Source of the DNA: Candidatus Zixiibacteriota bacterium
GTDB lineage: Bacteria; Zixibacteria; MSB-5A5; GN15; FEB-12
NCBI GenBank assembly: GCA_022571985.1
Contig: JACZWU010000004.1
Span: forward strand, 64,319-128,318
DNA length: 64,000 bases
Direction of reading: 5' to 3'
The notes beneath the pieces are model-generated. The model did not search any database. It saw nothing but the letters and a program-made list of their open reading frames with translations, and was not told the DNA's origin. Shown in pieces: positions 1 through 64,000 of this stretch (the first letter of the stretch is position 1; each line of letters begins with the position of its first letter). The translations under genes were made by a program, and so were the position numbers.

Positions 1-2
1 TA

Positions 3-1493
3 GTGCTTGTAATTGATCCGGGTGAATGTATTCCGGTAGGAAGAACGCATGATGTCTATATCAATATTGAGACAAATCGTGCAATTGGCGGATTTGATCT
101 GCTGGTCAGTTATGATGCCACGGTGACGTCCTTTAGCAACGCCACCAAAGAAGGCACAGAAATAGACAGTTGGGAGTTTTTTACTTACAGGCTCAACTCA
201 TCATCCTGCGGCAGTGCCTGTCCCTCGGGAACAATTCGACTGACCGGTATTGCTGATATTAATAACGGTGCGGCTCATCCGCCGGTCGAAGCACTATCGC
301 CTAACGGCAGATTTATAAAAATTACTTTCCAGGTTTCCAACAACCAGAACATTGGCGGTTTGTTTTTGCCGATAAACTTTATCTGGTTTGACTGCGGCGA
401 TAATATTTTTAGTGACCCTTCAGGTAACGAACTGTTCATCGACAACAAGATTTATAATGGAGAAGGCATCTTAATCTGGGACGAAGAAGACAGCATAAGT
501 TATCCCGAAAGCAGCAGGCCTCAGAGCATGGGTACGCCGGATTCCTGTATAAATCCTGAAGCTATGACAGCGCCAAGGAGATGTATTGAGTTCTTTAACG
601 GAGGTATTTGTATACTGGATCAGACCTCTTTTAACGACCGGGGCGACATTAACCTTAACTCCGTGCCATATGAAGTTGCGGATGCGGTTGTGTTCACCAA
701 CTATTTCATTTATGGCTTGAGCGCTTTTACTGTCAATATTCCCGGACAGATTGCGGCAACGGATGTCAATGCCGATGGTATCACACTTTCGGTTGCTGAT
801 TTGGTATTACTTATAAGAGTGATTCTTGGCGATGCCGACCCGGTACCAAAACTAAATCCTCATGATCAAGAGCTGCTATTGCAGTTAGTTCGAAGCAAAG
901 ATGGTGTAATTTTGTCTTCAAATTCCTCCAATGGTATCGGCGGCGCTTATCTGGTATTTAAACTTAATTCATCAGAATCAAGCATAGTCCCGGAGCTTAC
1001 CGAAGATGCCGAGCATATGGATCTCCGCTACCACATAGCCGGGGACGAACTTCGCATTCTGGTTTTCAGCATGCAGGGGAATACAATTGCATCAGGCGAT
1101 CGCCAGCTAATAAAATTGCCTGTTGTAAGCGGTCAGCAGCCGGAGCTTATAAAGAGCGAGTTTGCAGACGTAGATGGCCGGCCCTATAAGTCAAGCTCCA
1201 GCGAAATTGAACTTCCTGAAGATTTTGAGCTATATCAGAATTATCCGAATCCGTTTAATCCAAGCACTAACATTAGTTTCTATCTGCCTGAGCAGTCAGA
1301 CTGGAAAATAAGCATATACAATGTAACCGGCGGTCTTGTGAGACAGATATCCGGCTCAGACGAAACCGGGATGGTTGAGGTGCTATGGGATGGCGCTTCC
1401 CGGTCCGGAAATCAGGTCGCCAGCGGCGTTTATTTCTACAGGCTCGAAGCCGGCGATTTTAAGAGAACCCGAAAGATGATGATGCTTAAGTAA
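3..1493 (+). CDS. Secreted cohesin/dockerin-like protein with C-terminal FlgD-Ig/T9SS-type sorting domain (5' partial)
   Basis: Cohesin-like GGFDLLVSYD region; paired dockerin-like Ca-loops GDINLNSVPYEVADAVVF and TDVNADGITLSVADLVLL; C-terminal LYQNYPNPFNPSTNISF...VASGVYFYRL...RKMMMLK. The frame is open at the window edge. Confidence 0.75.
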   Translation: MLVIDPGECIPVGRTHDVYINIETNRAIGGFDLLVSYDATVTSFSNATKEGTEIDSWEFFTYRLNSSSCGSACPSGTIRLTGIADINNGAAHPPVEALSPNGRFIKITFQVSNNQNIGGLFLPINFIWFDCGDNIFSDPSGNELFIDNKIYNGEGILIWDEEDSISYPESSRPQSMGTPDSCINPEAMTAPRRCIEFFNGGICILDQTSFNDRGDINLNSVPYEVADAVVFTNYFIYGLSAFTVNIPGQIAATDVNADGITLSVADLVLLIRVILGDADPVPKLNPHDQELLLQLVRSKDGVILSSNSSNGIGGAYLVFKLNSSESSIVPELTEDAEHMDLRYHIAGDELRILVFSMQGNTIASGDRQLIKLPVVSGQQPELIKSEFADVDGRPYKSSSSEIELPEDFELYQNYPNPFNPSTNISFYLPEQSDWKISIYNVTGGLVRQISGSDETGMVEVLWDGASRSGNQVASGVYFYRLEAGDFKRTRKMMMLK

Positions 1494-1515
1494 GATTTCC
1501 CTCTTATCTTTCCTC

Positions 1516-1551
1516 AAAGCGTCCGCGTGCTTGTTTGCGGGCGCTTTTTTT
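1516..1551 (+). terminator. Intrinsic terminator
   Basis: AAAGCGTCCGC / GCGGGCGCTTT stem (one G-U pair) followed by a T-tract, between convergent genes. Confidence 0.75.
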
Positions 1552-1575
1552 ATATTCAAAACCGAGTTACTCTAA

Positions 1576-2046
1576 CTACTTGTGGTAGTCTCTGCCGTTT
1601 AAAATTGAAAAGCCTCGAAATAGCTGCTCCAGCAAAACTATTCTTACAATTTGATGAGAAAACGTGAGTCCGGATAATGACCAGACTTCGCTTGCTTGTT
1701 TTAGTATGCTGTTGTCAAGTCCGAAAGGTCCGCCAATTACTATTTTTATTTCGTTTCTGCTTCTGACCGTAAGCTTTTCCAAATTTTTTGCGAACGAACT
1801 ACTGTCAAACTTTTTTCCACTATCTGCAAGGGCTATCAGATAGCTGTCAGCCAGAATTGTTTCGAGCTTAGCGGCTTCCAGTCGTTTTATTTCAGCAGGG
1901 GAGAGTGCAGACGATTTGGCCGGCGACGTAACCACAGTCCACTTGATCCTGGCGTATTTTGAGAGGAGCTTTTCATAATGAGCGACAGCTTCGTCCAGCC
2001 AGCGATCTTTGGATTTACCAACTACCACAATTTCAAATTTGACCAA
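1576..2046 (-). CDS. rlmH: 23S rRNA (pseudouridine1915-N3)-methyltransferase
   Basis: SPOUT motifs IVIGGPFGL, SLSGLTFSHQIVRIVLLEQLFR and C-terminal YHK. Confidence 0.93.
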   Translation of the reverse strand: MVKFEIVVVGKSKDRWLDEAVAHYEKLLSKYARIKWTVVTSPAKSSALSPAEIKRLEAAKLETILADSYLIALADSGKKFDSSSFAKNLEKLTVRSRNEIKIVIGGPFGLDNSILKQASEVWSLSGLTFSHQIVRIVLLEQLFRGFSILNGRDYHK

Positions 2047-2067
2047 AACTGATTCCTTGAATTTATA

Positions 2068-2982
2068 CTAAGAAAAGAGAGCCTCAGTAAATTCTCTGGC
2101 GTCAAAGGGCTGCAAGTCCTCAATTCCTTCACCAATACCAATATATTCTATAGGCACCTGCAGCTCTGCTGCAATAGCAATGACCACGCCTCCTTTGGCG
2201 GTGCCGTCGAGTTTTGTAATAATGATACCATCGCAGCCTACGGCTTCGCCGAATTGTTTCACCTGACTTACTGCGTTCTGACCGGTGGAACCATCGATAA
2301 CTAACTTTGAATAAACTGCTGAATCAGGCAGCGCCTTGTTTATGGCGCGTTTAATCTTTTTCAACTCTTCCATCAGGTTTGTTTTTGTGTGCAGTCTGCC
2401 GGCAGTATCTACCAAAAGCAAGTCAGCTTTGCGCGCTTTGGCAGCAGTTGCAGCATCAAAGGCTACTGCTGCCGGGTCGGAACCTTCTTGAGATTTGACA
2501 ATGTCAACTTTGCTTCGCTCAGCCCAGATGGTAATCTGGTCAACAGCGGCTGCTCTAAAAGTATCGCAGGCTGCAATAATTACTTTTTTACCTCGCGACG
2601 ACATAATAGTCGAAAGTTTCCCTATAGTAGTTGTCTTACCGGCGCCGTTAACTCCGATAATAAGCCAGACCTCTGGCGTTTCTCTATTTTCTTGCAGATT
2701 GTCACGATTCTCAATTGACAGCAGAGTAACTATTTCATCTCTTAGAATGGGAATTATATCTTCTGCCCGGGTGAGACTTTGCTCTTTAGCTTTTGCCTTG
2801 ACAGTTTCTATCAGCCGCATGGTAGCTTTAACGCCAACATCGGCTTCAATTAGCGTCTCTTCAAACTCCTCCAGAAGTTCGTCATCGATTGTTCTGTTCA
2901 AGACCAGACTGGAAATTTTGCCAAAGATATTAGCTCTGGTCTTAGATAATGAACTCTTGAGTTTACTTAGAACGCCGGACAT
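2068..2982 (-). CDS. ftsY: Signal recognition particle receptor
   Basis: GVNGAGKTTT, DTFRAAA, DTAGRLHT, DGSTGQN, TKLDGTAKGG. Confidence 0.97.
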   Translation of the reverse strand: MSGVLSKLKSSLSKTRANIFGKISSLVLNRTIDDELLEEFEETLIEADVGVKATMRLIETVKAKAKEQSLTRAEDIIPILRDEIVTLLSIENRDNLQENRETPEVWLIIGVNGAGKTTTIGKLSTIMSSRGKKVIIAACDTFRAAAVDQITIWAERSKVDIVKSQEGSDPAAVAFDAATAAKARKADLLLVDTAGRLHTKTNLMEELKKIKRAINKALPDSAVYSKLVIDGSTGQNAVSQVKQFGEAVGCDGIIITKLDGTAKGGVVIAIAAELQVPIEYIGIGEGIEDLQPFDAREFTEALFS

Positions 2983-2996
2983 TAGTAGATAGAGAA

Positions 2997-5900
2997 CTAA
3001 TTATCTTCACTGTTTTTTACCGGAGATTCGACTTTCGGGCTAATTCTATCGACTACCGGCTGTGGAATCGCTTCGTCTGTTTCAGAAGAAATTGTTTTTG
3101 CTGTCTCGTCCGTTTCGTCAATGTAATCCGGGGCTTCCAGCCTGACCTCGCCGGTTTCCGGGTCGACCTGGCTGAACTTGACCGCCACAATCTGAGAAAC
3201 ACCGGGGCTGGACATGGTCACACCATAGAGATTATCTGCAGCTTCCATAGTGATTTTGTTGTGCGTAATAATTATAAACTGGGTGTTGTCTGAGAAGCGA
3301 GCAATCAATTTCAAAAATCGGTGGCAGTTGGCATCGTCTAAAGGCGCGTCTATCTCATCGAGAATACAGTAAGCAGACGGTTTTACCAGGTATAGCGCAA
3401 ACAAGAGTGAGATTGCCGTCAGGGCCCGTTCTCCGCCTGACATCATGGTAATAGCAATAAGTTTTTTGCCGCGGGGGCGGGCGGTAATTTCAATATTTGA
3501 CTCAAGCGGGTCGTTGGGGTTTTCAAGATAAATGCTGGCTTCGCCGCCTTCGAACAATTCAGTGAACAGCATCTGGAAATTATCTTTAACTTTTTCAAAT
3601 GTTTCTTCAAAAAGTGTCCGGGCGGTTTTGTTAATTTTGGTAATGGTGGCCAGGAGATCATCGCGTGCCGCTTCAAGATCGGTAAGCTGCTTTTCCAGAA
3701 ATTCTTTGCGGCTGCTGGTTGACTGATATTCTTCAAGGGCCAGGAGATTGACCGCCCCGAAATTTTTCAATAGCTCTTTTTGACTGGCAAGACGGGTAGC
3801 GGCCTCGTCTTCGGGCATTTCGGGAATGGGGTTCTGGCTTTCAAACTCCCGGATATTTACGTCGTAGTCCTCTTGCATTCGCTCGGTGGTGACACTGAGC
3901 TCGTTTTCGAGAGTGCCCATCTGCATCTCAATTGTGTGACTCTCTTTGCCGAGCTTGTCTTTAACCAGGCGCAGTTCTTTTAGACGCTTCTCAGAACTGA
4001 ATGTCTGTCCCTGAAGTTCATCGAACTTTTGTCTAAGCGTACCCTGGGTTTCAGAGATTTCTGTGCGCGACTCAAAAGTAAGTTTAAGTCTGGTTTCTAG
4101 GTCAGCTGATCTCTTGAGCGAACTTTCTATTTCTTCCTGAGCGTCTTGTATCTCCGTGGATTTTGTTACTATCGTACTGGAAATTTCATCCAGCAGCTCT
4201 TTTGTATGGTTGATTTTGTTGTCGCACTGGTCAATCTGGCTCTGTGTCTCAACTGCTTTGACCTGAAGATTACTCACCAGCGACTGCGATTCTCCGGATA
4301 AGCGCTCTATCTCTTCAAGTTTTTTAGAAGACAAATTTAGTTCATTTACTAAGCTCTGCTTTTGTTCACTCAACTGACCATAGCCAAGATTTAAAGAGTA
4401 TTGTTTTTGCTGCAGTTGCGTTTGTTTTTCGCCGGCCAGCTCGATTTCCTTAGCCAGACGAGAAAGCTCGGTATCTGATAGACGCAGCTCATAATTTAAT
4501 TCATCTATCTGTTTTTGATTAGAGGCGATTTCCCGCTGGTTTGTTTCCAGGCTGCCATTTAGATCGTTAATTGAATGTTCGGCGTCGCTAATCTGCTTTG
4601 CTAAATCGTGTTCGGTTTGTTTCTGGGTCTCAGCTTTGGAATTAAGTCGGTCGATTTGCTCGGAAAGTTCAGCGAGCTGATCTTTACGGCGAAACAGCTG
4701 CAGCGTGTCTGATGAGCCGCCCACAATCGTGTTTCTGGTGTAGAGAAGCCCGTCGGTAGAGACTGCTTTGAAGCCATAGGGGAGGTGCTCCAGAATTGAT
4801 TTGGGGTCGCTGCCGGCTTTGAATACGGCAGTCTGCGACAGAACGGTTTGCATGAGTGGTTTCAAATTTTCAGCTGTCGAAACGAACTCATCAAGCCAGC
4901 CGACGAATCCGGCAGAGTCCAGTTCCGGACGTTTGATCTGAGGATTCAAGTTGCCGGCATCAGGAACAATTAATCCTGCCCGGCCTTTGTTCTCTCTTTT
5001 AAGGCGCTCGATTATCTTTTCTGCACTGTTTTTACTGTCGCAAATGACATAGTGCGAGATATCCCCCAGCGCTGATTCAACCGCTTTTTCCATCCCTGCA
5101 GCCGGTTTGAAGCGGTCCGCGACTGTTCCTTGAATTCCTTCTATTTCATCCTTGAACTTAAGGACTGTCATCACACCGGCGTGGGTGCCTCCGAATGAGT
5201 ATATCAGTTCACTCAAGATTTTCTGCTGCGCCTGACTTGCTTCAATTGAGGCATAGCTCTTGGAAAGTTCTTTGCCGGTCTGCTCAAGTTCGTTTTTCTT
5301 TGTGGCTTGTTCCCGGGTGGTCTGGCTCAACTCAGTCTCTGCCGAGATTCTGCTCTGTGACAGTTCGTCGGCCACGCCGCGCAGTTTTTCCGATTCGGAA
5401 GTTAATTCTGCCTTTTTCTCTGTGAGCTCATTTTTGCTCTTGTTTAATTCTTCAAGGTGAATACTGAGGTCTTCAATCTGAGTCTGGATGTTGACGTCTT
5501 CGGTCTTGCCGGAGGACAACCTGCCCTCCAGTTCAACTAACTTGGAATTTTCACCGTCTTTGGAAGTGCGCATTTCCAAAAGTTGCTTATCAATCAGGGC
5601 TAGTTTGTTTTGGGCTTCTTTGAGGTTGTTTTCAACTGCTTCGTATTCTGCCCTGTGTTCGTTTATCTCGGCGCCGGTATCTACGGCCTGTTCGGAGAGA
5701 GTCTGAGAGCGGAGTTTAAGAGTATCAATTTCGTTTTCATTACGCTCTATCAGGTTAGTTGCGTTAGATTTTTTTTCAGTCAGAACGGAAATTTCTTTTT
5801 CATATTTGTGGGCAGTTTCTGTCGTCTCAAATAATTCGTTGGTTACCCGGCTCAGTTCTTTTTCTATTTCAAGCTGAATTTCCCGTTTGGATTCAACTTC

Positions 5901-6701
5901 GGCTCCCAGGCTGTCTACTCCGACTTCGTTGGCGGTCAGATTGCCGGATAGCTCATCAAAGCGTTCTTTTAAGAGGCGCTTTTCGGTTTCAATCTTTTTG
6001 ACTCTCTCAGAAGTGAAGTACAGCTCCCAGTTGCGGACTTCGTCGCTTAGGATTTGATATCTTTCTGCTTTGCGCTGCTGACGTTTAAGAGAGTTTACCT
6101 GAGTTTTCACTTCGGAATAAATGTCTTTTAGCCTTTGCAGGTCCTGGTCGGTGGCCTCGAGTTTGCGAAGGGCCGCTTTTTTCCTTTGCTTGTACTTGGT
6201 AATGCCGGCAGCTTCTTCGAATAAAAACCGCCGCTCTTCAGCTTTGTCAGATATTATCGAGTCAATCATCTCCTGCTGAATTACCGAATAAGAGTGCGCT
6301 CCGGCGCCCGTATCAAAAAACAGCTCGGTAATGTCCTTTAAGCGACAGGGGACTTTGTTTAATAAATACTCGGCTTCACCGCTTCTAAAAAGCCGGCGGG
6401 TTATCTGAACTTCACTGTACTCGACCGGCAGCACGCCGCGGTTATTAATCATAGTCAGAGAAACTTCGGCCATACCCAACGGCGCCATATCGCGGCTGCC
6501 GTTAAAAATCACTTCCTGCATACTGCTTCCGCGCAAAAGCGAAGTTTTCTGCTCTCCCATTACCCAGCGGATAGCGTCAAGGATATTAGTTTTACCACAG
6601 CCGTTTGGCCCGACAATCGAAGTTTTTCCTTGGGAAAATTTTATAACGGTCTTATTGGGAAAAGATTTAAAGCCTACCAGTTCCAGTTGCTTTAAGTACA
6701 A
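2997..6701 (-). CDS. smc: Chromosome segregation protein SMC
   Basis: Walker A GPNGCGKTN, long coiled coils with central hinge, signature MSGGE, Walker B/D-loop ILDEIDAPLD; TTG start. Confidence 0.97.
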   Translation of the reverse strand: MYLKQLELVGFKSFPNKTVIKFSQGKTSIVGPNGCGKTNILDAIRWVMGEQKTSLLRGSSMQEVIFNGSRDMAPLGMAEVSLTMINNRGVLPVEYSEVQITRRLFRSGEAEYLLNKVPCRLKDITELFFDTGAGAHSYSVIQQEMIDSIISDKAEERRFLFEEAAGITKYKQRKKAALRKLEATDQDLQRLKDIYSEVKTQVNSLKRQQRKAERYQILSDEVRNWELYFTSERVKKIETEKRLLKERFDELSGNLTANEVGVDSLGAEVESKREIQLEIEKELSRVTNELFETTETAHKYEKEISVLTEKKSNATNLIERNENEIDTLKLRSQTLSEQAVDTGAEINEHRAEYEAVENNLKEAQNKLALIDKQLLEMRTSKDGENSKLVELEGRLSSGKTEDVNIQTQIEDLSIHLEELNKSKNELTEKKAELTSESEKLRGVADELSQSRISAETELSQTTREQATKKNELEQTGKELSKSYASIEASQAQQKILSELIYSFGGTHAGVMTVLKFKDEIEGIQGTVADRFKPAAGMEKAVESALGDISHYVICDSKNSAEKIIERLKRENKGRAGLIVPDAGNLNPQIKRPELDSAGFVGWLDEFVSTAENLKPLMQTVLSQTAVFKAGSDPKSILEHLPYGFKAVSTDGLLYTRNTIVGGSSDTLQLFRRKDQLAELSEQIDRLNSKAETQKQTEHDLAKQISDAEHSINDLNGSLETNQREIASNQKQIDELNYELRLSDTELSRLAKEIELAGEKQTQLQQKQYSLNLGYGQLSEQKQSLVNELNLSSKKLEEIERLSGESQSLVSNLQVKAVETQSQIDQCDNKINHTKELLDEISSTIVTKSTEIQDAQEEIESSLKRSADLETRLKLTFESRTEISETQGTLRQKFDELQGQTFSSEKRLKELRLVKDKLGKESHTIEMQMGTLENELSVTTERMQEDYDVNIREFESQNPIPEMPEDEAATRLASQKELLKNFGAVNLLALEEYQSTSSRKEFLEKQLTDLEAARDDLLATITKINKTARTLFEETFEKVKDNFQMLFTELFEGGEASIYLENPNDPLESNIEITARPRGKKLIAITMMSGGERALTAISLLFALYLVKPSAYCILDEIDAPLDDANCHRFLKLIARFSDNTQFIIITHNKITMEAADNLYGVTMSSPGVSQIVAVKFSQVDPETGEVRLEAPDYIDETDETAKTISSETDEAIPQPVVDRISPKVESPVKNSEDN

Positions 6702-6713
6702 ATTGCCTCCAGG

Positions 6714-7292
6714 TTAAATTCCGGCTTGTGCCGGAGTCTTAGGCGACCGGCCGGTTTTAAGTAATTCTAAAGTATCAAACAATGAGCGGTAAATGTTTCT
6801 TTCGTCTCTCAAATATCTGGTTTTAATTTCCAGATTATAAAAAGGATTACCCCGATGGTTCCCTTTACCGACTCGAAGAGCTTTGGGGAAATTCAATAAT
6901 ATGGAAGACGTAAAGGCTGAACTTTCAAAATTTAAATCCAGTATCAGGTCAAAATTGTACTGGCTCAAGGTAGCCAGAAAGGAAGGTTTAGCCACCCCGG
7001 ACCAGGTCACCTGATCGGACGAGGGAGATATGATATTAAAGCCTTTGCGGGGGTAAATATCCGCGACCCGCACCCCGGGCATCGAGAGCAAAGTAAAATC
7101 CGATGACTTAAACAAGCCCGAAAGAGTTGGCAGGAATTGTTTAACCACTGTCAGTTCCCTGAGGCCTTCAGGAAGGCAGACTAAGATCTGCTTGGGGGAC
7201 TGCAGGCTTTCAGGGAAGTCGAACATTTCGGAGCCCATTTTCCCTTTTTGCTGATAAAGTTTAATATTGGCCAGGTATTTTTTTAACTGCAT
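6714..7292 (-). CDS. Hypothetical protein resembling the N-terminal Rossmann half of GT9 heptosyltransferases
   Basis: KQILVCLP...FDLILDL...LRVG pattern; only 192 aa; in operon context. Confidence 0.5.
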   Translation of the reverse strand: MQLKKYLANIKLYQQKGKMGSEMFDFPESLQSPKQILVCLPEGLRELTVVKQFLPTLSGLFKSSDFTLLSMPGVRVADIYPRKGFNIISPSSDQVTWSGVAKPSFLATLSQYNFDLILDLNFESSAFTSSILLNFPKALRVGKGNHRGNPFYNLEIKTRYLRDERNIYRSLFDTLELLKTGRSPKTPAQAGI

Positions 7293-8222
7293 TTACTGCC
7301 CGCCATCTTTTTTTAAATCGGCATCCTTTTGAGTCTGATGTCTGTCCAGAGTTTCCTGTTTGGTCGTCTTTTCTGCAGGTGGAGAACTGATATCACTGTA
7401 GCTCTGTTTAGTCTGAGCAGTCGGTGCCTGGCTGGTTCTGTTAAAAAACGATTCAATGTTTGTCTGATCTATACGCACTCTTGAGATTCTGCGCGACTCT
7501 TGATCACGAAGATTTACCAGCCGGCCATTGAGCTCTATATCGACCACCGCTGGAATCCCAATTGATACAACCATCCTGTATTTGGCGCTGGCTTCATAAA
7601 CTCTGCCGGGAACAAGTTTACGGAAGATAGCCGTATCACCGTCGGTCATGACCGAACCCCAGCTTTCTTTTTTTGGTATAAGCCGAATCTTGATTTTATC
7701 CGGAGGCAGATACGATGTTTTATCCCAGTCAAAACTGTCAAATTCTGCAAGGCGGTTTTTGTCTATATCTTGAAGGTAATTATCCTGTTCATTTTTTGCA
7801 GTAGAATCCTTAATGAACAGCATATCGATCGCAACGTAGGCCAGAAGCAGAAGAACCAGAATAGCCGCTACTCCCAGCATTCTTCTTAAGGGTTTTTTTT
7901 CTGCTTCAGGATCAATCTCATAGTCGTCTTCTGTTCCAGAGGCTTTCTTATCCTGCGCAGCTTTTTCCATTTCATCTCTTTCAATATCAGACTTGATGGC
8001 ATCGACTGTCATTGAGTAATCTATTCCCAGGAATGTAGAATAGGAGCGTGCAAACAGATTGTAGTAAACTACTGAGGGAAGTTTCGACAGATCACCGCCT
8101 TCAATACCTTCAAGATTCTCAAGAGGTATTTTGAGCCTTGCGCTGAGTTCTACAATATCAAGCTGGCGGCGTTCTCTTTCTTGCCGCAAAACTTTCCCTA
8201 ATTTTTTCTCTACACTATCCAT
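7293..8222 (-). CDS. rodZ: RodZ-like helix-turn-helix membrane protein (DUF4115-type C-terminal domain)
   Basis: N-terminal HTH (LGKVLRQERER...LEGIEGGDLSKLP...FARSYSTFLGID), single TM, C-terminal domain with SIGIPAVVDIELNG. Confidence 0.8.
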   Translation of the reverse strand: MDSVEKKLGKVLRQERERRQLDIVELSARLKIPLENLEGIEGGDLSKLPSVVYYNLFARSYSTFLGIDYSMTVDAIKSDIERDEMEKAAQDKKASGTEDDYEIDPEAEKKPLRRMLGVAAILVLLLLAYVAIDMLFIKDSTAKNEQDNYLQDIDKNRLAEFDSFDWDKTSYLPPDKIKIRLIPKKESWGSVMTDGDTAIFRKLVPGRVYEASAKYRMVVSIGIPAVVDIELNGRLVNLRDQESRRISRVRIDQTNIESFFNRTSQAPTAQTKQSYSDISSPPAEKTTKQETLDRHQTQKDADLKKDGGQ

Positions 8223-8241
8223 AACTAACCTAAAACAATAT

Positions 8242-8856
8242 TCACTCCATTTTTAAGCAAACCTCACCGGCCAATTTGTCCAGCAGAGAGCGAGGTAAAC
8301 CAATCACATTATCCAATTCTCCCTCTATTCTGTCAACCAAAAAGCCTCCTTTGCCTTGTATACCATAAGCTCCGGCCTTGTCCATCGGCTCGCCACTATT
8401 AACATAATCTACGATCGCCTCCTCTGATACAAGATTGAAATAGACATCGGTCAATTCATAGCCGGAGGCCAAAAGCTCAGTCGAGCAAGCCAGAGCCAGG
8501 GCGGTACAAACAACATGCTTTTTACCCGACAATCGCAAGAGAATTTCCCTGGCCTCATTTTTATCTGCGGGTTTGCCGATCAGTTGGTTGTCCAGAACTA
8601 CAATGGTATCAGCACCGATTACCAATTTGTCAGGTCTTGCTGCAGTAGAAACGGACATGGCTTTCATTTTTGCAAGACTTAAGGCGTGCTCAAAGGGGTC
8701 GCCTGAAGTAAAATTGGATTCCTTTATGTCAGAAATAATCTGCCGGAAAGAGATGCCCGTTTCCCCCAGTAATTTTAACCTTCTGGGTGAGGCCGAGCCG
8801 AGTATTATCTCTTTTTTCCGGGACAGTATTCTTAGATTATTACAGGTCATTTTCAA
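8242..8856 (-). CDS. maf: Maf family nucleotide pyrophosphatase
   Basis: ILGSASPRR, IGADTIV, GKP, DKAGAYGIQG, NVIGLP. Confidence 0.95.
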   Translation of the reverse strand: MKMTCNNLRILSRKKEIILGSASPRRLKLLGETGISFRQIISDIKESNFTSGDPFEHALSLAKMKAMSVSTAARPDKLVIGADTIVVLDNQLIGKPADKNEAREILLRLSGKKHVVCTALALACSTELLASGYELTDVYFNLVSEEAIVDYVNSGEPMDKAGAYGIQGKGGFLVDRIEGELDNVIGLPRSLLDKLAGEVCLKME

Positions 8857-9283
8857 GGAGAATTGTCACCGGTCCATGGTTGGTTAGTTTTATTTCCATT
8901 TTAGCACCAAAGATGCCGGCGGCAGTTTTCAATTCTGATGCAGAAACCAAATCTATGAATTTAGAGTATAGTCTTTCGGCTTCTTCAGGCTCCATAGTAT
9001 CGGTAAAGGCCGGACGGCGCCCTTTTTTGGTGTCGGCGTAAAGGGTAAACTGAGAGACTATCATGATTTCGGCTTCTACATCCAGCGCCGAAAGGTTCAT
9101 TTTACCGGCGCTATCTTCAAAAATTCTCAAATTCAGAATTTTGTCAGCTAAAATACCGCAGGATTTTTCTTTGTCCCCTTTTTTGGTGCCATGAAATATC
9201 AGCAGTCCGCGGCCTGTTTTACTGTGGAGCTCTTCCTCAATCCAGACTTCGCAATTTGTTACTCTTTGAACTAATAACCTCAA
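8840..9283 (-). CDS. dtd: D-aminoacyl-tRNA deacylase
   Basis: MRLLVQRV, SQFTLYADTKKGRRPAF, NHGPVT. Confidence 0.96.
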   Translation of the reverse strand: MRLLVQRVTNCEVWIEEELHSKTGRGLLIFHGTKKGDKEKSCGILADKILNLRIFEDSAGKMNLSALDVEAEIMIVSQFTLYADTKKGRRPAFTDTMEPEEAERLYSKFIDLVSASELKTAAGIFGAKMEIKLTNHGPVTILLENDL

Positions 9284-9496
9284 ATTTTACTCCGGATAGC
9301 TTCTTTTTATTTTAACAAATATAGCATATCCAGACGGATTGACAAAGGTGCAAAAGAGAGTCAGCAAATGATTGCAGATTTCGCTGGATATTTTATCTGC
9401 AATATGTATAATTGATTTTGGCGAACTGGGAACCGCCGCATATTTTTATAGTTATAAATTGGTGATAGATTAAGAAAGAAGAATGGAGGAGTTAAG

Positions 9497-9823
9497 TTGT
9501 CAAAAGCCTTAGAAGTAACAGATGATTCTTTTGAAGCAGAAGTACTCAAATCCGATACACCGGTTATTGTGGATTTTTGGGCTGAATGGTGCGGCCCCTG
9601 CAAAATGATTGCACCGATTCTGGATGAATTAGCTGAAGAATATGAAGGCCGGGTCAAAATCGCCAAAGTGGATGTTGACTCTAATAATAAAACAGCCGGT
9701 AGATATAATATTTTGTCTATTCCTGCTCTGTTATTCTTCAAAAATGGAGAAGTAGTCGATCAGGTAGTCGGTGCCCTGGGCAAATCGCAATTGACTTCCA
9801 GATTAGAAAAAGTGCTGGCTTAA
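9497..9823 (+). CDS. trxA: Thioredoxin
   Basis: DFWAEWCGPCKMIAP; strong RBS GGAGGAG; TTG start. Confidence 0.97.
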   Translation: MSKALEVTDDSFEAEVLKSDTPVIVDFWAEWCGPCKMIAPILDELAEEYEGRVKIAKVDVDSNNKTAGRYNILSIPALLFFKNGEVVDQVVGALGKSQLTSRLEKVLA

Positions 9824-9841
9824 AGTTAAATATATTTTTAT

Positions 9842-9878
9842 AAAACCGGCCAGGGAACCAATCCCTGCCGGTTTTTTT
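9842..9878 (+). terminator. Intrinsic terminator after trxA
   Basis: AAAACCGGC-c-AGGGA accaa TCCCT-GCCGGTTTTTTT. Confidence 0.8.
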
Positions 9879-9991
9879 ATTATTTTCTAGCAGATGTTTT
9901 CGAGCAAGGAACTTTACAGATGCAAATTGTTTTAATTTATTAGAAGTTTCTATATTATATTGACTTAGCTGAACTTTAATGAAAGAGTATA

Positions 9992-10189
9992 ATGAACTGG
10001 ACTGACATAATATATCTGCTGGTTTTCGCAATCGCCTGGTATCTGCTGATAACCAGGGTTTTTCCAAAGATGGGGCTTGGTGGTGGCTGAGGACCTTCGA
10101 CAGAGTATCTTCAGGTGGAAGATGATAAAAACAGGAAGCAAACTAAGTGCAATGATGAACGTAAAAGCTCTTCAGGAAGAGCTGACTAA
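9992..10189 (+). CDS. Candidate small single-TM selenoprotein (in-frame TGA at 10088-10090 read as Sec); not in the ORF track
   Basis: MNWTDIIYLLVFAIAWYLLITRVFPKMGLGGG-(TGA)-GPSTEYLQVEDDKNRKQTKCNDERKSSSGRAD-TAA; SECIS-like hairpin directly after the TGA. Confidence 0.7.
10106..10124 (+). promoter_or_regulatory. Putative bacterial SECIS element
   Basis: (T)ATCTTC-AGGTG-GAAGAT(G) stem-loop; the loop starts 22 nt after the TGA and has G at loop position 2, consistent with the bacterial SECIS model. Confidence 0.65.
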
Positions 10190-10238
10190 CGGAAATAAAA
10201 TTTACATCTTGCAGTCCTATTAGCCGATAATAATAGAT

Positions 10239-11078
10239 ATGCGTTTTAATAATTACAGCGGGGGCGGTGGTTCCCGAAGGCTGAGCATTGGCCCCGGGGC
10301 AGTATCTCCATTCATCAAACTGATGCTGATTAGCAACTTAGCGATATTCATGATTCAGTCGCTGGCTAACTATCCTCTAAGTGATTTTTTGGGTCTGACT
10401 CCGGCTAGATTTTTTGCGGAATTTCCAAACCTGCTTTTTCAGCCATTTACTTACATGTTTTTGCATGCAGATTTTTGGCACATCTTTTTTAATATGTTTG
10501 CTTTATGGATGTTTGGAACAGAAATAGAATTCACCTGGGGGAAAAAGGCCTTTGCAAAATTCTATATTTTGGCCGGTCTGTCCGGGGCGGTTCTGACGCT
10601 TATTTTTCAGCCAGAACTGCCATATCCTGTTATAGGGGCTTCAGGAGCAATTTACGGTGTTTTGATAGCTTACTGGCTGTTGTTTCCACATAGATACCTC
10701 TACATTTATTTCTTGTTCCCTGTCAAAGTAAAATGGGCAATTCCTGGCTTTATGATTTTGGGCTTTATGGCTGGCGGCGGAAATATTGCGCATTTTGCTC
10801 ATCTTGGGGGTGCAATTTTTGGACTTATATTTGTCAAAGCTGACTGGAGAATTGCCAGATTTGGAAATATGCTCAAAAAAATTCGGCTCAAAAAACAAGA
10901 GGCAAAATTCGAGAAGAACCGCCTTAAAGCAGAAGATACCATGAAACGGGTTGATGAGATTCTTGATAAAATAAGCGAAGTTGGTATTGATAATATCTCT
11001 CGCGAAGATAGAAAATTCCTTGAAGACACCTCTTCTCATATGTCCGGAGAAAAGAGCTCCGACGAAACAATACAATGA
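10239..11078 (+). CDS. Rhomboid family intramembrane serine protease
   Basis: FLHADFWHIFFNMFALW, catalytic GASG and AHFAHLGG; C-terminal VDEILDKISEVGIDNIS helical tail. Confidence 0.93.
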   Translation: MRFNNYSGGGGSRRLSIGPGAVSPFIKLMLISNLAIFMIQSLANYPLSDFLGLTPARFFAEFPNLLFQPFTYMFLHADFWHIFFNMFALWMFGTEIEFTWGKKAFAKFYILAGLSGAVLTLIFQPELPYPVIGASGAIYGVLIAYWLLFPHRYLYIYFLFPVKVKWAIPGFMILGFMAGGGNIAHFAHLGGAIFGLIFVKADWRIARFGNMLKKIRLKKQEAKFEKNRLKAEDTMKRVDEILDKISEVGIDNISREDRKFLEDTSSHMSGEKSSDETIQ

Positions 11079-12274
11079 GAAAAAGAGTCTTAATAGCAGA
11101 GAATTCTGATATTACCAGAGTTGCTGCAGAAACAATTTTAAGACAGAACGGCTTTGAAGTTATTGCTGTCTCATCCGGCGATAAGGCTTTTCAGGTTCTG
11201 GAACATAGCAAACCCCATCTGATTATTGCCAATAGCTCTTTGCAGGGGAAAGACAAGTCCAGGTTTATTCATGGTTTACAGGCAGAACCGGCGCTTTCAA
11301 CTATTCCTGTGATACTTCTGGCTGATGAAAATGAATCCGGATTAACCGGTCAAATTAAAGTTAATTTACCCCTTGATCCGAGCGATTTATTGTCGAAAAT
11401 ATATGATATGGCTAAAGATTCTAAAAAGCCCAAAGAGGACGCAGATCATCCCTTAAGCGAAAGTCTGGAAGATGAACTTCTTGACGAGGCTCTGGGACTG
11501 GACGAAATAGACGTCACTGATTCCGAAGTCATGAACCAGACTGGGACTACCAAGGTAAAAAAGAAGAAAAAGGTAGTTGAGAAAATGATCGGGATTGATC
11601 ATGTCGAAGAAGAAACTGATATTTCGGGACAGATTGGTTCGGTAAATTTGGACGCGAAGTCTGGTAAAATCAGCAAGTCCGGCAAACCGTCTCCATCAAA
11701 GACAGGCAAGCTTGATATTGTCAGCGGTCATGATCAGTTTGGGCTGGGGGATGAGTCTCTTCTGGAAAATGCTAACGAGAACGCAGACCATGACTATGAC
11801 TGGTTTGTGAACGAAATGAAAAATGATGTCATAAATCCCAAAGGCGCTCAAAAAAAGAAAACCGCTTCCCAGCCAGAAAGCCTGAAAGTAACAAAGCCGG
11901 CCGACCAGCTTGAACGAGTTACTGTTTCCAGCAAAAAATCATCTGATTCCGGAAAAACCGCAAGCGGCAAGAAGCCGGGCGGGGTAGAGAAATTTATTGA
12001 AGAGTTCAAAAAAGAAGTTGAAAGCTTTGGCAACGAAAGCTCCAGGAATGTAATTGACGCCAAAAGCAAACCCGCAGCTACTGCCAAGCCGGCAATTGTT
12101 TCGAGCGACCCTGTCGAAAATATAACCATTGACCAGGTCGAAGTCTTTACGCGCCAATTTGTTTCAGATTTGGCAGACCGGGTAGCCGCCAGAATAGCCA
12201 ACAAAATAGACGCACAAAAATTAATGTCTCTGCTTAAAAATGAAATAGTTTCCAAAGCGAGGAACTCCAAGTAG
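11075..12274 (+). CDS. Pseudo-receiver domain protein with long charged linker and C-terminal helical domain
   Basis: Receiver fold at the N-terminus (RVLIAENS...GFEVIAVSSG...PHLIIAN) with degenerate phosphorylation residues; D/E/K/S-rich middle. Confidence 0.75.
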   Translation: MRKRVLIAENSDITRVAAETILRQNGFEVIAVSSGDKAFQVLEHSKPHLIIANSSLQGKDKSRFIHGLQAEPALSTIPVILLADENESGLTGQIKVNLPLDPSDLLSKIYDMAKDSKKPKEDADHPLSESLEDELLDEALGLDEIDVTDSEVMNQTGTTKVKKKKKVVEKMIGIDHVEEETDISGQIGSVNLDAKSGKISKSGKPSPSKTGKLDIVSGHDQFGLGDESLLENANENADHDYDWFVNEMKNDVINPKGAQKKKTASQPESLKVTKPADQLERVTVSSKKSSDSGKTASGKKPGGVEKFIEEFKKEVESFGNESSRNVIDAKSKPAATAKPAIVSSDPVENITIDQVEVFTRQFVSDLADRVAARIANKIDAQKLMSLLKNEIVSKARNSK

Positions 12275-12295
12275 CCTATCCGGTGTTCTGATCAT

Positions 12296-12323
12296 TGTAA
12301 GATGTAAGATGTAAGATGTAAGA
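12296..12323 (+). repeat. Perfect tandem heptamer (TGTAAGA)x4
   Basis: Read directly from the sequence; intergenic, 9 nt upstream of a -35-like box. Confidence 0.95.
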
Positions 12324-12332
12324 TTTATTTGA

Positions 12333-12362
12333 TTGACTAACTGACTTCTATTTGAGTATGAT
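12333..12362 (+). promoter_or_regulatory. Putative sigma70 promoter of ccdA
   Basis: TTGACT-N18-TATGAT; the ATG follows 6 nt later. Confidence 0.5.
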
Positions 12363-12368
12363 AAATTA

Positions 12369-13112
12369 ATGTTTGATCAGCCAACCATAGAAATTCCAAC
12401 TGCGATATTTGCCGGGTTCCTGTCATTTATATCCCCCTGTGTCTTGCCCCTTATTCCGGGCTACTTGTCTTTTATTTCCGGCGTTTCAATTGAAGACTTG
12501 TCCTCAAAGGAAAAATCAAAAGAACATATGTTTCGGGTTGTCATTAACACGTTCTTTTTTGTGATCGGGTTTTCTCTGGTATTTATTCTTTTGGGAGCAA
12601 CAGCAACCTGGCTGGGTGAAATGCTGCAGCAATACATTGGCTGGTTTAACAAAGTGGCCGGCGTCATGGTGTTTTTGTTTGGTCTGCATGTGGCCGGAGT
12701 GTTTAAGATAAAAGCTCTCAATTTTGAAAAGAGATTTAATACTCGCAGCAAAAAAATGGGGATAATCGGTTCTGTCGTTATTGGTATTGCTTTTGCATTT
12801 GGATGGACGCCCTGCATTGGTCCGATTCTTGGCACAATTTTGACCCTGGCCGCTCAGCAAGACTCGGTCACTTCCGGCGTCATACTTCTGGCTTTCTATT
12901 CAGCCGGACTGGGTGTGCCGTTTATACTTACTGCTCTTTTGTTCAACTATTTAATTGGTGCTTTTGGTTTTATCAAACGGCATTTCAGAGCTGTTGAGAT
13001 AATCTCGGGCGGTTTGCTGATGATAGTCGGCGTGTTAATATTCTTTAACTTACTGGTGGTCATCTCAAACTTTATGTTAGATTTATTCCCTGCCTTGCAA
13101 AATGTCGGCTAA
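12369..13112 (+). CDS. ccdA: Cytochrome c biogenesis / thiol-disulfide transporter CcdA
   Basis: SFISPCVLPLIPGY and FGWTPCIGPILG; about 6 TM helices. Confidence 0.93.
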   Translation: MFDQPTIEIPTAIFAGFLSFISPCVLPLIPGYLSFISGVSIEDLSSKEKSKEHMFRVVINTFFFVIGFSLVFILLGATATWLGEMLQQYIGWFNKVAGVMVFLFGLHVAGVFKIKALNFEKRFNTRSKKMGIIGSVVIGIAFAFGWTPCIGPILGTILTLAAQQDSVTSGVILLAFYSAGLGVPFILTALLFNYLIGAFGFIKRHFRAVEIISGGLLMIVGVLIFFNLLVVISNFMLDLFPALQNVG

Positions 13113-13160
13113 TCGACTTTACTCTTATAAAAATATACAGATTATTTTTCGCAGGTCGCC

Positions 13161-13190
13161 TTGACTGTCCACCGCTGCTTTCAGTATATT
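13161..13190 (+). promoter_or_regulatory. Putative sigma70 promoter
   Basis: TTGACT-N18-TATATT upstream of 13225. Confidence 0.5.
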
Positions 13191-13224
13191 AACAATCAAT
13201 AAACGCTTTGGCGCGAAAAAACAT

Positions 13225-13974
13225 ATGACTCCAAAGAAGAAAAAAGGACAGGTAATAGCGGTTTGCATTCAGGAACCGTTTGAAGATGGTTCATCGATGG
13301 ACTTTGGTGCTATACAGGGCGCTGACCTGAAGTATCTGCATCAGGCTTTTATCACCGACACGATTATTAATGCGCTGAAAGTAAAAGATACCGATATTCG
13401 CCTGTACTACATTGGCAGTGCCGAACGTAATAAACTGGTAAAAATTGTAACTGAATATGTAAAGAAAAAGGCGCCTGAAAAGATATTATCTGAGATTAAG
13501 AGCCGGCTGAAATTATCTGAAATGTCCAAAGAGCGCTGGGGCATCAGAATTGAGAAGCTTTTTGAGGATTGCTTTTCATCTGGTTATGACAGCGTGCTGG
13601 TTATAGGCAGCCGCAGCCCGACCGTATCACGGCAGAAAATAGAGACGGCCATGCAGCTCTTAAAAAAATCTGATGCAGTCTTCGGCCCGACTCCAGACGG
13701 CCGCTACTACGTTATTGGTATGTCAAAATCTTACCATATCAAGCTTTCGGAATTCGACTGGAAATCTCCTTCGATATATAACGAGGTGGCCAGAGCGCTC
13801 GAAGACAAAGGTCTGGTATGGTCTGAACTTGAAATCTGGTACGCTGTGGAGACACCGGATTATCTGGAAGTAATGGTACGTGATATTAATCAGTTCAGAA
13901 TAGAAGGTGATGAATCAACCGCTCACGAAACTGAACTGGTCATGGAACGACTCCTGGGTAAGCTGGAAAATTGA
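13225..13974 (+). CDS. DUF2064/TIGR04282-like (CofC-like GT-A fold) protein, divergent
   Basis: VLVIGSRSPTV...AVFGPTPDGRYYVIGM resembles the family pattern IGSDxP...VxGPAxDGGYYLIG. Confidence 0.7.
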   Translation: MTPKKKKGQVIAVCIQEPFEDGSSMDFGAIQGADLKYLHQAFITDTIINALKVKDTDIRLYYIGSAERNKLVKIVTEYVKKKAPEKILSEIKSRLKLSEMSKERWGIRIEKLFEDCFSSGYDSVLVIGSRSPTVSRQKIETAMQLLKKSDAVFGPTPDGRYYVIGMSKSYHIKLSEFDWKSPSIYNEVARALEDKGLVWSELEIWYAVETPDYLEVMVRDINQFRIEGDESTAHETELVMERLLGKLEN

Positions 13975-13986
13975 TTTGATATAGAT

Positions 13987-14721
13987 ATGGAGCGTGAACT
14001 TCAAAAATTAAGCTGGCTAAAAGTCCGGAAACTTGTTCCAAAGCAGATTGATACTGTCATACTACCGGTCGGCACAGTTGAGGCACACGGCTCATCCTGT
14101 CTGGGTACTGACAATTATATTCCCAATGAGATAGCTTTCGGCATCGCCGGGCGAATAAACGCGCTGGTAGCGCCGGTAGTAAACTACGGCATTACCCGTT
14201 CGCTTTACAGGTACAACGGCGGCTCTACCATCCAGCCGGAAACTTATCAAATGTTTATCAGAGATATTCTGGATTCATTTATTGACACGAAATTTCATAA
14301 CGTGATTTTATTAAACGGACATGGCGGCAATAATGCTGCACTAAAACAGGTAGCATACGAGTTCCACTACCAGCAGGATGCCAATATTGCAGTAATACAC
14401 TGGTGGGAATTATGCGAGAAAATGACCGACAAATTTTTCGGCCATGCCGGAGGACACGCTGGTACCGATGAAACCGCCATGGTCCATGCTATCGACCCCT
14501 CATTGGTTGACGAAGAAAATAACGATCCCGACCTGGCCTATACGTTCAAGCCGGGCAGTGATATTTATCCGGTGCCGGGTTCAGTTCTTCTTTATAAGCC
14601 GGGCGAAGGCTACCCCGAATATGACCGTGAAAAAGCCAAACAGTACCGCGATAAAGTAGTAGATATGGTTGGCGAGTTTGCTGAGATGGTCATTGGCCGT
14701 TGGCGAAAATTCGGACTCTAA
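13987..14721 (+). CDS. Creatininase family amidohydrolase
   Basis: LPVGTVEAHG, LNGHGGN, HAGGHAGTDET. Confidence 0.9.
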   Translation: MERELQKLSWLKVRKLVPKQIDTVILPVGTVEAHGSSCLGTDNYIPNEIAFGIAGRINALVAPVVNYGITRSLYRYNGGSTIQPETYQMFIRDILDSFIDTKFHNVILLNGHGGNNAALKQVAYEFHYQQDANIAVIHWWELCEKMTDKFFGHAGGHAGTDETAMVHAIDPSLVDEENNDPDLAYTFKPGSDIYPVPGSVLLYKPGEGYPEYDREKAKQYRDKVVDMVGEFAEMVIGRWRKFGL

Positions 14722-14750
14722 AGTCCTCTGGTTAGTTCAAACAGAGATTT

Positions 14751-15599
14751 CTAAAAAGGCTCTATATAAGTAATTCTTACTTCTCTGGTAAAAGTGTCGG
14801 CATCTTTTCGATTCACAAATAAATCTTTGAGAATTGCTTCCAATTCAAGATTGTCATGGAACAGCCACCTGAGTGACAAATTGAAATAACCGCGTCCTTT
14901 GCCGCCAAAAAAGTTTGGAGTGCCGTCGGGCAGGGTAGATTTGTCATCGTTTATGGCCAGATCATATTCTCCGGTAAGGCCCAGATTATATCTGAAAGTA
15001 GCGTCAAAGCCACCAAAGAAATTTATGTCCCCGTCGTCATCTATGTCGCTTTCCAGACTGTAATTTAAGCCGGCATGCCAGCCGGCGGTCCAGCTGTAAA
15101 AATAAAAGCTTCTGCTGGCCACAGCAAAAAATCCGTGGGATTTAAAAGCATACCTTTTGAGCTGGTCGTTCCAGGGACCGAACCCCTGCGAAGTAAAACC
15201 AACTGTCACACCCGGAAAATATTCGATTTCATCAATGACTCTGAGCTTGAGGGTAAACTCAATTTTCGGATTCCAGCTGGGGCTGGTGTTTGAAACAATA
15301 CCCTCACCGCCATAAGATATGCCTAATTGAAATCGGCTCGACAGACCGATATTCACCATTCCCAAAGCGCCGCCCTGCGAGTACAGGCGAATAGCAATAT
15401 CATAACTTGCTCTGGGAAGTGTGCCGGCAGTTGGCATATCAACCAGCCAGCGGGGCGGGTAGGCGTAAAAGCCTATCGCCGGCGGTCGTTCAATTCTGTC
15501 TTCCGCCTCTTCATCCTGTCCATAGGCTGCTGTGCTGAAGCTTATCGCCAGGCAGACAAGAAGAATAGTTTTAAGTATTTCGCCGGTTCTTTGTTTCAT
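14751..15599 (-). CDS. Putative outer-membrane beta-barrel protein (YjbH-like)
   Basis: Signal peptide, DMPTAGTL motif, alternating beta-strand pattern, C-terminal Phe (VRITYIEPF). Confidence 0.55.
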   Translation of the reverse strand: MKQRTGEILKTILLVCLAISFSTAAYGQDEEAEDRIERPPAIGFYAYPPRWLVDMPTAGTLPRASYDIAIRLYSQGGALGMVNIGLSSRFQLGISYGGEGIVSNTSPSWNPKIEFTLKLRVIDEIEYFPGVTVGFTSQGFGPWNDQLKRYAFKSHGFFAVASRSFYFYSWTAGWHAGLNYSLESDIDDDGDINFFGGFDATFRYNLGLTGEYDLAINDDKSTLPDGTPNFFGGKGRGYFNLSLRWLFHDNLELEAILKDLFVNRKDADTFTREVRITYIEPF

Positions 15600-15720
15600 A
15601 TAATTGTCCTAAGTGCGTGGCAGTTTAGGAAGCGATCAAATATCGGTCAACTAAAAGTAAATTTTGATAATAATAATAATAAAATTAATTAACTTGCAGA
15701 ATTTCCAGTTTCATCTTTCA

Positions 15721-16560
15721 TCAAATGTTCAGTATTTCGCAAATACGTGTGAAAATTATTTCAGACATCGGCCCGGCTTCAAATTTTGCCTTGTAATTAT
15801 TAGCCCGTATTTCTCCAACAGTTCTTATCAGCCTGACAGAACTACTTGAAAAGACTTCATCGGCTGATTTAAGTTCTTTGAGTGAGCAATTCTTTTCAAT
15901 TATCTGCCATCTGTTTCTTTTGGCTTCTTTCAGAATAATCTTACGAGTAACTCCTTCCAGGCAGCCGGCTGTAATTGGCGGAGTATAAATTTTGTTTTTT
16001 TTGGTCCAGAAGATATTGGCGCTGGTCAGTTCTGAGATATTGCCGCTACCGTTTATCAAAAGCGCGTCGTCGCAGTTATTTTTCTGCGCTTCTCTTAAAG
16101 CGGCGGCTTTGGCGCCATAGGAAATAGTTTTAATGCGATTGAACACAAGCCTTTCATCAATTTTACTCTCAGGTGCATAGAGCTTCAGAGGGCTGTCATC
16201 AAACTTATGCTCTACCGCCGAGCAGATGACCTGCGAGTCACCTCTTCGGCCTGTCCAGACAGCCGAATCACCGCCGGTAATTGTCAGCCTTAATCTCTTG
16301 AGCCGGGCAGGGTGTGCTCGAGCAGTTTTCTTAAGCCAGATTATCAGTTTGCTCTCAGACACCGGTAGCTTGAGGCCAAGCAGTCTGGCGCCCTGGCGAA
16401 GTCTCATAAAATGCTCATTGGGAAATGCGAGTCTGTCATCAATTGCCAGAAATGTTTCGAAGAGACCTTCGGCGTAAAGAAGCGCGTTATCATAAACAGA
16501 AATTCTGGCTTCTTTTCCGCTAACGATGCGTCCGTTTATGGATGTAACAATTTTTTTCAT
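15721..16560 (-). CDS. pabC: Class IV aminotransferase / 4-amino-4-deoxychorismate lyase
   Basis: YAEGLFET, IKTISY, ELTSANIF, LEGVTR; directly downstream of pabB. Confidence 0.75.
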   Translation of the reverse strand: MKKIVTSINGRIVSGKEARISVYDNALLYAEGLFETFLAIDDRLAFPNEHFMRLRQGARLLGLKLPVSESKLIIWLKKTARAHPARLKRLRLTITGGDSAVWTGRRGDSQVICSAVEHKFDDSPLKLYAPESKIDERLVFNRIKTISYGAKAAALREAQKNNCDDALLINGSGNISELTSANIFWTKKNKIYTPPITAGCLEGVTRKIILKEAKRNRWQIIEKNCSLKELKSADEVFSSSSVRLIRTVGEIRANNYKAKFEAGPMSEIIFTRICEILNI

Positions 16561-16566
16561 CTGTGC

Positions 16567-17886
16567 TCAAGATTCTGCAGCGCCCAGCGCCACAAGCAGG
16601 TTTTTAGCTTTTAAAAGCATTTCCTCATATTCGTTTTCAGGACTGCTTCCGGAAACAATACCTCCGCCGGAATTAAGCCGGTAAATAGAATTTTGGTGAG
16701 TCATTGTTCTGATAGCGATATTAAATTCAGCTTTGTCGCCATCAACATACCCGATACAGCCGGTGTACACTCCGCGAACTGTAGTCTCAATCTCCTGAAT
16801 TATTTCAACTGCTCGTTTTTTAGGCGCGCCCGTGATTGATCCTCCGGGGAGCAGCGCTTTTATGATATCAGCCAGAGATAGATTGTCTCTAAGTTTTGCA
16901 GAGACATCAGTTACCAGATGTATCAGAGATGAGTAATCTTCGGGTTCAAAAAGATTATCTACGCGGACTGTTCCTGTTTCGGCAACTTTGCCCAGATCAT
17001 TTCTGACCAGATCAACAATCATCAATAGCTCAGCTTTATCTTTTTCGGAATTTAACAGTTTAAGACGGTTTTGTTCCCGCTCAAAATCGTCCCGGCCTGA
17101 AGTTATGGTACCTTTGATAGGACAGCTGGTGATATCCAGCCCGACTTTTTTAAACATTCTCTCAGGCGATGAAGACAATATTTGATAATCACCAAAGTTC
17201 AAGTAAGCAGAATATGGCGCCGGGTTAAGTCGTCTTAATCGTTTGTAGCCGTCGAAAGCAAGAGCATCGCTTTTGACATCAAAGCCGCAGGTAAAATTTG
17301 CCTGGTAGATGTCACCTTCTTTGATATGTTCTTTTATTTTGCGGACAGACTGCAGGTAATCTGTTCTGGAAATTGTCGGTCGGCAGACAGTGGAATCAAC
17401 TGCCAGGCGATTTTCCGGCGCCTCGCAACTAACGAGCAGCTCTGAATACTTTTCAGGTTTGCTTCCGATCAGTTCATAGGAATTTGCAAAGTGGTCGAAC
17501 TTCAAATGAGTGTCATAAAAGTAAAAGTGCATCAGGGGCAGTTCGCTTTTTCTGTTCGCTCTGAGACCCACAAAGGGGAGAGTCGACTCATAGCTGAAAT
17601 AACCAACCGAAAAGAGATTTTCTGTTTCCCATAAATCGTTAAGAATTTTGAGTGGGTCGACAGTTCCTTGAATTTTTTCAGATTTGTGTTTGCTCTTGAT
17701 TTCAATCGAATTTTCGTAAACTGAGACTTCAATGACCGGGTCGAAAGCTATAAAAGAAGCCGAGCCTTTATCGCCTATCCGCAGCGAAGAATCGAGCCAG
17801 ACCGCCCCTCTTTTTGCAGCCAATTTCCCAAACAGATTTTCTAAGTTTATTCCGGCAGAAACCGGCCTGATTATTGCGTTTACCAT
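16567..17886 (-). CDS. pabB: Aminodeoxychorismate synthase component I
   Basis: GDIYQANF, NPAPYSA, SSSPERMF, PIKGT, AELLMIVDLVRNDLG, PGGSITGAPK. Confidence 0.9.
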   Translation of the reverse strand: MVNAIIRPVSAGINLENLFGKLAAKRGAVWLDSSLRIGDKGSASFIAFDPVIEVSVYENSIEIKSKHKSEKIQGTVDPLKILNDLWETENLFSVGYFSYESTLPFVGLRANRKSELPLMHFYFYDTHLKFDHFANSYELIGSKPEKYSELLVSCEAPENRLAVDSTVCRPTISRTDYLQSVRKIKEHIKEGDIYQANFTCGFDVKSDALAFDGYKRLRRLNPAPYSAYLNFGDYQILSSSPERMFKKVGLDITSCPIKGTITSGRDDFEREQNRLKLLNSEKDKAELLMIVDLVRNDLGKVAETGTVRVDNLFEPEDYSSLIHLVTDVSAKLRDNLSLADIIKALLPGGSITGAPKKRAVEIIQEIETTVRGVYTGCIGYVDGDKAEFNIAIRTMTHQNSIYRLNSGGGIVSGSSPENEYEEMLLKAKNLLVALGAAES

Positions 17887-18047
17887 AAGGTGAAAAAGCT
17901 ATCCGGTTTGCCCGGCAAGTCAAGAAAAGGTTGAAAAAGGAGCATAATTAGGGCTTGGGCCTAAAATTGAATTTGCAGTATCCGGACCAACAGGTTAAGC
18001 CGTTGTATGGCAGCGTGTTGGGTGGAGGTATTGTCTTAAAAAAGTGT

Positions 18048-18075
18048 GGAACTTTGGGGCTTTCTGGTAGTATTA
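18048..18075 (+). promoter_or_regulatory. Putative ECF-sigma autoregulatory promoter
   Basis: GGAAC(TT)-N17-GTA about 30 nt upstream of ATG 18103. Confidence 0.4.
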
Positions 18076-18102
18076 TTAGAAGAACATAAGCTTGGGGAAT
18101 AT

Positions 18103-18705
18103 ATGTCAAAAGAGACAGCTAAAGAAATAGACTACAGGTTGATGAGAGCGGTTCAGAACGGGGATATGGTCGCCTTTAACGGCATCGTAGACCGTTACAA
18201 AAATCGCCTGATGAATGTTCTGACAAGGATGCTTTCTTCGACAGAAGAGGCTGAAGATGTAGTCCAGGAGACATTTGTCCGGGTCTATCTGCATCGTCAG
18301 TCTTTCAATTTTAAGCATTGTCTGTCTACCTGGATTTATACTATCGGCTTAAATCTTGGGCGCAACGAACTTCGCCGCCGCAAGAAATTCAAATTTTATG
18401 ATATTTCTGATATGAAAGGAAACGAGCCTGAGCTTTCGGTAAAGATGAAACTACCGAGCCGCCTTCCTGAAGCAATCAGCAATGCAGTAGGGGAACTTCC
18501 GGAAAAATACCGGACAGCATTTATATTGCGTGATGTTCAGGAGATGTCTTATGAAGAAGTAGCTCAGGTTCTTAGCGTTCCCCTGGGAACAGTTAAATCA
18601 CGTGTGAACCGAGCAAGAATGATGTTGCGAGATAAATTGCAACCGAGACTGGAGGAACAAAATGCGTTGTCAAAAGGTACGCTCTTACCTGTCGGCTTAT
18701 TGTAA
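18103..18705 (+). CDS. ECF RNA polymerase sigma factor
   Basis: AEDVVQETFVRVY, LSTWIYTIGLN, SYEEVAQVLSVPLGTVKSRVNRAR. ATG 18103 is preferred over the track's GTG 18046. Confidence 0.93.
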   Translation: MSKETAKEIDYRLMRAVQNGDMVAFNGIVDRYKNRLMNVLTRMLSSTEEAEDVVQETFVRVYLHRQSFNFKHCLSTWIYTIGLNLGRNELRRRKKFKFYDISDMKGNEPELSVKMKLPSRLPEAISNAVGELPEKYRTAFILRDVQEMSYEEVAQVLSVPLGTVKSRVNRARMMLRDKLQPRLEEQNALSKGTLLPVGLL

Positions 18706-19357
18706 CGATGAGTTGGCGGGCCGCCGTCAAATGGCGCTGAGCGACCACCTCACCAATTGCAAAAATTGCCGGCAGGAAGAACAGAATTTCCGGGCGATAA
18801 TTCGTTCAAGCAAAGAGCTGAAGTCATTTCAAGTTAGTGAAGGCTTTAACAATCGCCTGCTTGATCGTATTGGCCATGAACGTTTTGCTGAAACCCGTAC
18901 CAAGGCATTACTGCCCAGACCGGCGCCGTCTTTATTAGTGCGCAGACTACTGCCGGCATTGGTAACTACTGCTTTGCTTGTTTTTGTAGGCATAAATTAT
19001 TTTTCTGCTGAAAATAATGCGGGCTCTGATATGACTCTGGCCGGTAGCGGTCAATCAGCTGACGATTCTTATCTGACTGCTCAGCCGTTAAACAATCCGA
19101 ATCTGACTGGCACGCTTCACCAAAGCTGGACTCTGGATGGACAGTTAGCCCGTTCTGAAAGAATTAATAGAATCTCCAACCAGCTGACTTATAGTTCGCC
19201 GTTTAGTCTGGCCGGAAGCAGAATGAATACAAGTGTTACCACCCGCTCCTATGGGTTGGGACCATATGTAAGCGGATTCTACCGGATTCGACCGGTAATT
19301 AGAGTTTTTCATTCCCCCCGTTCTGTAACGGATAAGGAGGAAGATACTATTTACTAA
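18662..19357 (+). CDS. Zinc-finger (zf-HC2) membrane anti-sigma factor
   Basis: CQKVRSYLSAY...HLTNCKNC, followed by a single TM; overlaps the sigma gene. Confidence 0.88.
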   Translation: MRCQKVRSYLSAYCNDELAGRRQMALSDHLTNCKNCRQEEQNFRAIIRSSKELKSFQVSEGFNNRLLDRIGHERFAETRTKALLPRPAPSLLVRRLLPALVTTALLVFVGINYFSAENNAGSDMTLAGSGQSADDSYLTAQPLNNPNLTGTLHQSWTLDGQLARSERINRISNQLTYSSPFSLAGSRMNTSVTTRSYGLGPYVSGFYRIRPVIRVFHSPRSVTDKEEDTIY

Positions 19358-19358
19358 A

Positions 19359-20561
19359 ATGTTAAAGTTGTTTTCAGGGATCGCTTCCAGAGTAGTCCCT
19401 TTCTTTTTCATACTTATTTTAATATCAGCCGCCAGCAAAGCTGCAGACAGTTCGCTGGCGCCGCTTGAGAGAGGTCTCTTTAAGCTGATATCAAGGCTGT
19501 CCCAGTCAGTAGTTACAATAGAGGCCACAAAATCACAGGTTGAGCCGTCTCTTCTTGGAGCTGCCGGTCCCGGCATAGTCAAGGTAATAGCATCAGGAGT
19601 TGTTTTTGATTCACTGGGACACATAATTATTGCGGCCAGTTCTGTAAGCGGGTGTGACAAATTGTACGTTGTCTACGGGGGTTTTAAGATTAGCGCACGA
19701 TTGATAGGCATAGATTACCAGACAGGCCTGGCGCTTATAAAACCTGCCAGACCAATCGGGAGACCGGTTGAAGCGCTTGAAAATTATCGCTGCGTCGGTC
19801 AGCTTGTAATCGCAGTCGGTAACAGTTACGGTCTTCACGCCAGCCCATCGCTTGGCTTTTGTGCTGGTGCCAGAAACGACGGCTCGCTTCAGTTTTCTGC
19901 AGCGATTACCTCTGGCTCAATAGGAGGAGGACTTTTTGATTTATCAGGAAGGCTCATAGGTGCGATTATCGGCGGAATCGGCAGCGATACGCGGACAGAA
20001 GCCGGGCTGGCAGTTCCGGCCAGCGAAATTCCGGCTATTGTAGAGCATTTGATTAAATATGGTGATCGCAGGGCCGGTTTCCTGGGTATTACAATTGGTG
20101 AGATAGAAATAAGTCCGCCGCTTGAAATTGGTTCAGCAAACTCAATGATTTCGGGGCAAACTTCAGGTTTCAGCAGGTTAATAGAACAAAGTGCTGTCAT
20201 AACCGAAGTCGTACGATTCTCGCCTGCTGCCAGCGCAGGGCTAAGGCAGGGAGATCTTATCATAAGTGTCAACGGAGAACAGATTCACTCAGCTCTGGAA
20301 TTTGCGTATAGAATAAAGCACGCCAGATTCGGCTCGATCTTGAGGCTTGAACTAATAAGGCAGAATGAGCTAATTTATACGGATGTCATCGTTGGCTCAA
20401 GAAGTGCAGATTTGAACCAGAGATTTGGCAGCTCATCAGGCAACAAGCCCGAGGGGAAAATCTCTCAAAAACACATACATCAGGAGCTTGAAACGCTCAA
20501 AAAGGCAGTCAGGCGGCTCGAACAGCAGTTTCACAGCATTAATTCCCAAGATATAGATTGA
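19359..20561 (+). CDS. HtrA/DegP-like trypsin-fold plus PDZ protein, catalytic triad absent
   Basis: ASGVVFD, VIAVGNSYGL, SAAITSGSIGGGL, PDZ SPAASAGLRQGDLIISVNG. Confidence 0.85.
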   Translation: MLKLFSGIASRVVPFFFILILISAASKAADSSLAPLERGLFKLISRLSQSVVTIEATKSQVEPSLLGAAGPGIVKVIASGVVFDSLGHIIIAASSVSGCDKLYVVYGGFKISARLIGIDYQTGLALIKPARPIGRPVEALENYRCVGQLVIAVGNSYGLHASPSLGFCAGARNDGSLQFSAAITSGSIGGGLFDLSGRLIGAIIGGIGSDTRTEAGLAVPASEIPAIVEHLIKYGDRRAGFLGITIGEIEISPPLEIGSANSMISGQTSGFSRLIEQSAVITEVVRFSPAASAGLRQGDLIISVNGEQIHSALEFAYRIKHARFGSILRLELIRQNELIYTDVIVGSRSADLNQRFGSSSGNKPEGKISQKHIHQELETLKKAVRRLEQQFHSINSQDID

Positions 20562-20728
20562 ACCCAGCGTTCAAATCGCTTAGTTTTTAGACCGGCAATG
20601 AGCGCCGCTTTGATTAAACTATGATTATGAACGGCAATATCATTTATCGGACTGTATCGATAGCAATAATTAACCTGCATTTCTTGTCAAACAAACAATA
20701 CCTGGCTTCGGACGTAGAAAGTTAGCAG

Positions 20729-23700
20729 ATGATTAAGTTTTTAAAAATTCTGTTTTACATTGCAGTTGTAATAGTAGTACTAATCGGGGGAGTTTATCTG
20801 TATCTCTTTCAGGCAGGTGGCTTGGAAAGCATTGTATCAAAAAAGATACATGACCTGGTTTCAGACAAGTACGGTTTAAATATCAGCATCGGTAATATCA
20901 GCGGTGATATTGTCTCCGCTGTAGTGATTAAAGATATCAGCGTTAATTTTAGAGACAGCCTTGGACAAATTGAACTGCTGGTGATTCCAACTCTGCTGGC
21001 CCGTTATTCTTTGAAAGGCCTGCTCTCAAGCGATTATGACTTCGAACTTATTGAGATTGACTCTGCCAGAATAAGACTGGTCGAAAGTGGTTCAGGAAAA
21101 TGGCGGCTTCCTTTATTTTTTTCGGACAAACCCGCTGAAGGAGAAAGTGGCAGCGGCGGCTCCGCAGCTTACGGCCTGATATCCAGGCTGCAGCTAAACA
21201 ACGCCAGCGTTGTAATAGAAAAAAGTAGTGATACCTTAAGTTTTTCAGAAATCAACCTGGCTGCTTCGCTGATGGTGCAGGGGAACACTTACGCTGTAGA
21301 TCTAAGCCGTCTGTCAGCAAACTCAAGCCGGCAGGACTATAAACTTGATTACTGCTCAGGCAAATTGACATTTGCTAAGGGGCTCTTATCCTTTCAGGAA
21401 CTGAGCTTTGGCAAGGGTGAAAGTCGCTTGAGACTTAGCGGCACTGTTGATACCAGGGGTCTTACAGCGCAGTTTTCATTTGCAGCTGACAACCTTAATA
21501 TTGCAGAAATATCTGCCTATGCCGGCCAGAATTTGAAAGGCAAAATTGATATCAACGGCAAGCTTGACATAGGAAATTCCGAAATGAAGGCATCTCTGGA
21601 TCTGGCTGGCACCTTTCAAATTGCTGAATTTAAAAATATCCACATTGACATGCGGTATTCTGAAGGCATTGTCAATTTAGATACAGTCTATGGCACGATT
21701 TTCGACCATTGCTCTGTGGACGGCAGCGGCCTCCTTGATCTCACCGGCGATGTCGAAAAGTATACTATTGTTGCTGCCATTCGAGGTTTTAATCTGAAGA
21801 GTCTTGTAAAAAATGGTTTTGAGTCTGACTTAAGCGGTGATATACGTTTAAGTGGTTCATCATTTAAGAACAGCGATCTGAGGTTAGACATAGATGCCTC
21901 GCTATATGAATCCAGCTTCAATGGCTACCAGCTGCATTCTGCAATAGGCAGCATGGTCATCACCACTGACTCGATAGAATTCCTGAAACCGTTCGCTATC
22001 AAGTATTTTGAAAATGATTTCAGATTCAGCGGGATTATAAATTATAAAGACAGCCTGAATATTGAACTAAGCGCACAACTGCAGAATCTTGAGCGATATC
22101 ATGACAAACTGTTTATTAAAAGACCTGCCGGCAGAGGCACCTTAACTGCCAGAGTAACTGGTAGAACCAGAGACCCTGACCTCTGGGCGAATTTTAAATC
22201 CGATTCTGTCTGGATATACGACCTGTACAGCGAACAGTTCAGTGCGACCGTTAATATTAAGAGTTTCCTTAAAAAAAAGCAGGGTGATATCGAACTCTTT
22301 ACCTACGGCGGTTCGGCCTGGGATGTTTCGCTAAACAAAGGCTATTCGTTTCTTAAAATAGATTCAAACATTGTCACAATAGACTCTGTCTATCTGGAAA
22401 ATGATTATTCATCGGTGCACACCAGCGGTGATCTTGATTACGAATCCCTGCCGATGTCGCTCGAGCTAAAGGCGTTTGAGCTTAAATTATTTAATCAGCA
22501 GTTCGTCAACCGGGGATCTGTTAATATCGAAATTGATTCACTAGGGTTCTATTTCCGTCAGGCGGCGCTGGCCAATGATGAAATGCTGCTCTCGGCGACC
22601 GGGTCAGTAGGCTACGACGAATCGATGGACATGGATTTCTTCTTTGATGAACTGCAGATTTCTCCCTGGATGAAACTGGTCTTTGAAAAAGACCTGCTAA
22701 GCGGAGAAGTTTCCGGAAGAGCTTCTGTGCAAGGTACGTTTATGCAGCCGGTTTTTGATATCAGTTTGATAGTGGATTCGCTTGTTCTTAAAGGCGTCCA
22801 TCTGGGCAACCTTGCTACGGACGCACAATACAGCAATAAACTGCTGGTCATTGACAGCATTGCCTTAGTCTCCGAACAAGGGCGGTATTTTATAGCCGGA
22901 GTGGTGCCTGTTAATCTTTCGCTCTCTGGTGCTACGGTTAAAAGATTACTTGATAAACCGATGCAATTGTCAGTCCTGGCCACAGACAAGAAGTTTGACC
23001 TTTTATCCGCAATGCTGCCGGATATTGAGCAGCTCGAAGGTGATTTTGTGACGGATTTCAAAATATTTGGAACACCAAATAACCCGCATCTGGAAGGAAT
23101 GGCCTACATCCGCCAGGCCAGGCTGAAATACTTTGACCTCGAAGAATATATTTATTCGGACTCAATTGGTGTTACGATGGTGGATAATAGAATTGTACTC
23201 GACTCTATAGAAGCCTACGCCTACAGGGGAAATAAAAAGAACTCTCCCAAAAGATATGCGGAATTAGAAGGTGAAATTATTGTTAAGGCCTTAGATAATC
23301 TTTACTATGATGTATATCTGACTTTGCCGCGAGAGTTTCCGTTTAATTATGAACTGGCTGATATCCGCGGTTCAATTGAGGGAGAAATGCATATTCAGGG
23401 AGATACCCCTCCGATTGTAACCGGGGATCTGGCACTTGTTGCTATGCGCTATGCGGTAAATTTTGCAGAGCCGGATGAAGGCTCTCCGATAATGATGGCT
23501 TTTTCAGAAGAAGGCAGCTGGGGCTTGAACTTAAATATTGATATATTGTCCAACTACTGGGTGAAAAATGACGACATTGACGCCCAGTTCAGCGGCTTTA
23601 TAAACATAATCAGAGAGAACGGCCGGGAGAAATTGATAGGAGAACTGGAAGTAGTCAGGGGCAGAGGCTTTCTGTTTGACAAGACATTCCGGCTGGAACC

Positions 23701-24286
23701 GGGAGGTACTGTCATATTTGATGGCGGTGACTCGCTTAACCCCAGGCTTAATCTGGTCGCTTATACCAGAATTACCAGCTATTCGCCTTCTCTTCTCGAA
23801 GAAGATCAGGTTTCGATTCAAAGAATACTGGGCATAAGAATTTCCGGGACACTTGACCATCCGGATATTTCGGTAACTGATGATTCTGAAGTATCTGAAG
23901 ATGAACTTCTGCCGGCTTTGGCCGGAACTGAATACGGAGAGGGAGATATCTCTTCTTTCGGTAGTTTCGGGCAAAGGGTCTCAAGCGTGGTAGCCAGCCA
24001 GGTTTCCAGAATTGGAAGTAAGCAGTTCCGGCAACTGGGCCTGGAAACATTTGAAGTTGACCCGGGTTATTACCGCGGAGATTTGGATCTGGCTAGGACC
24101 CGTTTTACTCTCGGCTTTTCTCCGTTTGATCCGAACCTGTATGTTTACGGCAAGTCGGCTTTTGGTTCAACCACCGGACAGGAGATTGGCTTTGAATACC
24201 GCAGATTCAAATCTTTTATTTTAGAAGGTCGCCGCGACGAAGAGGAATTATATCATCTGAATCTAAAACTCCACTGGGAATTTTAA
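20729..24286 (+). CDS. tamB: TamB/AsmA-like translocation and assembly module protein
   Basis: N-terminal TM anchor, long beta-taco-like sequence, DUF490-like C-terminus (GELEVVRG...NPRLNLVA); coupled to an Omp85 gene by TAATG. Confidence 0.75.
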   Translation: MIKFLKILFYIAVVIVVLIGGVYLYLFQAGGLESIVSKKIHDLVSDKYGLNISIGNISGDIVSAVVIKDISVNFRDSLGQIELLVIPTLLARYSLKGLLSSDYDFELIEIDSARIRLVESGSGKWRLPLFFSDKPAEGESGSGGSAAYGLISRLQLNNASVVIEKSSDTLSFSEINLAASLMVQGNTYAVDLSRLSANSSRQDYKLDYCSGKLTFAKGLLSFQELSFGKGESRLRLSGTVDTRGLTAQFSFAADNLNIAEISAYAGQNLKGKIDINGKLDIGNSEMKASLDLAGTFQIAEFKNIHIDMRYSEGIVNLDTVYGTIFDHCSVDGSGLLDLTGDVEKYTIVAAIRGFNLKSLVKNGFESDLSGDIRLSGSSFKNSDLRLDIDASLYESSFNGYQLHSAIGSMVITTDSIEFLKPFAIKYFENDFRFSGIINYKDSLNIELSAQLQNLERYHDKLFIKRPAGRGTLTARVTGRTRDPDLWANFKSDSVWIYDLYSEQFSATVNIKSFLKKKQGDIELFTYGGSAWDVSLNKGYSFLKIDSNIVTIDSVYLENDYSSVHTSGDLDYESLPMSLELKAFELKLFNQQFVNRGSVNIEIDSLGFYFRQAALANDEMLLSATGSVGYDESMDMDFFFDELQISPWMKLVFEKDLLSGEVSGRASVQGTFMQPVFDISLIVDSLVLKGVHLGNLATDAQYSNKLLVIDSIALVSEQGRYFIAGVVPVNLSLSGATVKRLLDKPMQLSVLATDKKFDLLSAMLPDIEQLEGDFVTDFKIFGTPNNPHLEGMAYIRQARLKYFDLEEYIYSDSIGVTMVDNRIVLDSIEAYAYRGNKKNSPKRYAELEGEIIVKALDNLYYDVYLTLPREFPFNYELADIRGSIEGEMHIQGDTPPIVTGDLALVAMRYAVNFAEPDEGSPIMMAFSEEGSWGLNLNIDILSNYWVKNDDIDAQFSGFINIIRENGREKLIGELEVVRGRGFLFDKTFRLEPGGTVIFDGGDSLNPRLNLVAYTRITSYSPSLLEEDQVSIQRILGIRISGTLDHPDISVTDDSEVSEDELLPALAGTEYGEGDISSFGSFGQRVSSVVASQVSRIGSKQFRQLGLETFEVDPGYYRGDLDLARTRFTLGFSPFDPNLYVYGKSAFGSTTGQEIGFEYRRFKSFILEGRRDEEELYHLNLKLHWEF

Positions 24287-26214
24287 TGCGCCTGAATCGA
24301 TTTAGTTTCTGTATATTTGCAATGTTTCTGTTTTTCTTTTCGAATTCCCAAGCCATAGACCGGGAAACTTTGCGGTGGATGCGTTCTAAACCAAAAATCA
24401 CCAAAATTGAAATAACAGGTAATAAGACTCTATCAGAGGGCGACATCAAAAGTCAGATGTATTCAAGAGAGTTCGGATTCTTTAAAGCTCTGGGAAAAGA
24501 CCGACGAATCTATCTGCAGCGGGAAACACTTCGCCGAGACACCCTCGAAATAAAGTTTCTATATTTAAAAAATGGTTATCTGGATATTGAAATAAAAGAA
24601 GAATTTATACTTAATCAGATTGATTCCAGCGCTACTGTCTCGGTGCAGTTAAAAGAAGGCAAACTTTACCGGTTCGGCAAAAAAGAATTGAAAGGCAGCT
24701 ACGACAGCAAGTTCGGTCATAATCTCAATAAAATGATGCGAACGCTTAAAGAAGGCAAACCGTTTAATATTTTTTTAGTTCGCGGCATCGTTTTTGATAT
24801 GAAAACCTATCTGGCCAACGAAGGTTACCCCTATGCAATCATAGATTTTGCCATAGATAAATCAAGCGACAGCGAATTTGATAATATACTAATCACAGTA
24901 GAATCTGATTCTCTGGTTCATTTTGGCGAAGTACGAATCATTGGGAATGACAATTTTCCCAGCTATACCGCCAGAAGAGAAATTACCATAAAGCAGAATA
25001 ATATTTACCGGAGAAAAGACATTCTTAATTCACAAAGACGTCTTTTGGAGTCAGGTTATTATACTACTGTCCGTTTTGAACAGGACGATACCACTGAGAA
25101 TCGTTTGATGCCCGACTTCGTCCTGTCTGTCCGTGAGCGCAAACCTCATTACATTACGTTTACAACTGGTGCCGGACAGTCCGAAGACAAGGATTTAGTC
25201 TGGGGAATTTCAGGCAGATACGGAAAAAGAAATTTTGTAGGCTCCCGCAGATATGATCTTTTGTCGGACTACTCTTTTACATTAGGTAACGGCTCAAGAC
25301 TAATTGAACACCGCTACCGGGTAAGGTTTACCGAGCCGTGGTTTTTAGGTATCCGCATGCCGCTTATATTAACCAGTGAACTGCAGCCGAAAATAAAAGA
25401 CCCCAACAGAAATTTTGACAGGCAGTCATGGTCTCTTTCGGCAGCGACGACCCGAAGGATTGGACTCAAAGCCAGGTCGACCGCTGGTTTTGAATATGAG
25501 TATGTAGAAATAAGCGGAGTTCCTGAAACCGAGATAGAGCTGCTTAAAGCAGAGGAGGGTAACTCAGCCCGTAGAAAGATTTATTTTACTTTTCGTCGGG
25601 ACAGCCGTGATGACCTGTTTGTTCCCCGCAGAGGCGCCTTTACAAGTTTTAGCGTTGAGTATGTAGGCGGATTTTTAGGAGGGGATGATAATTACTCAAA
25701 AACGCAGTTTTCATGGTCAACTTATCAGATGATAAAACCGGACTGGATATCAGCGACGCGAATCAAAGTTGGCTGGGCCAGAGCGTTTGATAAAACAGAG
25801 GCAGTTCCAATTGACGAAGCCCTCTTTTTGGGTGGTGCCAACTCTGTTCGCGGCTTTAGCACGGAAAGTCTGGGTCCAATAGATCCGGTGTCCGGCGAGG
25901 TCGAGGGGGCTACTTATACTATTCTGTTCAATCAGGAGCTCAGGTGGAAAACCCTGCAAGTTTTTAACTATCTGCCGATATTGCGCAAGCTATTCTCGTC
26001 TTTGCCCCTGTGGCAGTCGCTATTTTTCGATATGGGTAACGGTTTCAGACAACTGGAAGACATAAAAGCCAGCGCTTTTGCTTATAGCTATGGGACAGGT
26101 ATACAGATAATGTCTCCGGCCGGGCCTATAAGATTTGACTATGCCCAGCGAATTCCAACCAGTACAATACCTTTTGACAGTCGCTGGCACTTTACTATAT
26201 TGTATGCGTTCTAA
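24286..26214 (+). CDS. Omp85 family outer-membrane protein (TamA/BamA-like, about 3 POTRA domains)
   Basis: KIEITGNKTLS POTRA, LGGANSVRGF loop-6 motif, YSYGTGIQIMSPAGPIRFDYA, C-terminal Phe. Confidence 0.9.
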   Translation: MRLNRFSFCIFAMFLFFFSNSQAIDRETLRWMRSKPKITKIEITGNKTLSEGDIKSQMYSREFGFFKALGKDRRIYLQRETLRRDTLEIKFLYLKNGYLDIEIKEEFILNQIDSSATVSVQLKEGKLYRFGKKELKGSYDSKFGHNLNKMMRTLKEGKPFNIFLVRGIVFDMKTYLANEGYPYAIIDFAIDKSSDSEFDNILITVESDSLVHFGEVRIIGNDNFPSYTARREITIKQNNIYRRKDILNSQRRLLESGYYTTVRFEQDDTTENRLMPDFVLSVRERKPHYITFTTGAGQSEDKDLVWGISGRYGKRNFVGSRRYDLLSDYSFTLGNGSRLIEHRYRVRFTEPWFLGIRMPLILTSELQPKIKDPNRNFDRQSWSLSAATTRRIGLKARSTAGFEYEYVEISGVPETEIELLKAEEGNSARRKIYFTFRRDSRDDLFVPRRGAFTSFSVEYVGGFLGGDDNYSKTQFSWSTYQMIKPDWISATRIKVGWARAFDKTEAVPIDEALFLGGANSVRGFSTESLGPIDPVSGEVEGATYTILFNQELRWKTLQVFNYLPILRKLFSSLPLWQSLFFDMGNGFRQLEDIKASAFAYSYGTGIQIMSPAGPIRFDYAQRIPTSTIPFDSRWHFTILYAF

Positions 26215-26236
26215 ATGATGTTAACGAGAACTGGTA

Positions 26237-27403
26237 ATGGAACAAATATACTTAGACCATAATGCTACAACGCCGGTTGACCCCGAGGTCGCCGAAATCA
26301 TGAGCCGCTATTTTGTCAAAGATTTCGGCAATGCCAGCTCTGTGCATAATTTTGGAAGAGATGCCAAGGTTGCTTTAGAGAATGCCCGTGAGCAAATAGC
26401 CGAATTTATCAACTGTGAGCCAGCGGAGCTTTATTTTACTTCAGGCGGGACAGAATCGGACAACATAGCTGTCTTGGGAACCACTTACCAATATAAGCGC
26501 AGAAAAAATCATTTGATTGTCGGCTCCACCGAGCACCACGCAGTTTTTGAGCCGGCCGAGTTTCTTCATCAAAAAGAAAACTGGGAGCTCGATTTCCTGC
26601 CGGTTGACAGAGACGGGTTTTGTACGGCAAGTGATCTGGAAGAACTTATATCCGACAAAACCGCACTTGTCTCGGTTATGCATGCCAACAACGAAACCGG
26701 AACGATACAGGACATAAAGACATTAGCTCAAATAGCTAACTCTCATAAAGTCCTATTCCATACTGATGCGGTGCAGTCAATCGGCAAAATAAGGGTCGAT
26801 GTCAAAGAACTCGGAGTAGATATGCTTTCTTTGAACGCGCACAAAATTTATGGTCCAAAAGGTATCGGCGCTCTTTTCATTCGTCAGGGCGTAAAGATAG
26901 CACCGTTGTTTTACGGAGGGTCGCATGAGAAAAAGCGGCGACCGGGCACAGAAAATGTAGCCGGAGCAGTCGGCCTTGCCAGGGCGCTTGAAATCGCCAG
27001 CCAGAGAATGGAACAGGACCACAAAAAACTCAGCGAGCTGGCTGACTATTTTATTGATAAAGTCGATAGCGCCATAGCAGATGTAGCGTTTAACGGCTCC
27101 AGAGAAAAAAGAATTCCGCAGACAGTTAATCTGTCGTTCGTTGGGATTGAAGGTGAGTCGATTCTGCTGTCTCTGGATCTTGAAGGCATCGCTTGTTCTT
27201 CCGGTTCGGCCTGTACTTCGGGCTCTACTGAGCCGTCGCATGTCATGACGGCCATGGGCAAACCAAAAATTGAAGCCCAAGGAGCTATTCGCTTTTCTCT
27301 CGGCCGCAGCACCACTGTCAAGCAGCTCGATTATGTCGTCGAAAAACTGATTCCAACTATAGAGAGACTGCGTTCTTTGTCTCCAGTATATGAAAAAGGT
27401 TAA
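26237..27403 (+). CDS. iscS: Cysteine desulfurase (IscS/NifS family)
   Basis: YLDHNATT, GNASSVH, FTSGGTESDN, AHKIYGPKG, CSSGSACTS. Confidence 0.9.
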   Translation: MEQIYLDHNATTPVDPEVAEIMSRYFVKDFGNASSVHNFGRDAKVALENAREQIAEFINCEPAELYFTSGGTESDNIAVLGTTYQYKRRKNHLIVGSTEHHAVFEPAEFLHQKENWELDFLPVDRDGFCTASDLEELISDKTALVSVMHANNETGTIQDIKTLAQIANSHKVLFHTDAVQSIGKIRVDVKELGVDMLSLNAHKIYGPKGIGALFIRQGVKIAPLFYGGSHEKKRRPGTENVAGAVGLARALEIASQRMEQDHKKLSELADYFIDKVDSAIADVAFNGSREKRIPQTVNLSFVGIEGESILLSLDLEGIACSSGSACTSGSTEPSHVMTAMGKPKIEAQGAIRFSLGRSTTVKQLDYVVEKLIPTIERLRSLSPVYEKG

Positions 27404-27470
27404 GCGGGGTTTTAAATCAACAAGTTAAACAAGCTGATGCTGTCAGCCGTTCTTTCAATTTAAAATAAGT

Positions 27471-28562
27471 ATGAATACTAAGATAAAAGTATTGGTAGCC
27501 ATGTCCGGTGGGGTCGATTCATCGGTAGCCGCGCTGCTTTTAAAAGAGCAGGGCTACGATGTTATCGGGGCGCACATGAAACTCTGGGATTATGTTGATG
27601 TTGGCGCCGACATTTACAAAGATGGCCGCTGCTGCACGATTGACTCTATAACCGACTGCCGTATTGTCTGTGACAGCATCGATGCGCCATTTTATGTGCT
27701 GAATATGTCAAAAGAGTTTAAGGCCACTGTCATAGATGATTTTGTGTCGGAGTATCACAAAGGCCGTACGCCTAACCCTTGTGTTCGCTGCAACTCCGAT
27801 GTCAAGTGGAATGAATTTTTGCACAAGGCCGAAAAGCTTGGCTGTGATTATATTGCTACCGGTCATTACGCCACTATCGAACAAAGCTCTTCCGGCCGCT
27901 GGCATATTCGCAAAGGCGTCGACGACACCCGTGACCAGTCCTATGTGCTCTGGGGAGTGACTCAGGAGGCTATATCGAAAACATTAATGCCGCTCGGAAA
28001 ACTGCTCAAAAGCGAAGTCCGTGAGATTGCCCACAAACACAATTTACGAACAGCCGACAAACCGGAATCACGCGAAATATGCTTTGTGGCTGACAACAAT
28101 TACCGTCGGTTCCTGCATGACTGGGAAGAAAAGCACGGCTCGGAGTCGGTTCCCGGTGAGATAGTTCATGAAAACGGCCAGGTCATGGGCCAGCATAACG
28201 GCATTGCGCATTTTACAGTAGGTCAGCGCAAAGGCCTGGGAATCACTCACCCGACGCCTCTTTATGTCCAGCGGGTAGAAGTTGACAGCCACCGCGTCAT
28301 AGTAGGAGACAACGATTCTTTGTTTGTCTCAAAACTTGAGGCCAGCGGTATCAACTGGATTGGCGGCTCTGCTGCTAATGGTCCCTTTGAGGCCGATATA
28401 AAGATTCGCTACCTGCATACTCCGGCAGTCGGAAAAGTCACTCCGCATTCTGAGACAGAAGCCTCTATTGAGTTTACAGTACCGCAGCGGGCGGTCACGT
28501 CCGGGCAGTCGGTCGTCTTTTACAACGGCGATATTGTCTTAGGTGGCGGGCTAATTGGATGA
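27471..28562 (+). CDS. mnmA: tRNA 2-thiouridine(34) synthase
   Basis: AMSGGVDSS, TPNPCVRCN, ATGHYA, DQSYVL, ESREICF, GQRKGLGI. Confidence 0.97.
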   Translation: MNTKIKVLVAMSGGVDSSVAALLLKEQGYDVIGAHMKLWDYVDVGADIYKDGRCCTIDSITDCRIVCDSIDAPFYVLNMSKEFKATVIDDFVSEYHKGRTPNPCVRCNSDVKWNEFLHKAEKLGCDYIATGHYATIEQSSSGRWHIRKGVDDTRDQSYVLWGVTQEAISKTLMPLGKLLKSEVREIAHKHNLRTADKPESREICFVADNNYRRFLHDWEEKHGSESVPGEIVHENGQVMGQHNGIAHFTVGQRKGLGITHPTPLYVQRVEVDSHRVIVGDNDSLFVSKLEASGINWIGGSAANGPFEADIKIRYLHTPAVGKVTPHSETEASIEFTVPQRAVTSGQSVVFYNGDIVLGGGLIG

Positions 28563-30271
28563 TCAAATCGTCCATAGTCACGGCCGGCTATGCTCTAATA
28601 TTTCTGCTGTGTCTACCGTCAAGTTCTCTGCCTTCAGATTCAGATTATATCGAATTGCCATTTGAGTTCTTCCACGGTCGCTGGGTACAGGGACACTCGG
28701 GCGAATTCAAGTCTACGTATGTAGATTATGACAGTCCTGATTATTTTGGGTCATACAATTTCATTTTCGGCAATAATCGTTTGTCTATTCTTGATATTCA
28801 AAAATACATTTTGGTAAATGAAAAATTCGAGAGTTGGCGAACTGCTAACATTTCTTTTCTAAAAAGAGTAAAGCCAAATTGGCAGATAGGAATCGACCAA
28901 TTTAGATATGATGAGTATAGTAAGGCGTGGAGTAGTGCATCTGAACTTCCGTTCTACGCATATAGTAGCAATCAAAATAGTCTTTATGTTACAGCATCTT
29001 CCAAATTCAGTAGGAATAGAAGGCTAAAGGTTAGCACTTCAATGGAAACATACTCGTACTTCTTTGAACCGATTCTAGCCAAAGGAGAACTACGATTTGA
29101 AAACCTGATATCTGTTAGACAAAACAACCGAATTTACTACAGTATATTTTTCATAGATTCTATAAGTAGTGGTAACACTACAATTGGCAATGACGTTTCT
29201 TATAATTGGCACTTTCAAAACTTGCTGATATGGGGTGTTACAGACGGATTAAATTTTACAGCATTTTTTAATAGCAACAACCGAAAAAGTACTAGAACTT
29301 TATATGCAGAATCATATAGGCAAGGATCTGTTTACAGCCAGTCGTTTGGAGAAATCTACTCTAAAGAATACAGGCCATGGATTTCCCTTTCCGTCAATTC
29401 TGCGTTAGTCTCTAACTTGTATCTAAAAATGAATTATCAAGAGTGGCTAAGACAACGCACTTACAGAAGAACCGGTTATTCTAACATTATTGGTTCTAAT
29501 TCTTTTATAAGAACATCATATGAAAGCGAAACGGAACTGGAGTTATACCGATCAATTTGGTCTGCTAATTTTAGATATATAAATTCAGGAGAATTTGAGA
29601 CCGGGGTTCTTCTTGATGACTATCAGAATTATTATCAAGGTATGCTTTTCCGTGGACAATTTGCATTGGATCTGGGAATTCAGTTGGTTTCCCATGGCAA
29701 AGGCGATGCTTACAGATATGTATTGAATGTGTCTCCAACAATTGGAATTTCCAATCACGTAAATATTGGTGCCATAGTGGAGTATGGATTCTATAGAAAT
29801 CGAGCTAATTTCGGAAGTGAATCAGTTAAATCCGCTCTAACTTTAAAGTTCAGAAGTTACAACTATACTGGTGTATCTGGATCAACTTGGAATGGAGATG
29901 ATAGATATGATCAGAATTTTGACAGAAAACTGAGTTCTAGTCAAGTCTATCTTGAAGTGAGGTACTTTCCACCAAGACTTTCTAGTATATACTCTGAAAA
30001 TATCGTCTTTTTTAGCTTTAGTAAACTAAGAAATTCAGGAACACATAATCTTACAATAAATGCTATTGTAGGGGTAGGTAAAAATTTCGAATTGATAATT
30101 TCCGGTTCTGAAAACTATAATACCAAAGTCTTGCCTACAAGGAGATATGACGTGGGACTGTCAAAGCGGGTTTTGGATTATATCGACTTGTCAATATCAT
30201 ATATACAAACATCGATCGGCTCAAATTTCAGTAACCCTTTTGCTCGAGTTTCAATAACGGCATTGATTTAA
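28559..30271 (+). CDS. Hypothetical exported protein, probable beta-barrel, low GC
   Basis: 570-aa ORF with signal-like N-terminus; rich in Y/S/N/F; ATGA overlap with mnmA. Confidence 0.65.
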   Translation: MIKSSIVTAGYALIFLLCLPSSSLPSDSDYIELPFEFFHGRWVQGHSGEFKSTYVDYDSPDYFGSYNFIFGNNRLSILDIQKYILVNEKFESWRTANISFLKRVKPNWQIGIDQFRYDEYSKAWSSASELPFYAYSSNQNSLYVTASSKFSRNRRLKVSTSMETYSYFFEPILAKGELRFENLISVRQNNRIYYSIFFIDSISSGNTTIGNDVSYNWHFQNLLIWGVTDGLNFTAFFNSNNRKSTRTLYAESYRQGSVYSQSFGEIYSKEYRPWISLSVNSALVSNLYLKMNYQEWLRQRTYRRTGYSNIIGSNSFIRTSYESETELELYRSIWSANFRYINSGEFETGVLLDDYQNYYQGMLFRGQFALDLGIQLVSHGKGDAYRYVLNVSPTIGISNHVNIGAIVEYGFYRNRANFGSESVKSALTLKFRSYNYTGVSGSTWNGDDRYDQNFDRKLSSSQVYLEVRYFPPRLSSIYSENIVFFSFSKLRNSGTHNLTINAIVGVGKNFELIISGSENYNTKVLPTRRYDVGLSKRVLDYIDLSISYIQTSIGSNFSNPFARVSITALI

Positions 30272-30287
30272 CGGGGAGGAATAATAT

Positions 30288-30965
30288 ATGCCTACTGCCA
30301 GATTTTTGGGACAGTCCTGCATCACTATTGAAAATGGTGACCACAAAATAATTGTCGATCCGTTTTTGACCGGCAACCCTCTGGCCGGCGCCAAACAGGA
30401 AGAGATCGAATGCAGTCACGTGCTTTTGACCCACGGTCACGGCGACCATTTTGGTGATACGATCGAAATCGCCAAACGAAACGATGCCACCGTCATAGCC
30501 ACTTATGAACTGGCCAGTTTTTGCGGCAGCAAAGGACTGAAATCTCATCTGATGCATATTGGTGGCGCGCACGATTTTGATTTTGGGCGGGTTAAACTGA
30601 CTATCGCTCACCACGGCGGCGGTTTTGGCGAGAATGCCGAAATTTATACAGGTCCTCCGGTCGGATTTTTGATTACAATGGGCGGCAAGACCGTTTACAA
30701 CGCCGGGGATACCGGCCTATTTTACGATATGAAGCTTATTGGAGAAATGAATCAGATTGACCTGGCCTTCCTGCCAATTGGCGACAATTTTACAATGGGC
30801 ATCGACGATGCCGTTAAAGCTGTGGAATTCTTAAAACCCAAAAAAGTCGTACCTGTTCATTATAATACTTTTCCGTTAATAGAACAGGACCCGCAGGAGT
30901 TTGCCGGTAAAGTAAAAGCGGCTGAAGTTGTCATAATGAATCCGGGAGATTCTATCGAGTTTTAG
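30288..30965 (+). CDS. Metal-dependent hydrolase, metallo-beta-lactamase fold (UPF0173-like)
   Basis: IVDPFLTGNP, LTHGHGDHFGD, YNAGDT, PIGDNFTMG, VPVHYNTFP. Confidence 0.92.
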   Translation: MPTARFLGQSCITIENGDHKIIVDPFLTGNPLAGAKQEEIECSHVLLTHGHGDHFGDTIEIAKRNDATVIATYELASFCGSKGLKSHLMHIGGAHDFDFGRVKLTIAHHGGGFGENAEIYTGPPVGFLITMGGKTVYNAGDTGLFYDMKLIGEMNQIDLAFLPIGDNFTMGIDDAVKAVEFLKPKKVVPVHYNTFPLIEQDPQEFAGKVKAAEVVIMNPGDSIEF

Positions 30966-30992
30966 TCCGGTTGGCCGATATTTGGAATTCTG

Positions 30993-31023
30993 AGGCGGCG
31001 ATTGCAAAATTGCCGCCTTTCTT
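30993..31023 (+). terminator. Intrinsic terminator
   Basis: AGGCGGCGATT-GCAA-AATTGCCGCCT followed by TTCTT. Confidence 0.7.
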
Positions 31024-31102
31024 ACGAGGTTATAGTTGATTAGGCACCACGGGCTTATTTTATATTGAATAAGAAAAATCAAAAAGCGTATAACTATATT
31101 AG

Positions 31103-33943
31103 ATGAAGAAACTCTTTAAAATATTTGTCTGGGCTGCCGGAATTTTCATAGTCCTGCTGCTGTTAATTGTAATAGCCTTCAAGCTTTTGTTCCCGGTCGA
31201 TAAAGCAAGAGTTTATGCAATCGAGAAAGCTGAGAGTTTCTTAAATCGAAAAGTCACCATTGAAGCCATAGACATTTCATTCTGGGGCGGATTGGGGCTG
31301 CAGCTGGTCGGTGTCACCGTTTCCAACCCACAGGGGTTTTCTGAGCAGACGGATTTCCTGACAGCCGAAAACGTGGATGTCAAAATGAGACTGTGGCCTC
31401 TATTGTTCGGAGAGTTTCGGGTTGACAGGTTTATTCTCAACAGACCGCAGATCAGCCTGATTAAATCTATTGAACTCAAAAATAACTATACCTTTGAAAG
31501 TGTCGATTCAATTCCTGAATCTAAAGCTTTAAAGAATATCCCGAGTGAGGCTGTTCCGGCAGTAGCGGCAATTTCATTCGAAACATTTGAGATTAATGAT
31601 GGAACTATAGTTTTTAAAAATAATGCAGACCAGTCAGAGCTAATTCTTACCGGCATAAATTTTCACTCAAGTCTGGTCAATCCTACCGAGAACAGATTTA
31701 AATCTGTCGGGGAACTTGCCATACAAAGTGTTCTCTTAAAAAGTGAAGAGTCTTTTCCCGAATTTAAAGTCAGCCTGGCATATGACGCGGAACTTGATTT
31801 GATCAATAAGAGGCTGGTGCTTGAAGAATCCGCACTGGAGCTAAATGATATTTCGTTTCGCTTAAGTGGTCAGCTCTCGGACTTTACTTCGGCCCCCAAA
31901 GGACGCTTCACCATAAAATCTGAAAGCGTATTGGCAGAGCAGCTGATAGAACTTCTTCCGGCCAAAGTTAGAAAATCAATTTCCGATTACACTATTAGCG
32001 GTGAATTAAGTCTGACTACCGATCTCGAATATGACCAGTCGAAGACTACTCCGTTTTCTTATTCGGGAACACTCTCACTCAATAAAGTCCGTGTTACGAC
32101 CAAGATGATAAATGCCACGCTGCAGTTTGACCGGGCCTTTATTGATTTTAAACCGGATAATGTCCGCGCCAATATCGAGGGCGGCACTATTGATGGGCAG
32201 CCGTTTAAAGGTCATGTTATCATTAACGATTTTGCGAATCCCGAAATCAATGGTGATCTGACCGGTTCTATCGATCTGGCGGTTTTCGATCCTCTGATTG
32301 ACAAAGAAGACAAATTTGAATTCTCCGGGAAAACAGAACTCGACCTGAGGTTTTCCGGCCGGATAAACGATAGCATGCAGCTGATGTATTCCGGCAATCT
32401 GAAAATGCTGAACGGCAAATTCAATTCAGAGCTTTTACCGGAAGCGATTGATTCGCTGTACCTTGATCTCTACATAGACAATAAGGTTACTACCGTCAGG
32501 CGCATTGCGGCCAGATCAAAATCGGCCGAGTTACTTTTTAGCGGACGTTTTGAAAATGTAATCAATTATTTTATGGCTGATTCTCTAAGCCGATTGCGAT
32601 TACCTGCTCCGCTCATAGTAGGAGAACTGAGCGGTAACAGCGACCTGGCTTTGCTTAACGGCTATCTAGAAAAAGAGAGGGCAGCCAGAGTAACGGGTAG
32701 AACCAGTTTTAATCTAAAAGTAAGCGGCAATCCGGTTCTGCTTACCAGCCTGAAGCCGTATGGCAACCTGTCAATCTCTGATGGCACTTACCTCGACTCA
32801 ACTTTTCCGGAACCGGTAAAGCATTTTTCTGCGACTATGACAGTTGTTGCAGATACTTTCAAAGTTGACTCAATGAAAATTGAGTTTGAATCAAGCGATG
32901 TCTCCCTGTCCGGAAAAATTATTCAACCGGTGCCATACTTCTTGACATATCTTGGCATAATCAAGGGAACACCGCCAAAACCACTTTTTGAGCTGGACAT
33001 CATATCTAAAAGATTTAACGTCGACAAAATGTTTCCTGAAGCTGTTCCCGGATCTGAAGCAGTAACATCAAAACTTCCGTCCGACACGGTCCCGGAATTG
33101 ATAGTGCCGGATATGAACGGCCGGGGAACTTTCTCTATCGACACTCTCATCTATAGTAAAATTGAGTTTACAAATATCAAGGGACTATTAAGAGTGCAAG
33201 ATAGGCGGATGGAGTCTTACAATGTTACCGGCAATGTATATTCCGGCAGAATCAGCGGTGAAACTACTATCGACTTAAATGATTTCAGCAAACCGCGATA
33301 TACTGGTAAGTTCAAGGCCACAAGTATTGAAGCAGATGATTTTATCAGCCGCTTTACCAGGATGGGTGGATTTCTTTTCGGCAAAATAAATATTAACGGC
33401 GACTACAACGCTTCAGGCTGGGATCGAGAAGCTTTTCTGAATTCACTCTCTGTGAACGGTCTGGCACAGATGCACAAAGGCAAGCTGGTGACATCGGACT
33501 CGATTCATCAGCAGCTTAATTTCATTACAAAGAGACTGAAACTCCCCTTTGATAAAGAGCAGACAATACGAAATCTTTCCTCAAAAATCACAGTCAAAGA
33601 TGGTAAAGTCGGGCTTGATAATCTGAAAACATCTCTGGGTGTAATAGGTGACCTTGAGATTGGCGGCTTTTATAGCTTTGACGGAGAACTTGATTATACC
33701 GGCTCAATATTGCTTTCCAAAGAACAGACCAAAAAAATAATGTCTGAACTTTCCAAAAGTACTCTTCTGGGAGGACTGGCCGGATTATTAAATAATAAAA
33801 GTGTAGATAGATTGAGACTGCCTATAAAGTTAGGCGGTACGGTAGATAAACCGAAACCGGAGATTGATATGGCAGCTCTGACTGGTAATGCCGGAAATAA
33901 TTTATTACAGAATTTATTTAAAAAAATCAGTGAGAATAAATAG
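31103..33943 (+). CDS. AsmA family protein
   Basis: N-terminal TM, WGGLGLQLVGVTVSNP, VKMRLWPLLFGEFRVDRFILNRPQI; AsmA-like C-terminus LPIKLGGTVDKPK. Confidence 0.82.
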   Translation: MKKLFKIFVWAAGIFIVLLLLIVIAFKLLFPVDKARVYAIEKAESFLNRKVTIEAIDISFWGGLGLQLVGVTVSNPQGFSEQTDFLTAENVDVKMRLWPLLFGEFRVDRFILNRPQISLIKSIELKNNYTFESVDSIPESKALKNIPSEAVPAVAAISFETFEINDGTIVFKNNADQSELILTGINFHSSLVNPTENRFKSVGELAIQSVLLKSEESFPEFKVSLAYDAELDLINKRLVLEESALELNDISFRLSGQLSDFTSAPKGRFTIKSESVLAEQLIELLPAKVRKSISDYTISGELSLTTDLEYDQSKTTPFSYSGTLSLNKVRVTTKMINATLQFDRAFIDFKPDNVRANIEGGTIDGQPFKGHVIINDFANPEINGDLTGSIDLAVFDPLIDKEDKFEFSGKTELDLRFSGRINDSMQLMYSGNLKMLNGKFNSELLPEAIDSLYLDLYIDNKVTTVRRIAARSKSAELLFSGRFENVINYFMADSLSRLRLPAPLIVGELSGNSDLALLNGYLEKERAARVTGRTSFNLKVSGNPVLLTSLKPYGNLSISDGTYLDSTFPEPVKHFSATMTVVADTFKVDSMKIEFESSDVSLSGKIIQPVPYFLTYLGIIKGTPPKPLFELDIISKRFNVDKMFPEAVPGSEAVTSKLPSDTVPELIVPDMNGRGTFSIDTLIYSKIEFTNIKGLLRVQDRRMESYNVTGNVYSGRISGETTIDLNDFSKPRYTGKFKATSIEADDFISRFTRMGGFLFGKININGDYNASGWDREAFLNSLSVNGLAQMHKGKLVTSDSIHQQLNFITKRLKLPFDKEQTIRNLSSKITVKDGKVGLDNLKTSLGVIGDLEIGGFYSFDGELDYTGSILLSKEQTKKIMSELSKSTLLGGLAGLLNNKSVDRLRLPIKLGGTVDKPKPEIDMAALTGNAGNNLLQNLFKKISENK

Positions 33944-33949
33944 CTTAAA

Positions 33950-35974
33950 TTGAAGTTTGATTGCAACATATTGCTTAAAAAATTATATGCCCGCAAAACG
34001 GTGATAATTGGTGTTACAATTTTTATTTCTCTGGGTTATGCGCAGAACGCAGAGAGCCAGCAAAAACTATCACCGGAACTCTCAGTTGTCTTATCAAGCG
34101 GTTCCAGCAGTGATCTGCACAAAGTCTGGATTTATTTAGACCTGCCAGACTCGCTCTTAGAAAAAGTAAAGTTAAGTGAAAAGTCTCTGAAGCGCCGCTC
34201 AAAAGTTTTTGGTCAAAACGACAGTCAAAACCGTTATGACTTTCGGCCAAGTGATAAGGTTTTGCAAGAAATAACATCGACAGGCGTTCTAATAAGAAGA
34301 GTTTCGCGATGGTTCAAAGCCGTGTCTGTCGAAGCCAGCACGTCTCAATTACAACAAGTAGTGCAGCTGCCTTTTGTCTCAAAAGTTGATTTGGTCAAGA
34401 CACTTGCGACTCCTCTGCCGATTGTCGAAGTCAGCCAGGAGCGAGGCATTCCTTCCCAACGCAGTGCGCTGCTGCCATATGGTTTGACTCTATTTCAGAA
34501 CAGCTTTATTAATGCAGTCAAATTACATGAGGCCGGACTAAGTGGTAAGGGGGTTTTGATTGCACTATTTGATACCGGCTTCGATACTGCCCACGTTGCT
34601 TTTGATTCAACTTCTATAATAGACAGCTACGATTTTATAAATAATGATAACGATGTCTCCGGTGCCGATTGTCCATTAGAAAACGAAGGTCTCCATCAAT
34701 CTTTTCACGGCACGCTGACGCTTGGTGTTTTGGCTGCTTACATTCCCAATACGCTGATAGGAGTGGCCTATGGCGCCGACTATGCTCTGGCCAAAACAGA
34801 AATTTCCTGCGGCGGAACAGAGATAAAAGTCGAAGAGGATAACTGGATTGCTGCGGCCGAATGGGCTGACTCTATCGGTGCTGATATTATCAGCTCATCG
34901 CTGGGTTATACTCAATTTCAGGATAGCGGAAGTTACACTCAGTCGCAGTTAGATGGCAACACCGCCTTGATTACAATTGCTGCAGATATAGCAGCTTCAA
35001 TGAATATCTTGGTCGTTAACTCTGCCGGTAATTCCAGAGTAATTACCGTCAGCAATCCCTGGGGCACGATTTCTTTTCCAGCCGATGGTGATTCGGTTTT
35101 GACTGTTGGTGCTGCAACTTCGGACTCAAGTCTGGCATCCTTTTCTTCGCCAGGTCCAACTGCAGATGGTCGGATAAAACCGGACATTGCTACAATTGGA
35201 GTAAATGTCTTTACCGCCCGACAGAACGGCGGCACAACTATCGCCACCGGAACATCTCTTTCAACCCCGTTAGTTGCAGGAGGAGCGGCACTGGCCTTAG
35301 AGCACGATTCTACCATGACTGCCAATGAGGCTCTGCTACTCATTCGCCAGACCGGCAGCAATTCACAAAACCCCGACAATGATTTTGGCTATGGTCTATA
35401 CAACGCCGCCAGGGCTGCGGATATTATTAAGATTGACCAGTCAGGAATTTTTCAGGTAACTACCGGTCAAACCAGAATCATAGCAATTTCTGCTTCGGGG
35501 CGTTCTCTCGCTACTCCTGCCATCAGTCTGGCAGGCACAGTTCCGGCCGGAATTTCCCTGACAGACAATCTTAACGGCACCGCCTCTTTATCGGTGACAG
35601 GCTCAGCCGCTCTGGGAATTCAGACTATTCTGAATGTCGTTGCAGATGTCGGTTACTATGCAGACACTGCCCAGCTTATTATAGAAATGCAATCTTTATC
35701 TTCCGACTTTATAAGAGCAGCTCCCAACCCTTTTTCAAGCTCAGTCAGGTTTTTGATTTCTTCGGCAGCAGGAAATTGGCAATCCTTGACCATTTATACA
35801 TCTGCCGGAGAGAGAATCTGGGAAAAAGTCAATAATTTCGCAGTTTCAGCCGATACTACTATTAACTGGGACGGCAGAAATGCCCAGGGTAAAGCAACTT
35901 CTGCCGGCGTCTATATCCTGCATTTTAGGGCCAGCAACGCTGAAAGACGTCTTAAGTTGTTGAAAACAAACTAA
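33950..35974 (+). CDS. S8 (subtilisin-like) serine peptidase with C-terminal FlgD/T9SS-type domain
   Basis: Triad ALFDTGF / FHGTLTLG / GTSLSTP; oxyanion NSAGN; C-terminal APNPFS...WDGRN...SAGVYIL. The true start may be TTG 33971. Confidence 0.9.
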   Translation: MKFDCNILLKKLYARKTVIIGVTIFISLGYAQNAESQQKLSPELSVVLSSGSSSDLHKVWIYLDLPDSLLEKVKLSEKSLKRRSKVFGQNDSQNRYDFRPSDKVLQEITSTGVLIRRVSRWFKAVSVEASTSQLQQVVQLPFVSKVDLVKTLATPLPIVEVSQERGIPSQRSALLPYGLTLFQNSFINAVKLHEAGLSGKGVLIALFDTGFDTAHVAFDSTSIIDSYDFINNDNDVSGADCPLENEGLHQSFHGTLTLGVLAAYIPNTLIGVAYGADYALAKTEISCGGTEIKVEEDNWIAAAEWADSIGADIISSSLGYTQFQDSGSYTQSQLDGNTALITIAADIAASMNILVVNSAGNSRVITVSNPWGTISFPADGDSVLTVGAATSDSSLASFSSPGPTADGRIKPDIATIGVNVFTARQNGGTTIATGTSLSTPLVAGGAALALEHDSTMTANEALLLIRQTGSNSQNPDNDFGYGLYNAARAADIIKIDQSGIFQVTTGQTRIIAISASGRSLATPAISLAGTVPAGISLTDNLNGTASLSVTGSAALGIQTILNVVADVGYYADTAQLIIEMQSLSSDFIRAAPNPFSSSVRFLISSAAGNWQSLTIYTSAGERIWEKVNNFAVSADTTINWDGRNAQGKATSAGVYILHFRASNAERRLKLLKTN

Positions 35975-36000
35975 CTAGACTTAGGGATTCTTTCATTGCT

Positions 36001-36852
36001 ATGGCCTCAGCTGTTTCAAAAAATGCTGTCATTATAGAGAGATGCGCTCTCTGTAAAATCGATCTGAAAGGTCGTTTTGCTTTTCTGGACGAAGAGTTCA
36101 TATCACTTACCGGATATAGCGACGAGGAACTGCTCGGCAAACCAATCTCCAAAATACTTGATGCCGATAGCGGTGAGCTGATTCGCAGTCTGGTCACTGA
36201 CCGAAACCACTACGATACTTTTTTTGACTCTGTAAAGCTGACCATTATTACTAAGCAAAACAGAAAACTGAGCTTATGCGCAGTTGTCTCTTTAAATTTC
36301 ATTGGTGGTAACCCGGTGAATATGCAGATGATTCTTACCAAAGCAAGCGGCTCCGGACGAAGCGAGGTTTACTCAGCCCCGGATCAGACCTCTTTAGATT
36401 TTCTGTCAAACCTGTCCGAAATGGATGACTTTACAAATCTAAAGGAGCTTTTACAAGCAATACTCGGCTTTGCCGGCGCCGGGCAGCTGGGAATTTATGA
36501 TTACAACAACAGCACTATGTCTTTAAAGATATCAGTAAATGACGAAAACAACGCCCAATATGCTAACTCTGAAATGCCCGCGACTTCTATTGTACATCTT
36601 ATGGTGGCTGATTCCGGTAACAAATACAGCTATACCGATGATAAGGCTGTCCAGAAAGCTATTGAAAAAAGCGGCAGTGCGCCGCAGGAATTGGTAACCT
36701 CTTTTATCACTAACTCAAACAATCAGTACGTCTTGCGGTTTATCTATGATGACAAAATTGAGGGAAAAGAGGCAGTAGCGGTAGTAAGCAAAGCCGCCAT
36801 AGGTTCAAAAATCCTGCAAAAATTGATTGACTTAATCGGTAATATCGACTGA
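36001..36852 (+). CDS. PAS domain protein with GAF-like C-terminal part and no output domain
   Basis: IDLKGRFAFLDEEFISLTGYSDEELLGKPISKIL. Confidence 0.7.
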   Translation: MASAVSKNAVIIERCALCKIDLKGRFAFLDEEFISLTGYSDEELLGKPISKILDADSGELIRSLVTDRNHYDTFFDSVKLTIITKQNRKLSLCAVVSLNFIGGNPVNMQMILTKASGSGRSEVYSAPDQTSLDFLSNLSEMDDFTNLKELLQAILGFAGAGQLGIYDYNNSTMSLKISVNDENNAQYANSEMPATSIVHLMVADSGNKYSYTDDKAVQKAIEKSGSAPQELVTSFITNSNNQYVLRFIYDDKIEGKEAVAVVSKAAIGSKILQKLIDLIGNID

Positions 36853-36992
36853 TCGACAGCAATTTTGGTCGATTTTTGGGAGATTTCTTCAAATAGCAGA
36901 CCTAAGTGATTATCCCACTTGACAAAATCGAACTGACAGCTTTCTTTCGAGCTTCCTTATATTGCTTATAATTGAGAGAACCAGGAAAGCTA

Positions 36993-37868
36993 ATGAATTC
37001 AATGACCGGTTTCGGCAAAGCCGAAATCAAGACAAAATCAGTTTACTGCTCGGCGGAGATTACCAGTTTCAATAACCGCTTTTTGGAATTGTCAATCAGG
37101 CTGCCCAGGCAGATTTCAGCTCTTGAGGCTCCGCTCAGAGAACTAATATCTAAGAAAGTAAGCCGGGGCAAAATTACGGTTTTTGTAAACTACGAAAAGA
37201 CCGGCCCAAATTCTCAAAAATACAGTATTAATGCAGAAGCTCTGGAAGCCTATAATAGTCAGCTTAAGACAATCAAAAAGAAGCTGGGGTTAAAAGGGGA
37301 GATTGAAATTGGGGACCTGCTTGCCTTTCCGTCCATTTGTGAGTCGCCCTCAAATTCGACTGATGTCAAAGAGATCTGGCCTCAGGTCAAGAAAGCTGTA
37401 GAGCAGGCGCTGGGACAGTTATCAAAAATGCGCTCTATCGAAGGCTCTGCTCTGGCAAAAGATATGACATCTCGAGTCGGAAGAACTCTAAGTCTGCTCA
37501 AAGCGGTAAAATCGGCCTCATCAAATTCTGCTAAAAACTACCGCAAAAAACTTTCGAAACGTATCGAGGAAGTTCTCTCAAACGGTAAATTTGACCGTAC
37601 CCGTCTGGAGCAGGAGATAGCAATTCTTGCAGAAAAGGCAGACATCTCCGAAGAATGCACCCGCTTCGAGAGTCACGCCCGGCAGTTCGGAAAAACTCTG
37701 AAAGCAAAAGGCGAAATTGGCAAAAAACTTAATTTTATTTTGCAGGAGATGAACCGCGAAGTAAATACTATGTCCTCAAAGTGCTCAGAGTATGCGGTGG
37801 CCAAAGTGGCCCTGGAGATGAAAGAAGAAGTCGAGAAACTTCGTGAACAGGTTCAAAATGTGGAATAG
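36993..37868 (+). CDS. yicC: YicC/YloC family endoribonuclease
   Basis: MNSMTGFG, NNRFLE, DISEECTRFESH, GKKLNFILQEMNREVNTMSSK, REQVQNVE. Confidence 0.93.
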   Translation: MNSMTGFGKAEIKTKSVYCSAEITSFNNRFLELSIRLPRQISALEAPLRELISKKVSRGKITVFVNYEKTGPNSQKYSINAEALEAYNSQLKTIKKKLGLKGEIEIGDLLAFPSICESPSNSTDVKEIWPQVKKAVEQALGQLSKMRSIEGSALAKDMTSRVGRTLSLLKAVKSASSNSAKNYRKKLSKRIEEVLSNGKFDRTRLEQEIAILAEKADISEECTRFESHARQFGKTLKAKGEIGKKLNFILQEMNREVNTMSSKCSEYAVAKVALEMKEEVEKLREQVQNVE

Positions 37869-37888
37869 CAGTTTCAGGTACAGCGCGG

Positions 37889-38524
37889 ATGAATAAAGGA
37901 ACAGCGGGTAAAATTGTGATAATTTCATCTCCGTCTGGCGGCGGTAAAACTTCTATCTGTCAGGGACTCTTGACGGAGGAGCGTAAAAGCCAGGGCTGGG
38001 GATTTTCGATTTCTTGTACTACCCGGCCAAAGCGCCAGGGTGAACAGCACGGCCGGGAATATTTTTTCGTCACAGCAGAAGAGTTTGACAAAAAGGCAGA
38101 CGAGGGTTTTTTTGCAGAACATTTCCCGGTTCACTTGTACAAATATGGTACGCCAAAAGAGCAACTGGACAAAGTAATAGAAGAAGGCGGCGTTATACTT
38201 TTGGATGTTGACGTACAGGGAGCGGCCAAAATTCGCCGGAAGTACCCCGATGCCATTTCGATTTTTGTGCTGCCGCCATCAAAGGAAAGTCTCAAAGAGC
38301 GGCTGCAAAGACGCGGAACCGAGACTCCTGAACAGTTAAATGTTCGCTATAACACCGCCAGGCAGGAAATGAGCGAGTATAACAATTTTGAGTATACTGT
38401 TATAAATGAAAATCTGGAATCAGCTATTTCCGAGGTCTTGGATATAATTTCCGGCCAGCCGGGTTCAAAAAAATCTCGGACTGAAAATATTAATAAGGAA
38501 CAAATAAATACAATTATTAGTTAA
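37889..38524 (+). CDS. gmk: Guanylate kinase
   Basis: SPSGGGKTS, SCTTRPKR, YGT, LDVDVQGA, FVLPPS. Confidence 0.95.
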   Translation: MNKGTAGKIVIISSPSGGGKTSICQGLLTEERKSQGWGFSISCTTRPKRQGEQHGREYFFVTAEEFDKKADEGFFAEHFPVHLYKYGTPKEQLDKVIEEGGVILLDVDVQGAAKIRRKYPDAISIFVLPPSKESLKERLQRRGTETPEQLNVRYNTARQEMSEYNNFEYTVINENLESAISEVLDIISGQPGSKKSRTENINKEQINTIIS

Positions 38525-38551
38525 GCTAATAAATTAAAGGAAGGACATTAA

Positions 38552-38779
38552 ATGGAAAGACCATCAATTGAAAAACTTGAGAAATTGGGCTTAAATCGTT
38601 ATGAGGCAATCATTGTCACCGCTCGTCACGCCCGTTTTTTGAACAGCAAACGTCTGAAACAGCTCGAATTACTGGAGCAGGACCCCTCCATTGATATCGA
38701 TTCCAGAAAAATTACCATGCGAGCTCTTAAAGAAGTTTTGGATGGCAAGGTTAAGTTTGAGCGCACAGACTCGATGTAA
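38552..38779 (+). CDS. rpoZ: RNA polymerase omega subunit
   Basis: NRYEAIIVTARHAR...KITMRALKEV; downstream of gmk. Confidence 0.8.
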   Translation: MERPSIEKLEKLGLNRYEAIIVTARHARFLNSKRLKQLELLEQDPSIDIDSRKITMRALKEVLDGKVKFERTDSM

Positions 38780-38817
38780 TAAGGTGTATTTCCTAAAATT
38801 TAACTAAAGGGTTGTTA

Positions 38818-41139
38818 ATGGCCAAAAATCTTGTCATAGTCGAGTCTCCTGCCAAAACTAAAACGCTCAGCCGTTTTTTGGGCAAACAGTATGTAATTAA
38901 AGCTACTGTTGGCCACATTATGGATCTGCCGAAATCAAAGCTTGGTATTGATGTAGATAACGGATTTGCGCCGGACTACGGCATTATTAAGGGCAAAGAA
39001 AAGATAATCGCGGAGCTCAAGAAAGCGGCCAAAGGAGTCGAGAATATTTTCCTGGCCCCTGACCCTGATCGCGAAGGTGAGGCTATCGCCTGGCACGTGG
39101 CGACACTTCTAAATGGCAAAGGCAAAGGCAAACCCAAAATCTACCGTATCTCTTTTAATGAAATAACCAAATCGGCCGTACTTGAGGCTATCAAGAATCC
39201 CCGCAAAATTGATATGAACAAAGTTAACGCCCAGCAGGCCAGACGTGTGCTGGATAGAATAGTTGGCTATACTGTTTCGCCGTTTTTGTGGAAGACAATC
39301 GCACGCAATCTTTCGGCTGGCCGGGTACAGTCGGTTGCTCTGCGCCTGATTTGCGAACGCGAAGCAGAGATTGATGCCTTTAAGGAAGAAGAATACTGGC
39401 AGATTATGACTAAACTTGAGACGGCCAAGCAAATCGCTTTTGAGGCACGGGTCTACAAGATTGGCGGAAAAACTGTGGGAACGCCAATAGATTCTATCAA
39501 GAACAAGATTATTGTCAAATCAGAAAAAGAAGTTAAGAAATATATCACGGAACTTCAAAAATACGATTATACCGTCAAAGAAGTCTCAAAAACCGAAAAA
39601 AGCCGCAAGCCCTATGCGCCGTTTATAACTTCGACATTGCAGCAGGAAGCTTCCAGGGTAATGGGCATTGCACCCAAACATACTATGGGCATAGCCCAAA
39701 AACTTTATGAAGGTGTAGAGCTGGGCAAGGAAGGCTCTGTCGGTTTGATAACCTATATGCGTACGGACTCGACCCGTATTGCAGAGGTGGCTATAAAATC
39801 CGTGCGGCAGCATATTGAATCAGAATATGGTAAAGATTATCTGCCAGCCAAGCCAAATATCTACAGCAAAAAGAAAGGTTCCCAGGACGCGCACGAAGCC
39901 ATTCGTCCGACTGATCTGTCGCTGACTCCTGTTAAAGCCAAAAAGTATCTGAGCGCAAAGGAACTGAAACTGTACAGTTTGATCTGGAAAAGATTCGTGG
40001 CCAGTCAGATGAACAACGCCAAATATGACGTTGAAACAGTTATTATTGAGGGCGGAAAATTCCTGCTAAGGACATCTGCTCAGAGAGTAAAGTTTGACGG
40101 TTTCTTAAAAGTATATGAAGAGACCAAAGAGCCGGATGAAAACGGCAACAGCGAAAACGGCAACAGAAAAATCCCCAGGCTCAAAAAAGGCGACGAAATC
40201 AAACTGAATGAGATTTACTCGAATCAGTCATTCACCAAACCTCCGCCGCGCTACTCCGAAGCGATGCTGGTCAAGAGGCTGGAAGCCGATGGCATCGGTC
40301 GACCTTCGACATACGCGTCAATTATTTCGACTCTGAAAGACCGTAAATATGCTGATGGCGAAAATAGAAAGCTGACACCGACCGAACTTGGCAAAACAGT
40401 CAACAGAATTCTGGTTGAGAGTCTGCCCGATATATTTAATGTCAAATTTACCGCCGAAATGGAAAAGGAACTTGATTTGGTCGAGGATGGCACTGACGAC
40501 TGGGTCAAAGTACTAAACGATTTTTATAAACCGTTTATGAAAACTATTAATTCCTTAAAAGGGCGAGAGAAGAAAATAAAAGAGTCTCTGACCGAAGAGA
40601 CCAAAATCAAATGCGAAAAGTGTAAATCAAATATGATTATTAAGTGGGGCAGAAACGGCCGTTTTCTGGCCTGCTCGGCTTATCCTGAATGTAAATCAAC
40701 CCGGCCCTTGCCGGAAGAAGAGGCCAAGTCCAAAACTGATGAAAAGTGCGAAAAGTGCGGCTCTGATATGATTATCAAAACCGGCCGCTTCGGGCGATTC
40801 ATGGCCTGCTCCGCCTACCCTGACTGCAAAAACGCCAAACCACTAACTCTGGGAATCAAGTGCCCCAAACCTAATTGTGGCGGCAAGATTGTAGAAAAAC
40901 AAACCAAGAGCCGCCGTCTGTTTTATGGCTGCTCAAAATATCCCAAATGCGATTTCGCTTCATGGGACAAACCAACAGATGTAGCATGTCCTGTCTGCAA
41001 TTATCCTTTCTTAGTTCAGAAGTCTACCAAAGCCAAAGGTGATTTCCTGCGCTGCCCCGAGTGCAAGTACGAAAAAGAACAGCCAAGCTCCGAAGCAAAG
41101 GCAGAAACAAAGAAGAAAACAAAAACTGTCACCAGCTAA
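38818..41139 (+). CDS. topA: DNA topoisomerase I
   Basis: LVIVESPAK, DPDREGEAI, SAGRVQS, ITYMRTDS, AHEAIRPT; C-terminal Cys zinc ribbons. Confidence 0.98.
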   Translation: MAKNLVIVESPAKTKTLSRFLGKQYVIKATVGHIMDLPKSKLGIDVDNGFAPDYGIIKGKEKIIAELKKAAKGVENIFLAPDPDREGEAIAWHVATLLNGKGKGKPKIYRISFNEITKSAVLEAIKNPRKIDMNKVNAQQARRVLDRIVGYTVSPFLWKTIARNLSAGRVQSVALRLICEREAEIDAFKEEEYWQIMTKLETAKQIAFEARVYKIGGKTVGTPIDSIKNKIIVKSEKEVKKYITELQKYDYTVKEVSKTEKSRKPYAPFITSTLQQEASRVMGIAPKHTMGIAQKLYEGVELGKEGSVGLITYMRTDSTRIAEVAIKSVRQHIESEYGKDYLPAKPNIYSKKKGSQDAHEAIRPTDLSLTPVKAKKYLSAKELKLYSLIWKRFVASQMNNAKYDVETVIIEGGKFLLRTSAQRVKFDGFLKVYEETKEPDENGNSENGNRKIPRLKKGDEIKLNEIYSNQSFTKPPPRYSEAMLVKRLEADGIGRPSTYASIISTLKDRKYADGENRKLTPTELGKTVNRILVESLPDIFNVKFTAEMEKELDLVEDGTDDWVKVLNDFYKPFMKTINSLKGREKKIKESLTEETKIKCEKCKSNMIIKWGRNGRFLACSAYPECKSTRPLPEEEAKSKTDEKCEKCGSDMIIKTGRFGRFMACSAYPDCKNAKPLTLGIKCPKPNCGGKIVEKQTKSRRLFYGCSKYPKCDFASWDKPTDVACPVCNYPFLVQKSTKAKGDFLRCPECKYEKEQPSSEAKAETKKKTKTVTS

Positions 41140-41202
41140 GCAGTTTTTCTCCAAATTTTATTGCATTGACGAGGCAGCTCTGAGGCAATACTTTGAAGCA
41201 GT

Positions 41203-42117
41203 ATGCTGACAGCTGTATTGACTCAATTCTTAAAATATCTCCAGGTGGGCGGCAGATATTCCGATAACACCATTGCAGCCTACCGCCGTGACTTGACTCC
41301 CTGGGTTTATTTTCTGGAAAAACAGTACCAGGAAACTCCCTCAATTTCTCAAAACGACCCGGTCTTGCTGAGGACGTATCTAAGGCAGAGAGTAGAGAAA
41401 AAAATCGGCAACCGCTCAATGGTCAGATTTTTATCGGCTCTTTCAAGTTTTCAGAAATACCTTACCAGCCGTCGCGGTTATAAAGAGTACCTGTTTGACA
41501 TTCCAAAGATGAAATTCAAGTCACCAATACCGGATTTTCTTACTCAAAAGGAAACCAGTCGCTTATTCGACAAAAAGATGCCGTCGAAGAATATGAACAA
41601 GTACCAGATGATTCGTGACTATATCATTCTGGCACTTTTGTATTCAACCGGCATCAGACGGACCGAACTAAAAAATCTGAAAGTCAGCGACATCGACCTG
41701 AAAACAGGTTTAATAACCGTGCTTGGCAAAGGGAACAAACAGCGGGTGGCGCCAATGGGAGATAATACAATTGCTGACATTAAGAGTTATCTGTCTATCA
41801 GGCAGAGTTTCTTGAAAGAGAAAAATCAAATACGAGCTGATTTGTTCTTAAATAAAACCGGTCAGGATCTTTCTGTGCGCTCAATTAATCGGCTGGTCAA
41901 TAAGTATGCCAGACAACAAGGTCTGGACTTTACGCCCCACACTCTCAGGCATTCGTTTGCCACCCACCTGCTCGAAAACGGCGCCGATTTGCTTCTGATA
42001 AAAGAAATTCTCGGTCACGCTTCGTTATCTACAACTCAGAAATACACTCACGTAACGGCAGAATCCATGAAAAAACAGTACAAGACAGCGCATCCCCGTT
42101 CGGGATTTCGCAAATAG
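41203..42117 (+). CDS. xerC: Tyrosine recombinase XerC/XerD
   Basis: TGIRRTEL, GKGNKQR, HTLRHSFATHLL, LGHASLSTTQKY; topA-xerC-hslV-hslU synteny. Confidence 0.85.
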   Translation: MLTAVLTQFLKYLQVGGRYSDNTIAAYRRDLTPWVYFLEKQYQETPSISQNDPVLLRTYLRQRVEKKIGNRSMVRFLSALSSFQKYLTSRRGYKEYLFDIPKMKFKSPIPDFLTQKETSRLFDKKMPSKNMNKYQMIRDYIILALLYSTGIRRTELKNLKVSDIDLKTGLITVLGKGNKQRVAPMGDNTIADIKSYLSIRQSFLKEKNQIRADLFLNKTGQDLSVRSINRLVNKYARQQGLDFTPHTLRHSFATHLLENGADLLLIKEILGHASLSTTQKYTHVTAESMKKQYKTAHPRSGFRK

Positions 42118-42125
42118 GAACTATT

Positions 42126-42662
42126 ATGAAAATTCGTTCAACGACAATTATTGGATTAATACATAACGGCGAAGCGGCTATGGCAGGTGACGGACAGGTC
42201 AGCTATGATGATACGATTCTAAAAACCAGAGCGTCAAAAATTCGGACTATGTACGATGACAAAATCCTTTCTGGTTTTGCAGGCGGGGCAGCCGATGCTC
42301 TGGCGCTGTATGAACTACTGGATAAAAAAATCGAAGAATTTTCCGGCAACCTGCAGCGGGCCTCGGTAGAACTGGCCAAAGAGTGGCGCACAGACAAAGC
42401 TTTGCAAAAACTTGATGCAGTAATAGCAGTAACCGACAAAGAGCATATTTTTCTCTTGAGCGGTACCGGGGATGTCATCGAGCCGGATGACGGAATTATC
42501 GCAATTGGTTCGGGCGGTTCTTATGCCTTAGCAGCAGCCAGAGCACTCTTAAAGTTTAATCCGAAATTTTCGGCGGCAAAAATTGCAGAAGAAGCACTTA
42601 GAATCGCAGCGGATATCTGTGTCTATACTAACAGCGAAATAATAGTAAAGAAGTTAAAATGA
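42126..42662 (+). CDS. hslV: ATP-dependent protease, peptidase subunit
   Basis: [22 protein letters not shown]. Confidence 0.96.
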
Positions 42663-44011
42663 ATAACAGTTATCTGACTCCCAGAGAAATTGTCTCCCAT
42701 CTTGATAAATATGTTGTCGGCCAGGACAACGCCAAAAAATCAGTAGCTATAGCTCTCAGGAATCGCTGGCGCAGACAAAATGCCGACGAAGATATTCGGC
42801 AGGAAATCATGCCTAACAATATTATAATGATGGGGCCGACCGGTGTCGGTAAAACAGAAATTGCCCGCCGGCTGGCAGATTTGGCCCATGCTCCTTTTAT
42901 GAAAGTAGAAGCGTCGAAATTTACCGAAGTTGGTTATGTCGGGCGCGATGTGGAATCAATGGTGCGCGACCTGGTGGATATTTCAGTCAACATGGTCAAA
43001 CAGGAAAAATCAAAGGACTTAAAAGAAAAAGCAGAAGAAATGGCGCTGGAGAGGATTTTAGATATAATGCTGCCGCCGCCAAAAAGAAGCGCCATCGACT
43101 CAAAATCAGCTGACTTTGAAAAAGCAGACACTTTCGCCAGGACCAGAGAAAAACTTAAAAGCCGCCTGATCGAAGGCAAACTCGATAAGCGGGAGATAGA
43201 AGTCGATGCGCCGCAAAACCAGTTTCCGGTGGTTGAAATTTTCTCTCCGATGGGTATGGAAGAGCTGGGTGTTAATTTTCAGGAAATGTTTTCAGGGATG
43301 ATGCCACGCAAGACAAAAAGACGCAAGATGCCGGTCGACCAGGCTAAGAAATTCTTGGCCAACGAAGAACTAAGCAAGCTGGTCAATATGGATGAAGTCA
43401 TTCCCGACGCCCTGAATCGGGTTCAGGAATCAGGCATAATTTTTATTGATGAGATTGACAAGATTGTCGGCAGCGAAGGCAAGTCCGGTCCTGATGTCAG
43501 CCGCGAGGGAGTGCAAAGGGATATTCTGCCTATTGTCGAGGGCAGCAGTGTTAATACCAAGTATGGCCTGGTTCAGACTGACCATATATTATTTATTGCT
43601 GCCGGCGCTTTCACCTCGACCAGCCCCTCGGATTTGATTCCGGAGCTTCAGGGGCGATTCCCAATCAGGGTCGAACTTGATTCTCTGACCGCCAAGGATT
43701 TTGAACGCATTTTGACCGAGCCTAAAGCATCGCTGGTTAAACAGTACCGCGCTTTGCTAAAGTCAGAAAATGTTGAACTTGTTTTTTCGGATGCCGCTAT
43801 CAAGAAAATTGCCGAGTATGCTGAAAAGGTAAACACCGCCTCTGAAAATATCGGCGCCAGAAGACTTCATACTGTTTTGACGACACTATTGGAGGAAATC
43901 CTATTTGAACCTCCGATATCCAAAAAGAAAGTTACCATTTCTGCTAAGATGGTAGAAGACAGACTCTCCGAAATAGTTGAGAGTGAAGATTTGAGCAAGT
44001 ATATTCTTTAG
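42659..44011 (+). CDS. hslU: ATP-dependent protease, ATPase subunit
   Basis: [51 protein letters not shown]. Confidence 0.97.
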
Positions 44012-44037
44012 CTCGTTTAAAGAACGAGCCAGCGCTG

Positions 44038-44793
44038 TTACATTTGATAGACTCTTATATCGCCGAGGAAACTGTTGGCGGCTACGTAGAGTTTTGATTC
44101 CGCCTGGTCGTAGTCGGGCGTACTGAACTCAAGAGTATTGCTTAACCCGGACGATCTTTGCCCACCCAAATCAATATCTCCTATAAAATTCGAGCAGTGA
44201 CAGAAAAATGCTGTTTCTTTGGAAATGAAAATTCGGATATCACCTACGAATCCGGAAATTACAACGCGGTTAAGACCTTTGGATAAAATTCCTTCGTTAA
44301 GTATTAGTTCCAGATCACCAAGCCCCACAGAGATTTCTACATTGCTCAGGCTTCGTCCTTTGCAGTCAATGAACATATCACCGAGCACTTTATTATAGCG
44401 GAGCCTGCCGGTAGTTTCGAAATTTTGATAGTCGCTGGATTCTTGATGGGATGATTCGGTCGACTTTTTTGATTTTGGCGGAGGGGTTGGACCGGCAGGT
44501 TTGCCAGTCTCAGAAGCAGCAGCAACCGGGTCTTCAGTATATTCAGTTTTTTGGGGTTCTGGCACAGGAGAATCATAGCTTTTGGCGTCTGCATGAATGG
44601 TAACCGAAATCGTTTTGCTCTTTTCGTCCTTTTTGCGAACAATTAACCAGACCCCAAATCCTATCAGACTGAACGGAACCATAAAAGAAATTAGGTCGCC
44701 AATGTCGATCACGACAACTCCAATAGAGTCCATCAAGAAAAACAGTCCAAAAAATATTAAAAGCCCGCCTATTACAAATGTAGATTTATTCAT
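44038..44793 (-). CDS. LiaF-like cell-envelope stress membrane protein
   Basis: N-terminal TM pair, P/S/K-rich linker, beta-helix-like C-terminus (KVLGDMFID...VGLGDLEL...FVGDIRI). Confidence 0.75.
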   Translation of the reverse strand: MNKSTFVIGGLLIFFGLFFLMDSIGVVVIDIGDLISFMVPFSLIGFGVWLIVRKKDEKSKTISVTIHADAKSYDSPVPEPQKTEYTEDPVAAASETGKPAGPTPPPKSKKSTESSHQESSDYQNFETTGRLRYNKVLGDMFIDCKGRSLSNVEISVGLGDLELILNEGILSKGLNRVVISGFVGDIRIFISKETAFFCHCSNFIGDIDLGGQRSSGLSNTLEFSTPDYDQAESKLYVAANSFLGDIRVYQM

Positions 44794-44992
44794 ATTTTCA
44801 ATCTCTTAAGTTTTCTCAAATACACTTACGTAATATCAGTCCAACAGTTGCCCCTGGCAAGTATTTAGAGAAGCGGCGCCAAACCCTGACAGCTTTACTT
44901 GACATTTCGCTGATTCTCTTCTTAATTCCGCCCAATTTGCTCAGAATTAAGACTGTAACTTTTTTGACATATTTGACATAAAAGGAGACAAT

Positions 44993-45895
44993 ATGCCGCG
45001 TTCACTTTGCCAGATAACAGACTTTAGCGCAGCCGAAGTTAAAGAAATCTTTGAAATGACCAAACGCATGAAATCAGGACAGGACAGTTCCCAGCCGCTT
45101 GAAGGAAAATCGGTAGCCTGTATTTTTACTAAAGCATCACTCAGAACCCGGGTTTCTTTTGAAGTTGGTATCAGTCAGCTGGGGGGGAATGCGATCTATA
45201 TAACTGATGCCGAAATCAAGCTGGGACAGAGAGAATCTGTAGCCGACGCCGCCCGGGTACTGTCCCGATATGTTTCGATGATTATGATCAGAACTTTCAA
45301 ACAGTCTGATGTTGAAGAGCTGGCAAAATATGCTTCGGTACCAGTCATAAACGGCCTGACTGATTTGGTGCATCCCTGTCAGATTCTCGGAGACTATTTT
45401 ACGGTCTTAGAGGCAAAAAGCGAAAAAGATAGATTTATAGTTTCTTACTTAGGTGATGCTAACAACATCACCAATAGCTGGCTCAATCTGGCTTCTCTGA
45501 TACCTATGGAATTACGAATAGGCACGGCTGAAGGATTTGAGCCGGATTCAGCTATTCTCAAGCGCGCTAATGCCAACGCCGACAGCAAAATAGTCATTAC
45601 CCACGACCCTAAAGAAGCAATAGCGGGTGCCGATGTAGTATATACCGATGTTTGGGCCTCAATGGGGCAGAAACATCTGGGACAGGAAAAGGCAGAGAAA
45701 TTAAAAGGATTTCAATTGAATAGCTCTCTGCTGGCTGAGGCCAATTCTGACGCGATGGTTTTGCACTGTTTACCGGCTGAGCGGGGGAAAGAAATTACTG
45801 ACGAAGTGATGGACGGTCCCCAGTCGAAAGTGTTCGACCAGGCCGAAAACCGGCTGCATATCCAAAAAGGAATTATGAAGTTCCTTTTGAAATAG
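44993..45895 (+). CDS. argF: Ornithine carbamoyltransferase
   Basis: SLRTRVSFE, NGLTDLVHPCQ, YTDVWASMGQ, HCLPAERG, QAENRLH. Confidence 0.92.
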   Translation: MPRSLCQITDFSAAEVKEIFEMTKRMKSGQDSSQPLEGKSVACIFTKASLRTRVSFEVGISQLGGNAIYITDAEIKLGQRESVADAARVLSRYVSMIMIRTFKQSDVEELAKYASVPVINGLTDLVHPCQILGDYFTVLEAKSEKDRFIVSYLGDANNITNSWLNLASLIPMELRIGTAEGFEPDSAILKRANANADSKIVITHDPKEAIAGADVVYTDVWASMGQKHLGQEKAEKLKGFQLNSSLLAEANSDAMVLHCLPAERGKEITDEVMDGPQSKVFDQAENRLHIQKGIMKFLLK

Positions 45896-45948
45896 CACCG
45901 CCAACGGCAGGCCACAGCTGCAGGCAGAGACGAAAGGAGTATCACTCT

Positions 45949-46797
45949 ATGCGTTCTCACAAAACTTTGCTGGTTTTGGGACTTGTTGCTGTCACCGGAT
46001 TTAGTCTGCTGGTTAGCGGCTGCTCAAGCGACAGCAACTCGTCAAACCTGACACCGGGCTCTCTGACAGACCCCAATTTTGTGGCAGTTCAAAACGAAGT
46101 TAATAATCTGGTCGACTCTACTGTTTCCTATATTACAGAAGGATTGAATAATCTATTAGTACTGCCGGGTGATACCGATGTAATAATCGTATCATACGGA
46201 CCAACCCCAGGAGATTCAGTCAGCGCTGATTATGTCTATGAAAACGGCTGGCATATTGTTACCTGGACCGGTAATTTTTCAGGAAAAACGACGTCATTTA
46301 AGGACTCCATTCAATTCCTGGATAATTCTGGTCAGCCTCAGCAGGATAATAACAGCACCGAGACACTGATTTATAAACACAGGTGGGCAGAAAGTACTAT
46401 CGACACTACTGTAAGTTATACCGATTACTCGGGCGTGGTTGCTTTGACTCTGGATAATTTGGGTTCAGGCAGCGCTACTGTCAGCGGTTCTCACAGTATT
46501 GATGTATCCATAAAGATAGTAACGGTAGACTCAACTGTCTGGAGAGATATTTCTGTTGAAGGTACAGTATCAAATCTGGCCATCATCGATGTTCCTGGCG
46601 GCTGGCTGCAGAATTGTCCTTTAAGCGGCACTATCGGGGCGACTGCCAATATGACTTATACTAAAGATAGCGGTATTCCTGTAACCAGTGATTGGAGTTT
46701 CTCAATCAAGTTTACAGACGGTTTAATCAGTGTCAACGCTATTTCGGGAACCACCGCCTGGTCTTATACCGAGCAGGTATGTTTTGCTCCGTCATAA
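45949..46797 (+). CDS. Hypothetical lipoprotein
   Basis: Lipobox LVSG-C after a hydrophobic stretch; S/T/D-rich, beta-strand-like sequence. Confidence 0.75.
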   Translation: MRSHKTLLVLGLVAVTGFSLLVSGCSSDSNSSNLTPGSLTDPNFVAVQNEVNNLVDSTVSYITEGLNNLLVLPGDTDVIIVSYGPTPGDSVSADYVYENGWHIVTWTGNFSGKTTSFKDSIQFLDNSGQPQQDNNSTETLIYKHRWAESTIDTTVSYTDYSGVVALTLDNLGSGSATVSGSHSIDVSIKIVTVDSTVWRDISVEGTVSNLAIIDVPGGWLQNCPLSGTIGATANMTYTKDSGIPVTSDWSFSIKFTDGLISVNAISGTTAWSYTEQVCFAPS

Positions 46798-46822
46798 TAA
46801 GAAAAAGCATTATTGTATTATG

Positions 46823-46853
46823 AAAGCCCGGCTATCTACCGGGCTTTTTTATT
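46823..46853 (+). terminator. Intrinsic terminator
   Basis: AAAGCCCGG-ctatcta-CCGGGCTTTTTT. Confidence 0.85.
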
Positions 46854-46888
46854 TGCCCAAAATAGATTTTATAGATTCCTTTAGGCAG

Positions 46889-47329
46889 ATGAACGAGATT
46901 ATAAAATATCCCGGCTGTTTCGTATGTGGGGATGACAACAACTTTGGACTCAAAGCAAAATTTTACTATGAGAATGGTGAAGCCATAACCAGAGTTGTGG
47001 CTGATAAACGATTCGAAGGCTACCGGGGAATTTACCATGGCGGTATTATCACGTCATTGTTAGATGAAGTAATGATTAAGGCTATTTTGGCAGAAAATAA
47101 GTATGCTGTTACAGCCGAGATAAAAGTCCGTTTCAAGAAACCAATAATTACAGGGGAAAAGCTAAAAATCAGCGGACGAGTACGCAGTCGTAAGGGACGT
47201 CTTTTCTATACTGAAGCACGGGCCGTTTTACAGAATGGTGAATTGGTAGCCTCGGCTGAGGCCAAATGTATTGAAGCGAAGTCACAACTAAAAGCCGAGC
47301 TGATGAAATCAATCAGTTCGACAAATTAG
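46889..47329 (+). CDS. PaaI/hotdog-fold thioesterase
   Basis: CFVCGDDNNFGL, YHGGIITSLLDEVM, VTAEIKVRFKKP. The start is placed at ATG 46889, downstream of the terminator. Confidence 0.88.
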   Translation: MNEIIKYPGCFVCGDDNNFGLKAKFYYENGEAITRVVADKRFEGYRGIYHGGIITSLLDEVMIKAILAENKYAVTAEIKVRFKKPIITGEKLKISGRVRSRKGRLFYTEARAVLQNGELVASAEAKCIEAKSQLKAELMKSISSTN

Positions 47330-47355
47330 CTGAATTTTTGGCAGGGAAAATGGTA

Positions 47356-47610
47356 CTAACCAATACGGCTGACAACTGCAGCAAATCTGGACTTGTTTCT
47401 ATCGGCATTCTTCTTATGAATAAGGCCGTCAGCTGCCGCCCGGTCAAGAAGACGGGTTACCTGCTTGTAAAGCTTCATAGCTTCGTCTTTGCTGGTCGAC
47501 AGGCGCAATTCTTTTATAACTGCCCGGAGTCGGCTGCGTTTGCCCCGGTTGCGCTCGCGCGCTTTAGCCGAAGTTTTTACCCGCTTAATACAAGATTTAT
47601 GAAGTGGCAC
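47356..47610 (-). CDS. rpsT: 30S ribosomal protein S20
   Basis: KSCIKRVKT...RNRGKRSRLR...LIHKKNADRNKSR. Confidence 0.93.
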   Translation of the reverse strand: MPLHKSCIKRVKTSAKARERNRGKRSRLRAVIKELRLSTSKDEAMKLYKQVTRLLDRAAADGLIHKKNADRNKSRFAAVVSRIG

Positions 47611-47674
47611 TATTTTGTTCCTCTAAACATTTGTTATCTTATTTCGCCCGACAAATCTAATCTTTTATCAAAAA

Positions 47675-49252
47675 TTGTCAACAGTTAATAAAAAAGAGAG
47701 TTCTCTGGCCAAAACTGCCGGTTCCGTATCGGGGGCAACAGCTATATCCCGGGTGCTGGGGCTGGTCCGGGAACAGGTAATGGCTTTCTATTTCGGGGCG
47801 GGTATTGCCACAGACGCTTTTGTGGTGGCTTTCAGGATTCCCAACCTGCTCAGAGATATGTTTGCCGAGGGGGCCTTATCTTCGGCTTTTGTGCCTGTTT
47901 TTAAGCAAAAACTAGTGAAAGAGTCGGAAACTGAGGCCAGAAGCCTGGCAAATATTGTGGCAACTTTGATACTGCTTTTGGTTGGGCTAATTGTGCTGCT
48001 GGGGATAGTAGCGGCTCCGGCAATAGTATATATCTCGGCCAACGGATTTACATCGGATCCCTTAAAATTTGATCTTACAGTCAATCTAACCAGAATTATG
48101 ATGGTTTATCTGCTGCTTGTCTCTTTGTCTTCGCTGACGATGGGGATGTTGAACTCCTACGGAAAATTCGCCATTCCGGCCATCTCTCCGGCTCTTTTCA
48201 ATCTTGGTACAGTCCTGACTGTTCTGGTCTTTCACCGGTTTTTTGAGCAGCCTATTTTTGCACTCGCCATAGGTGTGGTTGTCGGAGGTGTGGCCCAGCT
48301 GGCAATTCAACTTCCGGCGCTTTTTAAAACCGGATACCGGTTTTATCCCAGCCTTAACTTTTTGGACGAAGGCATAAAAAGGATATCCAGGCTTTTTGTG
48401 CCCATGGTAATCGGGCTCTCGGCCGGAAGAGTCAATATTTTGGTCAGCACTCTGCTGGCATCGTTTTTAGCTGAAGGGGCCTTGTCTTACCTGAATTACT
48501 CTTTTCGATTAATGCATTTCCCTTTGGGAGTGTTTGCCGTTGCTCTGGGAACAGTTACCCTGCCAAAGGTTTCTGAACTAGTCGCCAAAAAAGATTTTGA
48601 GAACTTAAACAAGACTTTTCAGCAGGCGATCGGACTAAACTTTTTCATCGTGATACCGTCGGCAGTAGTGCTGGCTTTGATTGCGCCGATGATAATCAAA
48701 TTGATTTATCAATGGGGGGCGTTTGACGAGATTGATACTCTTAAAGTATCGCTGGCATTATTGCACTATTCCTACGGTTTGATAGGATTTGCGGTTGTAA
48801 GAGTTGTAGCTCCTTTCTATTACGCTTTTGGTGATTCCCGCCTGCCCATGCGAGTTTCTATTGTAACAGTTGTAGTCAACTTGCTCTTGTATTATCCCCT
48901 GATTCAGGTGCTGGATTTTGCCGGTCTGGCAGCGGCGACATCGCTGGCTGGACTGCTCAACGCAACTTTGTTACTCGTCTTTTTATCAACCAAGCCGATC
49001 AAAATTGACTGGGGAAAAATTCTACTGAATCTTTTCAGAGTGACCCTGGCGGCAATATTGGCCTTTTATCTGGCCAAGATTACGCACTTCAGCTTTTCAA
49101 TCGAATTAGAAGTCTTAAACAGAGCTGCCGAGCTAACTTCAATTCTTTGTATCGGGGGCGTTGCATATTTTGTTTTCTGCCTTATATTTCAGGTCTCAGA
49201 AGCCGTTAAAATCGGCAAGTGGATCCTGAAAATTATTTTCCGTAAGCAGTAG
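47675..49252 (+). CDS. murJ: Lipid II flippase
   Basis: SRVLGLVRE, DAFVVAFRIPNLLRDMFAEGALSSAFVP, RLMHFPLGVF. Confidence 0.96.
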   Translation: MSTVNKKESSLAKTAGSVSGATAISRVLGLVREQVMAFYFGAGIATDAFVVAFRIPNLLRDMFAEGALSSAFVPVFKQKLVKESETEARSLANIVATLILLLVGLIVLLGIVAAPAIVYISANGFTSDPLKFDLTVNLTRIMMVYLLLVSLSSLTMGMLNSYGKFAIPAISPALFNLGTVLTVLVFHRFFEQPIFALAIGVVVGGVAQLAIQLPALFKTGYRFYPSLNFLDEGIKRISRLFVPMVIGLSAGRVNILVSTLLASFLAEGALSYLNYSFRLMHFPLGVFAVALGTVTLPKVSELVAKKDFENLNKTFQQAIGLNFFIVIPSAVVLALIAPMIIKLIYQWGAFDEIDTLKVSLALLHYSYGLIGFAVVRVVAPFYYAFGDSRLPMRVSIVTVVVNLLLYYPLIQVLDFAGLAAATSLAGLLNATLLLVFLSTKPIKIDWGKILLNLFRVTLAAILAFYLAKITHFSFSIELEVLNRAAELTSILCIGGVAYFVFCLIFQVSEAVKIGKWILKIIFRKQ

Positions 49253-51552
49253 TGCTAAAAAAATACCCTGGTCTTTTTTTTCTGATTCCGGTAGTGGCCG
49301 GAATTCTGTTCACAGACTTTGTCCGTCCTGCGGGCTGGCTCTTGCTGCTGCTTTGTCTGATTTCGTTTGTTGGCGGACTGGTTCTGTTTAAAAAAGAATC
49401 AGCACGCTTTTCGATTATCTTATTTGCTCTTTGCCTCTTTTTTTTCAGCGGTTTTCATTACGGTCTTAAGACCTACAATTTTGGTTCAAATCATATTGCC
49501 AGATTTATTTCGGAGAAGCAGACCTATCAAATATATGGAGAAGTAGCTGACTGGCCGGAGCTTAAGCATAACAGGACCGAAATTACAATTGCCATTGACT
49601 CGCTTGGAAACGGTACAATTTTTCCGGTAAAAGGCGGCATCCTCCTGAAACTATCAAACACAACTACCGCATTACAGCGGGGGGATAAAGTAGAGTTCTG
49701 GGGAACTATATATCCTGTGAAATCTCAGCATGGTCCGGGTGGATTTGACTACAGCAGATACTTGAGGCACAAAGGCATCCATGGCATTGTCTATTTGCCG
49801 ACTCTCTTAAACGTTCGAGTGGGTAAGCCGGGAGCAAGAGGTATTATTGCTTATGTTGATTTACTGCGTGAGGAAATTTCAGAAAGCCTGTCACGAAATC
49901 TTTCGAAAGTTGCCGCCTCGCTCTCGGCCGGTTTTTTGATTGGTGAGACCAGAGAAATTCCGCCTGACGTCTACAGCTGGTTCAGAGATTCGGGAACACT
50001 GCATCTTCTGGCTGTTTCAGGTTCGAATGTGGCTCTGGTGATTTTCTTTTTGATAATAGTTCTTCGTCCTTTAGCTCTGCCCAGAAAGAGACGGGCTGCG
50101 GTCTTAATGGTTTGTGTTGTGCTCTTTGCACTGCTGTCTTATGGGGAACCGTCGGTGGTGCGGGCTTCATTGATGGCTATTTTAATTTTACTGGCAAATG
50201 TTTTTGAGCGCCGCTACAACTTAAATCAGATAATTGCTTCTGCCGCCATGATAATACTTCTGGCGGCGCCGACTCAATTGTTCAGCGTTGGCTTTCAACT
50301 TTCATTTGTGACTGCCTGGGGATTGATATTTGTAACACCCAGAGCGGCCAAATTTTTTGAAGCAGTTAATCATAAAGGCTGGTATCGCTGGCTGCTGCTG
50401 CCGTTTATGATTTCGCTGATTGCTCAGCTATTCTCAATGCCTCTGATCGCACTCTATTTCGGAAAAGTGCCGGCAATTTCTGTGATAGCAAATCTCGTAA
50501 TTATTCCGCTCGTTTCTATCGCAGTCGTAGGTGTGCTGCTACTTCTCCTGCTGGATTTAATACTGCCGATCATGGGTCTGTTTTTCGGTTCGCTTCTCGA
50601 TTCTTTTATGCAATTAGTGCTTTACTTTCTAAGTCTGTTTGGAGAAAAGCAAAGCATTATTATCAATACCGGTGATATTTCGGTGCTGGCCGTAGTTTTA
50701 TTCTATGGTCTGTTGGTACTGGCTGTTTTCTCCTTTAACAGCAAATTGCTTCGGCGGGCCACAGTTTTTGCAACTGCAATAGTCCTGAGTATAGCCCTTC
50801 TTAGCAACTTACTTTCTGCTTCGGTCCGCTCTAATGACTTTTGTACAGTCGATATTTTTAACATACCCGGTGGCACCGCTATTTTGATTTATCAGAATCA
50901 GAGCCAGACGCCAGACCTGATAATCAGCGGCCTGACCAGGAAACCGTACCCAATAGATGAACGAATTTTCAGCTCGGCCTTTGATGATTTAGGGGTGGAG
51001 GGACTCGGCCAGGTTTTTGTGATGTCATCGGAGTATGGTGCTATCGATGATATCTATAGACTCTGTCTCAGCTACCGGGCCAAATCTGTCATGGTAGATG
51101 CCAGGTTAGAAAAGAGCTTTTCGGATATAAGACGGACGCTTTTTGTAAATTACCGCACAGTCAAAATTGAGACATTTCCGGCAGAAAATTCTAAGAAATC
51201 CTTCCCGGGCTATTATCCCTCGAAAAATCTGATTGAGCTTGAACTGAATAATTCATCGATATTGATAGCAAATGAGAATTTTCTGTCAGGTGATAACGAA
51301 GTCTTCTTAGCAAAGCCGTCTCTGGTCATTTATTGCGGCAGAAGTAAGATAGCCCGCTCAGAAATTGAAGAGATTATCGAAAGTCAAAGCAACTTAAAGC
51401 AACTGGTCTGTTCAAGAATTGAGCAAAAGGGCGCTGTTTCTTTACCTGCTGAAAAATACAAGAAAATAGTTACGGATATTGGGCAAATCGGAGGCTGTCG
51501 GATCAAGCTTAAGAACCGAACCGACAGTACTTTCCAAGTCTCTCAGTTTTGA
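49252..51552 (+). CDS. comEC: ComEC/Rec2 family DNA uptake channel
   Basis: N-terminal TMs, OB-like domain with PGGFDYSRYL, core GTLHLLAVSGSNV, PSVVRASLMA, VGFQLSF. Confidence 0.9.
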   Translation: MLKKYPGLFFLIPVVAGILFTDFVRPAGWLLLLLCLISFVGGLVLFKKESARFSIILFALCLFFFSGFHYGLKTYNFGSNHIARFISEKQTYQIYGEVADWPELKHNRTEITIAIDSLGNGTIFPVKGGILLKLSNTTTALQRGDKVEFWGTIYPVKSQHGPGGFDYSRYLRHKGIHGIVYLPTLLNVRVGKPGARGIIAYVDLLREEISESLSRNLSKVAASLSAGFLIGETREIPPDVYSWFRDSGTLHLLAVSGSNVALVIFFLIIVLRPLALPRKRRAAVLMVCVVLFALLSYGEPSVVRASLMAILILLANVFERRYNLNQIIASAAMIILLAAPTQLFSVGFQLSFVTAWGLIFVTPRAAKFFEAVNHKGWYRWLLLPFMISLIAQLFSMPLIALYFGKVPAISVIANLVIIPLVSIAVVGVLLLLLLDLILPIMGLFFGSLLDSFMQLVLYFLSLFGEKQSIIINTGDISVLAVVLFYGLLVLAVFSFNSKLLRRATVFATAIVLSIALLSNLLSASVRSNDFCTVDIFNIPGGTAILIYQNQSQTPDLIISGLTRKPYPIDERIFSSAFDDLGVEGLGQVFVMSSEYGAIDDIYRLCLSYRAKSVMVDARLEKSFSDIRRTLFVNYRTVKIETFPAENSKKSFPGYYPSKNLIELELNNSSILIANENFLSGDNEVFLAKPSLVIYCGRSKIARSEIEEIIESQSNLKQLVCSRIEQKGAVSLPAEKYKKIVTDIGQIGGCRIKLKNRTDSTFQVSQF

Positions 51553-51655
51553 TGATTCTACCTTAAGTTATCCCCTGAAATACCCGATAAATAAAGGGAA
51601 TTGAGCCCTATTAAGGCAACAATCAATTAAATAGGGTCTGTCAGAGGGAAAAAAT

Positions 51656-52861
51656 ATGAGTTTGTCAGGGAATTTAAAAACAGTCTCATTCTCGGACATC
51701 CTGCAGTTATTGTCAACGGGCAAGAAGACAGGAGTTCTGGAAGTAAATACCAGCGCCAGGCAAAAGGAAGTAGCCTTTAAGGGTGGCAACATAATTTATG
51801 CCTCATCACTGAATACTACCGAAGATTTGCTGGGAAATATGCTGCTGCGTAAAGGGAAACTTTCCAAAGATCAGCTGGAGCGCGCTATAACGCTGCACAA
51901 GCAGACCGGCAGACAGCTGGGTACCACACTTGTGGATATGAATCTTTTTGAAAAAGATGAAATCGCTGAGTGTCTGAAATTTCAAATTGAAGAAATAGTC
52001 TATAATTTGTTTTCCTGGCAGGAAGGAAACTTCGTTTTTCACGAAGGCACCAGTCCCAAAAACGCACCTTTCTTAGTAGACCTTACCACCATGAGTATCG
52101 TCATGGAAGGTACCCGCCGTATTGATGAATGGCTGGAAATTCAGAAAGTGCTGCCGCCGGACGAAATGATGCTGTCTGTAGCTGCTTCACCAAAAACAAA
52201 TAGTGATGAAGTCAGACTGACTATGGAAGAATTTCGGGTGCTGTCCATGATAAACGGCGAAAGAACTTTGCCGGAAATGATACAATGTTCACCTTTTGGG
52301 GAGTTTGTAACCTGTCGTGCAGTTTACAAGTTGATATTAGGGAATTTGATAGAAGTCACCGGTAAACGTGAAGAAAGTTCTGAAGAAAAACAGGATGAAG
52401 AAGAAGCGGTTCTGTCTCTAATCTTTTATCTGTTCAGTAACGCTTTTTACAGGATTCGTACGACAGTGGAAGATTTGCTGGGAGAAAACAACACCAGGTT
52501 TTCAAGCTTTGCTTCTCAGTATCGCTCAGGAATTTTGAGTTATTTCCCGGGAGTAGATCCCGGCTCGGAATTGATGCCCTCGCAGGAAAAATTTCTTAGC
52601 GCCGTCAGATCGATTCCTGCACATATCCGGGTGCATGTATTGCTTGGCAGTTTAACCAGCATGCTTACCGAGCAGCTGGAATATGTATTCATGATTTTGG
52701 GCGAAGGTCCTTTCCGGAGCACGCTCAACGGAGTAAAAAGAGAAATATCCGAGCCGCTGGCAAAGAAGCGAGAGTTAGTCAAAAAATATGGAATAGAAAA
52801 CGATTACTATAAGTCCTTAAAAAGGGCCGAAAGAGTAGTTCATATGGTACGAGGTGATTAA
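51656..52861 (+). CDS. DUF4388 (PATAN-like) domain protein with MshEN-like motif
   Basis: SLSGNLKTVSFSDILQLLSTGKKTGVL...IIYASS...LLGNMLL; MEGTRRIDEW. Confidence 0.85.
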   Translation: MSLSGNLKTVSFSDILQLLSTGKKTGVLEVNTSARQKEVAFKGGNIIYASSLNTTEDLLGNMLLRKGKLSKDQLERAITLHKQTGRQLGTTLVDMNLFEKDEIAECLKFQIEEIVYNLFSWQEGNFVFHEGTSPKNAPFLVDLTTMSIVMEGTRRIDEWLEIQKVLPPDEMMLSVAASPKTNSDEVRLTMEEFRVLSMINGERTLPEMIQCSPFGEFVTCRAVYKLILGNLIEVTGKREESSEEKQDEEEAVLSLIFYLFSNAFYRIRTTVEDLLGENNTRFSSFASQYRSGILSYFPGVDPGSELMPSQEKFLSAVRSIPAHIRVHVLLGSLTSMLTEQLEYVFMILGEGPFRSTLNGVKREISEPLAKKRELVKKYGIENDYYKSLKRAERVVHMVRGD

Positions 52862-53225
52862 GATGAAAAAGAGTTTATTTATTGCAATTTTAATTAGTGC
52901 AGCGATGGGCAGTGATGTCCAGGCCGCCAATCTGGCTGTTATAGCCAGTCCGCCGACGATGTTTAATCTGTTCGTATTGATAGTTGCCGGAGCCTGTTTG
53001 TTTGGTTCTTTTCAGGTAATGGGTCAGGTCAAAGGCGGCTATCTGAGCAGGAGCTGGCAGATGTTTTTCCTTGGTTTCGTGCTTCTGGCCATAAGCCAGC
53101 TGGCAAGTATCGCTTCGGCAATGGAGTTTTTCAGTCTGCCGGAGCTGTTTACTCCACTAATGCTGCTATTGATGTCGGGACTTTTTGCGTTTGGAGTTTT
53201 TAGCGCTAGAAAAACGCTAAGCTGA
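52854..53225 (+). CDS. Small hypothetical membrane protein (signal peptide plus about 3 TM)
   Basis: Hydrophobic segments; overlaps the stop of the upstream gene; the start may be ATG 52863. Confidence 0.7.
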   Translation: MIKMKKSLFIAILISAAMGSDVQAANLAVIASPPTMFNLFVLIVAGACLFGSFQVMGQVKGGYLSRSWQMFFLGFVLLAISQLASIASAMEFFSLPELFTPLMLLLMSGLFAFGVFSARKTLS

Positions 53226-53339
53226 GAATATTTTTGTTAGCTGGTTTAAATTATTTTTGGAAAAAAAGTAGGCGCAAGGCAGAATTTTTAATTGCGCAAG
53301 AACTTATGGCAAAACAAGTTACAATGAGCGTTTGTTTTT

Positions 53340-54224
53340 ATGGCGACTGTATCAGAATTAGATGATAGAATAGAGAAGTGTCAGAGAATTTTGGACTCTG
53401 ACCCTAACTCACAGATTTTTGCTGCCTTGGCTGAAGCATATCGCAAAAAGGGAGACCTGGATCTGGCTTTTAAAGTGTGCAAAAACGGATTGAAAGTGCA
53501 TGACAACTACGGCTCTGCTCATGTGGTTATGTCTAAAATAAATCTCGACCGTGGTCAATATGACTGGGCGGAGATTGAAGCCAAACGTGCAGCCGATCTT
53601 GACGGTCGTACCCGTTCAGTTGAACTGTTGCTGTCAGAAATCTACATCTATAAAGGCGAATTTCCGCAGGCCATAAAGCTCTTGAAGGAACTCAGCAACC
53701 GTGACCCTGAAAATCCTCAGATTCAAAAACTGTTGGAGATTGCGCAGAAAATTCCGGAAGAACAAAATGCCTATTTGGACGAGACAATTATTACCGGAGG
53801 TTCATCTGGCAGCAGTCCAGTTTTACCATCTGAAGTTGATGAAACAGAAACTGAAACGAATAAGCCGTTAGAACTGCATGACATTCTTACCGAAGCCCTG
53901 ACAATAAAAGGACTAAAGGGCGCTATGCTTGTCAGCCAGGACGGTCTGGTAGCTGATTATGAATGGAAAAGTTCCCTGGAAGTAAATGACTGCGGGGCTG
54001 TTTTATCGGAAATATGGAAAATGCTTAGCAGCGAACTTGTAAATAACTCTTTTGGCAACGTGCAAAACGTACTTATTGAAGCAGCAGAATCAACTTTTTA
54101 TATAAATCAGAACTCAAAAGGCATTTTCATTTTTGTGGCAGGTAAAAAAGCTAATTTGGGCAACGTTCGCATGAGAATTGACGGACTGATGTCTAATTAT
54201 GCCAAAACAGCAGGTGCTATATGA
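53340..54224 (+). CDS. TPR plus roadblock/LC7 domain protein
   Basis: TPR-like N-terminus (FAALAEAYRKKGDLDLAFKVCKNGL); C-terminal KGAMLVSQDGLV...ANLGNVRMRI. Confidence 0.8.
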   Translation: MATVSELDDRIEKCQRILDSDPNSQIFAALAEAYRKKGDLDLAFKVCKNGLKVHDNYGSAHVVMSKINLDRGQYDWAEIEAKRAADLDGRTRSVELLLSEIYIYKGEFPQAIKLLKELSNRDPENPQIQKLLEIAQKIPEEQNAYLDETIITGGSSGSSPVLPSEVDETETETNKPLELHDILTEALTIKGLKGAMLVSQDGLVADYEWKSSLEVNDCGAVLSEIWKMLSSELVNNSFGNVQNVLIEAAESTFYINQNSKGIFIFVAGKKANLGNVRMRIDGLMSNYAKTAGAI

Positions 54225-55204
54225 ACTTTTCAGGTGAAGCTACAAAACGGCTATTGTTGTATTCGTTAATTCTATTAGTCGTGCCGTTAATATTGTTTCC
54301 GGAAAGACTCGGAACATATCTTCAGGACTATTCTTCGACTAATATCGTCCTGGAACTTCTTTTCTATCTGCTGCTGACTTTCGTGTTATACAGACAGGGA
54401 AACGCCATGCAAATGGTAGCAATCGTCTTTATCGGACTGGGCTACAGATTGCTTATAAGTTCGGTATTTTCAGTGCTGATTTCTGCCTTTTATGATATCA
54501 GCAGCAGCGTAGCCTTTTCTCTGGGGATGTACGGATACTTACCGAGTTTGCTTTTCCAGGTTTTTGCCACCCAGTTTATAATCAAAAGCACTATGGATGA
54601 AATATTTTTCAGTCGATCCCGTATTCGTCGCCCACAGCAGTCAGATACTACCGCCTTTGATTCAGTTGAGACCGGCACCTCGACCTTTGTAGTTACTAAA
54701 GAAAAAAACGCTACCAGACCCGATTCTCCTCCACCCAGGCCGGCTCAGAACCAACCAGGTTTTGAAGACCGATCTGCAGGAGAGTCAACTGTTGTTGGCG
54801 GAGAAGCTCAGGGCTTCGATAAGGCCACCAGATATATTGGTGAACATGGTTCTGTCAAGCTGGCTGCAGTAGTTGACCATGAAGGTCTGCTGTTATCAAA
54901 CTTTACCCGCGGCGGTATAATTGCAGAAGATGTAGCTCCCTTTGCTTTGCTTATAAAAGCAAACGGAGCCGGGAGCATGAACTTTCTCAACTACGGATGT
55001 CCGGAAAGAGTAGAATTTCAGCTAAGTAATGACAGGGTGGTCCTTTGCTATGAAGAGACATATTGTCTTATGGTGATAGCAGAAAGACACAGTGATGATT
55101 TATTAAATATTCGCATAAATCAAGCGATGGAAATGGTCAAGAAATATATGTCCGAGAGGTATGGCAAAATGCTGCACCCGGCAATGGAGAAATCATATGC
55201 ATGA
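54221..55204 (+). CDS. Multi-TM membrane protein with C-terminal roadblock/LC7-like domain
   Basis: About 4 N-terminal hydrophobic helices, P/Q/S-rich linker, then KLAAVVDHEGLLLS...LMVIAE...LLNIRINQA. Confidence 0.7.
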   Translation: MNFSGEATKRLLLYSLILLVVPLILFPERLGTYLQDYSSTNIVLELLFYLLLTFVLYRQGNAMQMVAIVFIGLGYRLLISSVFSVLISAFYDISSSVAFSLGMYGYLPSLLFQVFATQFIIKSTMDEIFFSRSRIRRPQQSDTTAFDSVETGTSTFVVTKEKNATRPDSPPPRPAQNQPGFEDRSAGESTVVGGEAQGFDKATRYIGEHGSVKLAAVVDHEGLLLSNFTRGGIIAEDVAPFALLIKANGAGSMNFLNYGCPERVEFQLSNDRVVLCYEETYCLMVIAERHSDDLLNIRINQAMEMVKKYMSERYGKMLHPAMEKSYA

Positions 55205-55538
55205 AATACTAAGTGAACTGAACAAAACAACCGGCATTACCGGCTCAATGGTGGTCGGCAATGATGGTATTGTTATTGCGGCCAATCTGCAGGAAAATGT
55301 GGAAGACGACACTATCGGAGCCCTGGCGGCATCGATAACCGCCAACATCCATAAATCGCTGGAGCGACTCCAGAGCAGCCCTTTGACACATGTTACCATA
55401 GAAGCTGATGACGCCAAGCTGTTTTTCAGCGACGCCGGACTTGGCATTCTGGTCGTAACTGCAGAGAAAGAAGTGAATATTGGTCTAATTCGACTCGAAA
55501 TCAAGCACGCCATATCACGATTGAAAACGTCAAGTTAG
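55197..55538 (+). CDS. Stand-alone roadblock/LC7 protein (MglB/MglC-like)
   Basis: GITGSMVVGNDGIVIA...LVVTAEKEVNIGLIRLEI; start placed at ATG 55197. Confidence 0.88.
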   Translation: MHEILSELNKTTGITGSMVVGNDGIVIAANLQENVEDDTIGALAASITANIHKSLERLQSSPLTHVTIEADDAKLFFSDAGLGILVVTAEKEVNIGLIRLEIKHAISRLKTSS

Positions 55539-55564
55539 AAACTAAGAATAGTAGGAAGAAGTAA

Positions 55565-56683
55565 ATGGTATCAATAAACTACTCAGCGCGAGAGGTCTGC
55601 TGCAAAATAGTCTATTATGGTCCGGGCTTATCGGGCAAGACTACCAACTTGCAATATGTCCACACCAAAGTGCCCAGCACGACACGCGGAGAACTTATAT
55701 CTCTGGCGACTGAAGCAGACCGGACTCTCTATTTTGATTTCCTGCCAATTAATATTGGTACAATCAATGGATTTCAGGCCAAGTTTCAGCTCTATACTGT
55801 CCCCGGGCAGGTCTACTACAATGCTACCCGTAAATTAGTTTTGCGGGGTGTAGACGGCGTTGTATTTGTAGCAGACAGTCAGCCTGACAAAATGGACGAA
55901 AATATTGAAGCTCTGGCAAACTTGATAGATAACCTCAAAGAATATGGGTACGACGTTAATGAGCTGCCACTGGTGATTCAATATAACAAACGTGACCTTC
56001 CCAATATAATGACAACCGAAGAGATGGATCAAAAGCTTAATACTTATAATTTCCCTACTTTTGAGGCTTCGGCTACTGTGGGAACAGGGGTTTTTGATAC
56101 GCTCAAACTGATTATCAAGCTTGTCCTGGAAAAAGCTAAGAATTCTCAGGGATCAAGCAAATCTTCGAAGCCAGCCGAAGAGGCACCTGCGTCACCTGCG
56201 TCACCAGAGCCAGCCGTACCTCAGGCACCTGCGGCACCAGAGCCGGCTGCACAAGTTGCAGTTCCACCTGCCGCGGAGCCAGGCCCGGACGAGCCTTTGG
56301 CCGATCCTGCGGTTCAACCCTTAGGTAACGATCCCTATGCAGCGCCGCCTGCAGCTTCTCAGGTTCAGGGACAGCCAACAGCCGCAGTTTCAACAGCTGA
56401 TATACCGGTAACATCGGCGACTGACGACAGAATTCCCGCGTATCGTCCTTATCCTGGGGCAAAGCAGGCAGATCCTTCAGCAGGAGGCGATGCTGAAATG
56501 GATGAGAGGCCGTATCCCGGTATGAATCAAAGTGAGAAAACTCTCACAAATAATGACTCAGCCACAGACGAATCGGCCGCCATGGAAAATTCTGGTTCTA
56601 TTACTCCCAGGATGGCGCCTTCACTTAAGCGAAGAGAGCAAAAGAAGCGCAGCTTTTTCAAGAAATTGTTTGGAATAAAATAA
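55565..56683 (+). CDS. mglA: MglA-family small GTPase with long C-terminal extension
   Basis: INYSAREVCCKIVYYGPGLSGKTTN, DRTLYFDFLP, TVPGQ, NKRD, EASA; then about 180 aa P/A-rich tail. Confidence 0.92.
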   Translation: MVSINYSAREVCCKIVYYGPGLSGKTTNLQYVHTKVPSTTRGELISLATEADRTLYFDFLPINIGTINGFQAKFQLYTVPGQVYYNATRKLVLRGVDGVVFVADSQPDKMDENIEALANLIDNLKEYGYDVNELPLVIQYNKRDLPNIMTTEEMDQKLNTYNFPTFEASATVGTGVFDTLKLIIKLVLEKAKNSQGSSKSSKPAEEAPASPASPEPAVPQAPAAPEPAAQVAVPPAAEPGPDEPLADPAVQPLGNDPYAAPPAASQVQGQPTAAVSTADIPVTSATDDRIPAYRPYPGAKQADPSAGGDAEMDERPYPGMNQSEKTLTNNDSATDESAAMENSGSITPRMAPSLKRREQKKRSFFKKLFGIK

Positions 56684-56699
56684 TATATAGGAGGCAGGA

Positions 56700-57191
56700 A
56701 TGTCTGATAGTAACCTGATAATTTACGAAGAAGAAATAAATCAAATTGAAGCTCTGATATCCAAGATGCTTAAAGGAGCAGAGGCAAAGTGCGCCCTGCT
56801 GGTCGATAAAGACGGTCACCTTATTACCCGTCTGGGGTTTACGCACTCTCTTGATACTACCGCACTGGCAGCGCTTCTGGCCGGTTCGTTTGCCTCGACA
56901 AAAGAGATAGCCAGACTGGTCGGTGAACCGGAGTTTTCGGTTCTGTTTCATCAAGGCAAGAAAGACCATATCCACATGTCTATAGTCGGAGATCGTTCTA
57001 TTTTAGTAGTTATTTTTGACGACCGTACAACAATTGGAATGGTCCGCCTTTATGCCAAAGAAACCGCCACTGGCTTGAGTAAGATTTTTGTGGAGATAAC
57101 AGAGAAGTCCGCCTCCGGTCGTAAGAGCGCCGTTGAAGGTGATTTTGTGGAGCGTGCTCAGGAAAAGCTGGACGACATTTTTCAGGACTAA
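56700..57191 (+). CDS. mglB: MglB-type roadblock GTPase-activating protein
   Basis: LIIYEEEINQI...LVDKDGHLI...DTTALAAL...EPEFSVLFHQG...IFDDRTTIGMVRL...DDIF, closely matching Myxococcus MglB as I recall it. Confidence 0.88.
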   Translation: MSDSNLIIYEEEINQIEALISKMLKGAEAKCALLVDKDGHLITRLGFTHSLDTTALAALLAGSFASTKEIARLVGEPEFSVLFHQGKKDHIHMSIVGDRSILVVIFDDRTTIGMVRLYAKETATGLSKIFVEITEKSASGRKSAVEGDFVERAQEKLDDIFQD

Positions 57192-57266
57192 GCACTAACG
57201 CCTAGACAAATAGCACGTAAACTTTTCAACCTGTAATTGGATAGGAGTTAACCACAGGCAATAGGT

Positions 57267-58967
57267 ATGGCTACAGAACTCAGCAACATACTCGTTAAGC
57301 ACGGCAAGATTTCTCAGGAGCAGGCCGACAAAGCGCTAAAGCTGGTCAAAAGCGATAGCGAGAAATTTGAAGTGGCCCTGGTAAAAATTGGCGCTGTTGA
57401 GTCAGAATATGACATAGCGCAGTTTATAGGAAAGCACCTGAAAATTGGTGCCCTTAAGCTTAGTGACATTGAGCTAAATCCTGATATTGTCAAGATGATT
57501 CCGCTTGATATCGCCCGCAAGTTCAAAGTCATAGCAATCTCAAAAATTGGCAAGAACCTTCTGGTCGCAATAGGTGACCCCAATAATGTTTACGTACTGG
57601 ATGCAATAAAATTTATAACAGGCTGCACTGTTCAGCCTGTCATTTCACCTGAAAACGCGATCGAAAAAGCTATCGAATTACAGTATGGAGATACGGGAGC
57701 GCTTTCTGACATTGTGGCCAGCCTTGACGCCGATGATAGTTTGGAAGTAGTCTCGAGTGAGTCGGCTCCTGATGAATCTGACCTGCTTTCTGCAATTCAG
57801 GACAAGCCGCTGGTAAAGCTGGTTGATTCAATAATTGCCGATGCTATTCGAATAGGAGCCTCTGATATTCACCTTGAAACTTATGAAAAGCGAATTCGTG
57901 TGCGCTACCGCGTAGACGGTGATTTACGAGAACTACCGCCATTGCCTTTTAAGTACAGGGCAGCGATTATTTCACGTATTAAAATTATGGCTGAGCTTGA
58001 TATATCCGAACGTCGTCTGCCTCAGGACGGACGTGTAAAAGTCAAAATTTCCGGCAGAACAGTAGACCTGCGGGTGTCGGTGCTGCCTACGATTTTCGGC
58101 GAGAAGGTAGTTATGCGAATCCTGGATCCGATGGCTCTAATGGTAGATATGACCAAGCTCGGATTTAGAACCGAAGATCTCGACAATTTCAGAAGAGCAA
58201 TTCACCTGCCCTATGGCATAATTTTGGTTACCGGACCGACTGGTTCCGGTAAAACTACGACTCTGTATTCGGCCTTAAAATCAATCAATACAGTAGACGT
58301 TAATATCATGACAGCCGAAGACCCGGTTGAGTTTAACTTTGATGGCATCAATCAGGTCGCTGTTAAAGCCGACATAGGTCTGACATTTGCAAATACCCTC
58401 AGGTCGTTTTTGCGACAGGATCCGGATATCATAATGCTCGGAGAAATTCGTGACGGCGAGACAGCAGAAATAGCCATTCGGGCAGCTCTTACCGGTCACC
58501 TTGTTTTTTCCACCTTGCATACTAATGATGCGCCGTCATCTATCAACCGTTTAATGGACATGGATGTGCCTTTTTATCTGGTAGCTTCGGCCACCAAATT
58601 AATACTGGCACAAAGGATGGTCCGAAAAGTCTGCCAAAATTGTAAGATGGAGATTAATCTGACCAAAGATCAAGTAGAAAGTCTCGGCGTACCGTCAGTC
58701 TGCCTGACCAATTTAAGAGCTTTCAAAGGAAAAGGCTGCGATGAGTGCAGTGATACCGGGCAGTCGGGCAGAACAGCTATATTTGAAATCATGCCCATAT
58801 CCCCGGCCATTGAAAAGCTGATTCTTGATAGAGGCACCGATGCTGATATTCAAAAGACTGCCCTGGATGAAGGCATGTACAGCCTGCGCATGTCTGCTAT
58901 TGAGAAGATGAAGCTGGGAATGGTCAGCATCGATGAGGTCTTTGCCACTACGGCGGCTGTAACATAA
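57267..58967 (+). CDS. pilB: Type IV pilus assembly ATPase
   Basis: ASDIHLE, RRLPQDGR, GPTGSGKTTTLY, LRQDPDIIMLGEIRD, STLHTND, CxxC...CxxC. Confidence 0.92.
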   Translation: MATELSNILVKHGKISQEQADKALKLVKSDSEKFEVALVKIGAVESEYDIAQFIGKHLKIGALKLSDIELNPDIVKMIPLDIARKFKVIAISKIGKNLLVAIGDPNNVYVLDAIKFITGCTVQPVISPENAIEKAIELQYGDTGALSDIVASLDADDSLEVVSSESAPDESDLLSAIQDKPLVKLVDSIIADAIRIGASDIHLETYEKRIRVRYRVDGDLRELPPLPFKYRAAIISRIKIMAELDISERRLPQDGRVKVKISGRTVDLRVSVLPTIFGEKVVMRILDPMALMVDMTKLGFRTEDLDNFRRAIHLPYGIILVTGPTGSGKTTTLYSALKSINTVDVNIMTAEDPVEFNFDGINQVAVKADIGLTFANTLRSFLRQDPDIIMLGEIRDGETAEIAIRAALTGHLVFSTLHTNDAPSSINRLMDMDVPFYLVASATKLILAQRMVRKVCQNCKMEINLTKDQVESLGVPSVCLTNLRAFKGKGCDECSDTGQSGRTAIFEIMPISPAIEKLILDRGTDADIQKTALDEGMYSLRMSAIEKMKLGMVSIDEVFATTAAVT

Positions 58968-59097
58968 AAAATACCGCAAGTGTAGGGCATTGTCTCTCAG
59001 CAGCTTATAGCTCTGATTCTACAAATAAAACTTAAGAAACCTCCGCTTTTTACCGATAAATTATAGGTATCCGAAGAGTCTGATAAACCGCTTAAAT

Positions 59098-60195
59098 ATG
59101 GGGAAAACCATGGTAGGTCTGCGTGAACTGCTTGAAGAAATGTTCAAGATGGAAGCTTCTGATTTGCATATTACTGTCGGGGCTCCTCCGGTCGTCCGAG
59201 TTGATGGCAAGCTTCAGCCTCTGAATTATGATCCTTTGACCAGTGAAGATACCAAGAAGATAGCTTATACGATGCTCAACGAAAAACAGAAGCTCAAATT
59301 TGAGCAAAACTCCGAACTGGACTTTTCATTCGGAATTGAGCAGATGAGCAGGTTTCGGGCTAATATGTTTATGCAGCGAGGCAATGTCGCGGTGGTTCTG
59401 CGGCAGATTCCATATGAAGTAAAAACGTTTGAAGAGCTCGGATTGCCAAAAGTAATCGCGGAATTTGCAAATCTTCCCCGCGGCTTGGTACTCATTACCG
59501 GACCCACCGGTTCAGGAAAATCAACATCTTTGGCTTCTGTCATTGACAAAATTAACAGAGAAAGAGCCGTTCATATAATTACTATAGAAGACCCGATTGA
59601 ATACCTGCATCGCCATAAAAAATCTCTGGTCAACCAGCGGGAAGTATATTCTGACACAGCCTCATTCGCCACGGCCTTGAAATATGCTTTGCGCGAAGAC
59701 CCGGATGTAGTTCTGGTGGGTGAAATGAGAGACCTGGAAACAATCGAGTCGGCCTTATCAATTTCAGAGACGGGACACCTTGCCTTTGCTACCTTGCATA
59801 CAAACTCCGCTGCAGAATCGGTAAACAGAATAGTAGATTCTTTTCCCGCAAATCAGCAGGAGCAGGTACGGGTTACTCTGTCGTTCACTCTTCAGGCGGT
59901 AGTATCACAGACACTGATTCCCAAAATTGGCGGCGGACGCGTATTGGCAATGGAAATATTGGTAGTAACGCCTGCGATCCGGGCGCTGATACGTGATGAT
60001 AAGGTTCATCAGCTATATTCTATGATACAGGCCGGACAGAAATACGGCATGAAGACGATGAATCAGTCACTGGCAGAATTATATGAGGCTCATAAAATTA
60101 CCATAAACGATGCAATGGCTCATAGCAGTTCAACTCAGGAGTTGACGGAAATGCTCCAGAAAAGTAAAGTTCAAAGATCTCCTGCATTCAGTTAG
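59098..60195 (+). CDS. pilT: Type IV pilus retraction ATPase
   Basis: ASDLHIT, GPTGSGKST, TIEDPIE, QREV, LREDPD, AIRALIRD. Confidence 0.95.
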   Translation: MGKTMVGLRELLEEMFKMEASDLHITVGAPPVVRVDGKLQPLNYDPLTSEDTKKIAYTMLNEKQKLKFEQNSELDFSFGIEQMSRFRANMFMQRGNVAVVLRQIPYEVKTFEELGLPKVIAEFANLPRGLVLITGPTGSGKSTSLASVIDKINRERAVHIITIEDPIEYLHRHKKSLVNQREVYSDTASFATALKYALREDPDVVLVGEMRDLETIESALSISETGHLAFATLHTNSAAESVNRIVDSFPANQQEQVRVTLSFTLQAVVSQTLIPKIGGGRVLAMEILVVTPAIRALIRDDKVHQLYSMIQAGQKYGMKTMNQSLAELYEAHKITINDAMAHSSSTQELTEMLQKSKVQRSPAFS

Positions 60196-60222
60196 ATGAG
60201 CAGGTTGAAAGAGGCTAATTAA

Positions 60223-61419
60223 ATGGCAGTTTTTGAATACAAAGGAAAGACGTTAGCCGGAGCAGCAGTTCAGGGCTCGCTTAAGGCAAAAAGCAAAGAG
60301 GACCTTGAGCGCGTCTTAAGGCAGAATCGTATACTGGTTACCTCAATAACCAGAAAAGCTCCGGACATAAATATAAAATTCGGAACCGGCATAAGTCGCT
60401 TAGATATATCCCGGTTTACCCGCCAGTTTGCTACTATGATTGGTGCCGGCCTGCCCATGGTCCAGTGTCTTGAAATCATGGCGTCTCAGACTGATAGTAA
60501 AGAACTTGCTAAAGTTATCACACAGGTAAAAGAAGGAGTTCAGGGAGGTGCTACTCTGGCCGATGCCCTGGCGCGCCATCCCAAAGTTTTTGACCAGCTT
60601 TATTCGAATATGGTACAGGCAGGAGAGATCGGTGGTGCACTTGATGCCATTCTTATGCGTTTGGCGGCATATCGCGAAAAGTCTGACCAGCTGATTCGTA
60701 AAGTAAAAGGCGCCATGGTCTATCCGTCCGTTATCGTAGTAGTTGCCGCTGGTGTAACATTCGGTATGTTGACGTTTATCGTTCCTGTTTTTGCTAAGAT
60801 GTTTGGAGGATTAAACGCAGAACTGCCTATGCCTACTCAGTATGTTCTGGCAATTTCGCATTTTTTGCAAGACAACATTCTTTACCTGATAGTCGGTTCG
60901 ATAGGATCTGTTGTCGGTCTTTTGTGGTGGAAGAAAACTCCTACTGGTGCGCTTCTTTTTGATAAGTTCATGCTTATGACGCCAATATTTGGAAACCTGA
61001 TCAGAAAATCTGCGGTGGCAAGGTTTACTCGTACATTGGGAACCCTGCTGTCGTCCGGTGTGTCAATTATTGAAGCAATGGAGATTACTGCTAAAACCGC
61101 AGGTAACGTAGTTATCGCAAATGCGATTAACAAGGCCGTTCTGTCAATCGCCGAAGGTGATACGATTACCGGCCCGCTGAAAGAATCGGGTGTTTTCCCT
61201 CCAATGGTAACTCAGATGATTGCTGTAGGCGAAAAGACAGGTGGCTTAGATGACATGCTCAGCAAAATTGCAGATTTCTATGACGAAGAAGTAGATGAAG
61301 CTGTAACCGCCCTGACCTCTGTAATTGAGCCAATCATTATTGTATTTATGGGTATTGTCATTGGTGGTATTTTGATAGCCATGTATTTGCCAATGTTCGA
61401 CATAATTGGAAAAATCTAA
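60223..61419 (+). CDS. pilC: Type IV pilus platform protein (T2SSF family)
   Basis: FTRQFATMIGAGLP, GEIGGALD, KVKGAMVYP, GEKTGGLDDML, AMYLPMF. Confidence 0.95.
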   Translation: MAVFEYKGKTLAGAAVQGSLKAKSKEDLERVLRQNRILVTSITRKAPDINIKFGTGISRLDISRFTRQFATMIGAGLPMVQCLEIMASQTDSKELAKVITQVKEGVQGGATLADALARHPKVFDQLYSNMVQAGEIGGALDAILMRLAAYREKSDQLIRKVKGAMVYPSVIVVVAAGVTFGMLTFIVPVFAKMFGGLNAELPMPTQYVLAISHFLQDNILYLIVGSIGSVVGLLWWKKTPTGALLFDKFMLMTPIFGNLIRKSAVARFTRTLGTLLSSGVSIIEAMEITAKTAGNVVIANAINKAVLSIAEGDTITGPLKESGVFPPMVTQMIAVGEKTGGLDDMLSKIADFYDEEVDEAVTALTSVIEPIIIVFMGIVIGGILIAMYLPMFDIIGKI

Positions 61420-61460
61420 CGATAAGAAATTGTAGCTGATTTGATAATATACTAAGCAGG

Positions 61461-61486
61461 ACGGCGCCCACCAGGGCGCCGTTGTT
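61461..61486 (+). terminator. GC-rich hairpin between pilC and the kinase gene (terminator-like)
   Basis: ACGGCGCCC-acca-GGGCGCCGT followed by TGTT; weak U-tract. Confidence 0.5.
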
Positions 61487-61490
61487 ATAT

Positions 61491-63218
61491 ATGACAAACA
61501 ATAAACATCTGGAAAGAATTGACTGGTTTTTGCCACTCAGACTGGCATCCTATGTAATTCTGTTTGCGTCGATTGTACTGTGGATGGATTTCCCCGGCTT
61601 TATGCAGGTGCCCATCATTATCTATTCACTCCTGACTTTGGCTGTAGGAGTATCTCTTACTAAAAAATTCAAGCGCAAACTTGTAATGATATCTCCCTGG
61701 GTGGTGGCGCTTCACTTCGTATTTGAAATTGCTTTGGAGTCGGTAGTGGTCTACTCCACCGGCGATATAAGTTCTCCACTTACAGCTATGTTTGTTTTGA
61801 CCATAGCCTCTGCTGCTCTGGTTTACCGACTGGCCGGAACACTTTTGATGGCGACAATTGTTTCTTTGTCTTTGAGCATAATAGTGTGGGTGGTTTATAT
61901 CATAGATGCTCATTTGTCTTTATCATTCCAGGAACTGAGCCGGTTTTTTGCCGGCAAAGAGCGATTGTTCTATGCTATCTTTTTCCATTTTTTGATTTTC
62001 TATCTGGTAGCGTTTATCTCAGGCTATCTGGCTGAAAGAATTAAGTCCGGCGCCAGGCAGCTGGAAGATACTTCAAGAGCGCTTAGAATTGCCAAACTTG
62101 AAACAGACGACATTCTCAGACATCTCAGTTCGGGGCTGATGAGTATCGATGCCAGAGGTGTGATTATATTTTTTAACAGGGCTGCCGAGACGATTACAGG
62201 TTTTAATGAAAAGGATATCAGGGGCAAGGATTGCCATGCTGTTTTTCATAAGAAGATGCCGGAACTCGCCCGATGCCTGAAGGCAGGCATAGACGAAAGA
62301 ATCGAATTTCCCAGAAAGGAATTGCAGATCGAAGTAAGGCCGGGTAATTTTATTCCATTGGGACTGTCAACATCTGTCTTAACAGAATCCGATGGTGAGC
62401 TGCGCGGACTTATTGTGATATTTTCTGACTTGACCGAAGCCAAAGAATTAGAAGACAAGGTCCGCTCGGCAGATAGATTGTCGGCTATAGGCGAACTATC
62501 GGCCTGTATCGCCCATGAAATCAGAAATCCTCTGGCGGCAATTTCCGGCTCAGTAGAAGTAATCAAAAACGAATTGAGTCTGGAGGGCAGTAATCAGAAG
62601 CTGATGGATCTGATAATAAAAGAATCAGATCGCTTAACCAAAATGCTGACAAAATTTCTTCAATATGCCAGCATTGAACGCAGGACATTCAACAAAGTTG
62701 AATTATGTCATCTGACTTCAGAAACAATGGAGATTCTTTACCGGGACGAATCAATACATTCAAATATCAAAGTAAATCTTGAATCAGAAGAGTCCATAGT
62801 ATATGTGATCGGTGACGAAGACCTGATTAAACAAATTTTGATAAATGTGGCGGTTAATGCCTGTCAGGCTTTTGAAGGAAAGCCGGGTGAGATAATTTTC
62901 AAAGTCTCAAACGATACAAAGCAGCAAATCGTAAGATTGGAAGTAACAGATAATGGCCCCGGTATGTCGGCAGAACTAACCAATAAAGTTTTTCAGCCAT
63001 TTTTCTCGACGCGAAAAGGTGGTACAGGCCTGGGATTGGCTATTGTGCACAGATTGGCAGAAGTCCTGGGCATTACTATTTGGATTGAATCAGAAGAAAA
63101 CGTCGGGACTTCGTTTATTCTTGAGTTTAAGACATACTCTCAGCCCGGACTGGCTGATCTGGCCCGGCACACCGGCAAGGATTCCGGCTCTTTTGCCCGG
63201 AAATCTGTCTCCTTTTAG
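61491..63218 (+). CDS. pilS: PilS-like PAS sensor histidine kinase
   Basis: About 6 N-terminal TM, PAS (FFNRAAETITGF), H-box AHEIRNPL, N-box NVAVNACQA, DNGPGM, FFSTRKGGTGLGL; follows pilBTC. Confidence 0.75.
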   Translation: MTNNKHLERIDWFLPLRLASYVILFASIVLWMDFPGFMQVPIIIYSLLTLAVGVSLTKKFKRKLVMISPWVVALHFVFEIALESVVVYSTGDISSPLTAMFVLTIASAALVYRLAGTLLMATIVSLSLSIIVWVVYIIDAHLSLSFQELSRFFAGKERLFYAIFFHFLIFYLVAFISGYLAERIKSGARQLEDTSRALRIAKLETDDILRHLSSGLMSIDARGVIIFFNRAAETITGFNEKDIRGKDCHAVFHKKMPELARCLKAGIDERIEFPRKELQIEVRPGNFIPLGLSTSVLTESDGELRGLIVIFSDLTEAKELEDKVRSADRLSAIGELSACIAHEIRNPLAAISGSVEVIKNELSLEGSNQKLMDLIIKESDRLTKMLTKFLQYASIERRTFNKVELCHLTSETMEILYRDESIHSNIKVNLESEESIVYVIGDEDLIKQILINVAVNACQAFEGKPGEIIFKVSNDTKQQIVRLEVTDNGPGMSAELTNKVFQPFFSTRKGGTGLGLAIVHRLAEVLGITIWIESEENVGTSFILEFKTYSQPGLADLARHTGKDSGSFARKSVSF

Positions 63219-63281
63219 GACTTGTTTTTTCTCTACAGCTGTATAATTTAACAGACTTCAACATGAGAGGTGAGTTTAGTT

Positions 63282-64000
63282 TTGAGAAAATTAGTAATTC
63301 TTTTTTCCGTTATTTTAACAGCAGTATTTCTGACGTCCTGCCGACCTGTAATTATCTATCAAAAGGATTTGAGCAAGTTTGAATATGAAATCGCCAGAGC
63401 AGACAGCAATTACAGCCTGACAGCAGCGCAGCTCTATCAACATTTATTTGAAAGCACAATGCTGCCCAAAGGCGGCATACTTGAAAAATCGACAGTAAAG
63501 AAGCTGGTCGACAGCATAGTTGCAGACACCTTACTGGGGCTTGAGGCAACGGAGGTCGATTTACGTAATCACTATGAATATTACAGCAGATACCGAGCAG
63601 GTTATGCTTCAATAATGTCAGATGTCTATTACAAGAAAGCAATTTACGGCCAAATATCAACGGATACATCGGAAATATTCAAATATATAAGAGAAAATTC
63701 AGAGGAATTTACTCTTGAAGAGCAGATGCAGACTCGCCACATCGTTATTACAAAGATTGCTCTCCGGCATGGTCCTGATTCACTGAAATACATGGCGATG
63801 TCTGATAGTGCGCTTGAGCAAGCTACCAGGGAAATAGCTTTTGATCTAAAATCAGGCATTCATTCCAAAGATGATTTCATTAAAGCGGCAAAAGAGTACT
63901 CGCATGATGAAGTCTCTGCACGCAGAGGTGGATTAATTGAATGGGTACGCCCCGGATTTTTTGCCTGGCCGTTTGACTCGGTAGCTTTTGCGGCAAGGCC
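63282..64000 (+). CDS. Parvulin/PPIC-type peptidyl-prolyl isomerase lipoprotein (3' partial; not in the ORF track)
   Basis: RBS GAGGTG then TTG; LRKLVILFSVILTAVFLTS-C lipobox; TRHIVI...FIKAAKEYSHDEVSARRGGLIEWVRPG; frame open to the window end. Confidence 0.82.
   Translation, partial: MRKLVILFSVILTAVFLTSCRPVIIYQKDLSKFEYEIARADSNYSLTAAQLYQHLFESTMLPKGGILEKSTVKKLVDSIVADTLLGLEATEVDLRNHYEYYSRYRAGYASIMSDVYYKKAIYGQISTDTSEIFKYIRENSEEFTLEEQMQTRHIVITKIALRHGPDSLKYMAMSDSALEQATREIAFDLKSGIHSKDDFIKAAKEYSHDEVSARRGGLIEWVRPGFFAWPFDSVAFAAR

Follow-up and report, generated by a model that had tools for sequence, protein, structure and literature searches.

A long Group-1 MglA with a hypervariable tail and a predicted MinD-type membrane anchor

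The long mglA locus

The long mglA gene lies in a 64,000-nt stretch of the Candidatus Zixiibacteriota contig JACZWU010000004.1 (assembly GCA_022571985.1), referred to here as the window, and all positions are counted from its first nucleotide (Table 1). A Shine–Dalgarno-like AGGAAG is found 5′ of the gene, and mglB begins 16 nt 3′ of it, adjoining mglA in every locus that extends far enough. The three genes directly upstream of mglA code for proteins with Roadblock or Roadblock-like domains, one of them a membrane protein with three or four hydrophobic segments within aa 8–95, and the DUF4388 gene is conserved at the head of the cluster. The pilus genes follow mglB, with products matching TIGR02538 (PilB, 677 bits), TIGR01420 (PilT, 503 bits) and NF052606 (PilC, 498 bits, below cutoff). 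This synteny, i.e. four Roadblock-domain proteins including MglB and then PilB, PilT, and PilC, was observed in 68 of the 68 loci examined.

Table 1. Genes and sequence features at the long mglA locus (positions in the window)
Feature	Coordinates	Strand	Evidence and remarks
DUF4388 protein with MshEN-type c-di-GMP-binding motif (predicted)	51656..52861	+	PF14332 2.8e-33; NF053729 51 bits (cutoff 38 bits)
TPR + Roadblock protein	53340..54224	+	TPR_19 3.8e-9; Robl_LC7 1e-4, just below cutoff; position conserved
Multi-pass membrane protein, Roadblock-like C-terminal domain	54221..55204	+	hhalign against the 125-aa Roadblock protein (Robl125): probability 81.6%, E 1e-5; position conserved
Roadblock/LC7 protein, 125 aa, immediately upstream of mglA	55161..55538	+	PF03259 1.5e-13; position conserved
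Long mglA	55565..56683	+	372 aa + stop codon; ORF listing
Group-1 MglA G domain, aa 1–193	55565..56143	+	P-loop GPGLSGKT, R53, TVPGQ with Q82, NKRD (G4)
Hypervariable acidic P/A-rich linker, aa 194–348	56144..56608	+	Column conservation, composition; predicted disordered
In-frame near-duplicated DNA units encoding AP(A/S)P..PEPA repeats	56184..56250	+	Repeat search, unit alignment
Conserved short linear motif RPYPG, aa 294–298	56444..56458	+	Family consensus YRP[YF]PGS; R294, P295, P297, G298 invariant
Second RPYPG, aa 315–319	56507..56521	+	Only in closest relatives; not conserved family-wide
Conserved basic C-terminal module, aa 349–372, RMAPSLKRREQKKRSFFKKLFGIK	56609..56680	+	Net charge +9; M350, P352, R362, F369, G370 invariant
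Core of MinD-type amphipathic helix (predicted), RSFFKKLFGIK, aa 362–372	56648..56680	+	Helical wheel, MinD match
mglB, Roadblock/LC7, 163 aa, predicted GAP	56700..57191	+	PF03259 1.7e-13; NF052242 2e-25, below cutoff
pilB, pilT, pilC (type IVa pilus motor ATPases, platform protein)	57267..61419	+	Order conserved

The G domain

The G domain could be aligned end to end with MglA from Myxococcus xanthus (5ymx, E 6.3e-81) and Thermus thermophilus (3t12, E 9e-69), which confirmed the original prediction that it is intact and retains the Arg of DRT and the Gln of PGQ. Both the P-loop G19-P-G-L-S-G-K-T26, which fits the G1 motif GxxxxGK[ST], and the G3 motif with its catalytic Gln, T78-V79-P80-G81-Q82, are invariant in an alignment of 69 sequences, and the intrinsic Arg finger R53 lies next to the G2 Thr in D52-R53-T54, which aligns with the DRT of M. 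xanthus. R53 and the G4 motif NKRD likewise show no variation in this alignment. An Arg finger beside the G2 threonine and a TVPGQ G3 motif are the marks of Group-1 MglA (PMC4316618); genomic coupling to mglB, a further mark of this group, is seen here in the gene directly downstream. Profile searches of the long MglA gave no MinD, ParA, or CbiA match and found Ras/Arf-like as the sole fold, so that the protein does not belong with the MinD/ParA ATPases and their deviant Walker A fold. On its sequence, the product of the long mglA is a genuine Group-1 MglA switch GTPase.

The Group-1 MglAs of M. xanthus and T. thermophilus (5ymx, 6h17, and 3t12) share with it the G domain, the Arg finger, TVPGQ, the adjacent mglB, and a locus tied to type IV pili. 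These model proteins are single-domain and 195–203 aa long, whereas the long MglA has 179 aa more, made up of the linker, RP[YF]PG, and the basic amphipathic end, and its locus encodes four Roadblock-domain proteins compared to one for the model MglAs.

A hypervariable linker with one conserved motif

The tail had been described beforehand as disordered and roughly 180 residues long; it measures 179 aa, begins at about nt 56141–56144, and is composed of 18% Ala, 16% Pro, and 10% Ser, with composition and modelling both pointing to disorder. It has three parts, namely a hypervariable acidic P/A-rich linker, one conserved RP[YF]PG, and a conserved, strongly basic end of 24 aa. The commonest residue per alignment column reaches 0.2–0.3 in the linker, with many gaps, compared to 0.73–0.95 in the last 24 aa. 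The linker carries a net charge of −15, consists to 72% of disorder-promoting residues, and falls on the disordered side of the charge–hydropathy boundary; the family medians of net charge are −6 for the linker and +8 for the basic end. We infer that the linker is disordered from this composition and from the lack of predicted secondary structure within it in a low-confidence AlphaFold model. The AlphaFold2 run, on the 69-sequence alignment, gave a mean pLDDT of 52.7 and modelled even the G domain poorly, because the alignment is too uniform; as support for an unstructured tail the model is weak.

The linker region has a GC content of 0.59–0.64, compared to about 0.44 nearby. The P/A repeats that had been noticed in it (AEEAPASPASPEPAVPQAPAAPEPAAQ) are present, as is the near-duplicated DNA unit placed at about 56193 and 56227: the two 24-nt units start at 56193 and 56226 and are identical at 21 of 24 nt, and a perfect 9-nt tandem (CACCTGCGT, ×2.4) occupies 56184–56205. 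Indels among close orthologues map to this repeat stretch. In one such relative (L130), all 193 residues of the G domain are unchanged, but the tail differs by numerous substitutions and by an indel of 7 aa within the P/A repeats, as expected for the hypervariable linker that had been proposed. An antisense ORF at 56136–56462 is without support and was rejected as a side effect of the P/A region with its high GC content.

RPYPG had been reported as a motif repeated twice. Both copies exist, but family-wide conservation applies to the first alone, which is kept in 68/70 loci and in all 78 loci of a selection made on the G domain only. Recent DNA duplication as the source of the second copy was rejected because the codons of the two differ (CGT CCT TAT CCT GGG versus AGG CCG TAT CCC GGT).

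Conservation of the tail and its basic end

A database search returned mglA homologues of 327–402 aa, and 117 of the 120 best of them keep the last 24 aa and the first RPYPG. Among loci chosen by the G domain alone, the complete ORFs (311–399 aa) have both the RPYPG motif and the basic end in 78 of 78 cases; close orthologues were thus checked for absence of the tail, and all carry it. The invariant tail residues in the 69-sequence alignment are R294, P295, P297, G298, M350, P352, R362, F369, and G370.

The pattern of the conserved end is ...PxMAPSL(K/R)RR..KKRGFFKRLFGIK, with a net charge across the family of +6 to +11 (median +8), and the protein itself terminates in EQKKRSFFKKLFGIK directly before the stop codon. 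MinD has nothing equivalent to the invariant PxMAPS flank, which may serve to bind a protein.

Likeness of the terminus to MinD

On a helical wheel of aa 362–372, the hydrophobic residues F364, F365, L368, F369, and I371 span 180–340° and the polar residues 0–140°, the basic ones being on the other side from the hydrophobic face, with the hydrophobic spacing i, i+1, i+4, i+5 that is also found in MinD. [quoted passage not shown] This moment lies at the 92nd percentile among 11-mers in the ORFs of the window and is reached by 23% of shuffles; taken alone it is unremarkable and does not discriminate, and the sequence identity shared with MinD termini, together with conservation, was used instead. 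The MTS-like motif stops two residues short of the stop codon, and the AlphaFold2 model shows only a 4-residue helix (aa 365–368) at a pLDDT of about 55–60.

The E. coli MinD MTS is KGFLKRLFGG (PMC5471200), and GFFKRLFG matches its GFLKRLFG at seven of eight residues. The family-consensus decapeptide KRGFFKRLFG is the extreme C-terminus of genuine MinD proteins from Caldimonas and Campylobacterales, with MinD identity judged by the equivalog model TIGR01968: the Caldimonas protein (L063) scores 347.9 bits against a cutoff of 212.9, L054 and L089 also have the decapeptide, and L092 and L103 have the one-residue variant KSGFFKRLFG. The MinD-like terminus of the original prediction is thus borne out both by an amphipathic wheel and by identity to C-termini that pass TIGR01968. 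The same decapeptide also ends unrelated proteins, including class A PBPs, a secretin, a radical-SAM protein, and a TPR protein, which occur on both sides of the inner membrane and in many phyla; the feature that these proteins have in common is a membrane. [quoted passage not shown]

Compared with the MinD MTS, the end of MglA is alike in its extreme C-terminal position, its sequence, and its comparable amphipathicity. It differs in being carried by a Ras-like GTPase rather than a ParA/MinD ATPase, in the spacing from fold to putative anchor (a linker of roughly 155 aa compared to a few residues in MinD), in a stronger polybasic stretch (+8 to +9) and PxMAPS, and in having no evident dimerisation switch.

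Long MglAs in other phyla

The best 150 representatives of MglA are all long (255–717 aa), and 46 of them have an MTS-like end, compared to 2.2% of control ORFs, while 23 have a C-terminal TM helix, compared to 4.5% of control ORFs. Alternative ends were observed in other phyla, as assigned from genome scans: the long MglAs of Fibrobacterota end in a similar amphipathic peptide after extremely P/Q-rich tails, and in those of Planctomycetota a transmembrane helix takes this place, with mglB directly downstream in both classes. That an amphipathic peptide and a TM helix occur at the end in these phyla points to membrane tethering rather than to a specific protein partner.

The reference census of this family was limited to 150–240 aa and set aside 39 of 488 MglA-clade sequences longer than 240 aa (Wuichet and Søgaard-Andersen 2014, PMC4316618). 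The present protein (372 aa; family 311–402 aa) lies outside that single-domain size range, which is a survey criterion and not a biochemical one. Our literature search on MglA, membrane anchoring, and the relevant phyla found no description of a tailed or anchored MglA.

Proposed mechanism and rival explanations

Judging from sequence, we consider it fairly likely that a MinD-type anchor at its own C-terminus, connected via a disordered linker, holds the long MglA at the membrane, probably much as eukaryotic Ras is tethered. The earlier proposal, in which a Ras-like GTPase brings its own MinD-type anchor at the end of a hypervariable linker, passed every computational test applied, with membrane binding as a prediction. 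The anchor would sit on the cytoplasmic face of the inner membrane as a short MinD-type amphipathic helix with FFxxLFxI on one face, and the conserved polybasic stretch ahead of it would add electrostatic attraction to anionic lipids. The acidic P/A-rich linker of roughly 155 aa, which drifts rapidly by substitution and repeat slippage, would join the anchor to the G domain, and the latter could then sample the space over the membrane to a height of, at most, some tens of nanometres. Given so long and unstructured a linker, tethering would probably be constitutive or avidity-dependent and not nucleotide-gated. YRP[YF]PGS, the sole conserved island of the linker, would most likely be a partner docking motif, perhaps for the Roadblock or TPR proteins of the cluster, and the MglA switch with its cognate GAP MglB probably controls the polarity or activity of the adjacent type IVa pilus machine (PilB, PilT, and PilC).

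In FtsZ (linker and C-terminal peptide) and FtsA (C-terminal amphipathic helix), a globular NTPase is connected through a variable-length disordered linker and a short conserved C-terminal element to the membrane, directly or via a partner. The long MglA has the same design on an unrelated fold; FtsZ polymerises, and no such sign was seen for MglA. An alternative suggested by this FtsZ-like arrangement, in which a variable linker leads from the G domain to a conserved terminal peptide, is that the conserved end is a protein-docking peptide instead of a lipid anchor. It would then bind a fixed protein, for example the membrane-embedded Roadblock protein, PilB, PilC, or a TPR domain. Several candidate partners are indeed encoded in the cluster, the PxMAPS flank is unnecessary for a MinD-type helix, and the weakness of a lone MinD MTS would fit as well. 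We nevertheless regard docking as unlikely, since the decapeptide ends unrelated cytoplasmic and periplasmic proteins of many phyla, including MinD, where it is an established membrane anchor, and since a TM helix, as found at the equivalent position in Planctomycetota, can stand in for a lipid anchor, though not for a specific docking peptide. The Planctomycetota helix bears equally on the idea of a nucleotide-gated membrane switch, which would expose or engage its anchor solely in one nucleotide state or solely on oligomerisation. This corresponds to the speculative membrane-pattern idea raised beforehand, with MglA, MglB, and the membrane as parts of a reaction–diffusion system of the Min or Cdc42 kind. 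In a GTPase, its GAP, and a weak monovalent MTS, the components that MinD/MinE-type cycling formally calls for are present, and the acidic linker (median −6) could interact intramolecularly with the basic end (median +8). However, a TM-helix anchor is unable to cycle on and off the membrane, there is no sign of GTP-dependent dimerisation, MglB binds an MglA monomer in model systems (PMC4316618), and with about 155 variable, unstructured residues in between, direct conformational coupling of G domain and anchor is hard to picture; gating of this kind seems improbable to us.

That the tail acts mainly as an entropic spacer or condensate-forming region, and that its polybasic end binds polyanions (nucleic acid or polyphosphate) and not membrane, is suggested by the low-complexity P/A/Q-rich composition, the segregated charge blocks, and the extremely P/Q-rich tails in Fibrobacterota. 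It leaves unexplained both the conserved aromatic i, i+1, i+4, i+5 pattern, the same as in MinD, and the replacement by a TM helix in another phylum, and we hold it to be highly improbable. Next to no chance is given to a tail without specific function or to an artefact of a low-complexity region, be it a frameshift, read-through, or gene fusion. The region is GC-rich with slippage-prone repeats, and two database relatives (P0012 and P0044) look broken inside the tail or fused, but the frame is open to the same 24-aa end in every one of 78 independent genome assemblies, as well as in 117 of the 120 best matches, two islands within the tail are invariant, and neither a start codon nor a ribosome-binding site was seen for a separate small gene at the conserved end. 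On the sequence data, conservation effectively refutes an artefact, and a frameshift or fusion origin was rejected on these grounds. Going beyond membrane tethering of the long MglA, we tentatively suggest, and hold to be rather doubtful, that anchored MglA, MglB, and the membrane-embedded Roadblock protein may be a self-organising Min/Cdc42-like polarity system that places type IV pili without a RomR-type polar landmark, and that a C-terminal hypervariable linker with an anchor may be old and recurrent in bacterial Ras-like GTPases.

Comparison with other GTPases

MglA is the model bacterial Ras-like polarity switch, and mechanistic work treats it as soluble and recruited to the poles by partners. 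If whole phyla have a self-anchored MglA, the switch would act in two dimensions like eukaryotic Ras, Rho, and Rab, and this would change the way in which GAP, GEF, and effectors have to encounter it. Eukaryotes would then not have invented membrane anchoring via a variable C-terminal tail, and length-filtered censuses of small GTPases would have missed a large part of the MglA family. The tail also provides a compact, testable peptide module, and its conserved RP[YF]PG presumably marks a partner protein.

The hypervariable regions of eukaryotic Ras, Rho, and Rab, e.g. that of K-Ras4B, likewise consist of a variable unstructured segment followed by a basic C-terminal membrane-binding element, which is predicted here. 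In contrast to them, the MglA tail has no Cys and no CAAX, CC, or CXC prenylation motif and ends in FGIK; its putative anchor is an amphipathic helix at the end of a linker with about ten times the length. The tails are analogous in function and not homologous.

Within bacteria, the M. xanthus MglA paralogue SofG also has sequence outside the G domain and a role in the positioning of PilB and PilT (PMC4316618). It is 239 aa long and is not activated by MglB, and the literature that we found on SofG reports no membrane-targeting helix for it. Arf/Sar and the Arf GTPases of Asgard archaea bind membrane through an amphipathic helix of their own (PMC11914678), as is predicted for the long MglA. 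The Arf/Sar helix is N-terminal, packed on the G domain, and freed on GTP binding, whereas that of MglA is C-terminal and far from the G domain, and Arf/Sar form a different clade of the superfamily from MglA.

An MglA with a Group-1 G domain and a long C-terminal tail

The long MglA (see the table) has 372 aa, and its residues 1–193 align without gaps with M. xanthus MglA (5ymx; E 6.3e-81) and T. thermophilus MglA (3t12; E 9.4e-69). The defining features of Group-1 MglA are an intrinsic Arg adjoining the G2 Thr and a TVPGQ G3 motif (PMC4316618). Judged by its catalytic motifs and gene coupling, the long MglA is a Group-1 member, and the only census criterion that it fails is the size of 150–240 aa; 449 of the 488 MglA-clade sequences in that census are small (PMC4316618). 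Within the protein, Pfam matched only Arf/Ras-type domains, all in the first half. The reference census makes no mention of MglA membrane anchors or tails (PMC4316618), and a tailed or anchored MglA was not described in the full-text literature searched, whose coverage excluded most subscription journals.

The tail comprises 179 aa (18% Ala, 16% Pro and 10% Ser). The original prediction described P/A repeats, near-duplicated DNA units, a double RPYPG motif and the terminus EQKKRSFFKKLFGIK; all were found, with the two RPYPG copies at aa 294 and aa 315. GC content is 0.59–0.64 over the P/A stretch vs ∼0.44 nearby. The linker (aa 194–348) is acidic, with a net charge of −15 (family median −6), and in the alignment of homologues the commonest residue reaches only 0.2–0.3 per column, with many gaps. 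The linker evolves fast, and its composition and a low-confidence model predict disorder. The hypervariability claimed for it is borne out by one related locus (L130), whose G domain equals that of the window at 193/193 residues, yet whose tail differs by many substitutions and by a 7-aa indel located precisely within the P/A repeats. As indels among other close relatives fall at the same position, the repeated DNA units are ordinary slippage-prone low-complexity sequence.

Two conserved islands in the tail

Among the 120 best database homologues, of which the named ones are from Zixibacteria, 117 are 327–402 aa long and end in ...PxMAPS(L/I)(K/R)RR...KKRGFFKRLFGIK; the other three are one protein truncated within the tail, one N-terminal fragment and one apparent fusion. 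The alignment shows a nearly invariant G domain and two islands in the tail, YRPYPGS (R294, P295, P297 and G298 invariant) and the last 24 aa (M350, P352, R362, F369 and G370 invariant). The second RPYPG occurs in the closest relatives only. The C-terminal end is basic, with a net charge of +9 (family range +6 to +11). The original prediction stood or fell with the presence of the tail in close orthologues. When species-representative genomes were scanned with the G domain alone, a search independent of the tail, all 78 complete ORFs (311–399 aa) carried it, with RP[YF]PG and a similar terminal peptide that follows the strict pattern in 72 and is a one-residue variant, e.g. KKPGFFKRLFGMK, in 6.

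A MinD-like terminal peptide

The end was also claimed to be MinD-like, and the family consensus GFFKRLFG indeed equals the membrane-targeting sequence (MTS) of E. coli MinD, KGFLKRLFGG (PMC5471200), at 7/8 positions. On a helical wheel, F364, F365, L368, F369 and I371 lie at 180–340°, and R362, S363, K366, K367 and G370 at 0–140°, as expected of an amphipathic helix. The hydrophobic moment, mean hydrophobicity and charge are 0.495, 0.44 and +4 for the MglA helix and 0.554, 0.40 and +3 for the MinD MTS. Since the MglA moment, at the 92nd percentile, is reached by 23% of shuffles and is not statistically striking alone, the case for a membrane anchor rests on sequence identity and conservation.

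A scan of the collected genomes for DNA sequences that encode KRGFFKRLFG returned at least 120 loci. Long MglAs account for 70 of the 120 matches listed (median tail 166 aa), and 68 of these 70 contain RP[YF]PG. Among the matches listed, genuine MinD proteins also have this type of peptide at their very C-terminus. The MinD of Caldimonas mangrovi (L063), for example, has the terminus ...IDAEKRGFFKRLFGGGGR and reaches 347.9 bits with the MinD equivalog model TIGR01968 (cutoff 212.9); further examples are L054, L089, L092 and L103. The decapeptide is found at or near the C-terminus of unrelated proteins too (see the table), and the ends of the penicillin-binding proteins and the secretin are expected to be periplasmic. 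KRGFFKRLFG thus appears to be a transferable module that serves at both faces of the inner membrane. A dedicated protein partner could also be what the peptide binds, but because its unrelated carriers, some cytoplasmic and some periplasmic, have the membrane as their common factor, lipid binding is favoured.

Long MglAs in other phyla

Searched exhaustively and without a profile, 1.84 billion representative proteins yielded 2402 matches at E ≤ 1e-30. The best 150 of these were all long (255–717 aa), in part because the P/A tail of the query scores against other P/A tails, and the number of representatives overstates diversity since variable tails split clusters. Their C-termini are MTS-like in 46 (e.g. 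KKKGFFGRLFGRG, KGLFGKLFGKK and KKSFFLFRLFGKK), a transmembrane (TM) helix in 23 and other in 81, including a group with a β-rich terminal domain. As a rough control, 784 other ORFs were classified in the same way: 2.2% scored as MTS-like and 4.5% as TM, which gives odds ratios of 20 (p = 5e-26) for MTS-like ends and 3.9 (p = 6.5e-6) for TM helices. Anchor type tracks the N-terminal signature, a proxy for clade: the 'MASINY...PVNPK...GLFGKLFGKK' class leads to Fibrobacterota and Chitinivibrionales, and the 'MVQINF...TM helix' class to Planctomycetota. In both the Fibrobacterota and Planctomycetota classes mglB lies directly downstream and a DUF4388 gene nearby. As the amphipathic peptide is swapped for a TM helix at the same position after the same kind of low-complexity linker, the shared function is expected to be membrane attachment.

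The Fibrobacterota MglAs (L121–L124) have P/Q-rich tails of 270–350 aa with conserved islands of their own (DLDLEIEKYQKEIE; P[LM]YFTSVNT...PVNPK) upstream of the MTS-like end, and those of Planctomycetota (L127–L129) have A/P-rich or K/E-rich tails before the TM helix. Another group, starting with MVLVSYSGKE, comprises 21 long MglA-like representatives of 400–600 aa (P0149, P0168, P0176, P0184, P0188, P0204 and others); its C-terminal region looks β-strand-rich (...RLVLEIEV...) rather than like a membrane anchor and could be an uncharacterised domain attached to MglA. Near-identical MglA tails are labelled Zixiibacteriota (L007) and Ignavibacteriaceae (L004), and single matches fall in bins labelled Acidoferrum and Deferrimicrobium (L037, L059); such inconsistent labelling or binning of assembled genomes makes taxon names an unreliable guide to the distribution of the gene.

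A model for membrane tethering

From its sequence, the C-terminal end would form an amphipathic helix at the membrane's inner leaflet, supplemented by the polybasic stretch. This supplement would matter because a single E. coli MinD MTS reportedly binds too weakly to keep a monomer at the membrane, and a slightly longer MTS suffices (PMC8155659); compared with the E. coli MTS, the MglA end gains a hydrophobic residue (I371) and is much more positively charged. The linker would act as a flexible leash and RP[YF]PG as a docking site for a putative partner. The terminal module would work like the MinD MTS, to which it is partly identical, although the long MglA itself is not a MinD protein. The overall logic parallels the Ras/Rab hypervariable regions, with the polybasic K-Ras4B tail as the nearest counterpart, but the MglA tail has no cysteine or prenylation motif, so this parallel is an analogy only.

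A Min-like on/off membrane cycle is possible but improbable. With ∼155 unstructured residues between the G domain and the anchor, direct gating of the anchor by nucleotide seems unlikely, and the Planctomycetota TM-helix version cannot cycle on and off the membrane at all. The long linker and this TM version together favour a constitutive or avidity-dependent tether.

A conserved gene cluster with type IV pilus genes

The long MglA is encoded in a ten-gene cluster whose order is identical in 68/68 related loci, with gaps of 26 nt and 16 nt flanking mglA and the gene for its predicted GAP, MglB, directly following. This conserved order, which takes in the pil genes, suggests that the module acts as a switch of polarity or activity coupled to the motor of type IVa pili.

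Features of the long MglA, its gene cluster (51656–61419) and other carriers of the terminal peptide
Feature	Position	Place	Remark
MurJ and ComEC/Rec2-like protein	47675–51552	upstream of cluster	MurJ: TIGR01695, 441 bits
DUF4388 protein with MshEN-type c-di-GMP motif	51656–52861	gene 1	motif 51 bits vs cutoff 38
123-aa ORF	52854–53225	gene 2	no known family
TPR + Roadblock protein	53340–54224	gene 3
Multi-pass membrane protein, Roadblock-like C-terminus	54221–55204	gene 4	327 aa
Roadblock protein	55161–55538	gene 5	125 aa
Long MglA	55565–56683 (+)	gene 6
G-domain motifs		in long MglA	P-loop GPGLSGKT; D52-R53-T54; T78-V79-P80-G81-Q82; G4 NKRD; all expected of MglA
Perfect 9-nt tandem	56184–56205	tail-coding DNA
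Near-duplicated DNA units	56193 and 56226	tail-coding DNA	21/24 nt matching
MglB	56700–57191	gene 7
PilB, PilT, PilC in order	PilB 57267–58967; cluster end 61419	genes 8–10	after MglB
KRGFFKRLFG carriers besides MglA/MinD	L016:3721-6111, L045:1345-3984, L091:297-2099, L055:2655-3617, L084:1696-2733, L078:3619-4821	other genomes	class A penicillin-binding proteins (Bacteroidota, Acidobacteriota), secretin, radical-SAM/SPASM, TPR, DUF6882

Four Roadblock-type proteins around one MglA are an unusual number, and one of them is membrane-embedded. This multi-pass protein had no Pfam or NCBIfam match; three or four hydrophobic segments lie between aa 8 and 95, and its C-terminal domain aligns with the neighbouring Roadblock protein at an hhalign probability of 81.6% (E 1e-5). 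The putatively membrane-tethered MglA may thus have in it a Roadblock partner that is itself embedded in the membrane. PilB also carries an MshEN domain, and the MshEN motifs in the DUF4388 protein and PilB suggest a c-di-GMP input to the MglA/pilus module.

As listed, the 125-aa Roadblock ORF shares 44 nt (55161–55204) with the gene before it. The true start is probably the in-frame ATG at 55197 (MHEILSEL...), which reduces the overlap to 8 nt. Upstream of the cluster, ComEC in the neighbourhood of genes for type IV pili would be consistent with natural competence.
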